A DNA stretch of 48,368 nt from Candidatus Nomurabacteria bacterium (GTDB taxonomy: Bacteria; Patescibacteriota; Minisyncoccia; Phycocordibacterales; UBA2100). Position 1 is the first letter of the stretch, and each line of letters starts with the position of its first letter. The notes under the pieces were generated by a model. That model was given only the letters and a program-made list of their open reading frames with translations, did no database searches and was not told where the DNA came from. This document shows positions 1-48,368 of the stretch, in pieces. The DNA is taken from the NCBI GenBank assembly GCA_943359395.1, contig CALRHH010000006.1, positions 1-48,368 on the forward strand, in the 5' to 3' direction. The translations under genes were made by a program, and so were the position numbers.

Positions 1-1
1 C

Positions 2-1384
2 GGTGACCATCGAACGGCTACCGCGCTTGGTGACCATTTCCGCTTCTTTAATGAAATCTTTGACTTGTCCCGAAAAATCTCCACGCGCGACTATCGGGCG
101 CACCACTATCTCAGGGTCCACAAGTCCTGTGGGGCGGATGACTTGCGATACGGGTGTGCCACTTCGCTCAAGCTCATACTTGCCTGGAGTCGCTGACGTA
201 TAGATGGTCTGCCCTACACGCTGTTCAAATTCTTTAAAATTGAGCGGGCGGTTGTCGACAGCGCTCGGTAACCGAAAACCATGCTCTACGAGTGTATCCT
301 TGCGGGCTCTGTCTCCCGCGTACATCCCCCCTATTTGAGGCACCGTAACGTGTGACTCATCAATGATGGTCAAGAAGTCGGGGCTCCCGTCAGGATTCTT
401 GGGGAAATAAGAAAGAAGTGTGTAGGGCGGCTCACCCGACTTACGACGGTCGAAATGTCGCGAGTAATTTTCAATACCGTTGCAAAAGCCGAACTCACGA
501 ATCATCGATATATCCTGACGGGTACGGCGCTTGAGCCGTTCCGCTTCGAGTATCTTCCCAGCGGCTGCGAATTTTTTCAACTGCACCGCAAGCTCCAGCT
601 CTATATCCGCGAGCGCGGCCTCCTGCACGTCTTTTGGAGTTACGTAGTGCTTCGCTGGAAAGATAAAAACGGCATCGTGCTTGTTTTCTATCTCACGGGT
701 TATCGCGCTCATCTGTTCTATCTTGTCAATCTTGCCTCCCGTAAGGTCAATACGGTACACGATGCGCTCGCTCGCAGGCATGAGCTCTACGGCCGCGCCA
801 AGTGCGCGAAAGGTCCCCGGAGTAAGTTCACCCGCCACTCGCTCAAAATACATCGAGATAAGTTTCCGGCTAAAGGTTGCACGCGTCATCGGTTCGCCTT
901 TCGTTATCTTCATATTGACCTTTTGGTATTCAATCGGGCTACCAAGTCCGTAGATGCAGGAAACAGACGCGACCACGATGACGTCGGGACGTGTGAGAAG
1001 TCCTTCCGTGGCGGCATGCCGCAGGCGTTCGATATCTTCGTTTATCATTGCCTCCTTTTCAATGAATGTGTCGGTAACGGGGACATACGCCTCTGGTTGA
1101 TAATAATCGTAGTAGGAAACGAAGTAATGCACTGCGGCATCGGGAAAAAATTCCCGGTACTCGGCCGCAAGCTGCGCAGCAAGCGTCTTATTATGCGCTA
1201 TGACGAGAGTGGGTTTTTGCCATTTCTCGATGATGTTGGCGACGGTAAAGGTCTTGCCGGAGCCCGTAACACCGAGCAATGTTTGGTCGCGAATACCCGC
1301 CTTCAGACCTTTAAAAAGCGCTTCTATCGCCTTCGGCTGGTCGCCTGCGGGAGTGTATTCGGATTTAATCTTAAACTTACTCAT
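2..1384 (-). CDS. uvrB: Excinuclease ABC subunit B, N-terminal part (runs off window start)
   Basis: Manual minus-strand translation from ATG at 1384 gives MSKFKIKSEYTPAGDQP...TLLGVTGSGKTFT (Walker A) and ...FLTIIDESHVT. It is absent from the ORF track because there is no stop codon in the window. Confidence 0.96.
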   Translation of the reverse strand, partial: MSKFKIKSEYTPAGDQPKAIEALFKGLKAGIRDQTLLGVTGSGKTFTVANIIEKWQKPTLVIAHNKTLAAQLAAEYREFFPDAAVHYFVSYYDYYQPEAYVPVTDTFIEKEAMINEDIERLRHAATEGLLTRPDVIVVASVSCIYGLGSPIEYQKVNMKITKGEPMTRATFSRKLISMYFERVAGELTPGTFRALGAAVELMPASERIVYRIDLTGGKIDKIEQMSAITREIENKHDAVFIFPAKHYVTPKDVQEAALADIELELAVQLKKFAAAGKILEAERLKRRTRQDISMIREFGFCNGIENYSRHFDRRKSGEPPYTLLSYFPKNPDGSPDFLTIIDESHVTVPQIGGMYAGDRARKDTLVEHGFRLPSAVDNRPLNFKEFEQRVGQTIYTSATPGKYELERSGTPVSQVIRPTGLVDPEIVVRPIVARGDFSGQVKDFIKEAEMVTKRGSRSMVT

Positions 1385-1413
1385 CGGAGTACTGTACAGG
1401 ATTGAGGGAATAT

Positions 1414-1450
1414 AAAAAAGCTGGCCGGCACCCCCACGGAGGTGCCGACC
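1414..1450 (-). terminator. Rho-independent terminator
   Basis: Minus strand GGTCGGCACC-loop-GGTGCCGGCC followed by AGCTTTTTT, downstream of ORF 1498-1692. Confidence 0.75.
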
Positions 1451-1497
1451 GATATTTATACTAGAAATAGCTCTGCAGCGGCTATTCCCGCATCAAC

Positions 1498-1692
1498 TTA
1501 GTTGTCTTCCTGGCGTAGGTCGTGGTCACGTCCAAGCCTTCCTTGACCGGCAGTCGGGTGGACGGCACAACAATGCCACCCCCCATCGATAATGCAACCC
1601 CTTGGGCCACCAGGCCTTTTTGTCGCTAGGCACTTGCGGACCGCGCATTTCGTTCCAGCCGGAACGTCTTCGATAGACTTGAATTCGCTCAT
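1498..1692 (-). CDS. Small Cys/His-rich hypothetical protein (64 aa)
   Basis: MSEFKSIEDVPAGTKCAVRKC...GCIIDGGWHCCAVHP, with its own sigma70-like promoter upstream and a terminator downstream. Confidence 0.55.
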   Translation of the reverse strand: MSEFKSIEDVPAGTKCAVRKCLATKRPGGPRGCIIDGGWHCCAVHPTAGQGRLGRDHDLRQEDN

Positions 1693-1788
1693 CGTACTTC
1701 CCATCCTTGGATGCTCGTTGACTTTCAGGGTTTGTGAATTCGCGACCTCTGCTACGCCAATACTAAGACAAAGAACGCGAAGCGGGTA

Positions 1789-1865
1789 CTATACGCGCAT
1801 CAGGAAAAAGTTCAACCTGTCTCCTGTTTTTTGAGCTTGCCCCGTTCCTATTCTTTTAGTAGTCT
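1789..1865. promoter_or_regulatory. Divergent sigma70-like promoters
   Basis: Minus strand TTGAAC-N16-TATAGT (1816-1789); plus strand TTGCCC-N17-TAGTCT (1837-1865). Confidence 0.5.
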
Positions 1866-1898
1866 GTCGACGGCGCATGACCTTTGGAGCAATGCACT

Positions 1899-2060
1899 AT
1901 GAGCAAAAAGCGAGAGAACGCCGGAAAAAGAGCCGCTTCAAAAAGAAGGGAGGAGGAAGCAGAGATAATGAAAGTTCTAGTAGACCTCTTGAGTCGACCG
2001 GGAGAATTATGGAAGCCCTCCCGATCTGATCAATTGGATGAATCCGACGAATCCGATTAA
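1899..2060 (+). CDS. Small hypothetical protein (53 aa; basic N-terminus, acidic C-terminus)
   Basis: Manual translation MSKKRENAGKRAASKRREEEAEIMKVLVDLLSRPGELWKPSRSDQLDESDESD*, with GGAG upstream and a terminator immediately after the stop. Confidence 0.55.
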   Translation: MSKKRENAGKRAASKRREEEAEIMKVLVDLLSRPGELWKPSRSDQLDESDESD

Positions 2061-2088
2061 AAAAGGACGACAATCCGGTCGTCCTTTT
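2061..2088. terminator. Bidirectional terminator
   Basis: Perfect 11-bp inverted repeat AAAAGGACGAC/GTCGTCCTTTT between the convergent small ORF and tyrS. Confidence 0.8.
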
Positions 2089-2093
2089 CCGTT

Positions 2094-3341
2094 TTATGAA
2101 AGCATCAGGACGCAAATGTTCTTCTTACCACGCTTGAGGAGTGCAACATTCTTATAAAAATTCTCTGCTGAAAGGGAATATTTCTCATCCGTAACCACTT
2201 CACCGTTCAGACTAACCGCTTTATCCTTCAAAAATAGTTTTGCTTCTCGATTAGAGCTTGCGAGTTTCGAACTCACAAGCGCGTCGAGGATAGACATACC
2301 TGCAATGGCTCCGTGTGTGGGAGCGGCACTTCTCAACATTGTGAGAGCCTCACCACTGAGCCCACTCAAACCCGCGTCGTCGAAGAGTACACTTGAGACC
2401 TTCTCTACCGTCTCCGCTGCATCGGCACCATGCGCGAGTGTGGTAACCTCACGCGCCAAAAGATGTTGAGCGTGCCGCTCCTTCGCGTCACGCCGATGCA
2501 TTTCCATGACAGCCTCGATTTCCATCCCAGAAATCAAGGTAAACAGCCTGAGGTAATCAGCAACACTCTGGTCACTTACTCCGAGCCAAAATTGGTAGAA
2601 GGCGTAGGGCGATGTTTTTTCCGAGTCGAGCCAGACGGCATTGCCTTCACTTTTGCCAAATTTTTTCCCGCTCGATTTGTCGACAACGATAGGTATCGTG
2701 AGGGCATAGGCCATCTTGCCTTCCTTGCGGCGAATAAGCTCTACGCCGGCGACGATATTACCCCACTGGTCGGAGCCTCCTATCTGCACGTCGCACCTAC
2801 GCTCCGTGTACAGATGCCAAAAATCGTACGCCTGTAGGAGAGGATAAGAGAATTCCGTAAACGAAATCCCCTCTTCGCTGTCCATGCGCGCTGCGATTGC
2901 GTCCTTTTTGATGAGCGAATTGACGGTGAAGTATTTTCCTGTGTCGCGTAGGAATGATATGAGCTCGAGCTTACCCAGCCAGTCGTAATTGTTCACGAGC
3001 TGTACTTCTATACCTCCAAGGATTTTTTCTGCTTGTTTTTTCAATTTTTCCGAGCGAACGGTAATTTCTTCAATACTCAAAAGAGGCCGCTCTCCATCCG
3101 GCTTCGGGTCTCCAATCATCCCTGTACCTCCGCCGATGAGAAGTATTATCTTATGCCCCGCGTCGGCGAAACGACGCAAGAGCATGTAAACCGCCAAGTT
3201 GCCCACGTGGATAGAATCTGCCGTTGGATCTACTCCAAGGTAGACGGTGCGCTTTGGACCATCGGTTATCTCACCAAGCTTCTCAGAGGAATACTGGTAT
3301 ATATAACCACGTTCTTTGAGGATTTCCGAGAGTTTTGCCAT
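2094..3341 (-). CDS. tyrS: Tyrosine--tRNA ligase
   Basis: YLGVDPTADSIHVGN (HIGH), QIGGSDQWGN, KFGKS and a C-terminal S4-like domain. Start taken at MAKLSE. Confidence 0.97.
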   Translation of the reverse strand: MAKLSEILKERGYIYQYSSEKLGEITDGPKRTVYLGVDPTADSIHVGNLAVYMLLRRFADAGHKIILLIGGGTGMIGDPKPDGERPLLSIEEITVRSEKLKKQAEKILGGIEVQLVNNYDWLGKLELISFLRDTGKYFTVNSLIKKDAIAARMDSEEGISFTEFSYPLLQAYDFWHLYTERRCDVQIGGSDQWGNIVAGVELIRRKEGKMAYALTIPIVVDKSSGKKFGKSEGNAVWLDSEKTSPYAFYQFWLGVSDQSVADYLRLFTLISGMEIEAVMEMHRRDAKERHAQHLLAREVTTLAHGADAAETVEKVSSVLFDDAGLSGLSGEALTMLRSAAPTHGAIAGMSILDALVSSKLASSNREAKLFLKDKAVSLNGEVVTDEKYSLSAENFYKNVALLKRGKKNICVLMLS

Positions 3342-3387
3342 GTGATTTTGCGAAATCATGCCGCGCAATCGTCCTTATGGCGCGGCC
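3340..3387 (-). repeat. Structured 5' element, copy 1 (28-bp identity with 41665-41692)
   Basis: ATGTGATTTTGCGAAATCATGCCGCGCA occurs at both sites, and the GCCGCGC/GCGCGGC stem is conserved. Confidence 0.85.
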
Positions 3388-3397
3388 CCTCAATATA

Positions 3398-3700
3398 TCA
3401 TGAACCGCGACGCTCTTCCCGCTCCTGTACCTCGTGCTCATCCATTCCGAAATGGTGCGCAAATTCATGCCAAATGGTCTCGGCTATAACTTCTCGTACG
3501 TCCTTCTTATCTTCTGCTGCTTGTTCAATGGGTACTTGATAGAGCGTAATGGTGTCGGGCAGGGTTATACCTACTCCATAATTTTCTCCGCGTTCGGACA
3601 AAGGAATACCCTTATAGAGACCGAGCAACATCTCGTCGTCGCCGAGCCCCTCTGCCTTCTTGTCTTCCGGCGAGGGCTCGTCCTCCACCAGTAACGCCAC
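3398..3700 (-). CDS. Zincin_1-like metallopeptidase, apparently N-terminally truncated
   Basis: LLGLYKG, PDTITLYQ and WHEFAHHFG (HExxH). An in-frame stop lies shortly upstream of NVALLVEDEP. Confidence 0.75.
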   Translation of the reverse strand: MALLVEDEPSPEDKKAEGLGDDEMLLGLYKGIPLSERGENYGVGITLPDTITLYQVPIEQAAEDKKDVREVIAETIWHEFAHHFGMDEHEVQEREERRGS

Positions 3701-3737
3701 GTTAAGAAAGAGGCGCCTGACAAAATATCAACTCCCT

Positions 3738-4268
3738 CTACTGCTTAAGAAGCTCGGCAAAGCGTTTTCTCACCTTCTCAATCTTAGGCTCAATGACAAG
3801 CTGACAATACGACGCCCCCGCATTCTCCTTGAAATAATTCTGATGGTACGACTCGGCGGGAAAGAATTTGCCAAGCGGGAGTATTTGCGTCACTACATGA
3901 GTGCCATTTTTGAGCGATTCTTGTATTTCTTTTGCGACCTTCTCTGCAATTTGTTTGTCCTCATCACTCTCATATAAAATCACCGAGCGGTACTGTTCCC
4001 CAACATCCGCGCCTTGTTGATTCGGTGTTGTCGGATCATGTGAACCGAAGAAAACCGTTAGCAAGTCTTCGTATGAAATGACGGCGGGGTTGTAGGTGAC
4101 ACGGATGACTTCCGCATGCCCTGTAGTGCCACTTGAGACCTTCTCATACGACGGATTCTCCGCGGCACCTCCCGAATATCCTGACTCAACTTTCTCAACA
4201 CCCTTTAGCATCTCGAATATTGCCTCCGTACACCAGAAACATCCCCCGCCAAATACTGCCGTTTTCAT
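3738..4268 (-). CDS. msrA: Peptide-methionine (S)-S-oxide reductase
   Basis: GGGCFWC, GHAEV, HDPT, QYRS and AESYHQNY motifs. Confidence 0.97.
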   Translation of the reverse strand: MKTAVFGGGCFWCTEAIFEMLKGVEKVESGYSGGAAENPSYEKVSSGTTGHAEVIRVTYNPAVISYEDLLTVFFGSHDPTTPNQQGADVGEQYRSVILYESDEDKQIAEKVAKEIQESLKNGTHVVTQILPLGKFFPAESYHQNYFKENAGASYCQLVIEPKIEKVRKRFAELLKQ

Positions 4269-5728
4269 GCTTCTGACTTCGGACGCAAAAGTGGAAACAA
4301 TTGAGCCTCGTGTGCGGGGCGGTTCTCGAGGAAAGAAAAAAAGCGTTCTGAGACGCCGAAACCGAACGAAGGCGGCATACCGAATTCCATAGCGCGGATG
4401 TACTCTTCATCGAGACGCTGCGCCTCGTCGTCTCCAGCATCCCGCATCATTTGTTGCTCTTCAAATCGTCCACGCTGGTCTTGTGGGTCATTTAGTTCGC
4501 TGAATGCCTTACCCATCTCTGAGCCGGCGAGGATGACCTGCAATCTCTCGACAATTTCAGGATTTGCAGAAGAGCGCTTTGCAAGCGGCTCGAGGTACAC
4601 AGGGACTCCAATAAGGAACGCGGGGCCTGATATGCTCTTGCGTATTGATTTCCACAAATGGTCGACCGCTCTCGACTTGTTCAATGCCTCCCCCACCTGA
4701 ATTTTTGCATCACGGACCGCTTGTATTGCATCCTCCTCTGTGCAAGTCAAAGGATTGATGCCAAATTTTTCCCCGATGACGGAGCAGAAATCGATGAGCG
4801 GCCACTCTTCCGCGAAATCAACCGTGTGACCGTTTATCTCAAACGTATATTTGCCATAGACCTCTTTCACAATATGGCGGTAGAGCTCTTTCAGGAATTC
4901 CATCCCTTTTTGCATGTCACTGTACGCCTCATAGGATTCGAGTTGCGTATAATCCTGCAAGTGTTCCCGCGACTGACCTTCATTACGAAAGATACGGCCT
5001 ATTTCAAAGACTTTCGGGAACCCTGCGACGAGCAGTTCCTTTTGCCATAATTCACCGCATGAAATACGGAGATACACATCCATATCGAGTGCGTTGTGAT
5101 GAGTCTTGAACGGTCGAGCGTCGGCGCCACCCGGAGAATTTTCAAGAATGGGAGTTTCTACTTCGATGAAACCTCGTGAGAGATAGAATTCCCGAGCTGC
5201 CTGCCAGAATTTTGTGCGTCGCTCGAACATGGCGCGTACTTCCGAGTTGAGCAAGATGTCGAGATATCGTTGACGCAAAATCAACTCCTCATCCTTTAGG
5301 CCGAAATGCTCCGTAGGCATAGGCAAGAGCGCTTTCGCGAGCATGCGCCACTTTTTTACTTTCAGGGAAGACTCACCCCTCTTGGTTTTAAACATCACCC
5401 CTGACGCTTCGACAAAGTCACCCGTATCCACCGAGTCGGCAAAAAGTCTAAACAATTTTTCATCCATTTCGGCCTCTTGCAGTACCATCTGCATACGGCC
5501 TGTCCCGTCGAATACATCCGCGAATACGATGCCGCCCTGACCTCTCAAAGACATAACACGTCCGCCAAGGTGGATTTTTTTTCCGCTTTTCTCTAAATCG
5601 TCGAACGCGGCGATTGCCTGTGCATTACTTGTGTCACGATGGGAATCTACAGGATACGGACTCATCCCCGCGGCCTTCAGGACACCAAGCTTCTTCAGCC
5701 GCTCGTCACGGATATCCTGCTCGCTCAT
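4265..5728 (-). CDS. lysS: Lysine--tRNA ligase (class II)
   Basis: OB-fold, RQRYLD, FIEVETP, GGADARPF, GRIFRNEG, FSELNDP and GMPP motifs. Confidence 0.97.
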   Translation of the reverse strand: MSEQDIRDERLKKLGVLKAAGMSPYPVDSHRDTSNAQAIAAFDDLEKSGKKIHLGGRVMSLRGQGGIVFADVFDGTGRMQMVLQEAEMDEKLFRLFADSVDTGDFVEASGVMFKTKRGESSLKVKKWRMLAKALLPMPTEHFGLKDEELILRQRYLDILLNSEVRAMFERRTKFWQAAREFYLSRGFIEVETPILENSPGGADARPFKTHHNALDMDVYLRISCGELWQKELLVAGFPKVFEIGRIFRNEGQSREHLQDYTQLESYEAYSDMQKGMEFLKELYRHIVKEVYGKYTFEINGHTVDFAEEWPLIDFCSVIGEKFGINPLTCTEEDAIQAVRDAKIQVGEALNKSRAVDHLWKSIRKSISGPAFLIGVPVYLEPLAKRSSANPEIVERLQVILAGSEMGKAFSELNDPQDQRGRFEEQQMMRDAGDDEAQRLDEEYIRAMEFGMPPSFGFGVSERFFSFLENRPAHEAQLFPLLRPKSEA

Positions 5729-5769
5729 AGTGTGCCCATGATAACAAACTTTTCAGAGAATGGAGAACT

Positions 5770-5973
5770 TTAATTCCGTACCTCGACCTGATGCACAGGA
5801 TTAGCGGCACGAGTCAGCAGGATGCCGATACCGAGAATCGGCAGTATAGATAAGACTATAAGGAGGATTATGAGCGCATTCGCACTCTCGTGAGAATCGA
5901 GCATACGGTCAATCCAGCCGAGCGTTTTTTTGAACACCTTGGGGGTACCATCGTCCCATTCTTGTTCCGTCAT
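5770..5973 (-). CDS. Small single-TM hypothetical protein
   Basis: One hydrophobic helix; -10-like TACCCT 6 nt before the ATG. Confidence 0.6.
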   Translation of the reverse strand: MTEQEWDDGTPKVFKKTLGWIDRMLDSHESANALIILLIVLSILPILGIGILLTRAANPVHQVEVRN

Positions 5974-6024
5974 CGGACCAGGGTAGCAAATCCACAGAAA
6001 CCTGCACCTCCACTTTACACACCT

Positions 6025-9000
6025 CTAGCGCACGATACCCTCAGGCAATGTACCCGGCCAACGGTATACGAGTACTGGGATGAGGAGGAGGGTGAGTATC
6101 ATCGCGAAAGAAAGCCCGAAGAGGATGGCGAGCGCGAGAGGACCAAAAAGTCCCGATGCAAAAATGAGCGGTATCATACCTATCACCGTTGTAATCGTCG
6201 TGAGGAAAATCGGGCGCAAACGTGTCGTTGATGCCTCCGCTAAGATATCAATAAATTGCTTCCCTGCCCCCAACCTCAAACGCTGAATAATGGCGTCCAT
6301 GAGAATGATGGCATGGTTAATGATGACCCCCGCCAGTGCGATAACACCCATCATTGAAGGGAACGAGAGTGGCTGCAGCGTCAGCGTCAAGCCTCCAAAA
6401 ACGCCGATGAGAGAGAGCGGGACTAGAATCAGAAGGAATCCTGCGAATCGAAACGAATCGAAGGAAAGCACCAATATCACAAAGGTGAGGACTATACCCG
6501 CGATGAGCGCGTATCCCATCTCTGTAAATGATTTATTTGTCTCTTCGTTTTCGCCGCCTACCGACATACGGACACCTGATGCCATATCAGCGGGAGTGAA
6601 CTCCTTATTGAAAGCTGCGAGTACCTCAGCAGTAGTGTACCCGGGAAGGACATCAGAGGTCAGCGTGGCAACGCGTTCCCTGTTTTCATGTGCGATAGAT
6701 GTATCGCTTTTGGCGATAGATTCTGAGACAAGCGAGCCGAGGAGGACTGTCCGGCCCGCCGGCGTAGTGAGCGGTATCTGGCGCAAGCTGTCGATAGACG
6801 TGTAAGAGGATTCGTGAGGGTCAAGTGCACTCGGATTGAGATTGAGAGAAACAACAATGTCTACATTCTTTTCTCCTCCCGTGAGAGAAGTCGCGGTTGA
6901 ACCGGAAACTGCCGTGCGCAGCGTCGAGGCAATTGCGGCGGGAGAAAGCCCGACGAAAGCGAGTTTCCCTCGGTCCATGGAGAGAACAAATTGAGTACCG
7001 TCATATTTGTTGGAAGAATTCACCGATGTCGCTCCCGGCGTGCGCTCGAGTACATCGCGCGCTTTTGCGAGCGTGCCGCTGAGAGCAGAAGAATCCTTAC
7101 CTAAGAATTTGATGAGAACAGCAGCGCCTACAGGCGGACCCCCTGATGGCTCTCCCGCCCGAATCTCGGCAAAGTGAATATCGGCGAGTGCTCTCTTCAC
7201 ATCTGTGAGTATCTCGGATGAGCTCTGTTTACGGTCTGTGACGAGATTGAGAGTAATATTCGCAAACCGCGAGTCAGAAGACACCGAACCGTCCGAGCTG
7301 GAGAAGGCACTCAAGGCACCAACGGTCGTGATGAGAGAGGAGAATCGAAGGTCTCCAAAGAGTTTTTCCTCCACTGCACGCGCCGCCAAGTCCGTACGAT
7401 TGAGATCGGTCCCCTGCGGCATCTCAATATTCACGTAGAGGAAATCACCATCGTCCTGCGGGAAAAATGAAACCCCTAAAAGGCCAACAATGGGGAGGGC
7501 CACAGCCACGACGAAACCTGCAACCATAGCTAGAAGAAAACGGTTCTGTGCCTGACGATTTTGAAGAAACGCCTTGAGATGGCTTGCGTACCAGACGCGC
7601 GCGCGCTCGGCGTAGTCCTCCTGCTTTTTCATAAGTGCGGATTCCTCCTTCGCCGCCATCATATTTGCAATGGTGGGAACGAGACCGAGTGCGACAAAGA
7701 TTGATGCGATGAGTACGAAAATCAACGTAAACGGAATCGAAGCGATGAATTTACCTACAATTCCGGAGATAAAGAAAAGAGGCACAAAGAATGCAATTGT
7801 CGCCGTAGTCCCGCCTATAAGTGGCCATGCGTATTCGCGCAATGCTTCAATTGCCGCACGCTTTTTGTCGCCGTAGAGGCGCGTTCGCGTGTGAATCGCT
7901 TCCACGATGACAATGCCTGAGTCGACAAGAATGCCGATGGCCAGAATGAGGGAGAAAAGCGAGACTATGTTGAGTGTGTTCCCGCTATACAAAAGCCCTA
8001 TAAAAGCCATCAAGAATGAGAGTGGGATAGCGAGCCCCGCAACAACCGCCTCTCGCCACCCGATAGTAACGAAAAGGGAGAGCATGACGAGCACGACAGT
8101 TATAAGCCCCGTCTCGGTAAGTTCGGTGAGGTTCTTTTGCACATCATCGCCCGCGTCAAACGAGACCACGACGTCGCTCCCGAGCAATGCTCCCCTCTGC
8201 AATTCTTCCAGTTTTAATTTGGTCGCCTTGGTCACCGTCGTGATATCGGCCCCGCGCACCTTCAAAACACTCAGCGTCATAGCTTGACGAGAGGGTTCCC
8301 CGCCGATGGAAATGCGAGAATACGAAGTAGCTTTCTGAACCCCATCTGAAACATCCGCAATGTCCCGCACGTACACAACCTGACCACCAAGATTGAGGAT
8401 TGCCACCGAACCAATATCAGCCACCGTATCGAGGCTGCCTCTAAAAGCTACTGCGTACGAGATATCGTTGACCGTAATAGAACCTATTGGCAGAGACGCA
8501 TTTGAAGCGGCAATGGCTGAAATGATTTGGGGAAGCGAGACTCCGAGGCGTGTTATCTCTTCCTTGCGAACGACGACCTGTATCTCGCGGTCCCGTACAC
8601 CTGAAACTTCCACGCGTGACACTCCCTTCACCGTCTGCAGTTCTCGCTTCACCCCCTCACCTAACTTTGCGAACGCTGCCGCGGGAAGGTCTGCACTCAC
8701 TGAAATCAGCTGAATGGGCTGGTCCACGAAGTTCACCTCGGTCACAATTGGAGCCTTTGCTTCTGCGGGCAAGTCTGGAATGACTTTGTCGACCTCATCT
8801 TTCAACTTTTGTATCGACTCTTGCATATCGGCCGAAGTATTGAATTCTGCCACGACCACAGAAACACCTTCCCGAGACGAGGACGTAAGCTTACTCAGGT
8901 CGGCAAGATTGGCGAGGCGCTCTTCCACTTTGTTCGTAACCAACCGTTCGACATCTTCCGGGGATGCGCCCGGCAGGATGACTGTCACACCACCAATGGG

Positions 9001-9129
9001 TATCTGGACTTCGGGGGTTGATTCCCTTGTCATCGCAAGCATTGCAGCAGTTCCAACGATAACGAGTCCGACAATAACCAAAAGAGTGAATTGCCTTTTT
9101 TCTATAAAAAATTTCCAGAGCGGTAGCAT
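6025..9129 (-). CDS. RND efflux transporter permease (AcrB/AcrD/AcrF family)
   Basis: 1034 aa; PGASPEDVE, GILVDSGIVIVE, FFPQDD and RLRPIFLTT motifs. Confidence 0.95.
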   Translation of the reverse strand: MLPLWKFFIEKRQFTLLVIVGLVIVGTAAMLAMTRESTPEVQIPIGGVTVILPGASPEDVERLVTNKVEERLANLADLSKLTSSSREGVSVVVAEFNTSADMQESIQKLKDEVDKVIPDLPAEAKAPIVTEVNFVDQPIQLISVSADLPAAAFAKLGEGVKRELQTVKGVSRVEVSGVRDREIQVVVRKEEITRLGVSLPQIISAIAASNASLPIGSITVNDISYAVAFRGSLDTVADIGSVAILNLGGQVVYVRDIADVSDGVQKATSYSRISIGGEPSRQAMTLSVLKVRGADITTVTKATKLKLEELQRGALLGSDVVVSFDAGDDVQKNLTELTETGLITVVLVMLSLFVTIGWREAVVAGLAIPLSFLMAFIGLLYSGNTLNIVSLFSLILAIGILVDSGIVIVEAIHTRTRLYGDKKRAAIEALREYAWPLIGGTTATIAFFVPLFFISGIVGKFIASIPFTLIFVLIASIFVALGLVPTIANMMAAKEESALMKKQEDYAERARVWYASHLKAFLQNRQAQNRFLLAMVAGFVVAVALPIVGLLGVSFFPQDDGDFLYVNIEMPQGTDLNRTDLAARAVEEKLFGDLRFSSLITTVGALSAFSSSDGSVSSDSRFANITLNLVTDRKQSSSEILTDVKRALADIHFAEIRAGEPSGGPPVGAAVLIKFLGKDSSALSGTLAKARDVLERTPGATSVNSSNKYDGTQFVLSMDRGKLAFVGLSPAAIASTLRTAVSGSTATSLTGGEKNVDIVVSLNLNPSALDPHESSYTSIDSLRQIPLTTPAGRTVLLGSLVSESIAKSDTSIAHENRERVATLTSDVLPGYTTAEVLAAFNKEFTPADMASGVRMSVGGENEETNKSFTEMGYALIAGIVLTFVILVLSFDSFRFAGFLLILVPLSLIGVFGGLTLTLQPLSFPSMMGVIALAGVIINHAIILMDAIIQRLRLGAGKQFIDILAEASTTRLRPIFLTTITTVIGMIPLIFASGLFGPLALAILFGLSFAMILTLLLIPVLVYRWPGTLPEGIVR

Positions 9130-9132
9130 GGA

Positions 9133-10788
9133 CTATTTGATTTCGACTTTTTCGCTTTCGCGCAAACCTCTCGCGTCAGTGACGATATGCATATCCAACG
9201 TAAGTCCTGTAGACACCACGACGCGATCGCCAAGAAGTGCCCCGAGCCCGACTTCGTGCGCCACCAAGACGCCGGCATCAACTGTGAATACTACGGTGCG
9301 ATCCGATTCGACCTTGACGGCTGATATGGGTATTGTGATTCGTGAAATATCCCCCGAAGAAAGTTGCGTACGTGTGATGGAAACCAAGACAGACTGGCCA
9401 TTAATGAGGCCCTCCGGTTCGTTCACCCCGATACGAACCTCTATCTTCTTGGTAACAGGGTCAAGAGCGGGAGCGACGCGGGTAACTACACCCGTCGCAC
9501 GCTCTATAGAGACGTCTTGTCCTACGGAAATTTCCCGGGCGTCATTCTCCGATACGTATGCGATGACTTCAAGCGAATTGTTATTGGCCACCGTAAGTAC
9601 GGGTGACGACGTTTGCACGTAATCTCCGCGCTTCAAAGAGAAGGAATTTATCGTACCTGAAATTGGAGCGCGAATGATGGTTTTTTCAAGATTCGCGCGA
9701 GCAGCAGCAAGACCTCCCTGTGCTTGCTTCACTGCAGCCTTCGCGGCGGAGACATCCTCTGTCTGACCTCCCGTTACTCCCTGCTCAAGATTATTGCGCG
9801 CTACGTCGAGTGCTGACTGAGCCGAAGAGATACTCTGTGTTGCGTTCGAAAGGGCCGAGAGCGTCGAGGTGAGTGATGTACGTACGGCGGTCGCCTCTGC
9901 GAGGTACGTGGCGATAGCGGAGGCAGATACCGCGGGTGTCTGAATGCCCTTATTGAGAGCGCTGACGACGAGGTCCAAAAAATTGCGGGCGGCTCGAACT
10001 TCCGCCTGGGCGGTTGTTATCTCAGTTTCAAGATTTGACGATGAGGTGAGCGAGGCCGATGCGGCTGCCTCCCGCGCAAGATATTGACTCAAGACGTTGC
10101 GTGTATTCTCCACTTCGGAGGTCAGTGCGGAATCCGATGACACGATGTTAAATGTAGAACCGCTTAAACCCGCATTTGTAAACATTTTGTCCGTGGTTCC
10201 CCGAATGCCACTATTAACGCTCGCATAAGCAGAGAGAAGAGTCGTGAGCGCTCCTGAACGAGCAGATTCGAGAGCTACAATCGCATTGTCGACGTTTGTC
10301 TCGAGTGTGGAACGCTGCTCGCTACGTACACCGCCGGTCGTTTTTGCAAGATTTGCCCGAGCTGCATCAAGACCTCCTTCGGCCTGAAGGACGGCCGCTC
10401 TCTCCGAGGCGTTCTCTATTTCGGCGGCGATTGTACCAGCTGCAATGCTCTGACCGAGGGATGCATATACACCAATAACTTGCCCGCTTCTTTCGGCACG
10501 AACCGTTGCCTCCGACTTAGAGCTGACCGAACCAACGAGAGAGAGTGGCGTTGTTCCCGAAGATAATTCGGCGACGCTTTTCACCTCAACACTATGTATC
10601 TGTATTTCAGGTTCCGCGTTTAGAGCCGTGCCGCGAATTATGACGAATGCTGCGGCGATTCCAATAACAGCAAATGTTACTCCTGCCCCGAGTTTCCAAA
10701 AACCGGCACGGGTAATCCATCGCATCGTGCGGGGACCGGAAGCCCGTATGAATAGGACTGCTTTGATTATCAGTGTGTTGGGATGCAT
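9133..10788 (-). CDS. RND periplasmic adaptor (membrane fusion protein) with long coiled coil
   Basis: N-terminal TM, lipoyl halves (IRAPISGTI), Ala/Ser-rich hairpin, and adjacency to the RND permease. Confidence 0.9.
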   Translation of the reverse strand: MHPNTLIIKAVLFIRASGPRTMRWITRAGFWKLGAGVTFAVIGIAAAFVIIRGTALNAEPEIQIHSVEVKSVAELSSGTTPLSLVGSVSSKSEATVRAERSGQVIGVYASLGQSIAAGTIAAEIENASERAAVLQAEGGLDAARANLAKTTGGVRSEQRSTLETNVDNAIVALESARSGALTTLLSAYASVNSGIRGTTDKMFTNAGLSGSTFNIVSSDSALTSEVENTRNVLSQYLAREAAASASLTSSSNLETEITTAQAEVRAARNFLDLVVSALNKGIQTPAVSASAIATYLAEATAVRTSLTSTLSALSNATQSISSAQSALDVARNNLEQGVTGGQTEDVSAAKAAVKQAQGGLAAARANLEKTIIRAPISGTINSFSLKRGDYVQTSSPVLTVANNNSLEVIAYVSENDAREISVGQDVSIERATGVVTRVAPALDPVTKKIEVRIGVNEPEGLINGQSVLVSITRTQLSSGDISRITIPISAVKVESDRTVVFTVDAGVLVAHEVGLGALLGDRVVVSTGLTLDMHIVTDARGLRESEKVEIK

Positions 10789-10800
10789 ATATAAGGTGGC

Positions 10801-10834
10801 AGTATATTGACCTATTTCGACCGTCTTGTCAATA
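10801..10834 (-). promoter_or_regulatory. RND operon promoter with palindromic operator-like site
   Basis: TATTGAC-N16-GTCAATA inverted repeat overlapping TTGACA and TATACT hexamers upstream of the adaptor gene. Confidence 0.5.
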
Positions 10835-10886
10835 ACTTCGCAGTCTCTCCTTTCCGACAGCCGAGACTCCTCGCTTCAGCCACGCC

Positions 10887-11645
10887 TTAAACGCGAGGGA
10901 GAAACGTCACGAACGTAGCCATAAACGCTAATCCGGTCAGAAAAAAAATAAAGTGTCGCCCGTAGTGCCCGCGCTCCCGAGCCATACCGATAGAATGTGG
11001 GATGAGGTCATGAAATACGATAATCAGATAGGAGCCCGCGGCAAGACCTAAAAGCGGTAGTTCGAGAGACTGAAAGTTTTCCAATAAGAAATACCCTCCG
11101 ACCGACCCTATAAGAATCGTCGAGGAAACAATAAAATTATAGACGAGAGCGGTGCGGGCGGAGAGGCCCGCTTCGCGAAGTACGAAGAACTGCGAAATCT
11201 CCTGCAGAGTTTCGTGCAGGACGATACTCACGGTACTTACCACCCCAAGAAAGGGGGAGACTGTGAACGCGGCGACGATGACAATACCATCTCCGATATT
11301 ATGAATGCCGTCGCTCAGCAGAATTCGGCCCGCATCAATCCGTGAATGCCTATGATTTTCACCTGTCGCATCGTGATGGTGGTGAAAATCAGGCATGTAG
11401 CGGAATGCGGTGAGGATAATGAGCGCACCGGCAACAATCCACGGAAGACCACTGGTAAGCGAACCTGCGTGCTCAATAATTTCCAGAGAGAGGTTGTAGA
11501 TGACCACTAGCAAGACGCCGGCGGCAAAACTGACGAAGAAATGCAAATTCCGCTCAATGAGAGGACCCGCTTGCCGCCACATGACGAGTTTGCCCGAAAG
11601 GGACGCGAGCATGACGAGGAAGGACGCGACGAGTATTTCAAGCAT
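10887..11645 (-). CDS. ZIP family metal transporter
   Basis: SFAAGVLL, His-rich loop, DGIHNIGDG and LHETLQE motifs. Confidence 0.92.
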   Translation of the reverse strand: MLEILVASFLVMLASLSGKLVMWRQAGPLIERNLHFFVSFAAGVLLVVIYNLSLEIIEHAGSLTSGLPWIVAGALIILTAFRYMPDFHHHHDATGENHRHSRIDAGRILLSDGIHNIGDGIVIVAAFTVSPFLGVVSTVSIVLHETLQEISQFFVLREAGLSARTALVYNFIVSSTILIGSVGGYFLLENFQSLELPLLGLAAGSYLIIVFHDLIPHSIGMARERGHYGRHFIFFLTGLAFMATFVTFLPRV

Positions 11646-11671
11646 GAAGAGAATGACCTAGTATCCGGTAG

Positions 11672-12250
11672 TTAGCTCAGGCGACGCGCAAACCCTATTA
11701 CAAAAAACGTGGTTCCAAGAAAGGCGAGCCACGCGAAAAAGACCATGAAAGACATCTCTCCGACTCGTCTCTCGGATTCGCGCATGCTACGGCCCGAAAC
11801 GACGTATTGTTCAGTCTCCGGCACATACACAACAACTATCGCGCTGCGCACTTCGACACGAGGTTGCCACGTGACTCGATTTTCACGCGACCGTGTCGTG
11901 TCCTTCCCTTGGCCGGTACGGGCCGCATTGAATACACCCAAAGGCGGCTGGGGCGGGGCTCCGTCGAGTACTGCCGATGATTCAAGTGCTTTTCCGGACA
12001 CGTCGTAGACCGCAATCCAAGGTGAAAGACTCTTTGAAATATCTATCAACGGCTTGCCACGTTCGACTAGAGACGCAGGAACAGCGCCTCCGGCAAGCAC
12101 AGCGGCCGCATCTTCCGCTATTTGTATCTGGGGGTCGTTGAGAGTTTGACGATACACTTGTTGTACAGCGACATAGGTGAGAAGACACAGCCCCGTTGTG
12201 GCAATTGCCACCGGGAGCCAGAGGATGCCCACCCGTATCAGAAATTTCAT
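11672..12250 (-). CDS. Hypothetical membrane protein (2 TM flanking an extracytoplasmic domain)
   Basis: TM-soluble-TM layout; TATACT 6 nt before MKFL. Confidence 0.75.
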   Translation of the reverse strand: MKFLIRVGILWLPVAIATTGLCLLTYVAVQQVYRQTLNDPQIQIAEDAAAVLAGGAVPASLVERGKPLIDISKSLSPWIAVYDVSGKALESSAVLDGAPPQPPLGVFNAARTGQGKDTTRSRENRVTWQPRVEVRSAIVVVYVPETEQYVVSGRSMRESERRVGEMSFMVFFAWLAFLGTTFFVIGFARRLS

Positions 12251-12295
12251 GTCCTGAGTATACACTTCCCTCTTCCTGTTTTAAAACATGAGCGA

Positions 12296-12910
12296 TTACC
12301 GATTCTTCCGAACGTAAATATACATCCCTAGGATGGCAAAAGCGACAACGCATCCGATAATAAAACCCAGGAAGAAACTGAGACCGAAATCAAACCCACT
12401 CCGGCCATACGGCGGTAGTACCGTCAGAGGAATAGTTGCCTCAGCGACATTCTGACCAGAATCATTTTTCTTGCTGTTGTTGTAACGAACGTTCAAAGTG
12501 TACTGTCCTTCATTCGCGAAAACGTAGACAAAACCCGTCCCCCCGTAGTCCGCCTTGAGAATCGGGCCCGCGAAGATGGTTTCTCCTCTTTGGCCATTTT
12601 CGTCTCCTCCTTTTATTATCCGCACCCACAAATCGGTAAACTCGAGTCCCTCAGTCCGGGAGTCATCGGAAAAAAGACCGAACGTAAAGCGTCCTGCCCC
12701 CTCAGCGACGAGCGGTGGCGAATCATAATCGACATCAATTATGTGCCCCTCAGTCGTTGTACTCACGAATGTCTGCACTGCCCCGCCGTGAGCAAACGCT
12801 TTTTCAGGCGTAACAACTATGGCAAATAGGGTTGCGGCAAAAATGCCGGAGAAGAGGACTCCAGTACTTACTGGTCGAGAAACCCTAGATACCCATGCCG
12901 GTGCCAACAC
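12296..12910 (-). CDS. Secreted or membrane-anchored hypothetical protein
   Basis: Signal peptide ending AFA-HGG and a C-terminal TM; GTG start 6 nt after TATCAT. Confidence 0.7.
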   Translation of the reverse strand: MLAPAWVSRVSRPVSTGVLFSGIFAATLFAIVVTPEKAFAHGGAVQTFVSTTTEGHIIDVDYDSPPLVAEGAGRFTFGLFSDDSRTEGLEFTDLWVRIIKGGDENGQRGETIFAGPILKADYGGTGFVYVFANEGQYTLNVRYNNSKKNDSGQNVAEATIPLTVLPPYGRSGFDFGLSFFLGFIIGCVVAFAILGMYIYVRKNR

Positions 12911-12960
12911 TCTGATATGATAGCAGACGAAAGTCGGCCGACAAGATATACTGAAACCTT

Positions 12961-13317
12961 ATGTTAGACAGTAAAATCAATAGCTTGCGCAATGCCTTTG
13001 CCGGCCTTGTCATCGCGTGGAAAGAGGAATCGAATTTCCGACTTGAAATAGCATGCGGCTTTTTTATCCTTCTCGCAGCATCGTTTCTGGAAGTATCACA
13101 TACCGACCTTCTCATTATAATTCTCCTTATCGGGTTCGTACTCTCAGCCGAGGCCCTCAATACCGCCCTTGAAGAATTTTGCGACATGGTGCAGAGAAAC
13201 CCTGACCCGCACATCGCAAAGATAAAAGATCTCGCAGCCGCCGCAGTCCTTATCGCATCCTTCACTGCACTTATCGTCGGCGCGGCAATATTCATTCCTT
13301 ACATTCCGCTTTCATGA
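12961..13317 (+). CDS. dgkA: Diacylglycerol/undecaprenol kinase
   Basis: EESNFR, AEALNTALEEFCD and KIKDLAAAAV motifs. Confidence 0.92.
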   Translation: MLDSKINSLRNAFAGLVIAWKEESNFRLEIACGFFILLAASFLEVSHTDLLIIILLIGFVLSAEALNTALEEFCDMVQRNPDPHIAKIKDLAAAAVLIASFTALIVGAAIFIPYIPLS

Positions 13318-13865
13318 GCACCTTTCTCACTGGAGTTGACATGAGCATCCTTCAGTACCTTTTCGCACATCGAGATATCACAACTACTCTTTTTTTTATC
13401 TGTATCAGTGAGCTTGGAAGTACTATCTTTGTTTGCGGTATTGCCCTTTGTGTTGGTCTGCTGCTTGTATATCGACGTACTTTTGCCCTGGCCGTCGGTC
13501 TTGCTGTAAGTGTCTTGGGGAGTGGAGCCGCAGCCCTCCTTGTGAAGGAGCTCGTTCACCGTACCAGGCCAGAAGTCGCGTATCAAGCATACCTTGAGAC
13601 CGGCTTCTCATTCCCAAGCGGTCACGCAACCTTGGCAGCGGCACTTTACGGATTTCTCATCTATCTCACTTATCGCATGCTTCCCGCAGGCTATGCACGT
13701 ACGACCGCCCTAACAGTGTGTACGTTATTGATTGCCCTTATCACCTTTAGTCGTTTGTATTTAGGCGTACACTACCTGAGCGACGTCATTGGAGGGCTCC
13801 TCCTCGGCGGATTATTCGTTTGGATTGGACACGTAGTCGCCGGAAAAATCGAGAGACGAAATTAA
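13314..13865 (+). CDS. PAP2 phosphatase (undecaprenyl-PP phosphatase-like)
   Basis: KELVHRTRP, SFPSGH and SRLYLGVHYLSD motifs. Confidence 0.93.
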   Translation: MSTFLTGVDMSILQYLFAHRDITTTLFFICISELGSTIFVCGIALCVGLLLVYRRTFALAVGLAVSVLGSGAAALLVKELVHRTRPEVAYQAYLETGFSFPSGHATLAAALYGFLIYLTYRMLPAGYARTTALTVCTLLIALITFSRLYLGVHYLSDVIGGLLLGGLFVWIGHVVAGKIERRN

Positions 13866-14410
13866 ACCCCCTTTCCTGAGACGGCGGAGGCGCGCAGAAA
13901 GGAGAGCTCGAAATACTCGTTCTGAATCACCCATCGATACAAGGCGGGAGAAAGCAAGACCGAAAAGACTATCGTGCCCGTGAGGTGCATAAGCGTAAAC
14001 GGAATTTGACCTGCAAACGCGACTACGAGCGGTTGGTGCATGAAAACGGGACCTATCATCATAGTAGCGGCGTCATAGACTACCGTTGCGGGCAGACCAA
14101 ACAAGAGAAAATTCTTGACCGAAGCCTCTCGATTCTTAAAAAAGAGATGTGCCGCGATACCGAGGAGGCCATAACAGATAGCCGTGACCGCGGTCCAGCT
14201 ACCCCAACCACTCGTGACCGCGTCGTAGAATACGATGCCAAGAAATCCGAACAAGAAGCTGCCGAGGAGTCCGTAGCGTTTCGAAAACGGCATCACCGTC
14301 GCAAGCATCGGCTCAAAATTTGGCGGACGGAACGGTATGAGGCGGAAGAGGAAAACAGCCGCCCATCCGATGACAAATTTGAGAGAGCCACCGGAAATCG
14401 AGAAGTTCAT
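13862..14410 (-). CDS. ECF transporter S-component-like membrane protein
   Basis: About 6 TM helices; RLIPFRPPNFEP and QIPFTLMH pattern. Confidence 0.7.
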   Translation of the reverse strand: MNFSISGGSLKFVIGWAAVFLFRLIPFRPPNFEPMLATVMPFSKRYGLLGSFLFGFLGIVFYDAVTSGWGSWTAVTAICYGLLGIAAHLFFKNREASVKNFLLFGLPATVVYDAATMMIGPVFMHQPLVVAFAGQIPFTLMHLTGTIVFSVLLSPALYRWVIQNEYFELSFLRASAVSGKGV

Positions 14411-14430
14411 AGGATTCCTATCGTATCACG

Positions 14431-15090
14431 TTATCCGAGGTGTGCGTGGTCATTCCAGACACGCAACTGCCACGGCGAGCCGAATCCGTCTATACTATTA
14501 CGGACGTCAGTTTCTTCGTATGAAAGAACAGTGAGGCCTGTGTTTCGCATCACCTGCAAACCCCGGAGAATATGGGTACACTCTGAGCCTGTGAGGTCTT
14601 TATCGAATATCACCGCCGCCGCAATGATATGCATGAAAAAGCCGTGCGTGACGACGACTAAGGATTGTTCTGGTCGCTTTTCAAGATAGTCCAAACACGC
14701 AAGCGCACGTGCCATCAGCTCCTCAAAGCTTTCGCCGTCCTCGTATCGATATTCTGGATTCGCGAGATTCTCATTCATTTCTTTCATGATTTTTATGACT
14801 TCAGGGTCCTTCCTGGCCTTTCCTTGCAAGCTCGTGGCCATACGTCGCTCCATGAAAAGCTCTGAGGTCTCAACAGATTTCCCGATACGAGCGCCAACGA
14901 TTTCCGCCGTATCTTTGGCGCGGACCATAGGACTCGCAATAATCGAATCAACCTGTAAGTGTGCGCATCGAGCGGCAATTTCTTCAGCTTGTTGCCTACC
15001 GCGCTCAGATAGGTGTGCGTCGGGAGTATTGTAAGTACCCGCAGCGTTGTTTTCACTTTCTCCGTGTCGTACGAGGTATATCGTCTTCAT
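14431..15090 (-). CDS. Histidine phosphatase family protein
   Basis: LVRHGES, SPMVRA, GES, VVTHG and WNDHAHL motifs. Confidence 0.93.
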   Translation of the reverse strand: MKTIYLVRHGESENNAAGTYNTPDAHLSERGRQQAEEIAARCAHLQVDSIIASPMVRAKDTAEIVGARIGKSVETSELFMERRMATSLQGKARKDPEVIKIMKEMNENLANPEYRYEDGESFEELMARALACLDYLEKRPEQSLVVVTHGFFMHIIAAAVIFDKDLTGSECTHILRGLQVMRNTGLTVLSYEETDVRNSIDGFGSPWQLRVWNDHAHLG

Positions 15091-15092
15091 TT

Positions 15093-16346
15093 TTAGAGTA
15101 CAAACTGACCGTCCTTATAGATGGTCTTTGTGCTGCCGTCCTTGAGGTGGGCAGTCACCGTGCGGCGCGTTGTCGAGATAACATCCGTATGCACCGAGGA
15201 ATCATTGAAACCAAGCGCCTCTGCCTGTTTCGTCGTAAGTTTGGAGACGTCACCGCGGAAGGTATCGCGATAGCTCATGCCAAGCGCGATGTGCGTATTG
15301 CCATATGGTCCGCCCACATTTTCATCGTAGAGAGTCTCCGCCATAAATCTCGTGATGCGCGAATGCCGCTTGTCAGTGAGCGAATACTCGCCCAGCCTGT
15401 CGGCGCCAGGTGTGGCAATCATTTCTTTGAGAAGTTTTTCGTTTGTTTTTGCTTTCGACTTGACCACCTTGCCATTTTTGAATTCGAGTTCGATGCCCGT
15501 AATCTTCGAACCGTAGCGGTAGAGCGGCTGATTGAGCTTTATCCACCCTTCTGTCCCACGCCAATCAGGAGAGGTAAAAATCTCAAAGCTCGGCATATTC
15601 ACGCCGCGCCCCGCGAGCCAATTGCGCTTCTCTCCCACGCGTATCCAGAGGTCCATGTCCGGACCGACCGCATGCAATCTGTCTATTTTGGGCGTGAGTG
15701 CGTTTAGTCGGTTCTTGTATTTCTCTATTTCTGCATATACTTCCTTCCAACGTTTTATGGGGTTCTCGTAGTCCAGGAAGCATGCCTTTATGATTTGATT
15801 CCAGTATTCTTTCTCCGAGAGTCCGGCTTCTTTTGCCATTGCGGGAGTCCCATACATCGCGATACTCCAAGTAAATTTACCCTTCCATTCTTTTTCGTGA
15901 CGCCAGTCGGTAAAAGGCTTCATTGCCATACCGCGCGTCATCATCTTCTTTGGGTCTATACCGTCCATCAGGTGCATGTCCTTATCCGCAAGCAAATAGA
16001 GGGAGTGATCCATCTGGTCGACCACGCCTCGAAGATATTTTGCGGGAAAGAATTCGAGTTGTGCCTTGGAGGCGTGTTGGTAGAAATAGCGGCTCGTACT
16101 CGCATTGCGTCGCATGTCTCCGTTCTCCTCATCGGGAGCATAATGCGAGAGTACGTGCCCTCCCGCATCGACGATTGCATTGCAAACAGCCATGAAGAGC
16201 GGCTTGGCGCTCTCATTCGCAGAAAGACGGACAACGTCTCCCTTTTTTATTCCCTTCCCCATGCCGAGTGCGAAATTTACAAGCACGTTGGCATACTTCT
16301 TTAATATTTTCTCACTCGGTACAAACGGTTTTACTTTCATCGTCAT
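15093..16346 (-). CDS. Aminopeptidase, M29 (AmpS/PepS) family
   Basis: NMPSFEIFTSP, LGEYSL, LYDEN, HIALG and NDSSVHTD motifs. Confidence 0.93.
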   Translation of the reverse strand: MTMKVKPFVPSEKILKKYANVLVNFALGMGKGIKKGDVVRLSANESAKPLFMAVCNAIVDAGGHVLSHYAPDEENGDMRRNASTSRYFYQHASKAQLEFFPAKYLRGVVDQMDHSLYLLADKDMHLMDGIDPKKMMTRGMAMKPFTDWRHEKEWKGKFTWSIAMYGTPAMAKEAGLSEKEYWNQIIKACFLDYENPIKRWKEVYAEIEKYKNRLNALTPKIDRLHAVGPDMDLWIRVGEKRNWLAGRGVNMPSFEIFTSPDWRGTEGWIKLNQPLYRYGSKITGIELEFKNGKVVKSKAKTNEKLLKEMIATPGADRLGEYSLTDKRHSRITRFMAETLYDENVGGPYGNTHIALGMSYRDTFRGDVSKLTTKQAEALGFNDSSVHTDVISTTRRTVTAHLKDGSTKTIYKDGQFVL

Positions 16347-16393
16347 AGACTACTCGGACTGAGCAGCTTTGTCTACTTCATCGGGAAGAAATG

Positions 16394-17860
16394 TTACCGC
16401 AACGTCACTTCTTTTGAGCGCTCCTTTATGTCAATCGGGTAGACACCATTAAAACACGACGTGCAAAACTGAGTCTCGGGAAGACCTGTGGCAGCGATCA
16501 TCCCTTCGTATGAAAGGTAGCGTACGGAAGTTGCCTTTAAATGCTCTTGTATTTCAGCAACAGTTTTAGTTGCTGCAATAAGGTCTTTTTGGTCGGGAGT
16601 GTCTATGCCGTAGAAGTCGGGAAATTTTACCGGGGGCGAAGCAACAAGAAAGTGCACCTCAGTTGCACCCGCCTCAAAGAGCATCTGCACTATCTGACGC
16701 GAAGTCGTACCGCGAACTATCGAGTCGTCGATGACGATGACGCGCTTACCTCTGATGCACTCAACAACCGGCGAGAGCTTTGCTTTCACGCCTTGGTCGC
16801 GAATATGCTGCTCAGGCTGGATGAATGTGCGATGGATGTACCTATTTTTTGCAAGCGCGAGTTCCATCGGTATCCCAGAAGTACGCGAGAATCCCACTGC
16901 CGAAGGGATTGCGGTCTCAGGGACAGGAATTACCACGTCTGCTTCTATTTTGTTCTCTCGCGCCAACTGGACTCCAAAATTCTTGCGTACCTCATACACC
17001 GATTTGCCGAGTATCTCGCTATCAGGTCGCGCGAAGTAAACGAATTCAAATATATCGAGTTTAGGGTTTGGCCTACCCAGCATGCGCGTGCGCATCCCCT
17101 TTTCATCTATCACGAGCATCTCTCCCGGCTCAATCTCACATACAAATTCCGCACCTATCGTCGGGTAGGCACACGTTTCCGATGCTATGACGTATCCACC
17201 ATTGAGCCGCGCCACCGAAAGCGGCCGTATCCCGCATGTATCGCGAATAGCGATGAGGCGGTCTTTCGACATGATGAGTATCGAGAATGCGCCCGTCATC
17301 AGAGGATAGACTTCGGCTATTGCATCCTCCAGTTCTTTGCCTTCGCGCATCAGTGCTCCTATCGCCTCGGCTATCATGCGCGAATCGGCGAATTCAGAAG
17401 AGTCAATCTTTTTGGTAGTAAGAAAATCAGCAAGCGCTTTGGTGCTCGGTAAATTACCATTGTGTACGAGGGCTATTGAATCGTCTTCTGGCGCGGAGCG
17501 CAAAGATACGTATGGGTACATACCGGCGCTCGGAGCTTCTGCCGGACGCTCGACAGAGCCCTTGCCCGCGACGAGCATCGGCTGTGCGTGCTTCACGTGC
17601 GAGCCGCCTGCCGTCGAATAACGATTGTGGGCCACACTAATGTGGCCCGTGAGTTGTTTTATGTTGTCCTCGGTGAAGACTTGTGAGACAAGTCCCATGC
17701 CTTTGTGGAGCGTGATGCTCTCTCCATCAGCGACTGCAATACCCGCACTCTCCTGCCCTCGGTGTTGGAGCGCAAAGAGACCGAAAAAGGAGAGTCGCGC
17801 GACTTCGAGCCCCGTCCCGTAGACTCCGAAGACCGCGCATTTTTCTCCGAGTAGTTCCAT
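16394..17860 (-). CDS. purF: Amidophosphoribosyltransferase
   Basis: EKCAVFG, LQHRGQE, HNRYST, HNGN, FEFVYFARPDS and DDSIVRGTT motifs. Confidence 0.96.
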   Translation of the reverse strand: MELLGEKCAVFGVYGTGLEVARLSFFGLFALQHRGQESAGIAVADGESITLHKGMGLVSQVFTEDNIKQLTGHISVAHNRYSTAGGSHVKHAQPMLVAGKGSVERPAEAPSAGMYPYVSLRSAPEDDSIALVHNGNLPSTKALADFLTTKKIDSSEFADSRMIAEAIGALMREGKELEDAIAEVYPLMTGAFSILIMSKDRLIAIRDTCGIRPLSVARLNGGYVIASETCAYPTIGAEFVCEIEPGEMLVIDEKGMRTRMLGRPNPKLDIFEFVYFARPDSEILGKSVYEVRKNFGVQLARENKIEADVVIPVPETAIPSAVGFSRTSGIPMELALAKNRYIHRTFIQPEQHIRDQGVKAKLSPVVECIRGKRVIVIDDSIVRGTTSRQIVQMLFEAGATEVHFLVASPPVKFPDFYGIDTPDQKDLIAATKTVAEIQEHLKATSVRYLSYEGMIAATGLPETQFCTSCFNGVYPIDIKERSKEVTLR

Positions 17861-17932
17861 AGAGAAGTAGGGATTGTAACACAAAATGCTTCCTCGTGAA
17901 TCTCGGCACCTCGCCCGACCTGTGGACGTATA

Positions 17933-18883
17933 TTACTCAAGATTCTTCCCAAGCAACCAAAGCAGTATGGCTTTCTGGACGTGTTTTCTGTTTTCCGCTT
18001 GGTCAAAGATGACTGAATTTTTATGTCCGATGGCGTCGCGCGTGATTTCGTAGCCCACATGCATCGGCATGCAGTGCATAATCCCCGCCTTCGGCGCGTG
18101 CGTATCAATGAGCTGCGCATTCAACTGATACGGCATAAGAAGAGTCCGTCTACGCTCGTATTCGTTTGCAAACTCGGGACGAACCTTCCCATTATCGAAA
18201 TACTCCACATCCATCCACGTATCGGTATGGACATAGTCAGCGTCGAACAAGGCCTCTTTGATATCCAGCGTCTTTTTTACTCTACCCGTATCAGCTGCCA
18301 TTGTATTTAATTCCGAGTCTACGCTTGCTGCATGTATCTCGGGAGCCGCTAAGACAACATCTATACCGAGCTTCGCGCATATCAACTTAAGCGTATTCGA
18401 AACGTTATTCTCGATGCCCAGCCATGCGACTTTTTTTACATTCTCCAAACCTCCAGAATGTTCGGACATGGTAAAAACGTCGGCAAGTGCTTGGCACGGA
18501 TGATACTTTTCGCTACAGCCGTCTATGACGGGTATCCGGTTGAATGACGCCGCGAGTGCGACATCGTCCACGCGCATAAGGCGCATCATGAGCACGTCGC
18601 CGAACCGCATGGCGGCTTGTATTTCATCACGGAACTCCGCGAGGGCGAATTGTGTCTTGGCGGCATCGAGATAGATGGCGTGTCCGCCGAGCTCTGTCAT
18701 TCCTGCTTCGAATGAAATACGCGTCCGCGTCGAACCCTTCTGAAAAAACATAAGGAGAGTCTTCCCGTGTAAAAGGTCAGTCGGCTCGCCCGCACGGTAT
18801 TTTTTCTTGAGCGTCGTAGCAATATCCAAAATCGCGCGGATATCATCCGCGCTCTGCTCTTTAAGTGATATAAGGTGACGCAT
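17933..18883 (-). CDS. argF: Ornithine carbamoyltransferase-family protein
   Basis: STRTRISFE, HPCQ, HCMP and FDQAENR are present, but the SMG motif is replaced by WMDVE. Confidence 0.82.
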   Translation of the reverse strand: MRHLISLKEQSADDIRAILDIATTLKKKYRAGEPTDLLHGKTLLMFFQKGSTRTRISFEAGMTELGGHAIYLDAAKTQFALAEFRDEIQAAMRFGDVLMMRLMRVDDVALAASFNRIPVIDGCSEKYHPCQALADVFTMSEHSGGLENVKKVAWLGIENNVSNTLKLICAKLGIDVVLAAPEIHAASVDSELNTMAADTGRVKKTLDIKEALFDADYVHTDTWMDVEYFDNGKVRPEFANEYERRRTLLMPYQLNAQLIDTHAPKAGIMHCMPMHVGYEITRDAIGHKNSVIFDQAENRKHVQKAILLWLLGKNLE

Positions 18884-18964
18884 ATGAGTGATTACTATAG
18901 ATAATACGTTTATAGATGGAAACAAGGAAGGGATGCGCGCGAATTGCTTCGCGCGCATCCGTTT

Positions 18965-19465
18965 TCAGCGAACAAAGAGCCAACGTTCTTTGTCGCAAGG
19001 TTGAGGAGGATCTTGGGAAAGCGCAGAGTCAGGGAGGCGGTCCCGGATTCCAAGCCGCTCCGCCCATGCCTCGACGTCGGGCATAGTCGCCTTTGTCACC
19101 GCTCCCATCTGACACTCTTCGAATACACTCATGACCGTGCGTACCGAAGTGATACCGAATAGCTGGATAACAGCTGGAGTTCGCGCGATAAGTTCAAACG
19201 TCATCGCACGAATAATCCCGTTGCCTCGCAAATCTTCATCAACGTAAATTTGCGAGATTTCCTGCCAGAACTCATCATCAGTTTTGCGCCGTGCTATGTG
19301 ACCCTTGATAGGACCGTCCGCAAAGACAAACTTATGCGCTCGCGGATAGACAACTGTACGGCCCGCGAAGAACTGACTCGATAGCCTGCGAGGCGTGAGA
19401 AGGTTGGTATTGTAGACGCCCAATCGCTTCATCCTTTCGAGCAAATCAACCCATTTGGGGTGCAT
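18965..19465 (-). CDS. GNAT-family acetyltransferase-like protein
   Basis: EISQIYVDEDLRGNGI (acetyl-CoA motif A); AGGAG SD. Confidence 0.7.
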   Translation of the reverse strand: MHPKWVDLLERMKRLGVYNTNLLTPRRLSSQFFAGRTVVYPRAHKFVFADGPIKGHIARRKTDDEFWQEISQIYVDEDLRGNGIIRAMTFELIARTPAVIQLFGITSVRTVMSVFEECQMGAVTKATMPDVEAWAERLGIRDRLPDSALSQDPPQPCDKERWLFVR

Positions 19466-19477
19466 CTCCGTTTCTCC

Positions 19478-19957
19478 TTACAGTGGATAGACGTCGGGGA
19501 ATCCGACAACTTCAACCTTGTTGAATCCAGCGAATTGTTCGAGCTTGACCGTCTTCCTGGACTCGAGCGTTAGGACGAAAAGCTTGTCATAGCCGAGATA
19601 GGCGGTCTGAATGAACGTGTCACCGTTGACGTGACAGAGCACGGAGCCGATATCGAGCACAGGAATGATTACCGTGGCCGATATTTTCTCCAGTGCAAGC
19701 TGGTCCTGAATCAGCGCTTGGTTGCTTTCCAGCTCATCGCGGGCAATCTGGCGACCCTTGAACGAGCCGATCTCACGTCCAAGTTTTCCGAATATATACG
19801 GAATATTTTCCTCCTTGAACCGCTGGTTGATCCGAGCGCCGCCACCCGTGCAGATGACGATAAAGTACTCCTGCGCGAGAGGGCGCAGCCACGCCAGAAC
19901 GTCTGGTCGAAGCTCTGCGAGATCGCCCGTGAGTTTGACGAGTGCAGTTTTCCTCAT
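19478..19957 (-). CDS. Truncated amino-acid-kinase (ArgB-like) domain protein
   Basis: LVKLTG, ICTGGGARIN, GREI, HVNGD and DKLFVLT resemble the N-lobe of acetylglutamate kinase; GGAGG SD. Confidence 0.6.
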   Translation of the reverse strand: MRKTALVKLTGDLAELRPDVLAWLRPLAQEYFIVICTGGGARINQRFKEENIPYIFGKLGREIGSFKGRQIARDELESNQALIQDQLALEKISATVIIPVLDIGSVLCHVNGDTFIQTAYLGYDKLFVLTLESRKTVKLEQFAGFNKVEVVGFPDVYPL

Positions 19958-20132
19958 TTTCTCCTCCTGTGAAAGAGCGCATCGCTAGATGCGCCTTTCG
20001 GTGACATCTAAACGAAGAATGACCTCGATTGAGGCCATTTTGGAAGGTTTGTGGGGAGATTACAAACACTCTAAACAGCCTCAAATAAAGCTGCTCGTCG
20101 AGGTGTATGTGTCGTTGGAGTCATGTCCTTAC

Positions 20133-20160
20133 ACCGTACCACACCTATTTTTGCTTGCAA
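20133..20160 (-). promoter_or_regulatory. Putative promoter for the AAK-GNAT operon
   Basis: TTGCAA-N16-TACGGT with an extended -10 TG. Confidence 0.4.
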
Positions 20161-20183
20161 ATCCCGTGTGGATAGCCTTAAAC

Positions 20184-20215
20184 AAAAAAAAACGGGCGCG
20201 CCTCTGGCGCGCCCG
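20184..20215 (-). terminator. Rho-independent terminator after hisG
   Basis: Perfect 10-bp stem CGGGCGCGCC/GGCGCGCCCG followed by T9. Confidence 0.9.
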
Positions 20216-20254
20216 CATCACGTTTCAGTATTCCGCCAGCCCAGACTAGTTACC

Positions 20255-21031
20255 TTAGGGAAGTTGACAGGAAACCTCGAGCCGCGCACAGAGAAGCTCG
20301 GCAAAGGTACGGCGTTCGCCACCATCCCACTTAAGTCGCGAAGCATTCGCTACAAGCACCGTAGAAGAGGTGCAAATTGTTGCGATTTCCCTGAGACCAT
20401 TGACCTTGAGGGTCGTTCCAGTCTCAACGAGCGTTACGCCATAACGGCAGAACCCCTGCTGCACAAGAGCTTCAGCGGATCCTCTCACTATATAGACCGG
20501 GAAATCCATACCGTGCTTTTGCAGAAAGGGCATCGTCTGTACCGGATGCTCCGTGGCAATTCGAGGAACGCCCTCTTTTTCTTCGTCGAAATCCAAAGCA
20601 GCGTCTCTGATTGTGTTCGCATCACCCTCCCTGCCAAAGAACACAATTCGTGTATCTCCGTTTGAGGATCGGCTGATATTCAGCTTGGCAAGAATCACAA
20701 GCTCACGCGCGAACCTCCAGGGGGTATTCTCGGCGACGAACGAATCGACTACTTCCGTTGTGGTGATACCAAAGTCTGCATTGCCTCTGGCAAGCATCAT
20801 CGGCACCAAATCACTGCGACACGAGATTGACCGGGTGAGCGGCGGGATTCCCGAAATCCTACTCTCGATTGAGCGTGGATGATCTTTTTCGATTGATACA
20901 CCTACGCTTTTAAACTTCTTCTCAATCGGGCGCTCAAGACCTTTCGTCGGCACAAGGATGCTATAGGTGACTGGTATATAGGTCACCACCGCCTGGGGCT
21001 TCAAATCAATCAGCATGGTAGTCCGTGTCAT
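20255..21031 (-). CDS. hisG: ATP phosphoribosyltransferase, short form (divergent)
   Basis: VPTKG, ADFGIT, RIATEHP, VRGSAE, LVETGTTLKVNGL and LVAN motifs; no C-terminal regulatory domain. Confidence 0.85.
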   Translation of the reverse strand: MTRTTMLIDLKPQAVVTYIPVTYSILVPTKGLERPIEKKFKSVGVSIEKDHPRSIESRISGIPPLTRSISCRSDLVPMMLARGNADFGITTTEVVDSFVAENTPWRFARELVILAKLNISRSSNGDTRIVFFGREGDANTIRDAALDFDEEKEGVPRIATEHPVQTMPFLQKHGMDFPVYIVRGSAEALVQQGFCRYGVTLVETGTTLKVNGLREIATICTSSTVLVANASRLKWDGGERRTFAELLCARLEVSCQLP

Positions 21032-21095
21032 GGCTTACTCCTGTTGGGTTGTGGAAATCTAGGCTATTTCTGTATTACTCAAAGATCACTCTGCG

Positions 21096-21124
21096 AAAAG
21101 ATAACCCCCTCGCGAGAGGGGGTT
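21096..21124 (-). terminator. Terminator/attenuator hairpin between yerC and hisG
   Basis: Minus strand AACCCCCTC-TCGC-GAGGGGGTT followed by ATCTTTTC. Confidence 0.75.
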
Positions 21125-21152
21125 GGTTTGAAATCTAGAAATGACTATCAAC

Positions 21153-21461
21153 TCAACTCTCTCCCGCTAGAGATGTTGGGAGATGGTGCATGTTGGCAAT
21201 AACGGAGCGATAGCCACCCTCTTTCCCGTTGAGCCACTTTGATACACGAGCGACTGTAGTCGAACTGAGGCCTGTCTTCTTCTCAATTATAGAATAGGGG
21301 ATTTTTTCCGAGAGCATCCTAGCTGCTTGAAAACGCTTGGAGAATTCTTCTATCTCCTCGGGTGTCAGTAAATCAATCAGAAAACGCTGCGCTTCACCTG
21401 CACTTTTTAGTGAAAGGATCGCCTCTATCAAATCCTTCTTTTGCGGCTTTTTCCAGTTCAT
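21153..21461 (-). CDS. YerC/YecD TrpR-like repressor (HisR candidate)
   Basis: FLIDLLTPEEIEEFSKR, TGLSSTTVARVSKWL and GGY motifs; lies upstream of hisG. Confidence 0.9.
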   Translation of the reverse strand: MNWKKPQKKDLIEAILSLKSAGEAQRFLIDLLTPEEIEEFSKRFQAARMLSEKIPYSIIEKKTGLSSTTVARVSKWLNGKEGGYRSVIANMHHLPTSLAGES

Positions 21462-21466
21462 CAATA

Positions 21467-21504
21467 CACTTTATCAGAGTGGAGTGGTTTAGTCAACTAA
21501 AGTA
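21467..21504. promoter_or_regulatory. Tandem HisR-like operators
   Basis: CACTTTATCAGAGTGGAGTG and TGGTTTAGTCAACTAAAGTA (core TTTAGT/ACTAAA) immediately upstream of yerC. Confidence 0.6.
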
Positions 21505-21531
21505 CTCTGTGGACAACCGAAGATCCCTCTC

Positions 21532-21915
21532 CTATCGCGATTCAAGTATCTTCAAAATCTTCTCAAGCTTCTCATCTTCGATGCGGGCGAGACGTACTTG
21601 CAAGTCTTCTATTTCCTTTTTCGCCTGGAGATTTGTCTCGAAATCGGCGTCCGCCTGTAGGCGGTCGCGGTCCGATTGCCTGTTCTGCGACATCATGATG
21701 AGAGTCGAGAGTAAAATTGCTTCGAGACTGACAATCATGGTGAGAAGTCCGTATGGAAATGCCTCTATGGGGAGAACTATCCACAACGTGAACCACACGA
21801 CGTGAATCCAGATGAAGGTCCATGAACCCACGAAAGCAGTCATTCCATCGGCAAGTTTGCTTCCGAGAGTCTTACTCTCCTCATGTTTCTGATGCCACGT
21901 CTTTCTTTTCTCCAT
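21532..21915 (-). CDS. DUF1003 membrane protein
   Basis: FVGSWTF, FPYGLLTMIVSLEAI and MSQNRQ motifs. Confidence 0.9.
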   Translation of the reverse strand: MEKRKTWHQKHEESKTLGSKLADGMTAFVGSWTFIWIHVVWFTLWIVLPIEAFPYGLLTMIVSLEAILLSTLIMMSQNRQSDRDRLQADADFETNLQAKKEIEDLQVRLARIEDEKLEKILKILESR

Positions 21916-21942
21916 ATGGCTTCAGTATACAGCCTCCCCAGG

Positions 21943-22890
21943 TTACTTGTTGACGCTGTGTCCACCAAACTGATTGCGCAGTGCCGAAACGACTTTGCCC
22001 GTAAATGTAGGGTTTTTCTCGGATTCCACGCGAAACTGGAAGGAGCCTTCGATTATTTTTGCTGGGATGTTCATCTCGTGCGCGGTCTTGGCAGTCCATT
22101 CACCTTCTCCTAGATGCCCAACCGTACCTGAAACTTCTTCCAAGTCTTCTCCGTACTGCTCAAATGCTCCCTTGAGCCAGCCGACGAGGCGCGACTCGAT
22201 GACGCTTCCGTGATTATAGATATCTGTGACGCGCGTGAGGTCGAGCTTGTATGGAGATTTTTTCAGTATCTCGAATCCTTCTCCGAGCGCCTGCATCATG
22301 CCGTACTCGATGCCGTTGTGCACCATCTTCACGAAGTGTCCCGCACCTGCACCCGTAAAGAATTGGTAACCATCTTTGAGTGCAAGGTCTCGAAAAAGCG
22401 ATTCGTGTGCCCGGAAGCTCGCCTCATCGCCTCCTATCATGAGGCATCCGCCGTTGCGTGCACCGTTTGGACCGCCGGAGAATCCCACATCAATAAACGT
22501 GATTCCGTGTTCTGTCAATTTGTTCGCTCGTACTTCAGCTTTTTTGAAATACGAATTTCCGCCGTCTATGACCACATCACCTTTTGACAGTAATTCGGTA
22601 AGCCCTCCTTTTCCAAAAAGTACTTCATCCACAGGACTTGGCGCATCTTCTGCTGCTCCCGGCAAGCGAGCCGGGACCATCACCCACACAAGCTTAGGTG
22701 CAGAGAGCCCGTCTACCAGTTCTTCGAGAGAGGCGCGGGTTTGGACACCCTCCGCGGCAAGAGCCCCCGTTGTTTCCGGACTCGGGTCGTAACCGCTCAC
22801 CTTCCATCCCTTCTCGCGGAGCTGCAGAGCGATACCAGCGCCCATTTTACCGAGACCCACAACGCCTATTTCCTTTTTTTCATTTGACAT
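21943..22890 (-). CDS. gnd: 6-phosphogluconate dehydrogenase (decarboxylating, short type)
   Basis: GLGKMG, IDGGNS, SGG, GAGHFVKMVHNGIEY and RNQFGGH motifs. Confidence 0.95.
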   Translation of the reverse strand: MSNEKKEIGVVGLGKMGAGIALQLREKGWKVSGYDPSPETTGALAAEGVQTRASLEELVDGLSAPKLVWVMVPARLPGAAEDAPSPVDEVLFGKGGLTELLSKGDVVIDGGNSYFKKAEVRANKLTEHGITFIDVGFSGGPNGARNGGCLMIGGDEASFRAHESLFRDLALKDGYQFFTGAGAGHFVKMVHNGIEYGMMQALGEGFEILKKSPYKLDLTRVTDIYNHGSVIESRLVGWLKGAFEQYGEDLEEVSGTVGHLGEGEWTAKTAHEMNIPAKIIEGSFQFRVESEKNPTFTGKVVSALRNQFGGHSVNK

Positions 22891-24322
22891 GACGTGCAAT
22901 ATCTAACACCTCTTTTGAATTTGGTTTGTAGTTCTCCAACGGTACCACGCCCTTTTGCCATGCGGCAAGGATGGGATCGGTGAATCTCCACATCTCCCGT
23001 ATCTCCTCGGTTCCGATAAAAAGAGTCTGGTCACCGCGGATGCAGTCGAGAAGGAGCTTAGCGTACTCTTCCACATACGGCACGTGCGCCGACTGCTCTC
23101 GAAGCATGTAGTGAAATTCCCTGCGTTCGGTTGCAAAAGTAAATCCGGTCTTTTTTGCCCAAAATTCAATGAGTATCTCCTCTCGCGGCTCCATGCGGAA
23201 TATGACCTCATTTTTGTGATGAGGGCCACTGGACGGGCAGAGACACGGCATCGGATGCCTGAAAGTGACCACAATCTCCTTGAGCGGCTCGCCCAGACGC
23301 TTCCCGCTTTCCATAACCATCGGCACACCACTCCACTTAGGATTGGACATAGTGGCGCGAACTTTGAAATATGTTTCCGTATCGGAGCTCGGCACTACTC
23401 CTTCGATATCACGGTATCCGTCGTACTGACCGCGGAACGTCGACTTTTTAATATCTTCATCCGAAAGAATATCGAGCGAACCCAAAATTTGTGCACGCCT
23501 TTTTTGTATCGCCGACGCCTCGAAGCTCTCCGGATGCTCCATCGTTATGAGCGCAAGCATTTGCAATAAGTGATTCTGCCCGACATCACGAAGAGCTCCC
23601 ACTCCGTCATAAAAAGGTCCCCGTTTCTCGACGCCAATACTTTCTAACACCTTGATATGGATGCTTTCGATAAGCTTGTTGCCCCACGGCAGCTCGAAGA
23701 GATTGTTGGAGAATCTGAAGGTCAGAATATTTTGCAACATCTCCTTGGCAAGGTAGTGATCGATTCGATAGATTTGTTCTTCCTTGAAGAGCCTCCCCAA
23801 AAGCTCATCTATCTGCTTGGCGGTAGCAGAATTCATACCAAATGGTTTCTCGACAATGACGTGCGTCCAGCCTTGGTCCGGCTCACAGGGGTCCGTGAGG
23901 CCCGAGCGGGAAAGCTCGCCGAGAATGAGTTCGTAGAATTCGGGCGCCACTGAGAGGTAAAAAAGTTTGTTTGAGCAGACACCCCACTCCCGGTCGCAGG
24001 CGTCAAAGGTTTTCTTCAATTCCGTGTAGCTCTCAACATCCCCAAAAGTCCCCCTTTGGAATTTGAACATTGCAAGAAACGGCGCAAGCTCGGCATCGGG
24101 AATCTCCCCTTTGGCATGCTCCTCCAGCACCTCTCTCACGTACGCTTGGAATTGCTCATCTGTCCAACCCCGACGCGAGAAGCCTACTACGCGGAACTGT
24201 CTGGGCAATTCGTTGTGTTTGTAGGAGTAGTAGAGTGCGGGTAAAACCTTCCGCCGCATCAAATCCCCTGTGGCACCGAATGCCGCAAATATTGTGGGGA
24301 TGTTGTTTGACGGAGTAACCAT
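22880..24322 (-). CDS. zwf: Glucose-6-phosphate 1-dehydrogenase
   Basis: GATGDL, EKPFG, RIDHYLAKE and DVGQNH motifs. Confidence 0.97.
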   Translation of the reverse strand: MVTPSNNIPTIFAAFGATGDLMRRKVLPALYYSYKHNELPRQFRVVGFSRRGWTDEQFQAYVREVLEEHAKGEIPDAELAPFLAMFKFQRGTFGDVESYTELKKTFDACDREWGVCSNKLFYLSVAPEFYELILGELSRSGLTDPCEPDQGWTHVIVEKPFGMNSATAKQIDELLGRLFKEEQIYRIDHYLAKEMLQNILTFRFSNNLFELPWGNKLIESIHIKVLESIGVEKRGPFYDGVGALRDVGQNHLLQMLALITMEHPESFEASAIQKRRAQILGSLDILSDEDIKKSTFRGQYDGYRDIEGVVPSSDTETYFKVRATMSNPKWSGVPMVMESGKRLGEPLKEIVVTFRHPMPCLCPSSGPHHKNEVIFRMEPREEILIEFWAKKTGFTFATERREFHYMLREQSAHVPYVEEYAKLLLDCIRGDQTLFIGTEEIREMWRFTDPILAAWQKGVVPLENYKPNSKEVLDIARHVK

Positions 24323-24334
24323 AAAGCGCGCTTA

Positions 24335-24985
24335 TTATACCGCATGAAAATCCCCTAAGACTTCCTTAAGCTTTCCCCGAAGAGACGCCGCTGTTGTGAA
24401 AAGAATGGCGGAGAAGCCGAGCTTCACAGCTGCCCCAATATTTATTTCTGAATCATCAACGAAAAGACACCTCTCGGGAGTCGTCTTTAACTGTGTGAGA
24501 ACGGCGTCATACATACGTACGTCTGGCTTTGAGGCTCCAACATCGTACGAATACACGCGCGTATCGAAAAGTCCGTGAAAATTAAACTTCTCTTCACAGT
24601 GATCTATCCACTCTTTGGCGTGGTTTGAAAGGATGGCAAGCTTGTAACCGAGCCTCCGAAGTTCTATAACAATGTCGCGCGTACCTTCGACTTCGACAAA
24701 ATTCTCGCGAATGTGCTCTTTGAGCCACGCACTGTCTCCTATTTGAGGGTACTTCGCGACGACGTCTTCAACGTAGTCGTTCTCGGAGACAGTCCCGTGG
24801 AAAAACTCCTTTATGAGCGGCGTGAGAAGCGGATGTTTCTCTCGTGCCCAGTCCATTTTGGGACCTGATATCTCGAGCTGGTGCTTTTCGCGCAGTGCGA
24901 TGCCCGTATCCTTAACGCCCGTGAGCAATACTTCCGAAAGATCGAAGATGATATGCTCTATTGCTCCTGACGGTTGCCTAAACAT
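24335..24985 (-). CDS. HAD-superfamily hydrolase (YihX-like)
   Basis: IIFDLSEVL, LSN, KPD and FVDD motifs. Confidence 0.85.
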   Translation of the reverse strand: MFRQPSGAIEHIIFDLSEVLLTGVKDTGIALREKHQLEISGPKMDWAREKHPLLTPLIKEFFHGTVSENDYVEDVVAKYPQIGDSAWLKEHIRENFVEVEGTRDIVIELRRLGYKLAILSNHAKEWIDHCEEKFNFHGLFDTRVYSYDVGASKPDVRMYDAVLTQLKTTPERCLFVDDSEINIGAAVKLGFSAILFTTAASLRGKLKEVLGDFHAV

Positions 24986-25610
24986 TCATCTTGTTGGGAT
25001 TCGCGGCGCGTATTGTTTTGCCAATGATATTTCCTCCGGTGTCGAACTCATAGCAGTACACTTCACCCGTTCCTATTTCAAGTTCCGCAATCTTGTCCTC
25101 TGAGATATTCTCCAGATGCTTCACAAGCGCTCGTAAGGAATTTCCGTGCGCGACCACGAGAAGATTTTTTCCCTCCAAAAGTAACGGCCTGATGTTTTTC
25201 TCATAATAGGGCACGACACGCCCATATACGTCTTTCAATGTCTCACCTTCAGGAATCGGGACATCCCACCCGCGGCGGAGTTTGTGGAATGCCTCGTCTC
25301 CAATCTCTTTTTGGACCTCCCATTTATTTTTTCCTGTATAGATGCCGTAGTGGCGCTCCTTGAGAGCTGGTTCTGTGACACTTTTCATATCGGGCTTATC
25401 CAACACACTACAAATCTGCATGAATGTTTCTTGCGCACGCTTCAAGTCCGATATGAAAGCACAGTCGATTGGGATGTCCTCGATAGCGTGCGCCGCGTGA
25501 CGCGCTTCGTTGACGCCCTGTTCGACAAGGCCGATGTCGACATGCCCCGTCCATTTACCGAGGAGGTTCCATTCTGATTTTCCGTGTCTGACCAAAATAA
25601 GGTATGCCAT
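24978..25610 (-). CDS. gpmA: 2,3-BPG-dependent phosphoglycerate mutase
   Basis: RHGKSEWN, ERHYG, RRGWD and AHGNSLRAL motifs. Confidence 0.93.
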   Translation of the reverse strand: MAYLILVRHGKSEWNLLGKWTGHVDIGLVEQGVNEARHAAHAIEDIPIDCAFISDLKRAQETFMQICSVLDKPDMKSVTEPALKERHYGIYTGKNKWEVQKEIGDEAFHKLRRGWDVPIPEGETLKDVYGRVVPYYEKNIRPLLLEGKNLLVVAHGNSLRALVKHLENISEDKIAELEIGTGEVYCYEFDTGGNIIGKTIRAANPNKMNV

Positions 25611-25628
25611 GCGGGGTATCTTATCGCT

Positions 25629-26180
25629 TTAAACATCAAACTCCTCGATCGTAGCGTTCCGGATATGGTCAACTTTGGTATCGTGAAAAAGTGCGTGCGA
25701 AAAACGCAGTATCCCCGCATGCGCGACAATCAGGATACGTTTATCTGAATATTTCGTCTTAATATCTGAAACAAATTTCTGCAATCTTTTTTTGACATCC
25801 TCGGCGGACTCTCCACCGTACGGCCGGTAGTCGTAATCCAGATGCCGATCTACGGATTTCAAATCGCCGGGTTCCGACTCTGTAAGGGCGTCAGCCTCAT
25901 CCCATGACTTACCCGATAGTGAACCGAAGTCGCGCTCTTTCAGCGCGTCGTGCAGAACGATGTGAGTAGCACCGCCATCGGCAATAATAGCAGCAGTTTC
26001 CGCCGCCCTCTTTAGCGGGGAGGAAAAAATAACGTCGAACGGTACACCCCTCAGACTCGCGGAAAGTTTTTGTGCCTGGCTCCTCCCTTCGTCGTTAAGC
26101 GGCTCGTCCACCCGCTGCCCCATGATAATTTTTGCGACATTTGAGTTTGTTTGCCCATGACGAACCATGAATATCTTCAT
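25629..26180 (-). CDS. Histidine phosphatase family protein
   Basis: RHGQT, SSPLKRA, ERDFG, GGES and VAHAG motifs. Confidence 0.92.
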   Translation of the reverse strand: MKIFMVRHGQTNSNVAKIIMGQRVDEPLNDEGRSQAQKLSASLRGVPFDVIFSSPLKRAAETAAIIADGGATHIVLHDALKERDFGSLSGKSWDEADALTESEPGDLKSVDRHLDYDYRPYGGESAEDVKKRLQKFVSDIKTKYSDKRILIVAHAGILRFSHALFHDTKVDHIRNATIEEFDV

Positions 26181-26186
26181 AGAGAC

Positions 26187-27521
<1,335 letters not shown>

Positions 27522-27564
27522 TTAAGTCGCAGTGCGCGACTGCCATTATCTCAGGGGGTAAATA

Positions 27565-28848
27565 TTACAGTTTTGAGCTTCCAACGGAGTCATCGGTAAC
27601 CGTAGCAACATCTGCTGGCACACTCTGAAGCTTGTCTTTGCGCATAAGCGGCAGCGCACCGAATCCCGCGGCACATACCGCGGCAAAGCCGCCGAGCGCG
27701 ATACTCCAGCGCGCCCCTCCATACTCACTTATCAATCCAATGAGCGGGGCTCCGACGAGCGTTGAGCCGAAGAGCGCCATCGTCCAGAGCGCCATCACGC
27801 GCCCGCGAATATATGAGGCGGACTCAAGCTGAACAATGGTGTTACCGACCGAAGAAAGGTTGATGGAAAAGAAGCCGACAAGCACCATGCCGATGACGGC
27901 GTACGAGAGCGTGGGCATCGTTGCAGTCACGCACATTGAGAGACCGAACAGAAGAGCGGACACGACGAACTCTGATGCCGTCACTTTCTGTCGTGTGGCC
28001 ATGAAGAGACCGCCCATCACCGAACCCACGCCCATGGCGGCGAGAAGCGCCGCGTAATCGGCAGCGCTGCCCGCAAATGTCTGCCTCGCAAAAATCGGCA
28101 GACTAACCTGGAATTCATACGAGAACGTCCCGATGACGGCCATCATAATCAGGATAAGTCGGATTGCAGGAACGGATGCTGCATACCGTAAGCCCGAAAG
28201 GATGTCGGAAGGTCCTTTTGATGTATGAGCGGCTTCTTTGTGAAATTCCTCGGGGCGTACGCGGGTAAGAAAAAATATGACGACAAGAAAAGAAAGTGTG
28301 TTGGCGAAGAAACAAAATGCGATACCGACGGTAGCTATCAGCACTCCGGCAAAAAGAGGTCCGAGAGCACGCGCTACGTTTGCTTCCGTCGAGCTGAGTG
28401 TGACCGCATTGCGCAACTGGACGGGACCGACCATCTCGTGCACAAAGGTCTGCCGCAAAGGTCTGTCCACTGCATCGACAACGCCGAACGCGATGGCTGC
28501 AGCGTAGAGCATCCAGACCTGAACAACGTCCGCAAAAACGAGTGCACTCACTCCGAGAGCGAGAAGTGCCGCCATCCATTGCGTGGTGTACAAGAGCGTG
28601 CGTTTATCCATACTGTCGATGAGATTTCCCGCAAAGGGGGCGCCGAAGAGGAGCGGAGCAAACCGCAAGGCGAGCATTGTCCCCAGCGCCGTTCCCGACC
28701 CGGTGACCTCAAGAACGAGCCACCCGAGAGCGACCGTCTGCATCCAATTCCCGACGTGTGAAAAGGCCTGACCGATAAAATAGAGACGATAATTTCGTAT
28801 CGAAAGAGACGAAAACATTTTTGAGCCTAATTCTTTAATTATTTCCAT
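27565..28848 (-). CDS. MFS transporter
   Basis: 12-TM pattern; RNYRLYFIGQ and RGRVMAL motifs. Confidence 0.93.
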   Translation of the reverse strand: MEIIKELGSKMFSSLSIRNYRLYFIGQAFSHVGNWMQTVALGWLVLEVTGSGTALGTMLALRFAPLLFGAPFAGNLIDSMDKRTLLYTTQWMAALLALGVSALVFADVVQVWMLYAAAIAFGVVDAVDRPLRQTFVHEMVGPVQLRNAVTLSSTEANVARALGPLFAGVLIATVGIAFCFFANTLSFLVVIFFLTRVRPEEFHKEAAHTSKGPSDILSGLRYAASVPAIRLILIMMAVIGTFSYEFQVSLPIFARQTFAGSAADYAALLAAMGVGSVMGGLFMATRQKVTASEFVVSALLFGLSMCVTATMPTLSYAVIGMVLVGFFSINLSSVGNTIVQLESASYIRGRVMALWTMALFGSTLVGAPLIGLISEYGGARWSIALGGFAAVCAAGFGALPLMRKDKLQSVPADVATVTDDSVGSSKL

Positions 28849-28896
28849 ACGTATATGTTCAGGAATTCCTGATTGTACTCTCCCCCTTCTAGACGG

Positions 28897-29178
28897 TTAC
28901 CCTTTGGGAGGGGCAACATCATCATCTTCGTCCACCTTCCCAATGATGCCGAGTATCCACTTCTCCAACTTTTCCAACGCCGTGTGAATTCTTGGGTACC
29001 GCACGGTGTGTACTATCGCCCATGCACGGAAACGGGGCGAAGAAATCGAAAGAAGAATGAGGCCGATACCAAGAAATAAAAATCCTTGGATAAAAGGGAG
29101 GGCGAGACCAAGAAGACCAAGTACGAGGAAGGCAAACGCCGCCACCACAACAAGAAACCGTTTAAACTCTTTGTTCAT
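28897..29178 (-). CDS. Small membrane protein (PGPGW/DUF454-like)
   Basis: GLLGLALPFIQGFLFLGIGL hairpin TM; start taken at MNKEFK. Confidence 0.7.
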   Translation of the reverse strand: MNKEFKRFLVVVAAFAFLVLGLLGLALPFIQGFLFLGIGLILLSISSPRFRAWAIVHTVRYPRIHTALEKLEKWILGIIGKVDEDDDVAPPKG

Positions 29179-29206
29179 ACAAGAGTTTACATCATAGCAG
29201 GGGCGA

Positions 29207-29365
29207 TTACCGCTCCTCTGCCTTGTAGATACACTTGATGCACTTAGTCTGGTTGGGACGCGTCTTGATGTATTTGTTGCCGCAAGCGCACACGGGCACA
29301 TGTGTCAAAAAAGGCTTTTCTACCCACTTTCCGTGTTTTTGAAAGGTTTTCGAAGGAAGATTCAT
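29207..29365 (-). CDS. Small zinc-finger-like protein
   Basis: CACG...CIKC; -10-like TATTGT 7 nt before the ATG. Confidence 0.65.
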   Translation of the reverse strand: MNLPSKTFQKHGKWVEKPFLTHVPVCACGNKYIKTRPNQTKCIKCIYKAEER

Positions 29366-29424
29366 AGCTGCAACAATAACACGTCTTGAGACAAAAATCA
29401 AATGACATGCTATACATATGCGGA

Positions 29425-30672
29425 ATGGAGCGAAAAGGTAAGAAATACGATGTCATCGTCATAGGTGGCGGAGCCTCTGGAATGATGGCAGCAGGACGCG
29501 CGGCTGAGCGCGGCAAGTCCGTCCTACTACTGGAAAAGAATGCCTCTTTAGGCAAAAAACTGGACATCACCGGCGGTGGTCGCTGCAACATCACAAACGC
29601 CGAGTTTGATCGGAGGGCATTCGCGAAGCACTATGGAGGCGCAGAGCAATTCCTCTACTCCCCCCTTTCTCAATTCGGCGTACAAGATACATTTGATTTC
29701 TTCGCAAAGCGCGGTCTTCCTCTCGTCGTCGAGGCGCGTAAGCGGGCATTTCCTGAGACTCAGAAATCCCTTGATGTGACGCGCGTTATGAAAAAATATC
29801 TTACCGACTCAGGTGTTGTCGTGATGACAAAGGCCACCGTAAAGGGCCTCACCGTTGTAGGTAATCGAATCGAAGAAGTAAAAACGACGCAGGGTTCATT
29901 CACCGCTGATACATTTATCATATCTACGGGCGGCTTATCACACCCAGAGACAGGCTCGACAGGCGACGGATTCAAATGGCTTACGGAGCTTGGACACTCT
30001 GTTCAGGCGTCGACGCCGACCATTGTGCCCCTACGGATAAGCGAAGCGTGGGTGAAATCTCTTGCGGGAATTTCGCTCTCGTTTATGAAAATAACCTTCT
30101 TCGCCGACGGTAAACGCGCATTCTCCAAAACGGGCAAAATCCTCTTTACGCACTTCGGACTCTCGGGTCCGCTCATATTAAACAGCGCGAGCGAGGTGGC
30201 GGAACTGCTCAAAAATACCGACGTGACGGCGAGCATTGATATGTATCCCGATACCGATTTCGCGGCACTCGAGCGACAAATTATTGCGAAGATTGATATC
30301 AATAAGAATAAAGATTTCAAAAATGTCTTGACCGAGGTTGTTCCGCGTGGGTTGACGAAAGCTATTCTTGAGCTTCTTGCCCTTCCCGATGCAAACGTAA
30401 AGGCTCACAGTGTGACCAAAGAACAACGCAAACAGCTCATTCATATACTGAAAGGCGCACCTCTAACAATCTCCGGTTTGATGGGATTCGACCGAGCCGT
30501 CATCTCCGATGGCGGCGTACCGCTTACCGAAGTAGATACGAAAACCATGCGCTCACTCAAAGTCGAAAATCTCTATCTCACGGGCGATGTACTTCACATC
30601 AACCGCCCCTCAGGCGGCTACTCGCTCCAGCTAGCCTGGACCACCGGCTACGTCTCGGGGAATAGCGTTTGA
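29425..30672 (+). CDS. HI0933/YhiN-family flavoprotein
   Basis: GGGASG, GGGRCNITN, TGSTGDG, LFTHFGLSGP and GGYSLQ motifs. Confidence 0.95.
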   Translation: MERKGKKYDVIVIGGGASGMMAAGRAAERGKSVLLLEKNASLGKKLDITGGGRCNITNAEFDRRAFAKHYGGAEQFLYSPLSQFGVQDTFDFFAKRGLPLVVEARKRAFPETQKSLDVTRVMKKYLTDSGVVVMTKATVKGLTVVGNRIEEVKTTQGSFTADTFIISTGGLSHPETGSTGDGFKWLTELGHSVQASTPTIVPLRISEAWVKSLAGISLSFMKITFFADGKRAFSKTGKILFTHFGLSGPLILNSASEVAELLKNTDVTASIDMYPDTDFAALERQIIAKIDINKNKDFKNVLTEVVPRGLTKAILELLALPDANVKAHSVTKEQRKQLIHILKGAPLTISGLMGFDRAVISDGGVPLTEVDTKTMRSLKVENLYLTGDVLHINRPSGGYSLQLAWTTGYVSGNSV

Positions 30673-31637
30673 AGACCTTTTTCGTCTTTGATTTTGTTGA
30701 GTAACTTTTTTATTTCCTGGAGACTTTCAGGCTCAAGGACTGATACGGGTACTACTGTTATTCCAGCCTTTTTGAATGCTGTCATTTTTTCTTTCACTTC
30801 CGCGTCAGAAACTGAGTCAACCTTTGTGAGAAAAACGTGTTCCGTCTTTTTCGTGAGTTCCGGATTGTACGTCTCTAGTTCATTGCGAATCACTTTGTAG
30901 TCGCGCACGACGTCATCCGACTCTGCAGATACCAGATGGAAGAGTACTCGCGTGCGCTCAATATGCTTGAGGAATTTGACGCCAAGCCCCTTGCCGCCCG
31001 AAGCGCCTTCGATGATACCTGGGATGTCAGCGAGGATAATGCCGTAATACGAACCGAGGTGCGGCTCGAGAGTGGTGAACGCGTAGTTTGCGACGCGGCT
31101 CTTGGCAGCAGTAAGCTCGTTCAGGAGAGTCGACTTACCGGCATTCGGAAGACCAACTAATCCAACGTCAGCGATGAGGTGGACATTGATTTTGTAGGTA
31201 GCCACATCCCCCCTCGTGCCATCCTCATGTTCCATCGGCGTTGTATTGGTCGCGGAGCGAAATTTGAAGTTTCCCCTACCGCCTACACCGCCGCCCGCAG
31301 CGAGGATGCGCTGACCGACTTCGTTGATTTCTTGTGAATAGTTCGTCTCGAGATTCGTTATCGTCGTCCCTACGGGGACCTTCAAGACGAGATGCTCTCC
31401 TTTGCGACCATCGAGAAATTGCCCGCGACCGTCGCGGCCGCGCTCCGCCTCCACCTCTTTTCTGCTCGCAAAGACCATAAGCGCATTGATATCTCCGGTA
31501 CCCTCAAAGTAGACGCTCCCGCCCGTGCCGCCGTCGGCCCCCGTTGGGCCGCGTGAGAGTTTGACCTTATTGAAAGCCACGGCACCGTTGCCGCCATCGC
31601 CTGCTTTTACGGTAATTGTTATCTCGTCTATGAGCAT
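30648..31637 (-). CDS. obgE: Obg-family GTPase
   Basis: Gly-rich Obg domain, GLPNAGKS, YAFTT, DIPG and TKVD motifs. Confidence 0.93.
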   Translation of the reverse strand: MLIDEITITVKAGDGGNGAVAFNKVKLSRGPTGADGGTGGSVYFEGTGDINALMVFASRKEVEAERGRDGRGQFLDGRKGEHLVLKVPVGTTITNLETNYSQEINEVGQRILAAGGGVGGRGNFKFRSATNTTPMEHEDGTRGDVATYKINVHLIADVGLVGLPNAGKSTLLNELTAAKSRVANYAFTTLEPHLGSYYGIILADIPGIIEGASGGKGLGVKFLKHIERTRVLFHLVSAESDDVVRDYKVIRNELETYNPELTKKTEHVFLTKVDSVSDAEVKEKMTAFKKAGITVVPVSVLEPESLQEIKKLLNKIKDEKGLQTLFPET

Positions 31638-31717
31638 CTGGGCATGCTATCACACCTCCCTATTTTTTGAGTGTCTGCTTGATGTATTGGCATGAGAGGG
31701 TATCCTATGCGTGCGCC

Positions 31718-32854
31718 ATGTTTGAATTCAAGATTCTCAAACGCTCAAAGAAATCTCGCGCACGGCTTGGCGTCATCACGACACCGCACGGCGAAATAGA
31801 GACGCCGTCATTTATACCTGTCGCGACGCGGGGTACGGTACGTACTCTGGAAAGTTTCGAGGTCGAAGATGCGGGTGCTCAAGCCCTTATCTGCAACACG
31901 TACCACCTCCATTTGGCTCCGGGAGAAAAGGTGGTGAAGCGCGCGGGGGGGCTGCACGAATTCATGCAGTGGAGGCGGCCGCTCATGACTGACTCGGGCG
32001 GATTTCAGGTATTCAGCCTCGGATTCGGCAGAGACCACGGCGTCGGCAAGATACTGAGGGAAGAGTCTGAGAAACACATTAGAGAAGGTACTCAACCCAC
32101 CAATATAAAAATAACCGCAGACGGCGTGCGCTTCCGCTCTCATATCGACGGCACAGAGTTATTCCTTGGGCCAAAGGAATCCATTCGCATACAAGAAACC
32201 CTTGGTGCCGACATTATTTTTGCGTTTGACGAATGTCCCTCGCCTCTGGCGGACGAAAAGTATATGCGTCGCTCGCTCGACCTCACGCATCGCTGGGCGG
32301 ACATGTGCATCAAAGCCCACAAAACCAAACAGGCGCTCTACGGCATCATTCAAGGAGGCAGTTTCAAACAATTCCGCGCTGAGAGTGCAAAAATTATCGG
32401 AGCAATGCCATTTCAAGGATTCGGAATCGGCGGAGAATTCGGCTACGACAAACGCTCGCTTAGAAAGATGTTAGGTGATGTGCACGACCTACTTCCCGAA
32501 GATAAACCGCGCCACGTACTCGGTGTCGGACACCCCGACGATTTCCCGTACATCGCAAGCGCAGGCGGCGACACCTTCGATTGCATCGCGCCGACACATT
32601 ACGCGCGACGAGGCGTCGTCTTTACCTCAAAGGGACGGTTTGATATCCGCAACCGCCGCTACCTAACTGATCAGAAGCCGCTCGACTCAAGATGCCTCTG
32701 CGACATCTGCGCGACATACTCCCGCGCCTACATTTGTCACCTCATGCGCGCGCATGAAATGACGGGCATGAAGCTCGCCTCGTATCACAACCTGCATTTC
32801 TTCAACGCGGAAGCACAAAGGCTGCGCACGCGCATCAAGAACAACGAGATATAG
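31718..32854 (+). CDS. tgt: tRNA-guanine transglycosylase
   Basis: NTYHL, TDSGGFQ, QGG, DTFDC and CxCxxC...HN zinc site. Confidence 0.95.
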   Translation: MFEFKILKRSKKSRARLGVITTPHGEIETPSFIPVATRGTVRTLESFEVEDAGAQALICNTYHLHLAPGEKVVKRAGGLHEFMQWRRPLMTDSGGFQVFSLGFGRDHGVGKILREESEKHIREGTQPTNIKITADGVRFRSHIDGTELFLGPKESIRIQETLGADIIFAFDECPSPLADEKYMRRSLDLTHRWADMCIKAHKTKQALYGIIQGGSFKQFRAESAKIIGAMPFQGFGIGGEFGYDKRSLRKMLGDVHDLLPEDKPRHVLGVGHPDDFPYIASAGGDTFDCIAPTHYARRGVVFTSKGRFDIRNRRYLTDQKPLDSRCLCDICATYSRAYICHLMRAHEMTGMKLASYHNLHFFNAEAQRLRTRIKNNEI

Positions 32855-32864
32855 GCTGAGTCCA

Positions 32865-33650
32865 TCAGAACGTTCCCGTCTTTTCCCATTGCACGAGCTG
32901 CCTGCCGAGCATCCACCGCATTTTATTCGTCCACTGGCTCAGGCGGAAAAACTCTCCTTCGGTCTGGTTCTGTGCATGCCCCGGGACCTCCTCCCCTGCG
33001 AGAATTCTCTTTGCGATGGCTATGAAGGCTCTCAAGCTGTCGTTGTTGAGTTCGAGGAATGCCTCTCTTGGTCGTTTCTTCGTATCCACATAGAGCTGCA
33101 TGATGATATCGCCGCGATCAACCCCCCGTGTCACGTAATGAATCGTACTGCCGATACGAGACACATCGCGCCGCAAGACGGCAAACTGATTCGCCACAGA
33201 GCCGCGATAGTACGGCAAAATACCCGTATGAAAATTGATGGTCTTTTTCGCCGTCTCCAAAATGTTGGGTTTCAATATCGCACTGCACCAGACAACAATC
33301 AGCTCAGGCGAGAGTCGCTTGAGAAGGGCCTCGATCTCTCTACTATTGATATCTTCTACTTCGAGCGTCTCCAGCTCGGGCTCGGATGAAGAGGGGGCGG
33401 TTGAACTGGCTCGCAAGTAAGCGAGAACCTTGCGTGTCTTTCTGCTCAGTCGGAGAAGCGTCCCGTACCACAGCTCCTGCAGTATGGCTCCCGAGCGCAC
33501 AGCTTTATATATTCGCCCGGAGCGACCGGCGCTACTCAATCTCGCCCTTTTGACGAGGACGAGGTCGACTCCTCCTCCCGTCCCCTCGTGGAGCGCTTTC
33601 GCAAATGCACGCTGCTCTGCCCCCGGTAAGGTGATGAAAACGATACCCAT
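32865..33650 (-). CDS. Formyltransferase-family protein
   Basis: INFHTGILPYYRG and GSTIHYV..GVDRGDII motifs. Confidence 0.85.
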   Translation of the reverse strand: MGIVFITLPGAEQRAFAKALHEGTGGGVDLVLVKRARLSSAGRSGRIYKAVRSGAILQELWYGTLLRLSRKTRKVLAYLRASSTAPSSSEPELETLEVEDINSREIEALLKRLSPELIVVWCSAILKPNILETAKKTINFHTGILPYYRGSVANQFAVLRRDVSRIGSTIHYVTRGVDRGDIIMQLYVDTKKRPREAFLELNNDSLRAFIAIAKRILAGEEVPGHAQNQTEGEFFRLSQWTNKMRWMLGRQLVQWEKTGTF

Positions 33651-33660
33651 AGAGTGTCGA

Positions 33661-33843
33661 CTACTCCCGAACTTTCGATTCCATCATTTTAAGTGCATCT
33701 TCGTCGGTCATGTCCTCGATATCACCCGCGTGCACCTCTCGCGCGTGAATGAGCATATAGTGTGCTGCGTCCGTGGCGGCTGCGCCTTCGACTTCAAAAT
33801 CGCAGGTAGTAGCTGGGTTAAGGTCTTTGCAAGCTAATTTCAT
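33661..33843 (-). CDS. DUF1059-like small metal-binding protein
   Basis: ACKDL...CDFEVEG...HAREVH pattern. Confidence 0.8.
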   Translation of the reverse strand: MKLACKDLNPATTCDFEVEGAAATDAAHYMLIHAREVHAGDIEDMTDEDALKMMESKVRE

Positions 33844-33957
33844 ACAAAATGTTAGGTGTATAAGTGCCTTTTAATGAGTCATCAACCCCATCCCAGTGTA
33901 CCATTTGCCACCCTAGGGGAAGGTGGAAGTAGACAAACTGAGAGGTATACTTACTGC

Positions 33958-34131
33958 ATGTTGGACAAAGAGCACGAGGAGTGGCTCGAAAACCGTAATG
34001 CACGGCGGGCGGCAGCAAAAAACAATACAAAAAAGCCTCCTATTCCTCCGACAAAAGAAACTGGGGGAAGGAGGAGAAGCGGAGGCAGTGCCGACGACCA
34101 GACGGACCGTATATGGCTCGGAGAGGCGTAA
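33958..34131 (+). CDS. Small hypothetical protein (57 aa)
   Basis: TATACT 6 nt before the ATG; MLDKEHEEWLENRNARR...IWLGEA; fills the intergenic gap. Confidence 0.55.
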   Translation: MLDKEHEEWLENRNARRAAAKNNTKKPPIPPTKETGGRRRSGGSADDQTDRIWLGEA

Positions 34132-34137
34132 ACCGTC

Positions 34138-34386
34138 TTATCGCCCGTCTATCAAATTCAACTTTTGCTTCCGTGTCAGACGCTTGATTTCCGCCTCGCG
34201 GGCGCGCGCTTTTGCGAATGTGCGAAACCGCTCAAAGTGCTTGAGGATAACGGGACGACGAATCTTGGTGTAATGCGCGCCCGATTTCGCGCCATTGTGC
34301 TGCTTGAGTCTTTTTTCCAAATCGTTGGTAGATCCCACATAGAGCGAACGGTCGGCACACTCAAGAATATAGGTAAAATGCATCAT
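34138..34386 (-). CDS. GIY-YIG nuclease (UPF0213-like)
   Basis: TYILEC, LYVGSTNDLEKRLKQHN, YTK.RRP and AREAEIK motifs. Confidence 0.92.
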   Translation of the reverse strand: MMHFTYILECADRSLYVGSTNDLEKRLKQHNGAKSGAHYTKIRRPVILKHFERFRTFAKARAREAEIKRLTRKQKLNLIDGR

Positions 34387-34480
34387 GTAGTGTTAGTCTA
34401 CCCCATGAGATACCCGCTCTAGGCGATTGCAACGAATTTCGGATGTAATTATCTCACGGGGTCTACTACTTCAATCACCT

Positions 34481-35185
34481 ATGGACACAGGAAAGCCCGC
34501 ATACCCCATGCGCATCAACAAATACCTCGCCTTGCAGAAATACTGCACGAGGCGTGAGGCCGACAAGCTCATCGAAAAAGGGCTTGTCACTATCAACGGC
34601 CGTCCGGCCGCTTTGGGCGACAAAATCAATGAAAACGACAAGGTAGACCTCAAGTGGCGGCAGACTAAGTGGCGCTACTTCGCCTACTACAAGCCGCGCG
34701 GCGTCATCACGCATTCGGCGCAGGAGGGAGAAGAAGATATCAAAGAGATAGTGCCTATTGAGGGCGTCTTTCCGCTCGGCAGGCTCGACAAGGATTCCTA
34801 CGGGCTCATCATTCTTACTGATGATGGTCGCATTACTGATGCGCTCCTTAATCCCGAGCATGCACACGAGAAGGAGTACGACGTCATGACGACAGAGCCG
34901 TTACCGACAAACTTCAAGGCAAAGATGGAGCACGGCGTCGACATCGGCGGCTACGTCACGAAGCCGTGCCACGTCGAAGTGCATGGCGAGCGGAAATTCA
35001 CGATTACGCTTACCGAGGGCAAAAAGCACCAGATTCGCCGCATGTGCGGATTCTTCGGACTCGCCACATCTCACCTCCTCAGGAAGCGCATCATGAATAT
35101 AAAGCTTGCCGGTCTCAAATCAGGCGAAAACCGCCCCATCGAGGGAACGGAGTTGACCACGTTTCTCGCATCGCTCGGATTTTAA
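34481..35185 (+). CDS. rRNA pseudouridine synthase (RsuA/RluB/RluF family)
   Basis: S4 domain RINKYLA, GRLDKDS, HEKEY and EGKKHQIRRM motifs. Confidence 0.95.
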   Translation: MDTGKPAYPMRINKYLALQKYCTRREADKLIEKGLVTINGRPAALGDKINENDKVDLKWRQTKWRYFAYYKPRGVITHSAQEGEEDIKEIVPIEGVFPLGRLDKDSYGLIILTDDGRITDALLNPEHAHEKEYDVMTTEPLPTNFKAKMEHGVDIGGYVTKPCHVEVHGERKFTITLTEGKKHQIRRMCGFFGLATSHLLRKRIMNIKLAGLKSGENRPIEGTELTTFLASLGF

Positions 35186-35203
35186 TACGACACGTCTCAG
35201 CCT

Positions 35204-36016
35204 CTATAGGAGGTGCACGACTCTGTCGGACGCGTGTCGCTCTGCTTCGAGGACAATTTTTTCCATTTCAGCCACCGCTTCTACAGGATACGCTCCGCGC
35301 GCGGTTTCTTCGGAGAGCATGACCGCATCGGAGCCACTATCAATAGCATACGCCACGTCGGTGACTTCCGCGCGCGTCGGCTCGGGGTTTGTCACCATCG
35401 AGAGGAGCATTTGTGTTGCCGTGATGACTGGCTTTCCTGCACGATTACATTTCTCTAAGAGCTCTTTTTCGATAAAGGGTATTTTTTCGAGAGGAACCTC
35501 TTCTCCCAAATCCCCTCTTCCTATCATAATAGCGTCTGCAGCCGCGATTATCCCGTCGGCATTCTCCACCGCCTCGCGACGCTCGATTTTTGCAATGACG
35601 CGTGCAGTGCCGTCGAGCTCTCGTATCGCTTTCCGCGCCTCTTCAACATCCTCTTTGTTCCCCACATACGAGACGGAAATATAGTTCACGCCTTTTTTAA
35701 GACCGAATTGAATATCGGCTTTATCTTTCTTCGTAAGCAATCCTTTTCCCGGATGATAGTGTTCTGCGTCAAAATGATGCCCTGTCGGAGTTTGTGCTCG
35801 CGGACCGGAGAGGTCGAGAATGATAGGAATACTTGTATTCGTCTCGGCCTCCACCGTGCGGAGCGCATCGATGTATCCGCCCTGCTCTTCGTGCGTACCC
35901 CACGAGAAATTCAGCCGCATCACATCCATGTGATGTTGTACCATTTTCCGCAGCATTTCCACGGTGCCACTCTTCGGGCCGATGGTTGCAACTATTTGTG
36001 CACGTGATGATTTCAT
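35204..36016 (-). CDS. pyk: Pyruvate kinase, minimal (A domain only)
   Basis: [33 protein letters not shown] and MLSEET motifs. Confidence 0.9.
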
Positions 36017-36027
36017 AGAGGAGATTA

Positions 36028-37302
36028 TTAAGGAGTAAGGAGGAAGTACCAATCCGATACATTGGCTTCCAAAGGCCCGGTCGTGATTTCATCACCCGTT
36101 TTCTGGAACACGGGAATGGTATCCATGCGCGCGCGGTACGGAGCGAGGTCAATACCCTGCTCCACGATACGCTCCACAGTGCCATTATCCACGATAGCCC
36201 CCGCCTCGTCGCTATTGTCGCGACCGTCGGATGCCGCTGCGACGAAAACCGCATGAGAACCAATGGTACGGAGCGCTTCGAGTGCGAGGAATTGGCAGCG
36301 CCCTCCCGTCCCGTGGTCTTCTGGTACCTGAAGTTGAATCTCTCCTCCCGCGAATACGACACTTTTCGGCGCAGTTTTTTCGGATATCTTTGCGAGTGCA
36401 GTTTCCGGGAATTCATACAGGGGGGTTTCGATGATGACGCTCGCATAACCGATTGATTCCGCAGCAGCGGCCATTTTTTTAAGCGCATCCTCATTTGAGA
36501 TAAGCACGATGTTGGTGACCTTCTCGAAGTACTTCTTGTCTTTCGGCGTTTCTTGGAGTGCAAACGCCTTCTCCATTCCGTATTTCTTAAGAATGGCGCG
36601 CGCGTCGTCCGTAGTCGATTGGTCGGGATACGTGGGGCCGGATGCAACCTCTTCAGGGTTACCGCCGACAATATCGGAAAAGACCATTCCTACGATTGTC
36701 GCGGGATGGAGCATCTCGGCGAGTCCGCCCCCTTTGAGTTCAGAAATATGTTTTCGTACCGTATTCAACTCACGGATAGGAGCACCAACACGCTCAAATT
36801 CTTCGAAAAGCCTGATGTTTTGTTCGCACTCCTCATCCGTGGAGCACAGGAGCGACGAGCCGCCACCCGCGACCACGACGAGCACGAGGTCATTCTCGCC
36901 CGCCTCTTCCGCGAGCCCCATGACAACCTTTGTCGCCCGTACGTTTTGGTCTGATGGCATCGGATGTGTCCCCACGAATGCGTCTATTGCCGAAGGGCAA
37001 GTCGTCAAAATCGCTCTGTCGATAACCACGGACTTTTTGAGTCGTGTGTTGAGAATCTTGTACAGCTCATACACAGCGGCGCAGGCACCCTTACCGAATC
37101 CGACGAGGTAGATATTCTCGAATCCGCTCGTATCAAATGTGCGGCCGCGGATAGTGATGGAGTTGTCGGTGACGCTCACATACTCCTGTATTACGCGCTC
37201 AGTCTGCACGGCATCGTATCCCGCTTCAAGAATCGTGAGCGCATCCCTGCGCTCATCACTGGTCGCGAGAGCGTCGAAATTCTTAATCCAATGACGCTCC
37301 AT
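36028..37302 (-). CDS. Glycerate 2-kinase (GckA/MOFRL family)
   Basis: [37 protein letters not shown] and TGP..NVSD motifs; start taken at MERHW. Confidence 0.9.
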
Positions 37303-37306
37303 ACAC

Positions 37307-38308
37307 TTACTGCCCCGTGCGCGGAGTGGATACGATGTATGCAGTAATCTCACCGACTGCCCGGGTAACGCCGTCCACATCCGCTTCCTTCGAGTGGAAT
37401 GCGATGTGCGGCGTGACGAGGACATTGGGCATATCCATGAGCATGTGGTCTCCGATGAGCGGGCGCAAATCGTGCCCCTCGGACACTTGCATCTTGATGA
37501 TGGCCCCTTCCTTGTGCAGTTCGCGTTCGCCTTCGAGTACGTCGAGTCCCGCGCCGGCGACCTTGCCGGCTCTCAGTGCTTCGACGAGAGCGACGGTATC
37601 TATCACCTCGCCGCGTGCGGTGTTGACGATGATGACGCCTTGCTTCATGCGCGCAAAAAGGTCTGCGTTGATGAGGTGATGCGTTTCGGGGATATAGGGC
37701 ACGTGGAGTGTCACGATATCGGATTGTGCCGCAAGCTCCTGAAGCGTGACGTACGTGAAGCCAAGCTCCGCGGCGCGGGCCATATCAGGATGCACGTCGA
37801 ACGCAATAACTTTCATCCCGAATCCCCGGCCAATCTCGGCGACATGCGAACCGATGCGGCCCGTCCCCACGATGCCCAAAGTCTTGCCCTGCAAATCAAA
37901 ACCCTGAAAAGCCCGCACGTCGAATTTTCCGATATCACGGACCTCCTGTGATGCGAGATTGATATGCCGCGAAAGGTTGAGCATGAGTCCGAAGGTGAAT
38001 TCTGCGACAGAACTCACTCCGTAACCTGGAACATTCGCCACTGTGATTCCCCGCTCCTTGGCTGCGGCCATGTCGATGTGGTCTTCTCCCGTCGATTCCG
38101 CGACGATGAGCTTCACTCTGGGCAGTTTCTCGATGACCTCTTTTGACACGTCGCAATCCACGAAGACCGCGATGACCTCCGCATCCGCGGCAAGCTGCAC
38201 ATTTGCGGCCGAAAGGGGCTCCGGGACGAAAGTAATCTCGTGCCCCGCAAGCGCGCCCGTAAAGAGAGGCTCGGTGTCCTTAAACGAGCTGAACCGCACG
38301 ATTTTCAT
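37307..38308 (-). CDS. D-isomer-specific 2-hydroxyacid dehydrogenase
   Basis: GTGRIG, NTARG, GLDVLE and TPHIAF motifs. Confidence 0.93.
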   Translation of the reverse strand: MKIVRFSSFKDTEPLFTGALAGHEITFVPEPLSAANVQLAADAEVIAVFVDCDVSKEVIEKLPRVKLIVAESTGEDHIDMAAAKERGITVANVPGYGVSSVAEFTFGLMLNLSRHINLASQEVRDIGKFDVRAFQGFDLQGKTLGIVGTGRIGSHVAEIGRGFGMKVIAFDVHPDMARAAELGFTYVTLQELAAQSDIVTLHVPYIPETHHLINADLFARMKQGVIIVNTARGEVIDTVALVEALRAGKVAGAGLDVLEGERELHKEGAIIKMQVSEGHDLRPLIGDHMLMDMPNVLVTPHIAFHSKEADVDGVTRAVGEITAYIVSTPRTGQ

Positions 38309-38373
38309 CTGTGCATTATACCGCGCGCGATGTCAGCACATGGCGCTTCAGGGGTATAGCAAAAGAAGGGATT

Positions 38374-38637
38374 TCAGGCGCCGTGCACCTTGTTCCATAC
38401 CGTCGAGAAGACCAGGCCTACGGCATACCCGATACAAGCGGCGATGACGATGACTGTGAGCGCCGCTACCGCGTCAAAAGATGTGAAGACCGGACCGGAC
38501 GCTACCATGTGCGCCCACATCGAAAAATTTACAAGCGGCTGCGCCCAGCCGAGGAGAATAAGAAGCGACCAGAGGACATGGAACCCGCCGAGCATTATCG
38601 CGCCCACGAGTCCCGCTTTGTGTGTATTTGTCTGCAT
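38374..38637 (-). CDS. Small 2-TM hypothetical protein
   Basis: HVLWSLL...WAH pattern and two hydrophobic segments. Confidence 0.75.
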   Translation of the reverse strand: MQTNTHKAGLVGAIMLGGFHVLWSLLILLGWAQPLVNFSMWAHMVASGPVFTSFDAVAALTVIVIAACIGYAVGLVFSTVWNKVHGA

Positions 38638-38717
38638 AAAAATAGGAAAGCTGTTAAAAGACTGATAATAGAGTAAGCCTACTCCTGCGGTTTTTTCTGT
38701 CTAGCGCCCCTTCGCAC

Positions 38718-38767
38718 CCCCCCACACTCATTCCAACGTTTTGCAAAATGTTTGAATGTTGTGGGGA
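38718..38767. repeat. REP-like imperfect palindrome
   Basis: CCCCACA..ATTC.AACGTTTTG|CAAAATGTT.GAAT..TGTGGGG. Confidence 0.65.
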
Positions 38768-38824
38768 TAGCGGGAGAAGGTGAGATGGGGTGGAATACGC
38801 CGGCGGGTTCCCTATCCGGGTTCC

Positions 38825-39229
38825 CTATCTGTTGAGATATGTGATGGTGAGTTGGAGGACTGTCGCAAACGAAACCCAGAGGACATAGGGGATGTTGACG
38901 TACACAACCCAGCGCAGGCTTGGCGCCGCGTACCAAAGGGCCGTAAGCGCCCAAATGAGCGTGGCGAGGACGAGGAGGATATCAATTGCCGCGAGAAGAT
39001 TATTTTTGAGACCGAATTGGAGTGGAGTGAAGGCGAAGTTGAAAATAAGGTTGAGGGCAAAAGGGAGAGCGACAATCCATGGGATTTGCCGCGTGAAGGC
39101 CTTATAGAAAACGGCGCCGAAGGATACGGCGATGATTGCGTAGAGCACCGTCCAAACAGGCCCGAAGAGCCAAGAAGGCGGCGACCACTCGGGCTTAATC
39201 AATGTCGAGTACCAATTGTATGTATCCAT
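38825..39229 (-). CDS. tspO: TspO/MBR family protein
   Basis: WY..L.KPEWSPPSWLFGPVWTVLY and PYVLWVSFATVL motifs. Confidence 0.93.
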   Translation of the reverse strand: MDTYNWYSTLIKPEWSPPSWLFGPVWTVLYAIIAVSFGAVFYKAFTRQIPWIVALPFALNLIFNFAFTPLQFGLKNNLLAAIDILLVLATLIWALTALWYAAPSLRWVVYVNIPYVLWVSFATVLQLTITYLNR

Positions 39230-39281
39230 CCCCCAATTCTACACCCCCCTCTTCCCATCCTCCCTCTTTCTCCCCATTCCA

Positions 39282-39315
39282 AACATACTGACATACTCCA
39301 GTATGTGAGTATGTT
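39282..39315. repeat. REP-like palindrome
   Basis: AACATACT-G-ACATACT-CC-AGTATGT-G-AGTATGTT. Confidence 0.75.
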
Positions 39316-39369
39316 CTCCAAATCTCTCTTGCGGTTTTTGCAAAATACTAGAGATAGAGCAAAGTGCGG

Positions 39370-39672
39370 CTACAGTAGGACGCTGAGCGTGAGAGTGATC
39401 GTGTCGCCGGCGGCTATGCCTTCGGCATATCGAACCTTGGCCTTGAGCGGCAGGATGTAGGTGCCCGAACGCTTGTCGGGGAAGATGGATGTTTCCCATG
39501 TCGTTTTGCCTATGCGTGCCCGCACGCGCACCGCGCCGAATCCCCTGCGCGGCCCCGCGTATCTCTCGCGTATCTCTGCGGAATGCTTCTTGTCGACATG
39601 TGCAAAATGCCACGCGCCCTGCGCCCCCGGCCAGAGCACTACTTCCGAGCGGACTTTGTATTGTTTCGCCAT
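39370..39672 (-). CDS. DUF1905 domain protein
   Basis: GAWHF, GFGAVRV, WETSIFP and LPLKAKVR motifs. Confidence 0.88.
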   Translation of the reverse strand: MAKQYKVRSEVVLWPGAQGAWHFAHVDKKHSAEIRERYAGPRRGFGAVRVRARIGKTTWETSIFPDKRSGTYILPLKAKVRYAEGIAAGDTITLTLSVLL

Positions 39673-39684
39673 AGAAAGTCGTGA

Positions 39685-41166
39685 CTATTTTTCGAGGTCG
39701 AGGGTGTCGTCGATTCTGATTTTGGCTACGAATTCAGGCACGTGGGAGACGAGTATCATCGCCCCGTCGTACTCATCGAGCGCCTTGGCTATGACGGGCA
39801 GGTGACGGAAGTTGATGTGGTTGGTCGGCTCGTCGAGGATGAGGAGCCCCGGCTTCATAAGGACGAGACGCGCGAACGCCACGAGCCCCTTCTGCCCTTC
39901 CGAAAGATGCCCGATTTTCGTCTGGATCAAATCCCCCGTGATAAGGAATCCCGCCGCGACGTGGCGCATATCCCCTTCTATTTCCTTATCCATCGCACTG
40001 GCCAATTCTTCGTACACGGTCTTGCTGAAATCGAGGTTCGAAAAATCCTGACGGTAATAGCCCACTTTTACCCCCTTCGTAATCGTCGCTCCTGAATCAG
40101 CAGATTCACCTACTGGGCTCGACGCTGCGCGGGCCAGCGATTCGAAGAGCGTGGACTTGCCGATGCCGTTGGGGCCTTTGAGAAGCAAATGCTGATTCTT
40201 GCGGAGCGAAACGGTCTTTTTCTTGATGACCAGCTTGTAATTCTTGATAGTTTTGAAGGAGGTGATATGGAGCAGCTCGCCGGAGAGATTGGGCGGGCAT
40301 GGGATGTGGAACTTCTTGATGGTCTTGTCTTCGCGGCGCACCTCCACCTTGGCCTCTTCTGCCTCTGCAGCAGCTTCGCGCATGCGCTTGGCGACAGCAC
40401 GTAGCTGCCCCCCCTTCATTGCAAAGAAATTCGCCTTTTCTTTCTTGGCGATAATGATCTTTTGCATCTGCGCATTTTTCATCGCCTCGCGCTCCACGCG
40501 TGCACTTATCTCAGCCACCACATCGGTGTAGTTGCCGACGTACTGCTCCACCTTGCGCGTGTGCACATCGAGGTAGAGTACGCCATGTGTGAAAGCGTTG
40601 AGGAAATCGGCATCGTGCGAAATGACAATCACGGTCTTCTCGTAGTCGACGAGGAATTTGGTGAGGTGTGCGATTCCTGCTTTGTCGAGATTGTTGGTCG
40701 GCTCATCGAGGAGGAGCAAATCGGGCTTCTGGATGAGTGCCGAGGCGAGGAGGAGACGCGCCTGCTGACCACCAGAGAAGCTACTCATCACGCGGTCGTG
40801 GACCTTTGTGTGTCCTTTGAGATTGACCACCTCCAAGACGTCATCGATACGAGGATCGATATCGTACATCTTTTTAGGGAATACTTTCTGGAAAAATTCG
40901 CGCACCGTGAGTTTGAGCTCCTCCCGAGGAATCACCTGCCTCGAGAGTGCGATAGAGAGCCCCTTTTCTATATGTATATCGCCGTCTTCCGGCTCGATTG
41001 CACCCGTGATGAGTCCGAAGAGTGTGCTCTTGCCCGCTCCATTCTGGCCCATGAGCGTGAGCTTGGCGCTTCGGCGTATAGGAAAAGAAACCTCATCGAG
41101 GATGGGTTTGCGGGGACCATGCTCAAACGAAACATCCTCAAAACGCACTATCGTATCTTCAGCCAT
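39685..41166 (-). CDS. ABC-F family ATP-binding protein
   Basis: Two ABC domains (GQNGAGKS / GPNGIGKS, LDEPTN twice) joined by a linker, with no TM segments. Confidence 0.93.
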   Translation of the reverse strand: MAEDTIVRFEDVSFEHGPRKPILDEVSFPIRRSAKLTLMGQNGAGKSTLFGLITGAIEPEDGDIHIEKGLSIALSRQVIPREELKLTVREFFQKVFPKKMYDIDPRIDDVLEVVNLKGHTKVHDRVMSSFSGGQQARLLLASALIQKPDLLLLDEPTNNLDKAGIAHLTKFLVDYEKTVIVISHDADFLNAFTHGVLYLDVHTRKVEQYVGNYTDVVAEISARVEREAMKNAQMQKIIIAKKEKANFFAMKGGQLRAVAKRMREAAAEAEEAKVEVRREDKTIKKFHIPCPPNLSGELLHITSFKTIKNYKLVIKKKTVSLRKNQHLLLKGPNGIGKSTLFESLARAASSPVGESADSGATITKGVKVGYYRQDFSNLDFSKTVYEELASAMDKEIEGDMRHVAAGFLITGDLIQTKIGHLSEGQKGLVAFARLVLMKPGLLILDEPTNHINFRHLPVIAKALDEYDGAMILVSHVPEFVAKIRIDDTLDLEK

Positions 41167-41181
41167 AAAGCCCAACCTACC

Positions 41182-41583
41182 CTATATGACCGGCTGTGTA
41201 CAATGTGAACACCTTTTTGCCGCAAGAGGAATCTCGCTCAGACACTCTGTGCACTTCTTTGTGGTCGGATCCGCGGGTGGCCCCTTGCGCGATTTTCCGA
41301 CAAGAAGGTTCATCGGCTTCACGACAAGGAAGAATATCGTGGACGCAATCATGACAAACGAGATGACAGCATTGAGGAAGTGCCCATACTTAAATTCGCC
41401 GCCGTTGAAAGTAAAGACGAGCCCACCCATATCGGGGACACGGGCAACCGCCGAGATAAACGGCGTGACAAAATCAGCCACAAGCGCATTGACGATGGCG
41501 CTGAAAGCCGCACCGACAACGACGCCGACCGCTAGGTCGACGACGTTGCCGCGCAGTAAGAATTGCTTAAACTCCTTCAACAT
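41182..41583 (-). CDS. mscL: Large-conductance mechanosensitive channel
   Basis: EFKQFLLRGNVVDLAVGV, YGHFL and a C-terminal CxxC..CxxC. Confidence 0.95.
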   Translation of the reverse strand: MLKEFKQFLLRGNVVDLAVGVVVGAAFSAIVNALVADFVTPFISAVARVPDMGGLVFTFNGGEFKYGHFLNAVISFVMIASTIFFLVVKPMNLLVGKSRKGPPADPTTKKCTECLSEIPLAAKRCSHCTQPVI

Positions 41584-41601
41584 ATACGAAACAGATCCAC
41601 C

Positions 41602-41664
41602 TTACTTCTTCGCTTTTTTCGGCTTCTTCGCCTCCTTACGACGAGAGTTGTTTCCTTTTCCCAT
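41602..41664 (-). CDS. 20-aa Lys-rich peptide
   Basis: Manual translation MGKGNNSRRKEAKKPKKAKK*, directly after the repeated 5' element. Confidence 0.6.
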   Translation of the reverse strand: MGKGNNSRRKEAKKPKKAKK

Positions 41665-41751
41665 ATGTGATTTTGCGAAATCATGCCGCGCACCCGATTC
41701 CGCAGAATCGTGTCGCGTACTGTCCTTTAAAACGCGACCAAAAGCGCGGCC
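41665..41751 (-). repeat. Structured 5' element, copy 2
   Basis: Same 28-bp core and closing stem as 3340-3387, with two extra internal hairpins. Confidence 0.85.
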
Positions 41752-41808
41752 TTCTTTCTATTAGGTTGCTAATTAATAACGAGAACATTCTACCATGCTA
41801 TGGCGCCG

Positions 41809-42285
41809 CTATGCGACACTGACGCGCTCAATGACCACGGGCTCCACTGGCCTATCAGACTCACCTACCGGAGTAGATTCGATAGCCTTCACAAAATCCA
41901 TGCCAGCCGTGACTCGGCCAAAAGTCGTGTGTTTGGAATCAAGAAAATTATTATCGGCGGTATTGATGAAGAACTGACTTCCGTTGGTGTTCGGGCCTGA
42001 ATTCGCCATGGAAATAGTTCCTATCACGTTGTGATTATTTTCACGAATCTCGTCGGCAAATTTGTACCCCGGGTCACCCGTGCCCCAACGCGCCATCAGC
42101 GTATCATCTTTCGTCAAAGGATCGCCCCCCTGAATCATGAAGTCTCGAATGACACGGTGAAATTTGGTCCCGTCATAAAACTTTTCCTTAACAAGTTTTC
42201 TAAAATTTGCGACTGTATTCGGCGCATCAGCCTCAAACAACTCAATAGTGATATCTCCTTTTGTCGTGTGCAGTGTTGCGTTCAT
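41809..42285 (-). CDS. Cyclophilin-type peptidyl-prolyl isomerase
   Basis: FHRVIRDFMIQGGDP and SMANSGPNTNGSQFFI motifs. Confidence 0.96.
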   Translation of the reverse strand: MNATLHTTKGDITIELFEADAPNTVANFRKLVKEKFYDGTKFHRVIRDFMIQGGDPLTKDDTLMARWGTGDPGYKFADEIRENNHNVIGTISMANSGPNTNGSQFFINTADNNFLDSKHTTFGRVTAGMDFVKAIESTPVGESDRPVEPVVIERVSVA

Positions 42286-42301
42286 CGGTACAGTATACCC
42301 T

Positions 42302-42865
42302 CTATTTCATTTCTCCCAAAAATTTGATGAGATTGGCAATATGCGTCTCCACATCGACGCCAAGCGCTTCACAGCCTCGCTCTATGACCTTGCGGTCAAC
42401 CTTTGCGGCAAACCTACTTTCTCCATACCGCTTTTTGAGCGAACTCACTTTCATCTGCCCGTACGGAACCGGATTAATCATGTGGTAGGCGTAGAAAATC
42501 CCGCAGAGCTCATCGCACGCCATGAGCGCCGCCGCAAGCTTCGTCTGCGGCAAGGTCGTAAATCCGTTGTATCCGTACGCGTGCGCCTCTACCGCGTGGA
42601 TTAATTCCTCAGGATAGCCCCACTCCTTGAACCAATTGAGAGACTCAGCTGGATGCGCGTGCGGATATTCTTCGAAATCAATATCGTGGAGAAGCCCCGT
42701 CAGGTACCAGAGGTCTTTGTCTTCTCCTGCCTGCGTAGGCAGGCCATACAGAGAAGCGTAGCCTTCCATCGCACTCCCAACCATGCGACCATGAAGTCGC
42801 TGGTATGTATCTGTGACATGTTTGTCCAGGAGCGCATGCGCCTCATCTCGCGTCGGAAGTCCCAT
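42302..42865 (-). CDS. HD-domain phosphohydrolase (HDIG-like)
   Basis: GLLHDID, ACDELCG and FAAKVDR motifs; contains an 18-bp palindromic insert. Confidence 0.88.
   Translation of the reverse strand: MGLPTRDEAHALLDKHVTDTYQRLHGRMVGSAMEGYASLYGLPTQAGEDKDLWYLTGLLHDIDFEEYPHAHPAESLNWFKEWGYPEELIHAVEAHAYGYNGFTTLPQTKLAAALMACDELCGIFYAYHMINPVPYGQMKVSSLKKRYGESRFAAKVDRKVIERGCEALGVDVETHIANLIKFLGEMK
42726..42743. repeat. 18-bp palindrome within CDS
   Basis: CCTGCCT-GCGT-AGGCAGG, corresponding to LPTQAG in the HD protein. Confidence 0.8.
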
Positions 42866-42935
42866 ATCCGACAATTGTACCCCAAGAGCTGGAGATGGTG
42901 GTACGAAGTTGGAACTTTTTTCGATGCTGGTCTCA

Positions 42936-43415
42936 TTATGCCGTTATGTCGCCCTTGGATGTTTGACCCGTCGCATGTCGCAACTTTCGTTCAAACCTCA
43001 CCGCCGCACTGGCGATTACGCCAAAGACAACAATCATCAAAAGACCCATAAAAACACCGCCCGCAATGTCATCGCCGGGCCGAACTATAAACAGGTAGGC
43101 TTCTGCCGCTACAATAAAGGCGACGAGGGTCATCGCACAGTATTTTATAGTTCGCAAAGCCCTCACCGACGCTTCCGAAAATAATTCATTCCGTCCGATG
43201 TAGCCCGACAGTTTGAATGCTTGATAGAGCGCCACGAAAAAGGCAATAGATGCAGTGTAGGCCCATGCCAAGAATGGATCGTTGAAATATATTTGGAAGA
43301 GTGTGGCGTGCGCATTCCTACCCTCGATATGAGGTTCCCAAAGCATGAGGGCAAGAGTGCCGACGCCTAGAGCCACAATGACCAGCTGAAAAAATATTGT
43401 TGAGATTCTTTTCAT
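42936..43415 (-). CDS. DUF2975 membrane protein
   Basis: ALYQAFKL..YI.RNELFS..SV.AL..IKYCA pattern and 4 TM helices. Confidence 0.85.
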   Translation of the reverse strand: MKRISTIFFQLVIVALGVGTLALMLWEPHIEGRNAHATLFQIYFNDPFLAWAYTASIAFFVALYQAFKLSGYIGRNELFSEASVRALRTIKYCAMTLVAFIVAAEAYLFIVRPGDDIAGGVFMGLLMIVVFGVIASAAVRFERKLRHATGQTSKGDITA

Positions 43416-43678
43416 AATTTGTTTTTACTGGGGGACTTGGAATCGCCTCTCGCTCTGCTGAGCTCGAAACCTTCAGCGTCTTTTCGACGCCTGCGGCCCG
43501 CGGTTCGCATTCAAGTCTACCCCGTTTTTCGCTTCGCTTCAAACTACATTATACGACCAAGCTCGAACCTATTTCGAGCGACTGAACTGATGTCGCGCGC
43601 TCCGCGCGCGTGGTGGCTCTAAACCTCTCCGTACGCTCCGATTGCGTGGTGAAGCGATACAATGCGCCTCGGACACGC

Positions 43679-43804
43679 TCGCGGACTCGCGTGTGCAAAA
43701 ACCAAAAAATTTCCTTGCATTTTTCTCGCGTCTCCTCCCCCCACCCCTCCACCGCGAAGCGGAATGAATGGAAAGGAAATTTTTGGTTTTGCTTCGCCGT
43801 TTCA
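43679..43804 (+). repeat. Long inverted repeat, left copy
   Basis: Reverse complement of 48254-48368 except for an 11-bp insertion (GAAGCGGAATG) and one substitution. Internally palindromic. Confidence 0.92.
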
Positions 43805-44009
43805 GTCTCCGAAAAGAGCAATCTTATTTTAACATTTTTGTTTGCTCTTTTCTCCACCCTCACGGCGACCGAGGCGCTTCCTCTCCGCGTTTGGTGGTGA
43901 CTTGAAAGTCTGTGGCTTCGTTCACTGGTTGTGGTAACTCCTTAAAGCGGATTGTGCTAGGCACAAACAAATCTGTATGTGCTTGCCCCACCCGCCCTGT
44001 GCGCGCACA

Positions 44010-44052
44010 AATCCCCGCCGTTTTTAGGATATATTATAAAACGGCGGGGATT
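44010..44052. terminator. 15-bp perfect inverted repeat after the cassette's last gene (possible terminator)
   Basis: AATCCCCGCCGTTTT-N13-AAAACGGCGGGGATT. Confidence 0.6.
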
Positions 44053-44062
44053 GCTCCCTTGA

Positions 44063-44500
44063 TTACATTTTTCTCGAATCATAAGCCCAATGTAGCAGAG
44101 CTTGTCTTTGCTTTGGTCGGCAAAAAATATCTCCCGCCCTGCAATTGTTTTTAATCTGCATGACATGTCTACGCATCGCCAGCCATCTTTTTATTTGTCT
44201 TTCGTCATCATCAGTTCTACGCCCTAAATAGTATCTGCAATACCACTCAAACCATCCACGCGGATCTTGCGGATGTATCCATCCTTTGGCTTGCCAAACA
44301 GAGAGCGACTGACTTGCGTTTACATTAAAATAATTTAGTTCCTTATGTCTCTTTCCGTCCGGAGATAATTTTGCACTTCTCCACCAACTTTTCGGAAACT
44401 CTTTGGGTTTATCAGAAAAATACAATCCGCCAAAAACTCCGAGCGCGAGCATTTCTTTTGGAGTGAGGTCTGGTTTAAAGCGTTGATCAAAATTCTGCAT
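44063..44500 (-). CDS. Hypothetical protein, Trp/Arg-rich
   Basis: LTPKEML.LGVFGG.Y, DPRGWFEWYCRYY.GRR and RQALLHWAYD; function unknown. Confidence 0.85.
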   Translation of the reverse strand: MQNFDQRFKPDLTPKEMLALGVFGGLYFSDKPKEFPKSWWRSAKLSPDGKRHKELNYFNVNASQSLSVWQAKGWIHPQDPRGWFEWYCRYYLGRRTDDDERQIKRWLAMRRHVMQIKNNCRAGDIFCRPKQRQALLHWAYDSRKM

Positions 44501-44506
44501 GCTACG

Positions 44507-45271
44507 TTATTTTCTTGGCAATGGGATGAACACGCTTGTTTTTCTTTTATACTCCGCAAACTCTGGATTCTCCTCCATTTTCTTTTCGAGCATAGGAATA
44601 CCAGAAACTTTCAAAATTAAAAATGTGATCATGATCGGCCCGATAATTCCAATCCAGCCATTCGAGACAGAGAGAGCAATGAGCCACAACCCCCACCACT
44701 GCGTGACCTCGCCGAAGTAGTTTGGGTGCCGAGTATATGCCCATAGTCCACCTTGAATCAATTTGCCTTTGTTAGCTGGGTTTTTAATAAATCGCGCCAG
44801 TTGAGCGTCTCCGACAGATTCAAAATAAAAACCAACGATCCACACCACAACACCAAACACATCGAGTATACCTAGCGCTGTCCCGGTGCTCTTGTTAATA
44901 AGCAACACGGGCAAAACGATTAGAAAAAGAAAAAGCCCCTGTAAAAGATATACTTGCACATACGAACGAGAATAGAACCACTTTCCCCATTCTTTACGCC
45001 ACGCAAGATACCGATAATCTTCCGCCTTGCCTTTATTGCGTGCATGAATATGCCAAGCCAAACGTAGACCCCAAATGCTCACCAATACTCCTACCAAGAG
45101 TCCTCGTGTACCGGAATCACCCGAAAGGAAAAATGAAGTCCAAGTCATGAGAACAAACCCCAGCCCCCACGCGACATCAGCGACATCATTTCTTTTTTTA
45201 ATCAAAGAAACCACGAACCATAGGCTCATGTATACAAACAAAACCAAAATGAGGGTTAGGTAATAATTCAT
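44507..45271 (-). CDS. DUF1295 (steroid 5-alpha-reductase-like) membrane protein
   Basis: DVAWG, WGLRL, EDYRY, GDAQL and TRHPNYFGE motifs. Confidence 0.92.
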   Translation of the reverse strand: MNYYLTLILVLFVYMSLWFVVSLIKKRNDVADVAWGLGFVLMTWTSFFLSGDSGTRGLLVGVLVSIWGLRLAWHIHARNKGKAEDYRYLAWRKEWGKWFYSRSYVQVYLLQGLFLFLIVLPVLLINKSTGTALGILDVFGVVVWIVGFYFESVGDAQLARFIKNPANKGKLIQGGLWAYTRHPNYFGEVTQWWGLWLIALSVSNGWIGIIGPIMITFLILKVSGIPMLEKKMEENPEFAEYKRKTSVFIPLPRK

Positions 45272-45675
45272 AGACCGATTTTACTTGCTATGAAATAAGT
45301 TACGACCGACACAGAAGATGCCAACACCGCACCCCACACCAAGTCCACGATTGTAACCAAAAGTGGCCAATCTTTAGCAACGGCCAAATTGGTTAGGTCA
45401 TATGTGGCATAACAAACCAGACCAAAGAGTGCCCCAAAGAGAAGAGCGTGCATCCACGAACCTTTTTCCACTGCTGGAGCGATGACAAATACAATAAGTC
45501 CAGCGATAAAAATCAGATAAAAGATAATCGCTGCTGTCCAATTTATGTCCGATTTCATAAGCGTGCCGATCTGCGCGCGATAAAAATCCTTGGCCACCAG
45601 CCCAAGCCAGATCATGTCGATGGCAAAGAATACTGGTAGTGCGATTGCAAATTGTTTTATGAACATAGTATTCAT
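45268..45675 (-). CDS. DUF2177 membrane protein
   Basis: IDMIWLG, YATYDLTNLA and VDLVWG motifs. Confidence 0.92.
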   Translation of the reverse strand: MNTMFIKQFAIALPVFFAIDMIWLGLVAKDFYRAQIGTLMKSDINWTAAIIFYLIFIAGLIVFVIAPAVEKGSWMHALLFGALFGLVCYATYDLTNLAVAKDWPLLVTIVDLVWGAVLASSVSVVTYFIASKIGL

Positions 45676-46437
45676 TTATTTTTTATAAAATATCCTTCCG
45701 ACAAAGAATAAAAACAAAACCAAACACACAATCACAGTCGCGATGACGATTGGATATTGTCCGTCAAAACCACTGGCAGAGACATGTTTAAACAGTATCC
45801 ATGAATATGCCCAGACGAGCACCATGCCATAGGCGATATTGTTGTCTTTGCGCATTCGCAAGATTCCAATCAGTGCTCCAACCAAGAGGATAATGCTCGT
45901 CCAGACAAAGTCGGCAATCCCGAATCCATTCCAACTGATACTCACGAGAAATACCGTGATGTTGGCGATTGACGCCACGGTGATCCAACCGAAGTAAATA
46001 CTAAATGGTGCCCAGACGAGAAGTTTTTCGAGCGATGTAAACTGCTCGGTGCGAAGAATGTCAGCAATCTTTATAAGGAGAATGAGCAGTGTCGCCATGA
46101 TGAGTACCGAAAGACCGATATAGTCATAGTGCCAAGCAAATATCCACGAGATGTTCGCGAGTGAAGTGGCGATAAAAAGTGGATTGATTTTCTGGAGGAG
46201 GTCTTCTGTTTTTTGATCCTTCTTTACAAATTGGTAGATCACATAAGCACCCAGCAAAAGATAGATCAAGCCCCAAATGGAGAATGCCGGGCCGGCTGGT
46301 GCAAAAATATTTGGATAGGCATCTGATATATCGCCCGTAGAGCGACCATTGATGGGCAAGCCGTTCGCCAAAAAATTTACCGCCACCATGGCGACATAAG
46401 TAACTGCGGTTAATATTTTAATATAAATATTTTTCAT
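45676..46437 (-). CDS. TspO-like (tryptophan-rich sensory) membrane protein
   Basis: FAPAGPAFSIWGLIY, NISWIFAWH and YFGWITVA motifs. Confidence 0.8.
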   Translation of the reverse strand: MKNIYIKILTAVTYVAMVAVNFLANGLPINGRSTGDISDAYPNIFAPAGPAFSIWGLIYLLLGAYVIYQFVKKDQKTEDLLQKINPLFIATSLANISWIFAWHYDYIGLSVLIMATLLILLIKIADILRTEQFTSLEKLLVWAPFSIYFGWITVASIANITVFLVSISWNGFGIADFVWTSIILLVGALIGILRMRKDNNIAYGMVLVWAYSWILFKHVSASGFDGQYPIVIATVIVCLVLFLFFVGRIFYKK

Positions 46438-46468
46438 AAAGTTTTTTTAAAAGTTATTGAATTGATAA

Positions 46469-47104
46469 TTATTTTAGCTCTACCAATACTTCATTGCGTG
46501 TCATCCATGGCGGAGTCCCCGGCGCATTGTATCCGGCGTAGGCAGTGCTCCCTTGTGCCACGACTCCGTCGCGAGCAAGAGCTGAAAGCAGTTTTTCTTG
46601 CATACTTTTGATTCGCACATCCGAGCGATACCAAGAGAATTGCATGACAGCGTATTTCTTGGTAGGAATCATTACGATTTTTACTCGCGAATCATTTGGT
46701 GTCGGTAATGTTTCAAGCGTATACGAGCGAGGCATACCAAAAGAGATGGTCTGCGAGTCGCCATCATTCGTTGCCACTACCGGCGCTGTCATAGCAATAC
46801 TTTCTGAAACCTTCTCTCCTCCTCCTTTTTGTGCAACTACGGGTGCAGTCATGGCAATGCTTTCTCTTTTAGTATTTCCGCCAAAGATATACCCCGCCAC
46901 AATACTAAAGCCACTGCTCATGGATTCTCCGTAAGAACCCTGTACTGTCGTTTGTGCCACGATATGCGCTGGATATTCCCGTATCTCGTAGTCGTTCATT
47001 TTCTTCACCACGGTATAGTCCGTTTGCTCAACTCGAGAACCGAAAAATCCCCAGACAGACCAGAGTGCGATTATTACAATGAAAGCGATGAGTATATTGA
47101 TCAT
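46469..47104 (-). CDS. SOUL heme-binding protein
   Basis: YEIREY, GYIFGGN, IAMTAPV (twice) and RNEV motifs. Confidence 0.92.
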   Translation of the reverse strand: MINILIAFIVIIALWSVWGFFGSRVEQTDYTVVKKMNDYEIREYPAHIVAQTTVQGSYGESMSSGFSIVAGYIFGGNTKRESIAMTAPVVAQKGGGEKVSESIAMTAPVVATNDGDSQTISFGMPRSYTLETLPTPNDSRVKIVMIPTKKYAVMQFSWYRSDVRIKSMQEKLLSALARDGVVAQGSTAYAGYNAPGTPPWMTRNEVLVELK

Positions 47105-47108
47105 AAAT

Positions 47109-47960
47109 TTATTTTTTTTCTAAACTCTTTCTTTCTACTTCATCAATTGTTTTACCTTCGATATTTTTCCACTCGTTCCAACCATTTGCTGATCTACCCA
47201 TTACAAAACCGGCGGCAGTAGAAAGACTAGAAAAAGTAATTTTTTGCTGTACTTCATAAAAGTTGCCTTTATCTGATACCGCTTGTTCTTGGATTTTTTC
47301 AGCCCGCAAATTATGCAGATACTCATGGATGCTTGGCACTTCTTCTTTTGCCACTTGTGAACCCTCAAGAACAATCATGCCTTCCGATGTATAAATTCCC
47401 TTAGCCTCCAACCCTTTTGCTTTTATAAAATATTTTTCATACGATTTGTCTGCAATAGACGCAATTTCATGGAAAGTATACCCGAGGGTCGATAGAACAA
47501 GTTTTATGTTTTGTTTAAATTCATCCATGTCGCTCTCGTCCTCCTCCGATAGCTTTGAGCCATCTGGAGAGTTTCCGTTGTGCATTTTGGCACGATTCGC
47601 TTTTTTACAATCATCAACAAATGTCGCTTCCAAAAATCTAACATGGGCTTTAGATAAATTTTCATCTTTAGCCAAGAAAACAATGCAGGTGTTCCAAAAA
47701 TCCTTAGATTGATGTTGCGAAATTCTTTTTTGGAAATTTTCAGCTTCTCCGATGTATACTTCTGGACTTATCGAAGTACCTCCATTCAAAAAATATAGAC
47801 ATTGCTTGCTTAATTCCTCACGCTTATTTACTACCTCAAGTTTATTTCGTGGAATAACAAATGCCAAACCAGACCAGTTACTGAGTTGGACTTTTTTTAC
47901 ACCCGTTGGATCTCCTTCGAGGAGGAATAATTTTATTGTTTTTGGGGCTATATTTTTCAT
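47109..47960 (-). CDS. GIY-YIG nuclease domain + DUF4357 protein
   Basis: NWSG, YIGEAE..RISQH, FW and FSSLSTAAGFVMGRSANGWNEWK motifs. Confidence 0.85.
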   Translation of the reverse strand: MKNIAPKTIKLFLLEGDPTGVKKVQLSNWSGLAFVIPRNKLEVVNKREELSKQCLYFLNGGTSISPEVYIGEAENFQKRISQHQSKDFWNTCIVFLAKDENLSKAHVRFLEATFVDDCKKANRAKMHNGNSPDGSKLSEEDESDMDEFKQNIKLVLSTLGYTFHEIASIADKSYEKYFIKAKGLEAKGIYTSEGMIVLEGSQVAKEEVPSIHEYLHNLRAEKIQEQAVSDKGNFYEVQQKITFSSLSTAAGFVMGRSANGWNEWKNIEGKTIDEVERKSLEKK

Positions 47961-47962
47961 AA

Positions 47963-48160
47963 TTATTTCTGTATCAAGTCATCAACCTTGATTTCGAGAG
48001 CCTTGGCTATTTTAGACAAAGTGTCGATTGTTGGGTTTTGATTGACTCCATTCTCAATCTTAACAATCGTATTGAGAGACAAATCAGCAAGTCGGGCGAC
48101 TTTTTCGAGGGAATAGCCCTTTTCGGCTCTGATCTTTTTTAAATTGCTTGCTATGCTCAT
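47963..48160 (-). CDS. XRE-family HTH regulator
   Basis: LKKIR..KGYSLEKVARLADLS..IENG..NPT.DTL.KIAKAL pattern. Confidence 0.93.
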   Translation of the reverse strand: MSIASNLKKIRAEKGYSLEKVARLADLSLNTIVKIENGVNQNPTIDTLSKIAKALEIKVDDLIQK

Positions 48161-48253
48161 ATGAAATCTTGTATAATTTAGTATATAGAATATAATATAA
48201 AGTATGGAATCTTTATATTTAAATCATAGCGAATTTATGAGCAAATGTAAATA

Positions 48254-48368
48254 TGAAACGGCGAAGCAAAACCAAAAATTCCCTTTCCATTGCGGTGGAG
48301 GGGTGGGGGGAGGAGACGCGAGAAAAATGCAAGGAAATTTTTTGGTTTTTGCACACGCGAGTCCGCGA
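48254..48368 (-). repeat. Long inverted repeat, right copy (runs to window end)
   Basis: 115 bp matching the reverse complement of 43679-43804. Confidence 0.92.

Follow-up and report, generated by a model that had tools for sequence, protein, structure and literature searches.

Several families of small hairpin-forming repeats are natural points of comparison for the element described here. REP sequences and REPINs carry a conserved GTAG head, occur as inverted pairs of one palindrome and are associated with RAYT tyrosine transposases. Correia elements and other MITEs are gene-less repeats that lie beside gene starts, where they are co-transcribed and alter the 5' UTR of their neighbours; the Correia elements end in inverted repeats and have a duplicated TA target. 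Rickettsia palindromic elements (RPE) are 100-150 bp long, mostly intragenic, and occur in frame in essential genes of reduced genomes. Two further comparisons concern leaders: 5'-terminal stem-loops stabilise bacterial mRNAs, and mitochondrial tRNA punctuation yields leaderless mRNAs. Finally, the Ssn GIY-YIG single-strand nucleases are linked with hairpin repeats termed NTS and SRM (Chenal et al. 2025, PMC11893778).

The window considered here, a stretch of 48,368 nt from Candidatus Nomurabacteria bacterium (GCA_943359395.1 CALRHH010000006.1:1-48368; the genome is labelled G000), carries two copies of an undescribed family of dispersed two-hairpin elements found in CPR bacteria of the Parcubacteria/Paceibacteria type. 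We define the element as a unit of about 47 nt consisting of a GC-rich hairpin (H1), an AU-rich hairpin (H2), one base and an ATG. H1 is a 7-bp GC-rich stem with a loop of 12-16 nt, consensus YYYAAWKGACGNWU (the AAWKGACG motif); the consensus of H2 is UGAUUU-CGCW-AAAUCA. The left boundary is not sharply defined. A literature search by H2 14-mers and by topic returned no description of such an element. The two window copies share a 28-mer that is exact at 3340-3367 and 41665-41692, as the original prediction had it; there were no matches to it across 100 shuffles, and likewise none to its 26-mer core. The features of the two copies, with the evidence for each, are as follows.

3392..3397, minus strand: -10-like TATATT, candidate tyrS promoter; from sequence, aligned with the TGnTATAnn of tyrS orthologs
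3360..3386, minus strand: H1 of copy 1, arms 3380-3386 and 3360-3366 (GCCGCGC/GCGCGGC) around a 13-nt loop, CAUAAGGACGAUU; from the fold, compensatory changes and loop consensus
3343..3358, minus strand: H2 of copy 1, UGAUUU-CGCA-AAAUCA; from the fold, with double changes in 3 of 6 pairs
3339..3342, minus strand: spacer C (3342) and tyrS ATG (3339-3341); from sequence and ORF reading
41787..41792, minus strand: -10-like TAGAAT, preceded by TGG, 5' of copy 2; the same TAGAAT is present in the empty sites of G010 and G024
41685..41750, minus strand: compound H1 of copy 2, outer arms 41744-41750 and 41685-41691; from the fold (-34.9 kcal/mol, z -3.06)
41712-41738, minus strand: inner H1-like hairpin of copy 2, loop UUUAAAGGACAGU; from the fold
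41695-41710, minus strand: inner H2-like hairpin of copy 2, CGAUUC-UGCG-GAAUCG; from the fold
41668..41683, minus strand: H2 of copy 2, the same as that of copy 1; from sequence, fold and repeat match
41602..41667, minus strand: spacer CAU (41665-41667) and a 20-codon ORF, MGKGNNSRRKEAKKPKKAKK (41602-41664 including the stop); from ORF reading

Read on the minus strand, copy 1 runs GCCGCGC, loop, GCGCGGC, A, UGAUUU-CGCA-AAAUCA, C and the AUG of tyrS. Copy 2 has the same outer stem, which encloses GUCGCGU-UUUAAAGGACAGU-ACGCGAC and CGAUUC-UGCG-GAAUCG and is followed by the same H2, CAU and AUG. The sequence therefore agrees with the order originally proposed for both copies (hairpin, A, second hairpin, C or CAU, AUG), and the minimum free energy fold of copy 2 gives precisely the helices of the expanded, multibranch form that had been claimed for it. 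This compound architecture recurs in other genomes. The ORF that opens at the ATG abutting copy 1 spans 2094-3341 and matches Pfam tRNA-synt_1b (E 4e-79). Upstream, the TGA stop of the preceding gene (3398-3400) yields TGnTATATT, and from its sequence TATATT probably serves tyrS as promoter; the TAGAAT upstream of copy 2 would likewise act as a -10 box. The claim that the element stands at the starts of two genes holds in that both copies abut an ATG, but copy 2 adjoins the 20-codon ORF and not mscL itself, which lies downstream at 41182-41583. The 20-codon ORF is basic and is conserved in three of the four relatives examined (G010, G024 and G034), with and without the element; its peptide had no match in NCBIfam.

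The G000 assembly (830,680 bp in 22 contigs, 52% GC) contains seven copies, all in sense orientation and all 1-3 nt before an ATG. Folding scores are modest: z is -0.61 for copy 1, -3.06 for copy 2, and -0.6 to -3.1 over all seven. ViennaRNA recovered the predicted helices for five of the seven; the exceptions are the NYN copy, which was folded without H2, and the dnaJ copy, which was folded without the inner H1-like hairpin and the standard H2.

The element is inserted and removed as DNA. For tyrS, where the G000 copy is simple, we read orthologs from 23 relatives, out of 39 genomes of the same genus with a match. The site is empty in 23 of 23, the closest relatives included (87%, 89% over a partial gene, and 82% amino acid identity), and in each a motif of the TGnTATAnn type ends 6-10 nt before the ATG, which is a leaderless arrangement. 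The window has the same TATATT, then GAGGG, then the element, then the ATG. The other six G000 loci were compared with five close relatives. Genes were named by Pfam, except dnaJ, the G000 maf and mscL, which were named from their translations; the G010 maf ortholog matches Pfam Maf.

HD-domain gene, simple copy: filled in G000 only; empty in the other relatives with a match
pfkB-type kinase gene, simple copy: filled in G000, G034 and G011; empty in G010, G024 and G017
NYN-domain gene, simple copy: filled in G000 and G011; empty in G010 (95% amino acid identity), G034, G024 and G017
dnaJ, compound copy: filled in G000 only; empty in the other relatives with a match
maf, compound copy: filled in G000 and G010; empty in G034, G024 and G011
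small ORF before mscL, compound copy: filled in G000 and G034; empty in G010 and G024

The converse is seen at tuf, which is empty in G000 and filled in G011, G034, G035, G030, G023 and G015. The seven bases to the left of the tuf element in G034 can be aligned with the last seven before the G000 ATG, and a comparison of this filled site with the empty one revealed no duplicated bases. More generally, neither a target duplication nor a terminal inverted repeat was seen at the sites compared. The element also enters itself and genes. In at least 12 cases an outer H1 contains an inner unit, the start of which lies 2-11 nt past the outer 5' arm. Copies with GACA loops lie in frame inside PheT and UvrB of G110, and another lies in frame inside an adenosyltransferase-like ORF of G017, a genome of the same genus; these 51-nt copies are read through in all three genes. 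The distribution is patchy. Within the genus the element was found in 13 of 36 genomes; outside it, 12 of 150 further genomes from the order have it, as do 2 of the 24 other families sampled. The samples are draws, and the counts are inflated by kinship. Orthologous sites that are filled in one genome and empty in another, nesting, and copies lying in frame within genes together bear out one of the readings offered at the outset, that of a tiny mobile repeat.

Each of the known mobile systems resembles the element in part. REP/REPIN sequences and the IS200/IS605-derived elements (PATE) share with it short hairpin repeats and, to judge by the tuf locus, gain and loss that look seamless, with no duplication. 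Unlike REP sequences, the element has no GTAG head and no inverted REP pairs, being made of two different hairpins in direct order, and it does not flank a Y1 gene. A Y1_Tnp-like gene is present in G000, but a full-model search of its locus gave nothing above 5 bits, and the presence of the family (37 of 40 genomes of the genus) does not track that of the element (13 of 36), so that neither the flanking nor the co-occurrence expected of a RAYT-like partner was found; no association with the Y1 transposase-like family emerged. With regard to the PATE type, a duplication was not seen, the empty sites at tyrS and tuf look clean, and the right flank is N-ATG in 63 of 91 of the matches listed, but the left flank is not conserved, no cognate transposase was identified and a TnpB-type match was not found. 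Correia elements and MITEs are alike in being gene-less repeats inserted beside gene starts, but the ends of the element are unlike each other (GCCGCG... and ...AAAUCA), terminal inverted repeats and TA duplication were not seen, the tuf comparison shows no duplication (the left boundary elsewhere is blurred), and no parent IS was found. RPE, compared by description only, are also small structured dispersed repeats of reduced genomes, and the 51-nt in-frame copies recall them; the element differs in its length of about 47-51 nt, its two unlike hairpins and its usual position 1 nt before starts.

The Ssn repeats are similar in that they are short, oriented hairpin repeats around genes (PMC11893778), and G000 does have three small GIY-YIG genes. 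However, these genes are flanked by other inverted repeats, not by H1 or H2, and copies of the element neither cluster beside them nor bracket them. The published degenerate SRM motif, HGTCWYN(0-2)YYVSBRHN(0-5)WNVSBRGN(0-2)RNCYNB (PMC11893778), overlapped none of the seven G000 copies and had a single match in the whole genome, elsewhere. The link to GIY-YIG/Ssn systems was rejected on the grounds of the unrelated flanking repeats and the unmatched motif. Among the loci searched, no transposase, nuclease or autonomous parent linked to the element was found.

The paired structure of the element is real and is maintained by compensatory change. A covariance model was built from four simple G000 copies, and 30 strong matches in fetched loci were aligned. 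In this model-fitted alignment pairing is seen in 98.7% of cells, and double changes occur in 7 of 13 pairs, in both stems; its pairing statistics were reached in none of 500 shuffles, and sliding the pair partners lowered pairing to 22-52%. The independent check is a set of 157 H1 stems from pattern-based matches, which agree on compensation: pair 2 is U-A in 87 and C-G in 63, and pair 6 is G-C in 116, A-U in 28 and C-G in 10. The structure originally claimed is thereby upheld, and the absence of covariation that would have told against it was not observed. Mismatches in the 157 stems are balanced between G.U (13) and A.C (11), although these counts are small. Thus, of two general marks of structured cis-acting RNAs, helices backed by compensatory changes are present, and a tolerance of G.U but not of A.C is not seen in these stems. 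A balance of this kind gives no sign that selection acts on the sense RNA strand. Pairing is under selection, and the balance does not favour the sense RNA over DNA hairpins.

Searches against Rfam revealed no known relative. The window had no matches at gathering score, and among seven loci (13,907 nt) no match fell on the element at E values up to 5. The assertion that it is not a T-box (RF00230) stands because no Rfam family matches the element. The sole Rfam match in the seven loci, a SAM riboswitch, lies elsewhere in locus L007, off the element.

To describe placement we examined the context of 70 model matches. Of the 44 with a GACG loop, 38 abut an ATG that opens an ORF of at least 60 aa, one abuts the 38-aa L36 gene and five lie elsewhere. 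The 22 with a GACA loop are more dispersed: 6 abut an ATG, 2 are inside ORFs, 4 are elsewhere, and 10 have an ATG-led ORF 15-82 nt downstream, being mostly inner parts of compound leaders. Four matches have other loops; two of these have an ATG-led ORF 31-41 nt downstream, and one of the other two, in a short locus, is 1 nt before an ATG. In 34 of 36 copies a single nucleotide (1 nt) separates H2 from the ATG; the remaining two have a 3-nt gap. Because the model itself contained ATG columns, we rescanned public species genomes with H2 alone, using a pattern without ATG. At least 121 loci were found, and 91 of the matches listed have a simple H1 upstream. In 63 of these 91 listed matches an ATG with at least 38 open codons follows H2 by 1-3 nt, the spacing being 1 nt in 53 of the 63. 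By a rough estimate, about 5% of the intergenic DNA of a genome like this lies 0-3 nt before a start. Of the rest of the 91 listed, three have an ATG at 0 nt and about ten have one 4-31 nt further on; the remainder lie elsewhere, some before terminator-like hairpins. The strict position at the AUG that had been predicted is thus confirmed by the spacing, by the context of model matches and by the ATG-free scan.

The orientation at gene starts is always sense. Within the genus, 36 of 43 matches examined abut an ATG-led ORF or, in the case of inner copies, precede one within about 80 nt. In other families some relatives of the element are found elsewhere, antisense to neighbouring genes, in intergenic DNA, or inside ORFs, so that the random positions and orientations named beforehand as evidence for a simple REP-like repeat are not the rule in the genus but do occur in part beyond it. 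We considered and rejected the possibility that the ATG is a built-in part of the element: 28 of the 91 listed H1-bearing matches have no ATG 1-3 nt after H2, and most of the 28 carry other sequence there. The AUG within H2 was also rejected as the true start, since several copies have it in the wrong frame or have another triplet in its place.

The genome in which the element resides lacks the usual means of marking start codons. Published work describes the loss of the anti-SD motif in a subgroup of Parcubacteria (PMC9297842). In G000 the Rfam SSU model aligns with the 16S rRNA only to position 1520 of 1533, and the tail is GGAAUCAUUCAAAAAAG in place of GAUCACCUCCUUU, without CCUCC; CCUCC is also absent from the 16S rRNA of four other element-bearing genomes, making five in all. 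With gene starts that are crude for the purpose of -10 and SD-word counts, TANNNT has a sharp peak 6 nt ahead of the first start codon, where 101 of 746 ORFs have it, and the distribution of SD-like words is flat, with no positional peak before genes. A -10 box lies 6-7 nt upstream of a candidate start in 269 of 758 ORFs, compared with 98 of 7,621 internal control codons. The earlier remark that neither gene has an SD is therefore true, but it describes the whole genome and is not peculiar to the two genes.

The altered 16S tail raises the question of a lineage-specific substitute for the SD, in which the 5' arm of H2, AUGAUU, would pair with (G)AAUCAU. The G000 tail is indeed complementary to AUGAUU(U). 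We regard this reading as highly improbable, and reject it, because the tails differ among genomes while H2 is constant: four other element-bearing genomes end in GAAUAUUUC, GAAUAAUUC, GAAUUUUUC and AAUCAAUAC, and H2 stays AUGAUUU. Moreover, changes in H2 are compensated within H2, the pairing would sit 11 nt from the AUG, and TGATT is not enriched before genes (19 against 12.6 expected, a count that includes the copies of the element). No other complementarity between the loops and 16S rRNA was found.

Constraint on the element is visible at sites that are filled in more than one genome. Over the 48 nt that end at the ATG, ten pairs of orthologous filled sites agree at 38-47 of 48 positions (79-98%), whereas the identity at 4-fold sites beside them is 0.18-0.48 in nine; the tenth pair, nearly identical throughout, has 9 of 11 sites identical. 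Orthologs share site-specific loop variants: UUUCAAAGGACG at pfkB, UAACAAUUGACG at NYN and AAGGACG at tuf. The exact 22-nt string of H2 plus ATG occurs at no fewer than 120 public loci (at least 120) in Parcubacteria-type genomes, with records listed from Kaiser-, Zambryski-, Nomura-, Adler- and Magasanikbacteria, Paceibacterota and others. Among the loci listed, the frame of the ATG is open for 38 codons in 115 of 120, compared with 5 and 17 in control frames, and 101 of 120 have a simple H1. The retention of the loop motif that had been noticed in the two window copies extends to this set: GACG is present in 93 of 101 loops, and AA occupies loop positions -4 and -3 in 85 and 80 of 94 loops, in each case among the matches listed. 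Conservation of this kind exceeds that of neutral selfish DNA, such that a function at the level of the host, or continual copy correction, is also needed. It leaves room for a function: either resident copies would be corrected or replaced, or the sequence would have to satisfy a conserved partner.

The genes downstream encode EF-Tu, RpoC, S7, S18, L19, L36, RRF, KsgA, RnpA, two aminoacyl-tRNA synthetases, GroES and KhpA, together with HD, PfkB, NYN, Maf, TraG-like, cupredoxin, lectin-like and other proteins; 11 of 31 belong to the translation apparatus. This share, together with the conserved GACG loop, is what would be expected of a regulon leader whose H1 loop is bound in trans by a protein or by a small molecule, bringing genes for translation and chaperones under joint control. 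We consider such a regulon improbable. The second half of the gene list fits it poorly, membership differs between sister species, an expression platform is lacking in that these genes have no SD that could be masked, scans for terminator-like sites found none, and no Rfam family matches.

A role at the DNA level is also conceivable, since both hairpins are palindromic in DNA and could bind dimeric factors; alternatively the TTGACG of some loops, read as TTGAC-like -35 hexamers, and the CAAAAT in H2 could form a -35/-10 pair. Several observations make an operator or promoter module very unlikely. Many compensatory changes keep the pairing and not the sequence, which operators do not do. The TTGACG-CAAAAT spacer is 18-19 nt, CAAAAT ends only 3 nt before the ATG, so that the transcription start would fall beyond the ATG, and a two-hexamer scan finds nothing. 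Many loops have GGAC in place of TTGAC, and some copies lie inside ORFs. An internal promoter was rejected for unfit spacings and empty scans, whether it had its -35 in the loop and its -10 in H2 or gave leaderless initiation at one or the other AUG.

The most serious alternative is that the element is a portable start module selected by the host, with mobility secondary: it would enable ribosomes without an anti-SD, whose preference is for AUGs at the 5' terminus, to start at an internal AUG. The strict 1-nt spacing (34 of 36 copies, and 53 of 63 among the matches listed) and the invariable sense orientation at gene starts are consistent with it, as are the essential, highly expressed genes served (EF-Tu, RpoC, S7, S18, L19, L36, RRF, aminoacyl-tRNA synthetases, GroES), the conservation of orthologous copies beside 4-fold sites that are mostly far more diverged, the exactness of H2 across very divergent lineages, and the leaderless, SD-less background. 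It is opposed by the lack of a match to a known ribozyme or RNA family in Rfam, by the roughly one quarter of listed H1-bearing copies that are not at a start (some before terminator-like hairpins), by copies inside ORFs, by the balance of G.U (13) and A.C (11), which shows no preference for the sense RNA, and by close relatives that do without the element at the same genes. We judge selection for such a module to be possible but unlikely. As for its routes, the transcript could be cut one base after H2, giving a leaderless mRNA, or the element could form a compact cap that presents the AUG as a 5' end would. That one of these routes operates, with cleavage by the element itself or by a host RNase, or with an AUG-presenting cap, so that the leaderless pathway is kept, is a tentative proposal of much the same standing.

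We think it probable that the element is a mobile or insertional structured DNA that becomes a 5' leader and is tolerated there. This explanation ranks first and an actively selected start module second; the operator, internal promoter, riboswitch-type regulon and alternative SD readings are disfavoured. On the explanation preferred here, the element is gained and lost at orthologous sites, nests in its own H1 loop and at times comes to lie in frame in genes; it usually comes to rest in the sense direction, H2 stopping one base short of a start codon. In leaderless genes this places it between the -10 box with its discriminator and the ATG, and transcription from the retained -10 would turn a leaderless mRNA into one with a structured leader, in a host without an anti-SD. 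Because the -10 box is retained and the orientation is sense, the element is probably transcribed at most sites as a 5' leader, from that -10 and with H1 near the 5' end. The distance from the -10 box to the stem is 0-13 nt, and 13 of 36 copies yielded no -10; since the spacing is variable or missing we suggest only loosely that H1 starts at the transcription start.

What such a leader would do is speculative: it may stabilise the 5' end, insulate the AUG, or be processed. The 5' stabilising stem-loops and tRNA punctuation are candidates for systems that work alike, having a hairpin at or near the 5' end or a folded unit set just one base ahead of the AUG, respectively; the difference from the latter is that the element, known here from DNA sequence alone, is not tRNA-like by any test run. 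A cis-regulatory or translation-initiation role, the other reading offered by the original prediction, is possible, and that interpretation as a whole is partly supported.

The element constitutes a natural experiment on start-codon choice in anti-SD-less Parcubacteria. In tuf, rpoC, tyrS and genes for ribosomal proteins the same 47-nt fold has come to lie one base ahead of the AUG, and in sister species some of these genes are clearly leaderless. Either a hairpin in contact with the start codon is tolerated by the ribosomes, or the leader is removed, and both outcomes would be informative. If the start module were to prove correct, the element would be a mobile analogue, in bacteria, of tRNA punctuation, and the machinery involved would account for its conservation. 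In any case, a well-defined family and a covariance model are added to the little-known repeat content of CPR genomes, and the element may show how such ultra-small bacteria tolerate or exploit a structured leader. There is also a warning for gene callers and for those who search for RNA motifs: in these genomes a 5' structure can be conserved and covary and yet be insertional.

Contigs from three DNA runs of one study bear on the window copy at tyrS. No empty tyrS allele was seen among them; the filled site was present in a second sample, with extra depth over the repeat.

The genome assembly that holds the window (G000) carries a strong leaderless signature. Of 746 ORFs across the whole genome, 101 have a TANNNT whose end lies exactly 6 nt upstream of the first start codon, and the positions of SD-like words ahead of genes form no peak. 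The anti-SD sequence CCUCC is absent from the 16S rRNA, whose tail is GGAAUCAUUCAAAAAAG, and is likewise missing in four other genomes of the same order. The gene region of the G000 16S rRNA is about 2.3 kb long, so a large insertion follows the 1390s region.

G000 contig C2, ~56650-58948, minus strand: 16S rRNA gene (locus L102)

Leaders at several of the loci compared for filled and empty sites of the element (the ~47-nt two-hairpin repeat) have features of their own. In three close relatives, G011 (L076), G034 (L078) and G024 (L077), the NYN-gene leaders are about 70 nt long, lack an SD, and contain a tandem direct repeat in which a CTAGTGGCTA-like unit occurs twice. Empty sites there terminate in CTATTT(N1-3)ATG, an ending that also stands in front of the small ORF preceding mscL. 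This basic ORF of 20 codons, MGKGNNSRRKEAKKPKKAKK, is kept in G010, G024 and G034, is missing upstream of mscL in G011, and had no match in NCBIfam. The tuf leader of G000 includes an extra segment of ~80 nt that is absent from the G034 leader, with alignable flanks on either side; the segment may be another inserted repeat. At maf, a SAM riboswitch match of 43.7 bits, slightly below the gathering score of 44.4 bits, is oriented divergently from the local copy of the element and lies in a region conserved among relatives.

Window 41602-41664, minus strand: 20-codon ORF upstream of mscL
G000 contig C3, ~53390-53590, minus strand: tuf upstream region, leader compared with G034
L007:392-492 (G000 C4:4391-4491), plus strand of L007: SAM riboswitch match

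Copies of the element also lie in frame inside genes. Those in PheT (L126) and UvrB (L121) of G110, a genome from another family, and in L147 of the same-genus relative G017 share one common reading frame, and the peptides they encode are alike (...RDFAKSEG, ...RHDSAESG and ...RRDSAESG). Among the public loci listed, three copies of the 22-nt string of second hairpin, spacer and start codon fall within ~3 kb of one 12.6-kb contig (L212-L214) whose record title names Zambryskibacteria; the element may therefore precede each of several successive genes there.

Small GIY-YIG genes and a Y1_Tnp-like gene were located in G000.

Window 34156-34383, minus strand: small GIY-YIG gene
G000 C2:19266-19472: small GIY-YIG gene
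G000 C10:312-512: small GIY-YIG gene
L127:1246-1962 (G000 C12), minus strand: Y1_Tnp-like protein, 238 aa

The C2 GIY-YIG gene is flanked on both sides by 15-nt inverted repeats, which belong to a repeat family other than the two-hairpin element, and its site is a duplicated GGTATGC (-10-like). Within the Y1_Tnp-like protein the peptide MFDLRSRT, coded by a palindromic stretch, is repeated internally; its family has at most 14 matches per genome within the genus.

Follow-up and report, generated by a model that had tools for sequence, protein, structure and literature searches.

The window, by which is meant the whole stretch of 48,368 nucleotides of a Candidatus Nomurabacteria genome analysed here, probably carries a ribosome-mediated histidine transcription attenuator in which the C-terminal end of a complete repressor of the YerC/HisR type serves as leader peptide. 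This arrangement, in which leader and repressor are fused, is conserved in over a hundred Patescibacteria genomes, and the sequence of the fused YerC tail appears to be dictated by the RNA. A preliminary description, made from the letters of this DNA alone, had proposed such an element between a yerC gene and a hisG gene, and its coordinates, His codons, pairings of segments 1, 2 and 3, and hairpin with U tract all match the sequence. The features of the locus are listed below, where A2 is an alignment of related loci and R1 the covariance model built from it.

21487-21503, no strand: operator-like inverted repeat ACTTTAG..CTAAAC over the -35 box, read from the sequence
21496-21468, minus strand: yerC promoter found by promoter scan, with -35 TTGACT (21496-21491), a 17-nt spacer, -10 TAAAGT (21473-21468) and a TG preceding the -10
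21464, minus strand: possible alternative TTG start of the yerC/hisR-like gene
21461-21153, minus strand: yerC/hisR-like gene, 102 codons plus stop
21197-21095, minus strand: whole attenuator as matched by R1 at 76.7 bits, a match by construction, the window sequence being within the R1 seed alignment
21188-21183, minus strand: two His codons (CAC CAT), proposed to be regulatory
21183-21170, minus strand: segment 1, pyrimidine-rich (UCUCCC / UCUCU), which can pair with segment 2 as anti-antiterminator
21167-21154, minus strand: segment 2, GCGGGAGAGAGUUG, coding for A-G-E-S and including the first two bases of the stop; A2 columns 46-59
21155-21153, minus strand: yerC stop codon, overlapping segment 2
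21151-21128, minus strand: inner hairpin closing the antiterminator, from the fold, its inner pairs being A2 columns 61-67 with 124-130
21125-21112, minus strand: segment 3, CAACCCCCUCUCGC, which pairs either with segment 2 or with segment 4
21124-21094, minus strand: intrinsic terminator, stem 21124-21103 with 9 pairs (6 G-C), loop UCGC, then the U tract AUCUUUUCG
21031-20255, minus strand: orphan HisG-family gene (258 aa), the proposed regulated gene
20216-20182, minus strand: strong terminator ending the yerC / HisG-like unit, 11 pairs (10 G-C), then TTTTTTTTGT

The 102-codon gene belongs to the HisR / YerC-YecD group of TrpR-related regulators, as its ORF matches Trp_repressor in Pfam (6.5e-20) and its product both exceeds the cut-off of the NCBIfam model TIGR02531 yecD_yerC (64.6 bits against 42.2) and resembles a solved HisR structure (3g1c_A, 3.8e-13). 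Alignments of the product with the PDB entries 3frw, 3g1c and 3kor stop at residue 91-96. The ORF, which is on the minus strand, ends in the peptide MHHLPTSLAGES and a stop, encoded by ATG CAC CAT CTC CCA ACA TCT CTA GCG GGA GAG AGT TGA. The translated His codons stand in or just before segment 1, and the stop is so placed that a terminating ribosome could cover segment 2. Of the 14 positions of segments 2 and 3, 12 can pair, one of these as G-U, and segment 3 doubles as the 5' arm of the terminator hairpin; the antiterminator (2:3) and the intrinsic terminator (3:4) are mutually exclusive. A dedicated short leader ORF is absent from the window, where the leader is the end of the 102-codon yerC.

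The terminator hairpin (21124-21103, -16.1 kcal/mol) is followed by AUCUUUU and is called terminator-like by the scan; the U tract of the window is interrupted (UUAUCUUUU). For a stretch of 111 nt the structure of minimum free energy consists of the 1:2 hairpin and the terminator (-31.8 kcal/mol, z -2.35, 3 of 200 shuffles equally good), and when the 3' arm of the terminator is left out of the fold the 2:3 helix forms instead (-22.1 kcal/mol, z -3.11, 1 of 200 shuffles equally good). By itself the folding of this single sequence is modestly beyond chance and only suggestive, and the weight rests on comparative data. A search of positions 19000-23000 against Rfam at E up to 1 gave no match, His_leader (RF00514) included.

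Searching 150 other genomes of the same GTDB family with the HisG-like protein gave a match in 30, and 29 loci were fetched. Of the 29, 20 have a yerC gene immediately upstream in the same orientation. Thirteen of these 20 resemble the window, with a C-terminal extension of YerC of the form ..LHH(H)(H) followed by 8-10 residues and the stop, and with a terminator behind yerC whose 5' arm is complementary to the last codons. The other seven encode a YerC that ends early (..LKRLKQ, then the stop) without a His run; what comes next is either an abutting canonical hisG or a plain terminator. Neither yerC nor an R1 match is present at six HisG-like loci of relatives (L004, L005, L007, L014, L025 and L032). 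A YerC profile brought in 80 of 380 metagenome relatives and 80 of 238 sequences from named Patescibacteria genomes, and almost all of these 80 + 80 yerC loci have the same tail, in its main form ..LHHHNSIQSRRGLS before the stop, with the terminator AACCCCCUCC-loop-GGAGGGGGUU-UUU. A strict finder located the terminator in 120 of 140 distinct loci. HH occurs in the tails of 116 of 140 distinct loci, and in a sample of fused tails judged by eye there was no Phe or Leu run. In a comparison that uses no alignment, the best partner of the terminator 5' arm was the 33-nt tail window, set against 70 control windows of the same coding sequence, in 87 of 115 loci. The tail of our own locus, for which a shortened terminator arm was used, ranked 10 of 70, and three short-tail yerC loci with terminators ranked 50, 18 and 52 of 70.

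The alignment A2 comprises 111 distinct loci, its rows picked for having a terminator, after four of 115 candidates (L049, L108, L163 and L167) without the tail or the complementarity had been dropped, a small selection that favours the hypothesis. At least two consecutive His codons are present in 100 of the 111 loci and at least three in 67; the window has two only. The His codons are CAT in 215 cases and CAC in 88, and the codons AGA GGG UUG (Arg-Gly-Leu) downstream of them barely vary, as judged by eye in sample loci rather than by a tally over the 111. Because the wobble bases of the His codons vary and AGA GGG UUG barely does, constraint seems to act at the codon level on the His positions and at the RNA level on the remainder of the tail. 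Segment 2 most often begins 15 nt after the His run (range 11-27), and relative to the end of segment 2 the stop lies at -1 nt in 30 loci, as in the window, at +4 nt in 69 and never more than 16 nt away. This distance and the placement of the stop give the geometry expected if a ribosome stalled on His uncovers segment 2 and a ribosome bound at the stop covers it. Degenerate runs (HGR, HGH, HRR, HQH, HNH and HSH) occur in 13 of about 125 attenuator-bearing loci, with the structure retained.

The two alternative helices have left distinct traces in the alignment. For helix 2:3, the inner helix included, pairing reaches 81.0%, compared with 70.1% after shuffling and 39-51% when slid by 1-3 columns, and it holds 276 double-change cells against 125 in shuffled alignments, a count reached in 0 of 500 shuffles, where the relatedness of the aligned sequences makes shuffle counts overstate significance. 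Several positions of this helix show four or five pair types (columns 46:145: GC 37, CG 26, UA 13, UG 6, AU 3; columns 47:144: CG 39, AU 29, UA 8, GC 5), and since these pairs join bases of the coding sequence to the terminator's loop and upper stem, an RNA helix is the sole explanation for them. The terminator 3:4 is paired in 92.8% of cells. Columns 52, 139 and 158 co-vary three ways (GCG 85, AUA 11), and such a joint change of column 139 with each of its two partners is characteristic of helices that exclude one another. An A-C mismatch is conserved at columns 53:138 (unpaired in 75 of 111) and is predicted to hold the antiterminator weaker than the terminator.

Helix 1:2 shows weak covariation, being 68.3% paired against 64.6% after shuffling when read in a common register, own-type and main-type sequences using different registers. 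The pairing of UCUCCC (21183-21178) with GGGAGA (21165-21160), which the preliminary description had given for segment 1, is present in the minimum free energy fold of the window, but its extent was drawn too short for the family: in relatives the 5' arm is longer and extends over the His codons, and when the 5' half is folded, 84 of the 111 sequences have half or more of the His region in pairs. A pairing between the His codons and the UGAUG of the stop region, considered as a reason for the conservation of these codons, receives no support from covariation; it stands at 71-73%, no more than in shuffles, with no covariation that would separate it from codon conservation.

The R1 element is found in 55 of 151 genomes of the GTDB family, some with 2-5 copies, and, among 150 other genomes drawn evenly from the whole phylum, in 13 (E 1e-5). 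Three HisG-like loci without yerC (L019, L021 and L012) carry the same RNA, with R1 scores of 78.8, 77.1 and 34.7 bits, and at these loci short ORFs with their own promoters precede it (MQKISNIIHHHLILVARED, MEVPINNSAHHHSIPIARGS and MQLCARQAQHHTNLLREEFGSVVHA). Such stand-alone His leader ORFs have 15-25 codons, typically about 20. No similarity to YerC was found upstream of the stand-alone leaders, and in L021 the leader peptide itself alone matches the YerC tail (residues 72-101, E 0.006). Among 50 further R1 family matches that were fetched, with leader classes assigned by eye, there were 9 full YerC leaders, about 10 stand-alone His leaders, about 10 Phe/aromatic leaders (for example ..GGTFFFFFASREGVAVSLL and MTGGHTYFFFYFTTPKTERIVL), about 9 Leu/Val/Ile leaders (for example MHSFATLLLLLRTPAR) and about 13 unclear cases. 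In one locus of the same GTDB family (L243), the leader with FFFFF (...GGTFFFFFASREGVAVSLL) precedes, on the same scaffold, a gene for prephenate dehydratase (PDT 1.4e-41), which is the classical pheA arrangement and serves as a natural positive control. Behind the stand-alone His leaders lie gene classes that also follow the fused ones, namely HisG-like, GCS2-like, ATP-grasp-like and a PRTase. Because His leaders stand alone without yerC and a Phe leader stands before prephenate dehydratase, it seems that the His run and the switch can function as a unit without the YerC protein and that the scaffold is used for amino-acid-specific attenuation. These leaders support the attenuator beyond the checks that the preliminary description had suggested. 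The checks themselves, run on homologues, agree with it: terminal His runs, the complementarity of segments 2 and 3 and the covariation of both helices, with compensatory and three-way changes, recur in the related loci, and none of the computational observations it had named as contrary to attenuation was made, the scan calling no sigma-70-like promoter between the hairpin and the HisG-like gene.

The gene behind the element belongs to the HisG family (Pfam HisG 4e-22), although with TIGR00070 its protein scores barely above the cut-off (77.5 bits against 75.75). In its own genome (830 kb, 97.2% complete), which contains no other full-strength R1 match, no Histidinol_dh (hisD), IGPD (hisB) or PRA-CH (hisI) was found, and for hisA/F there is a His_biosynth match below the cut-off only. 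The "hisG" is therefore an orphan, with no histidine pathway in this genome for it to initiate, and the element in the window does not control a his biosynthetic operon. hisD is found in 0 of 5 related attenuator-bearing genomes, and in 5 of 5 genomes with a short, His-free YerC tail it adjoins hisG, with yerC directly before hisG-hisD; the His-tail attenuator is therefore found here in histidine auxotrophs. The sequencing runs listed as containing the stretch are three DNA runs of one lake-water study, with no RNA run among them.

Across all loci, duplicates between the two collections included, the next gene is a GNAT with zinc ribbon in 38, HisG-like in 34, GCS2-like in 21, ATP-grasp-like in 18, and otherwise of another kind. 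The module is a widespread feature of Patescibacteria YerC genes that stands mostly before genes other than HisG-like ones. The annotation of the non-HisG classes rests on protein atlas leads, which point to GCS2 for one class and to GSP_synth/TTL for another, the latter on 11-18% of the members of lower-ranked clusters (ranks 10-15); Pfam and NCBIfam searches of the commonest of these genes gave nothing beyond a sub-threshold GNAT match. The downstream classes rarely co-occur within 1.5 kb and are therefore not one operon. After the terminator there are a second conserved hairpin and a UGUUCUUUGA box.

The promoter of yerC suggests how translation of the gene may be tied to its transcription. 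The -10 box in the window ends 6 nt before the ATG, from which the yerC mRNA is probably leaderless. TTGAC and TAAAGT are both present in 129 of 142 distinct yerC upstream regions, and TAAAGT ends exactly 6 nt 5' of the ATG in 115 of the 142, a spacing that suggests a leaderless mRNA on which the ribosome would start together with the polymerase. The inverted repeat at 21487-21503 is a candidate site for YerC/HisR autoregulation. Half-site-like words occur in the last 60 nt 5' of yerC in 133 of 142 distinct loci, and repeats resembling ACTTTAG / CTAAAGT overlap the -35 and -10 boxes of yerC promoters, including those of the short-tail loci linked to his operons, which fits autorepression by a HisR-type protein. 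Because the promoter carries these operator-like repeats, YerC, presumably with histidine as co-repressor, probably represses the yerC transcription unit as well. YerC is assigned to the HisR family in the text of PMC9413887, where histidine is given as the co-repressor of the HisR of Ruminococcus gnavus and TrpR-family proteins are said to bind palindromes of about 20 bp.

From the sequence features, the conservation, the covariation and the stand-alone homologues we infer ribosome stalling, termination, a leaderless start and repression, which would act together as follows. Transcription would start at the TTGACT-17-TAAAGT promoter and, the mRNA probably being leaderless, the first ribosome would load at once and trail the polymerase through the 102-codon gene. 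When charged His-tRNA is scarce, this ribosome would stall on the His codons at 21188-21183 and cover segment 1, leaving segment 2 (21167-21154) free to pair with segment 3 (21125-21112) once the latter has been made; formation of 2:3 would block the terminator and permit read-through into the HisG-like gene. When His-tRNA is plentiful, the ribosome would reach the stop inside segment 2 and mask it, 3:4 would form and transcription would end at the U tract near 21100. With no ribosome on the RNA, 1:2 and 3:4 would form and transcription would end too.

Readings other than a histidine attenuator can be weighed against the same data. The RNA switch may be real and governed by translation of the yerC 3' end, yet respond to a signal other than histidine, the arrival of a ribosome at the stop coupling downstream transcription to yerC translation and the His residues being kept for a reason of the protein, for example to bind a metal or to finish the last YerC helix. 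Such a switch would explain why variation is almost confined to the His residues after the first, why degenerate His runs still carry the structure, and why most of the genes behind the element have no relation to known histidine metabolism. However, a protein reason does not account for His runs that are kept in stand-alone leaders of 15-25 codons without a YerC domain, nor for sister leaders with Phe, Leu or Val runs on the same scaffold, the Phe one preceding pheA, and the spacing between His run and segment 2 stays close to 15 nt even though the stop shifts its place; we therefore consider this reading unlikely. A simpler proposal, that the hairpin is a plain yerC terminator, that the HisG-like gene has a promoter of its own and that the complementarity of segments 2 and 3 has no function, is very unlikely. 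Plain terminators do stand before hisG in the short-tail loci L024, L026 and L031, and a weak TTGAGT-15-TAGATT site can be read in the sequence downstream of the hairpin, but the scan does not call it, and the proposal is opposed by compensatory changes between coding codons and the terminator arm and loop over 111 loci, by the three-way covariation, and by the rank of the tail window as best partner in 87 of 115 loci, which plain-terminator loci do not share.

Two further readings replace the ribosome with another agent. That a factor such as YerC binding the RNA, a small molecule acting on a riboswitch, or a tRNA as in T-boxes switches the structures has in its favour that a regulator gene adjoins the element and that the hairpin and UGUUCUUUGA box after the terminator find no explanation in the attenuator. 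Against these stand the lack of any Rfam family match at E up to 1, the conserved part being in frame and ending at a stop -1 to +16 nt from segment 2, and the occurrence of the element with leaders of different amino-acid runs and without yerC, and we hold such a factor to be highly improbable. The inverted repeat of segments 2 and 3 might otherwise be a DNA operator for a YerC dimer, the palindromes of about 20 bp bound by TrpR-family proteins (PMC9413887) being of a suitable kind. This reading was rejected and retains next to no credence: G-U pairs are frequent (columns 57:134, UG 40; columns 59:132, GU 36) and are pairs on the minus strand only, and R1 gives 76.7 bits on the minus strand (by construction) against 25.9 on the plus strand of the window, so that the element is an RNA of the minus strand and not a DNA palindrome; the operator-like repeats at the yerC promoter are moreover of a different sequence.

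If the histidine attenuator is accepted, a broader picture may be sketched, which we offer tentatively and regard as a possibility rather than an expectation. Patescibacteria, mostly unable to make amino acids, might possess a phylum-wide toolkit of leaderless leader-peptide attenuators that share one terminator/antiterminator scaffold and sense the charging of tRNAs for His, Phe/aromatic and Leu/Val/Ile residues. The His member would have become fused to the end of the HisR gene, so that one transcript would read both free histidine, by way of the protein, and charged tRNA-His, by way of its last codons. Its targets (the orphan HisG-like phosphoribosyltransferase, the GCS2-like and ATP-grasp-like ligases, the GNAT with zinc ribbon and a type I PRTase) could then constitute a histidine-starvation response of auxotrophic symbionts, perhaps by scavenging or by slowing growth through the draining of ATP and PRPP. 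Gene regulation in the uncultivated, reduced-genome Patescibacteria is almost unknown, and the loci described here provide natural variants ready for comparison, in which the leader is fused or stands alone and carries His, Phe or Leu. They would also single out a group of unannotated enzymes as a regulon of histidine starvation in organisms unable to make histidine, a handle on how symbionts cope with the supply of nutrients from their hosts.

Leader-peptide attenuation is textbook biology, and the histidine leader of E. coli and Salmonella (hisL, RF00514) is a dedicated ORF of 16 codons, with 7 His codons, before a complete his operon. The element in the window shares with it the translated His codons just ahead of exclusive 1:2, 2:3 and 3:4 helices, of which 3:4 is an intrinsic terminator, and the masking of segment 2 by a ribosome at the stop. 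However, the His codons here, two to four in number, are the tail of a 102-codon repressor gene, and the next gene is an orphan HisG-like one. The pheL-pheA attenuator of E. coli has its likeness in the FFFFF leader before prephenate dehydratase (L243), which senses another amino acid and serves as a control within the family, not as the element of the window. Placement of a terminator/antiterminator switch directly after the regulator's own gene is known from the pyr attenuators of Bacillus subtilis between pyrR and pyrP, where the PyrR protein sets the switch by binding the RNA, whereas here a ribosome reading the last codons of the regulator is proposed to do so. In the leader-peptide attenuators known to us, the leader is a dedicated mini-ORF.

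The same is true of the candidate His attenuators that the text of PMC9413887 (Ashniev et al. 2022) reports in the Bacillus cereus group, Peptostreptococcaceae and Erysipelotrichales. As in the window, three to five consecutive His codons are there followed by terminator and antiterminator hairpins; however, the leaders are separate short ORFs in lineages without HisR, whereas in the window the attenuator and a HisR-type gene form one unit. The word Patescibacteria does not occur in the text of that paper, and a leader formed by the tail of a repressor, for which the preliminary description knew of no described system, was not found in the literature searched. With HisR, the TrpR-family histidine repressor (YerC/YecD, PDB 3G1C), the protein of the window shares its passing of TIGR02531, its alignment with 3G1C and, in relatives with a his operon, the position of the gene directly before hisG-hisD; it differs in the extra C-terminal extension of about 12 residues. 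The mechanism proposed is thus that of the his, trp and pheA attenuators, from which the element departs in the dedicated short leader ORF and in the Rfam His_leader model. What it would add to them is a full-length regulator gene that supplies the leader by its own last codons, so that a single gene would sense the free amino acid through its protein and the charged tRNA through its mRNA.

In the genome that contains the window (97% complete), the HisG-family gene lying 3' of yerC and the attenuator (20255-21031, minus strand) is an orphan, with hisD, hisB (IGPD), hisI and hisA/F all absent. Relatives are cleanly split in this respect: hisG-hisD is present in all five genomes with a short-tail YerC, which ends early and lacks the His run, whereas hisD is found in none of the five whose YerC carries the His-tail extension. 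Other genes also follow the module at the fetched relative loci (L numbers):

L208:808-1710 and L171:1955-3295, type I phosphoribosyltransferase-domain proteins after His-leader or YerC-tail modules
L181:2103-3158, HisRS/HisZ-like gene (tRNA-synt_His 2.7e-39), 278 nt 3' of a YerC-tail locus

One of the two phosphoribosyltransferase-domain proteins is fused to a HAD hydrolase, and the Pribosyltran match of L171 is below the cut-off. Since these domains join a HisG-like protein among the targets, phosphoribosyl transfer is hinted at as a common theme. The L181 gene scores 280 bits with hisS, slightly below that model's cut-off; in the window's own genome the HisRS-like gene is located away from the yerC unit, on contig C9.

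Upstream of yerC, two features can be described:

21459-21496, minus strand, yerC promoter and ATG, the -10 box ending 6 nt before the ATG
21487-21503, and 5' of yerC in L006-L093, half-sites resembling ACTTTAG / CTAAAGT that recur around the -35 and -10 boxes

The same 6-nt gap occurs in 115 of 142 distinct loci, and this spacing, there and in the window, suggests from sequence that yerC mRNAs are leaderless. Stand-alone leaders (L021, L012 and L243) have a comparable -10-to-start spacing of 6-7 nt. The half-sites occur whether or not the yerC gene has the His tail and, judged by sequence, are a probable YerC operator.

A further conserved element lies 3' of the terminator, ahead of the next gene:

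21078-21088, minus strand, conserved box (U)G(A/U)UCUUUGA(G/A), present at many loci

Irrespective of which gene is regulated, this box stands a short distance 5' of that gene's ribosome-binding site, often with a second hairpin on its own 5' side; this hairpin is conserved in structure but variable in sequence (GUUUGCC..GGCAAAC, CGGCC..GGCCG). Box and hairpin could provide another terminator, mark a processing site or act as a signal in translation. A divergent form of the module itself occurs in genus g2:

L011:2110-2267, divergent YerC tail HHHGKKTIARSGVSLK with a long helix spanning the stop

Here the hairpin after the tail lacks a U tract and the attenuator covariance model (R1) scores only 21 bits, and the variant may act other than by intrinsic termination.

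The terminator/antiterminator scaffold is present in two to five separate copies per genome in G001, G002, G003 (genus g2), G020, G060, G091 and G111, all of the GTDB family of the window's genome, with two copies 1.2 kb apart on a single contig of G001 (L209). Among L195-L244, from this family, the same scaffold follows short ORFs that stand alone and carry Phe/aromatic codon runs (FFFFF, FFFYF, FFWFYF), or others with Leu (LLLLL) or Val/Leu/Ile codon runs:

L243:700-960, L201, L209, L221, L231, L235, L237, L230 and L239-L241, examples of stand-alone non-His leaders

A prephenate dehydratase gene (PDT 1.4e-41) follows the FFFFF leader and scaffold, and the genes after most other non-His leaders encode proteins of 70-100 aa without an assigned family. 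These are candidate amino-acid attenuators, a whole series in Patescibacteria built on one scaffold.

Follow-up and report, generated by a model that had tools for sequence, protein, structure and literature searches.

The end of the stretch of DNA analyzed here (48,368 nt, hereafter the window), from 43.56 to 48.37 kb, is probably the cargo half of a small integrative island that carries a large serine recombinase (LSR) gene and targets a tRNA gene; we put this at roughly 75%. Islands of this family occur widely among Patescibacteria (CPR). Complete relatives consist, in order, of a tRNA gene, a repeat of ~120 nt (D), the LSR gene and D inverted, followed by an inverted region termed psi, a core, a cargo operon led by an XRE-family gene, a structured noncoding block (NC), the core inverted and psi, which abuts host DNA. 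The junctions share only ~4 nt at the tRNA end, and thus the apparent inverted repeat is the island's own end (psi plus the ~135-nt core) present twice. The earlier note had raised the possibility of two island ends facing each other, and comparison with relatives shows this to be half right: one arm copy, where psi meets host DNA, is a true island end, whereas the other is an inverted internal attP-like junction beside the LSR gene. The window's own recombinase gene most likely lies just beyond the window end, and its LSR and tRNA genes would both fall within ~2 kb past the last base.

As the earlier note described, the inverted arms (43679-43804 and 48254-48368) are nearly identical, with one 11-nt gap and one mismatch in a pairwise alignment that continues through the final base of the window. 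The repeat search resolved them into 77 nt of 100% complementarity (43679-43755 and 48292-48368) and 38 nt of 97% complementarity (43767-43804 and 48254-48291). Searching the window with a 22-mer and a 24-mer taken from the repeat gave two matches apiece at ≤3 mismatches, against 0.00 expected from 100 shuffles. The long hairpin around a C-rich core was likewise recovered when the left copy was folded as single-stranded DNA (−29.1 kcal/mol versus −20.4 ± 3.0 for shuffles; z = −2.88), a value equaled by 1 of 200 shuffles, with stems at 43695-43716 and 43773-43792 flanking the C-rich loop; the RNA fold of the opposite strand of this copy was unexceptional (z = −0.71 versus shuffles). Bulged bases make the left-copy hairpin imperfect.

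Repeat search, folding and alignment together place the universal core of the left arm, which is the distal, NC-side arm, at 43664-43799 (plus strand), and comparison of loci shows its inner boundary to be sharp to the base, at ...GCTTCGCC. Outward of it lies an extension (43559-43663) that is homologous to the outer arm of relatives and includes the recombinase-lineage-specific psi region. Matches of relatives by blastn begin at 43559 (L021, L082, L050, L013 and L007), 43565 (L031) or 43593 (most others), and because homology reaches ~43559, the true repeat unit exceeds the 126 nt originally assigned to it. Leftward of 43559, no relative matches the window by blastn or alignment, so that the left-arm psi is unmatched there, a point that counts against the island reading; the left end of the island is somewhere in 43416-43558. 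The right, XRE-side arm (48254-48368, minus strand) repeats 43679-43804 in inverse orientation until the window stops, very probably together with the contig. The right copy is real despite being cut off, and the contig breaks within the recombinase-side arm. Contig ends cut off arms in other assemblies as well, in no fewer than 36 instances (30 by count, plus at least 6 from reading the hits). Full arms measure 200 to 270 nt, and the contig of the window probably stops in one because assemblers fail to get through this inverted repeat.

Between the arms lie seven open reading frames, all on the minus strand, with a GC content of 0.37 to 0.45 (1-kb windows, 44001-48000) versus ~0.47 to 0.58 elsewhere in the window, in agreement with the co-oriented, AT-richer genes noted earlier. 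The operon opens with an XRE-family helix-turn-helix regulator (47963-48160; Pfam HTH_3, E = 1e-15), at which a promoter-like site (TTTACA-17-TATGAT, minus strand, 48223-48251; a consensus match only) points from just inward of the right arm; the cargo operon is self-contained, with promoter-like site and regulator gene both inside the segment. There follow a GIY-YIG and DUF4357 protein (47109-47960; Pfam), which matches the candidate anti-phage defense family PDC-S14 (PADLOC, E = 1e-95), a SOUL heme-binding family protein (46469-47104; PF04832, E = 4e-46), a 253-aa membrane protein (45676-46437), a DUF2177 membrane protein (45268-45675; PF09945, E = 4e-47), a DUF1295 membrane protein (44507-45271; PF06966, E = 5e-77) and, as last gene, a 145-aa hypothetical protein (44063-44500). 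Pfam thus upholds the gene labels first proposed, except that the TspO-like label of the 253-aa protein, which has no Pfam match at E ≤ 0.01, comes from an Atlas feature search only (score of 0.95 to TspO/MBR-named clusters), a pointer rather than proof of family membership. The hypothetical protein has no Pfam or NCBIfam match and retrieves only hypothetical clusters in the Atlas search, and its gene adjoins NC in L038, L051 and L005 too. L038 also shares the DUF2177 gene and, at 80% DNA identity, the DUF1295 gene, and the XRE module (47953-48368) has identities of 93% with L006 and 91% with L047. No recombinase or transposase domain was found between the arms (Pfam and NCBIfam), and tblastn with the LSR of a relative as the query gave no match anywhere in the window, as the earlier note had it for the cassette.

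The block between the left arm and the last cargo gene, NC (43800-44062), is ~260 nt long and terminates in a GC-rich hairpin beside the cargo. Thirty-two distinct sequences preserve it, up to the start of the cargo, where conservation drops off abruptly. Its helices show compensatory changes in 7 of 50 pairs, a number reached by 2 of 500 shuffles, and insertions of 23 and ~85 nt argue against coding. The window had no matches at Rfam 15 gathering thresholds; for L018, L021 and L059 searched at E ≤ 1, none of the nine matches listed lay within an arm or NC, and the four at gathering level were all to the tRNA model.

The repeat is found well beyond this genome. Exact matches to the 24-mer occur in 117 stretches of public genomes, mostly Patescibacteria/CPR metagenome-assembled genomes of many classes, and the arm core is ~96% identical on average (89 loci). 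All 16 distinct within-locus pairs and the window are convergent ("+ then −"), and seven further convergent pairs were deduced from contig coordinates. Arms are 98.7% identical within pairs versus 95.9% between loci. The segment between them spans 1.8 to 7 kb and usually begins with an XRE gene and ends with NC, which lies beside one arm and not the other in 15 of the 16 pairs; an HTH_3 gene was detected by Pfam in 13 of them, and by eye only in a 14th (L016). Cargo differs in every one of the 16 pairs, which bears out the expectation that the same repeat would bracket different genes in other genomes, and cargo and XRE modules are common to islands with differing outer arm types. A randomly dispersed element is excluded: widespread as the repeat is, its pairs are all convergent and its arms are tied to cargo boundaries.

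In these relatives we mapped 26 LSR-like genes in 25 loci, and 25 of them sit 179 to 404 nt outside an arm. The neighboring recombinases are 354 to 461 aa long with Resolvase, Recombinase and Zn_ribbon_recom domains (Pfam). Fifteen of the 26 adjoin the non-NC (XRE-side) arm, which is the arm cut by the window end, with the start codon facing the arm; the window contains no LSR because it stops inside that arm. On its right side the window matches L006 at 93% identity over 430 nt, and in L006 the LSR starts 380 nt past the 24-mer and a tRNA-Gln gene comes next. The window showed no tRNA gene either, and the want of both genes within the window itself is a point against the island reading.

Among the 14 pairs judged with enough flank, 12 have an LSR gene 180 to 400 nt outside one arm. 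Mobilization in trans, as proposed in the earlier note, is not the reading that these loci favor; its broader idea of a nonautonomous mobile or invertible module fits insofar as the cargo lacks a recombinase and occurs in both orientations, but the module is probably served in cis. The two pairs without an adjacent LSR are L040, in which the D arms are reduced to a collapsed 47-nt hairpin, and L011/L012, with none within 1.75 kb; they count against the island reading. So do L017, where LSR-like genes flank the pair on both sides, and L019, where one lies inside the cassette.

In all eight complete-gene loci examined, the LSR gene is flanked by the second inverted repeat, D (98 to 134 nt, 95 to 100% identical). 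An intact tRNA gene (Ser, Ala or Gln) abuts the far D arm in 11 of the 15 loci with enough far flank, which speaks for the island reading; the four others count against it, as no tRNA was called there in L001, L043, L060 and L072, although L060 and L043 retain a tRNA-like end (...gtct|CCGC). Both psi and D vary by LSR lineage. The LSR proteins are only 28 to 100% identical to that of L018, beside a near-invariant core, and this decoupling is a further point against the island reading, as a plain "att arm" does not explain it.

Only ~4 nt, at the 3′ end of the tRNA, are common to the tRNA|D, psi|D and psi|host junctions. In 10 of the 11 tRNA-adjacent loci, what follows the tRNA recurs inverted beyond the LSR gene, and in 10 of 11 the identity between tRNA|D and psi|D starts exactly at CCGC, CCAC or CAGC, the tRNA 3′ end; the psi|host break falls at the same core in four of four loci examined. 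Judged from sequence, the three junctions are arranged as the attL, attP and attR of a site-specific integrase would be. In each of three LSR lineages, cassettes are found facing either way with respect to the LSR gene: tRNA-Ser (L018 versus L074), tRNA-Ala (L021 versus L031) and tRNA-Gln (L006 versus L070). Such opposite loci always carry different cargo, so flipping is not distinguished from replacement.

The cassette might instead be a nonautonomous transposon whose arms are terminal inverted repeats, with the transposase in trans and the LSR vicinity secondary. The ~96% invariant core beside LSRs that are 28 to 100% identical, the sharp inner boundary, the modules common to islands of differing outer arm types, the LSR-less pairs (L040 and L011/L012) and the recombinase-free window would all suit such an element. 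We nevertheless consider it improbable, since in L018, L021, L058 and L059, the four loci with both outer junctions read, what lies outside one arm differs from what lies outside the other, and hence there is no target-site duplication. Moreover, the outer arm ends are lineage specific and fall on att-type junctions at the 3′ end of a tRNA, and 12 of the 14 informative pairs directly adjoin an LSR. Neither the Y1 transposase that the earlier note had envisaged nor any other transposase was seen in the cassettes of relatives. Finally, the repeat has only two copies in the 48-kb window, and unlike dispersed copies, arms are tied to LSR/tRNA contexts in pairs that are all convergent.

We give equally little credence to a phase-variation switch, in which the neighboring serine recombinase would be an invertase that turns the operon or an adjacent gene on and off. 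Inverted repeats adjoining a serine recombinase gene, both cassette orientations in three LSR lineages and the slightly greater likeness of arms within pairs than between loci speak for it. However, the recombinase, with its Recombinase and zinc-ribbon domains, is an LSR of the integrase type and not a ~190-aa invertase, the trio of att-like junctions at tRNA genes is indicative of integration, and the same cassette was never seen flipped, the opposite orientations carrying different cargo. With the promoter-like site and the regulator both inside the segment, flipping would not uncouple them.

An assembly artifact or chimera at the contig end, to which a match reaching the last base, an exact match of 77 nt (a common assembler k-mer), a window length that is not round and a cassette GC unlike that of the host might point, is highly improbable, given that an indel and a mismatch separate the two arms (the assembler therefore did not make the right one by copying the left), that convergent pairs lie inside long contigs of many independent assemblies (among them the 148-kb contig of L018 and CP064994.1, a record titled complete genome, for L021) and that L006, 93% identical beside the right arm, runs on into an LSR gene and a tRNA gene.

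The literature searched held no description of such an element. Integrative islands with a serine recombinase at a tRNA or tmRNA gene include the ssrA islands of Dehalococcoides (PMC3146451). Going by the part of that source available, the CPR island resembles them in variable cargo, in composition unlike that of the host and, as read in the relatives of the window, in a serine recombinase gene beside a tRNA-type gene and in attL/attR-like junctions. It differs in having an additional attP-like junction, intact and inverted, in its interior and in a ~135-nt core and ~260-nt NC that are near invariant beside unrelated LSR lineages. This additional junction is why inverted repeats bracket the recombinase gene as well as the cargo. 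The SCC elements are small islands with Ccr large serine recombinases and variable cargo, inserted at the 3′ end of rlmH. Both kinds of island have variable cargo regions and use the 3′ terminus of a conserved gene as their specific insertion site, but the CPR island targets a tRNA gene, and to our knowledge no long internal inverted duplication has been described for SCC. NCBIfam CcrB and CcrA models match below their cutoffs, and at 95 bits versus a CcrB cutoff of 900, the L018 LSR is not a Ccr.

The Hin, Gin, Cin and Pin systems employ serine invertases of ~190 aa with a C-terminal helix-turn-helix and crossover sites of ~26 to 34 bp. The invertible-looking segment of 1.8 to 7 kb between inverted repeats, with a serine recombinase gene as its outer neighbor, recalls them, unlike the integrase-type recombinase, the 200- to 270-nt arms, the internal promoter-like site and regulator and the att triad at tRNA genes. 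In integrons, the tyrosine recombinase IntI acts beside cassettes whose attC hairpins are directly oriented and conserved by structure. Here too, a platform recombinase lies beside exchangeable cargo bounded by imperfect hairpins with bulged bases, but the arms are inverted and conserved in sequence, no tyrosine IntI was found by domain search of the window and relatives, and each platform holds one cassette with its own regulator and promoter-like site. The tycheposons of Prochlorococcus are small cargo-carrying integrative elements of streamlined genomes (bioRxiv 10.1101/2020.12.28.424599). As the accessible part of that report presents them, they are comparable as small integrative cargo elements in streamlined hosts without classical transfer systems. 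Tycheposons are not known to be bracketed by inverted repeats.

As an island, the element would be integrated and excised whole by its LSR at the tRNA gene. The excised circle would contain one long inverted repeat parting a recombinase segment from a cargo segment, in the manner of the yeast 2-micron plasmid, and recombination between the 200- to 270-nt arms could flip the cargo segment or swap cargo in either orientation. We know of no LSR that recombines attP with attR, a further point against the island reading. In the 2-micron plasmid, long inverted repeats with sites for FLP, a tyrosine recombinase, part two flippable unique segments. If excised as a circle, the CPR island would likewise have two inverted repeats with recombinase sites and two mutually flippable segments, but it has a serine recombinase and no known replication origin and is seen integrated at tRNA genes.

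A more tentative reading, which we regard as unlikely though worth stating, is that the near-invariant core hairpin and NC are the actual platform, a recombinase-independent cassette-exchange module of CPR, usable under unrelated LSRs. Because the arms are identical and inverted, any arm-bounded incoming cassette could take the place of the one already there, facing either way. In a bolder version, the double attP would turn the excised circle into a 2-micron-like flip-flop replicon. The inverted duplication would put a strand-specific signal, perhaps a priming, uptake or recombination site, on both strands of single-stranded incoming DNA, and the NC fold could act as functional RNA or as single-stranded DNA. 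If true, cassette exchange would be a new gene-trading route for organisms without conjugation.

In the window, the repeat search returned two adjoining inverted matches, 43679 to 43755 with 48292 to 48368 (77 nt, 100%) and 43767 to 43804 with 48254 to 48291 (38 nt, 97%). Pairwise alignment of the two repeat copies (arms) gave one 11-nt gap and one mismatch and reached the last base, which bears out an earlier note, made from the sequence alone, that had described near-identical inverted arms running to the window end. Sub-motifs of the repeat each occur twice in the window at ≤3 mismatches, with 0.00 expected. The long hairpin that the note had seen in the repeat and the AT-richer cassette between the arms both held: the left copy folded as DNA with z = −2.88, and the GC profile of the window gave 0.37 to 0.45 at 44 to 48 kb versus ~0.5 elsewhere. 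As for the seven co-oriented genes that it listed, all seven ORFs lie on the minus strand and five belong to the Pfam families given in the note, while the label “TspO-like” derives from the feature search alone. The GIY-YIG/DUF4357 protein matched the candidate defence family PDC-S14 (E = 1e-95). SOUL, the TspO-like protein, DUF2177, and DUF1295 are grouped together at 44507 to 47104; sets of this kind presumably occur in photo-oxidative or porphyrin stress regulons. The remaining window is ordinary chromosome, encoding UvrB, TyrRS, LysRS, enolase, G6PD, Obg, and TGT, among others. A tRNA scan of the window found none, and Rfam at gathering thresholds gave no match across the whole window. 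Within the chromosomal part, 3340 to 3367 and 41665 to 41692 form an exact, partly palindromic 28-nt direct repeat that may serve as a common operator; one copy lies at the TyrRS gene start and the other precedes the MscL gene by ~80 nt. The pyruvate kinase ORF (35204 to 36052; 282 aa), for which Pfam covers the end of the PK barrel model (positions 174 to 328 of 328), may represent a short, split, or mis-started gene.

Exact matches to a 24-mer from the 5′ stem of the repeat were found in 117 stretches of GTDB representative genomes (loci, given L numbers where they must be told apart). Counted from titles, ~86 are named as Patescibacteria/CPR lineages, including Saccharibacteria, Paceibacteria, Moran-, Uhr-, Kaiser-, Nomura-, Doudna-, Yanofsky-, Ames-, and Peregrinibacteria, among others; ~21 are titled merely “bacterium,” and 10 stand under other phyla’s names, several on contigs of just 2 to 6 kb. 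The 24-mer occurs 137 times in total, 2 times in the window and 135 in the loci, where 4 of the 135 are the same arms counted twice in overlapping loci (L001/L002 and L034/L089). Flanks of 2 kb were available for 80 of the 117 loci. Two-armed loci number 18 (16 distinct), and all of these pairs, like that of the window, are convergent (+ then −), with spacings of 1.7 to 4.3 kb; contig coordinates add seven further pairs, spaced up to 7.4 kb. A count of the repeat in other genomes, a check that the note had proposed, finds it widespread, with pairs of fixed orientation and different cargo between them. Phage and plasmid collections gave no match to window 43559 to 44062 (blastn, “distant” mode).

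Two complete relatives reveal what lies beyond the arms: L018, within a 148-kb contig, and L021, within a record titled complete genome. In both, arms of 212 to 215 nt surround a conserved non-coding block (NC), two or three cargo genes, and an XRE gene. The XRE-side arm is directly followed on its outer side by a second inverted repeat (120 to 133 nt, 100% identical), which encloses a gene with Resolvase, Recombinase, and Zn_ribbon_recom domains, a large serine recombinase (LSR), and a tRNA gene adjoins the far arm of this second repeat. The LSR was flanked by the second repeat in 8 of the 8 examined loci with a complete gene, and an intact tRNA adjoins it in 11 loci (Ser 7, Ala 2, Gln 2). 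In 10 of these 11, the stretch that follows the tRNA (D) recurs inverted across the LSR, and identity starts exactly at CCGC, CCAC, or CAGC at the tRNA 3′ end; the eleventh, L070, has the second repeat at 95% identity. Upstream of the D start lies the tRNA in one copy and the outer part of the cassette arm (psi) in the other, and where the other end of the cassette gives way to host DNA, psi breaks off at the same core in all four loci examined. The junctions tRNA|D, psi|D, and psi|host behave as attL, attP, and attR; this architecture, with its att-like triad at tRNA 3′ ends, is directly supported by the assembled loci. On the far side of the LSR in L060 and L043, ARAGORN called no tRNA and the junction retains a tRNA-Ser-like “...gtct|CCGC” 3′ end, perhaps the displaced tRNA fragment of an earlier integration. 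Another locus, L040, has a pair and no LSR, its two D arms abutting at 1247 to 1343 as a 47-nt hairpin beside the cassette, an arrangement suggesting that a deletion between the second inverted repeat removed the recombinase.

The arms themselves consist of two parts. Their outer 50 to 160 nt vary by LSR lineage, as does D, while the inner ~135 nt (window 43664 to 43799) form a universal core ending in a sharp inner boundary at ...GCTTCGCC. Core identity between 89 loci had a mean of 95.9% and a median of 96.8%; within 15 pairs it was 98.7%, and the lowest value, 90.3%, belongs to the window’s pair and stems from its indel. LSR proteins beside the arms are 28 to 100% identical to that of L018, and although the comparison of core and LSR identity is biased by the selection of loci through an exact 24-mer, the decoupling of the core from the LSRs is real. 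Lineage-specific outer arms and the universal core are likewise supported directly. Arms in the MAG JBAXFJ01 lie on four contigs (L060, L006/L076, L087, and L058), three of which adjoin LSRs 92%, 51%, and 40% identical to that of L018, so this one genome bin holds several islands with unrelated integrases and the same core. At ~43594 to 43612, in the outer left arm of the window, a small GC palindrome has the loop TCC versus GGA in 10 of the 11 aligned relatives with the segment, a difference that could reflect a flip of the hairpin segment.

A universal core with a sharp boundary, together with pairs that lack an LSR (L040 and L011/L012), is what might be expected of a transposon mobilised in trans. 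We consider this unlikely, given the context of the arms, their att-type ends, and the lack of target-site duplications outside the arms in the four loci examined. In its workings the element resembles serine-integrase islands located at tRNA-type genes. By profile, the nearest named LSRs are those of Ccr-type SCC elements, but the island LSR falls far below the Ccr cut-offs.

Between the arms, NC (window 43800 to 44062) shows conservation across 32 distinct sequences that drops away sharply where the block meets the cargo. Invariant stretches are separated by variable hairpins and by insertions of 23 and ~85 nt. Consensus folds of both strands gave the same hairpins, with similar helices and consensus energies of −40.3 versus −52.0 kcal/mol, the better being that of the cargo sense, and the fold may belong to either strand. 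In the cargo sense, 97.9% of cells pair, 7 of 50 pairs have changed on both sides (reached by 2 of 500 shuffles), and the covariation score is 0.126 versus 0.083 for shuffles (reached by 0 of 500); slid controls on the alignment gave 0 to 2 pairs changed on both sides. The structure was tested on the same 21 sequences from which it came and the compensatory changes trace to few shared variants, so the covariation is only moderate evidence that NC is a folded RNA or single-stranded DNA. Small ORFs over NC had no Pfam match, and the 23- and ~85-nt indels break every frame, which led us to reject a coding role. Rfam contains no family matching NC, either in the window at gathering thresholds or in three relatives at E ≤ 1, where only tRNAs and weak chance matches appeared, and we regard NC as a possible novel element of RNA or single-stranded DNA. 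It is not universal: L059 lacks it, and in the arms of L038, L109, L112, and L114 a different sequence replaces its arm-proximal part.

Cargo genes differ in every one of the 16 distinct pairs. A Pfam search of 69 ORFs in two batches (56 and 13, one of the 56 being swapped for an opposite-strand ORF) identified methyltransferases and a deaminase, an MvaI/BcnI nuclease with a LexA-S24-methylase fusion, EamA and LysE transporters, glyoxalases, a nucleotidyltransferase, TfoX_N, and GTP cyclohydrolase II, as well as many proteins without a family. An HTH_3 gene of 65 to 73 aa is present in 13 of the 16 pairs, mostly beside the arm without NC; that of L016 was recognised by eye only. Judged by its matches, the window cassette is itself a mosaic: its XRE end (47953 to 48368) is 93% identical to L006 and 91% to L047, and its far end (43949 to 45627, comprising a 145-aa gene, DUF1295, and DUF2177) is 80% identical to L038, from an Adlerbacteria MAG, up to the cut of that locus. 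The 145-aa gene (window 44063 to 44500; L038 1128 to 1565) adjoins NC in at least four islands (the window, L038, L051, and L005), and through this recurrence it may be sub-family backbone rather than cargo; the feature-search look-alikes of its protein are unnamed clusters, some of them viral. The partners of the window cassette (L006, L047, L038, L051, and L005) carry other outer arm types, and loci of different outer types have interior DNA in common elsewhere too.

The cassette can face either way relative to the recombinase. Of 26 LSR-like genes mapped in 25 loci, 15 are found beyond the non-NC (XRE-side) arm and begin on the side nearest to it. Four are outside the NC arm with the start facing it (L031, L069, L070, and L074) and four with the end facing it (L007, L017, L072, and L076; two are weak matches); two lie beside arms of undefined side, and one is inside the cassette (L019). 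Three lineages with a common tRNA type contain both orientations: L018 versus L074 (Ser), L021 versus L031 (Ala), and L006 versus L070 (Gln). These two orientations, like the variable mosaic cargo, are directly supported. Because the cargo differs within each opposite-orientation pair, flipping and replacement in reverse orientation are equally possible. L017 has LSR-like genes on either side of its pair (656 to 1822 and 4424 to 5368), and the LSR-like gene inside the L019 cassette (4 to 1197) adjoins NC; tandem or nested islands are one possible explanation. A Hin/Gin-like switch, in which the segment would be inverted by the neighbouring serine recombinase, is improbable, since the recombinase is of the wrong type and the promoter-like site is internal to the segment.

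In the window, NC adjoins the left arm. Host-like genes extend beyond this arm for 43 kb with no LSR, so it would be the distal end of the island; the island end falls between 43559, where homology to relatives ceases, and 43415, the start of the first host gene, a DUF2975 gene spanning 42936 to 43415. The XRE gene sits beside the right arm, which in the commonest arrangement would be the arm facing the LSR. In its closest relative, L006, the LSR starts 380 nt beyond the 24-mer and is followed by tRNA-Gln, a layout that predicts an LSR ~0.2 to 0.4 kb, and a tRNA or tRNA-like end ~2 kb, past the window. Assembly often breaks at this repeat: 30 arms are cut at the inner side by a contig end and at least 6 more at the outer side, like the window’s arm, whose 77-nt exact match to the window end would fit a k = 77 graph node where the arms stop differing. 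An assembly artefact as the source of the repeat is very improbable, as long contigs, and a record titled complete genome too, contain the same structure in their interior.

We propose that the LSR would integrate and excise the island at the tRNA. The excised circle would carry two inverted attP-like sites and one long inverted repeat dividing an LSR segment from a cargo segment, and the arms could mediate flipping or orientation-free replacement of the cargo, through general recombination or by LSR activity on an atypical site pair. The titles and opening lines of abstracts covered by the literature searches hold no description of the element. At that level, no precedent emerged for the inverted attP-like copy within the island, for the two inverted-repeat brackets that it creates, or for the pan-CPR core with its NC block.

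Gene exchange among CPR bacteria (Patescibacteria) is poorly understood; their genomes are tiny and conjugation is not known in them. The islands indicate a compact design, in which a tRNA-targeting serine integrase is combined with an exchangeable, self-regulated cargo cassette bounded by non-coding arms ~96% identical across CPR classes and unrelated integrase lineages, and their cargo includes defence candidates, restriction-modification genes, transporters, and stress genes. If confirmed, this design would provide a handle for locating accessory genes in CPR MAGs, explain a recurrent contig break in CPR assemblies, and offer a natural set of LSR/att pairs with readable attP, attL, and attR.
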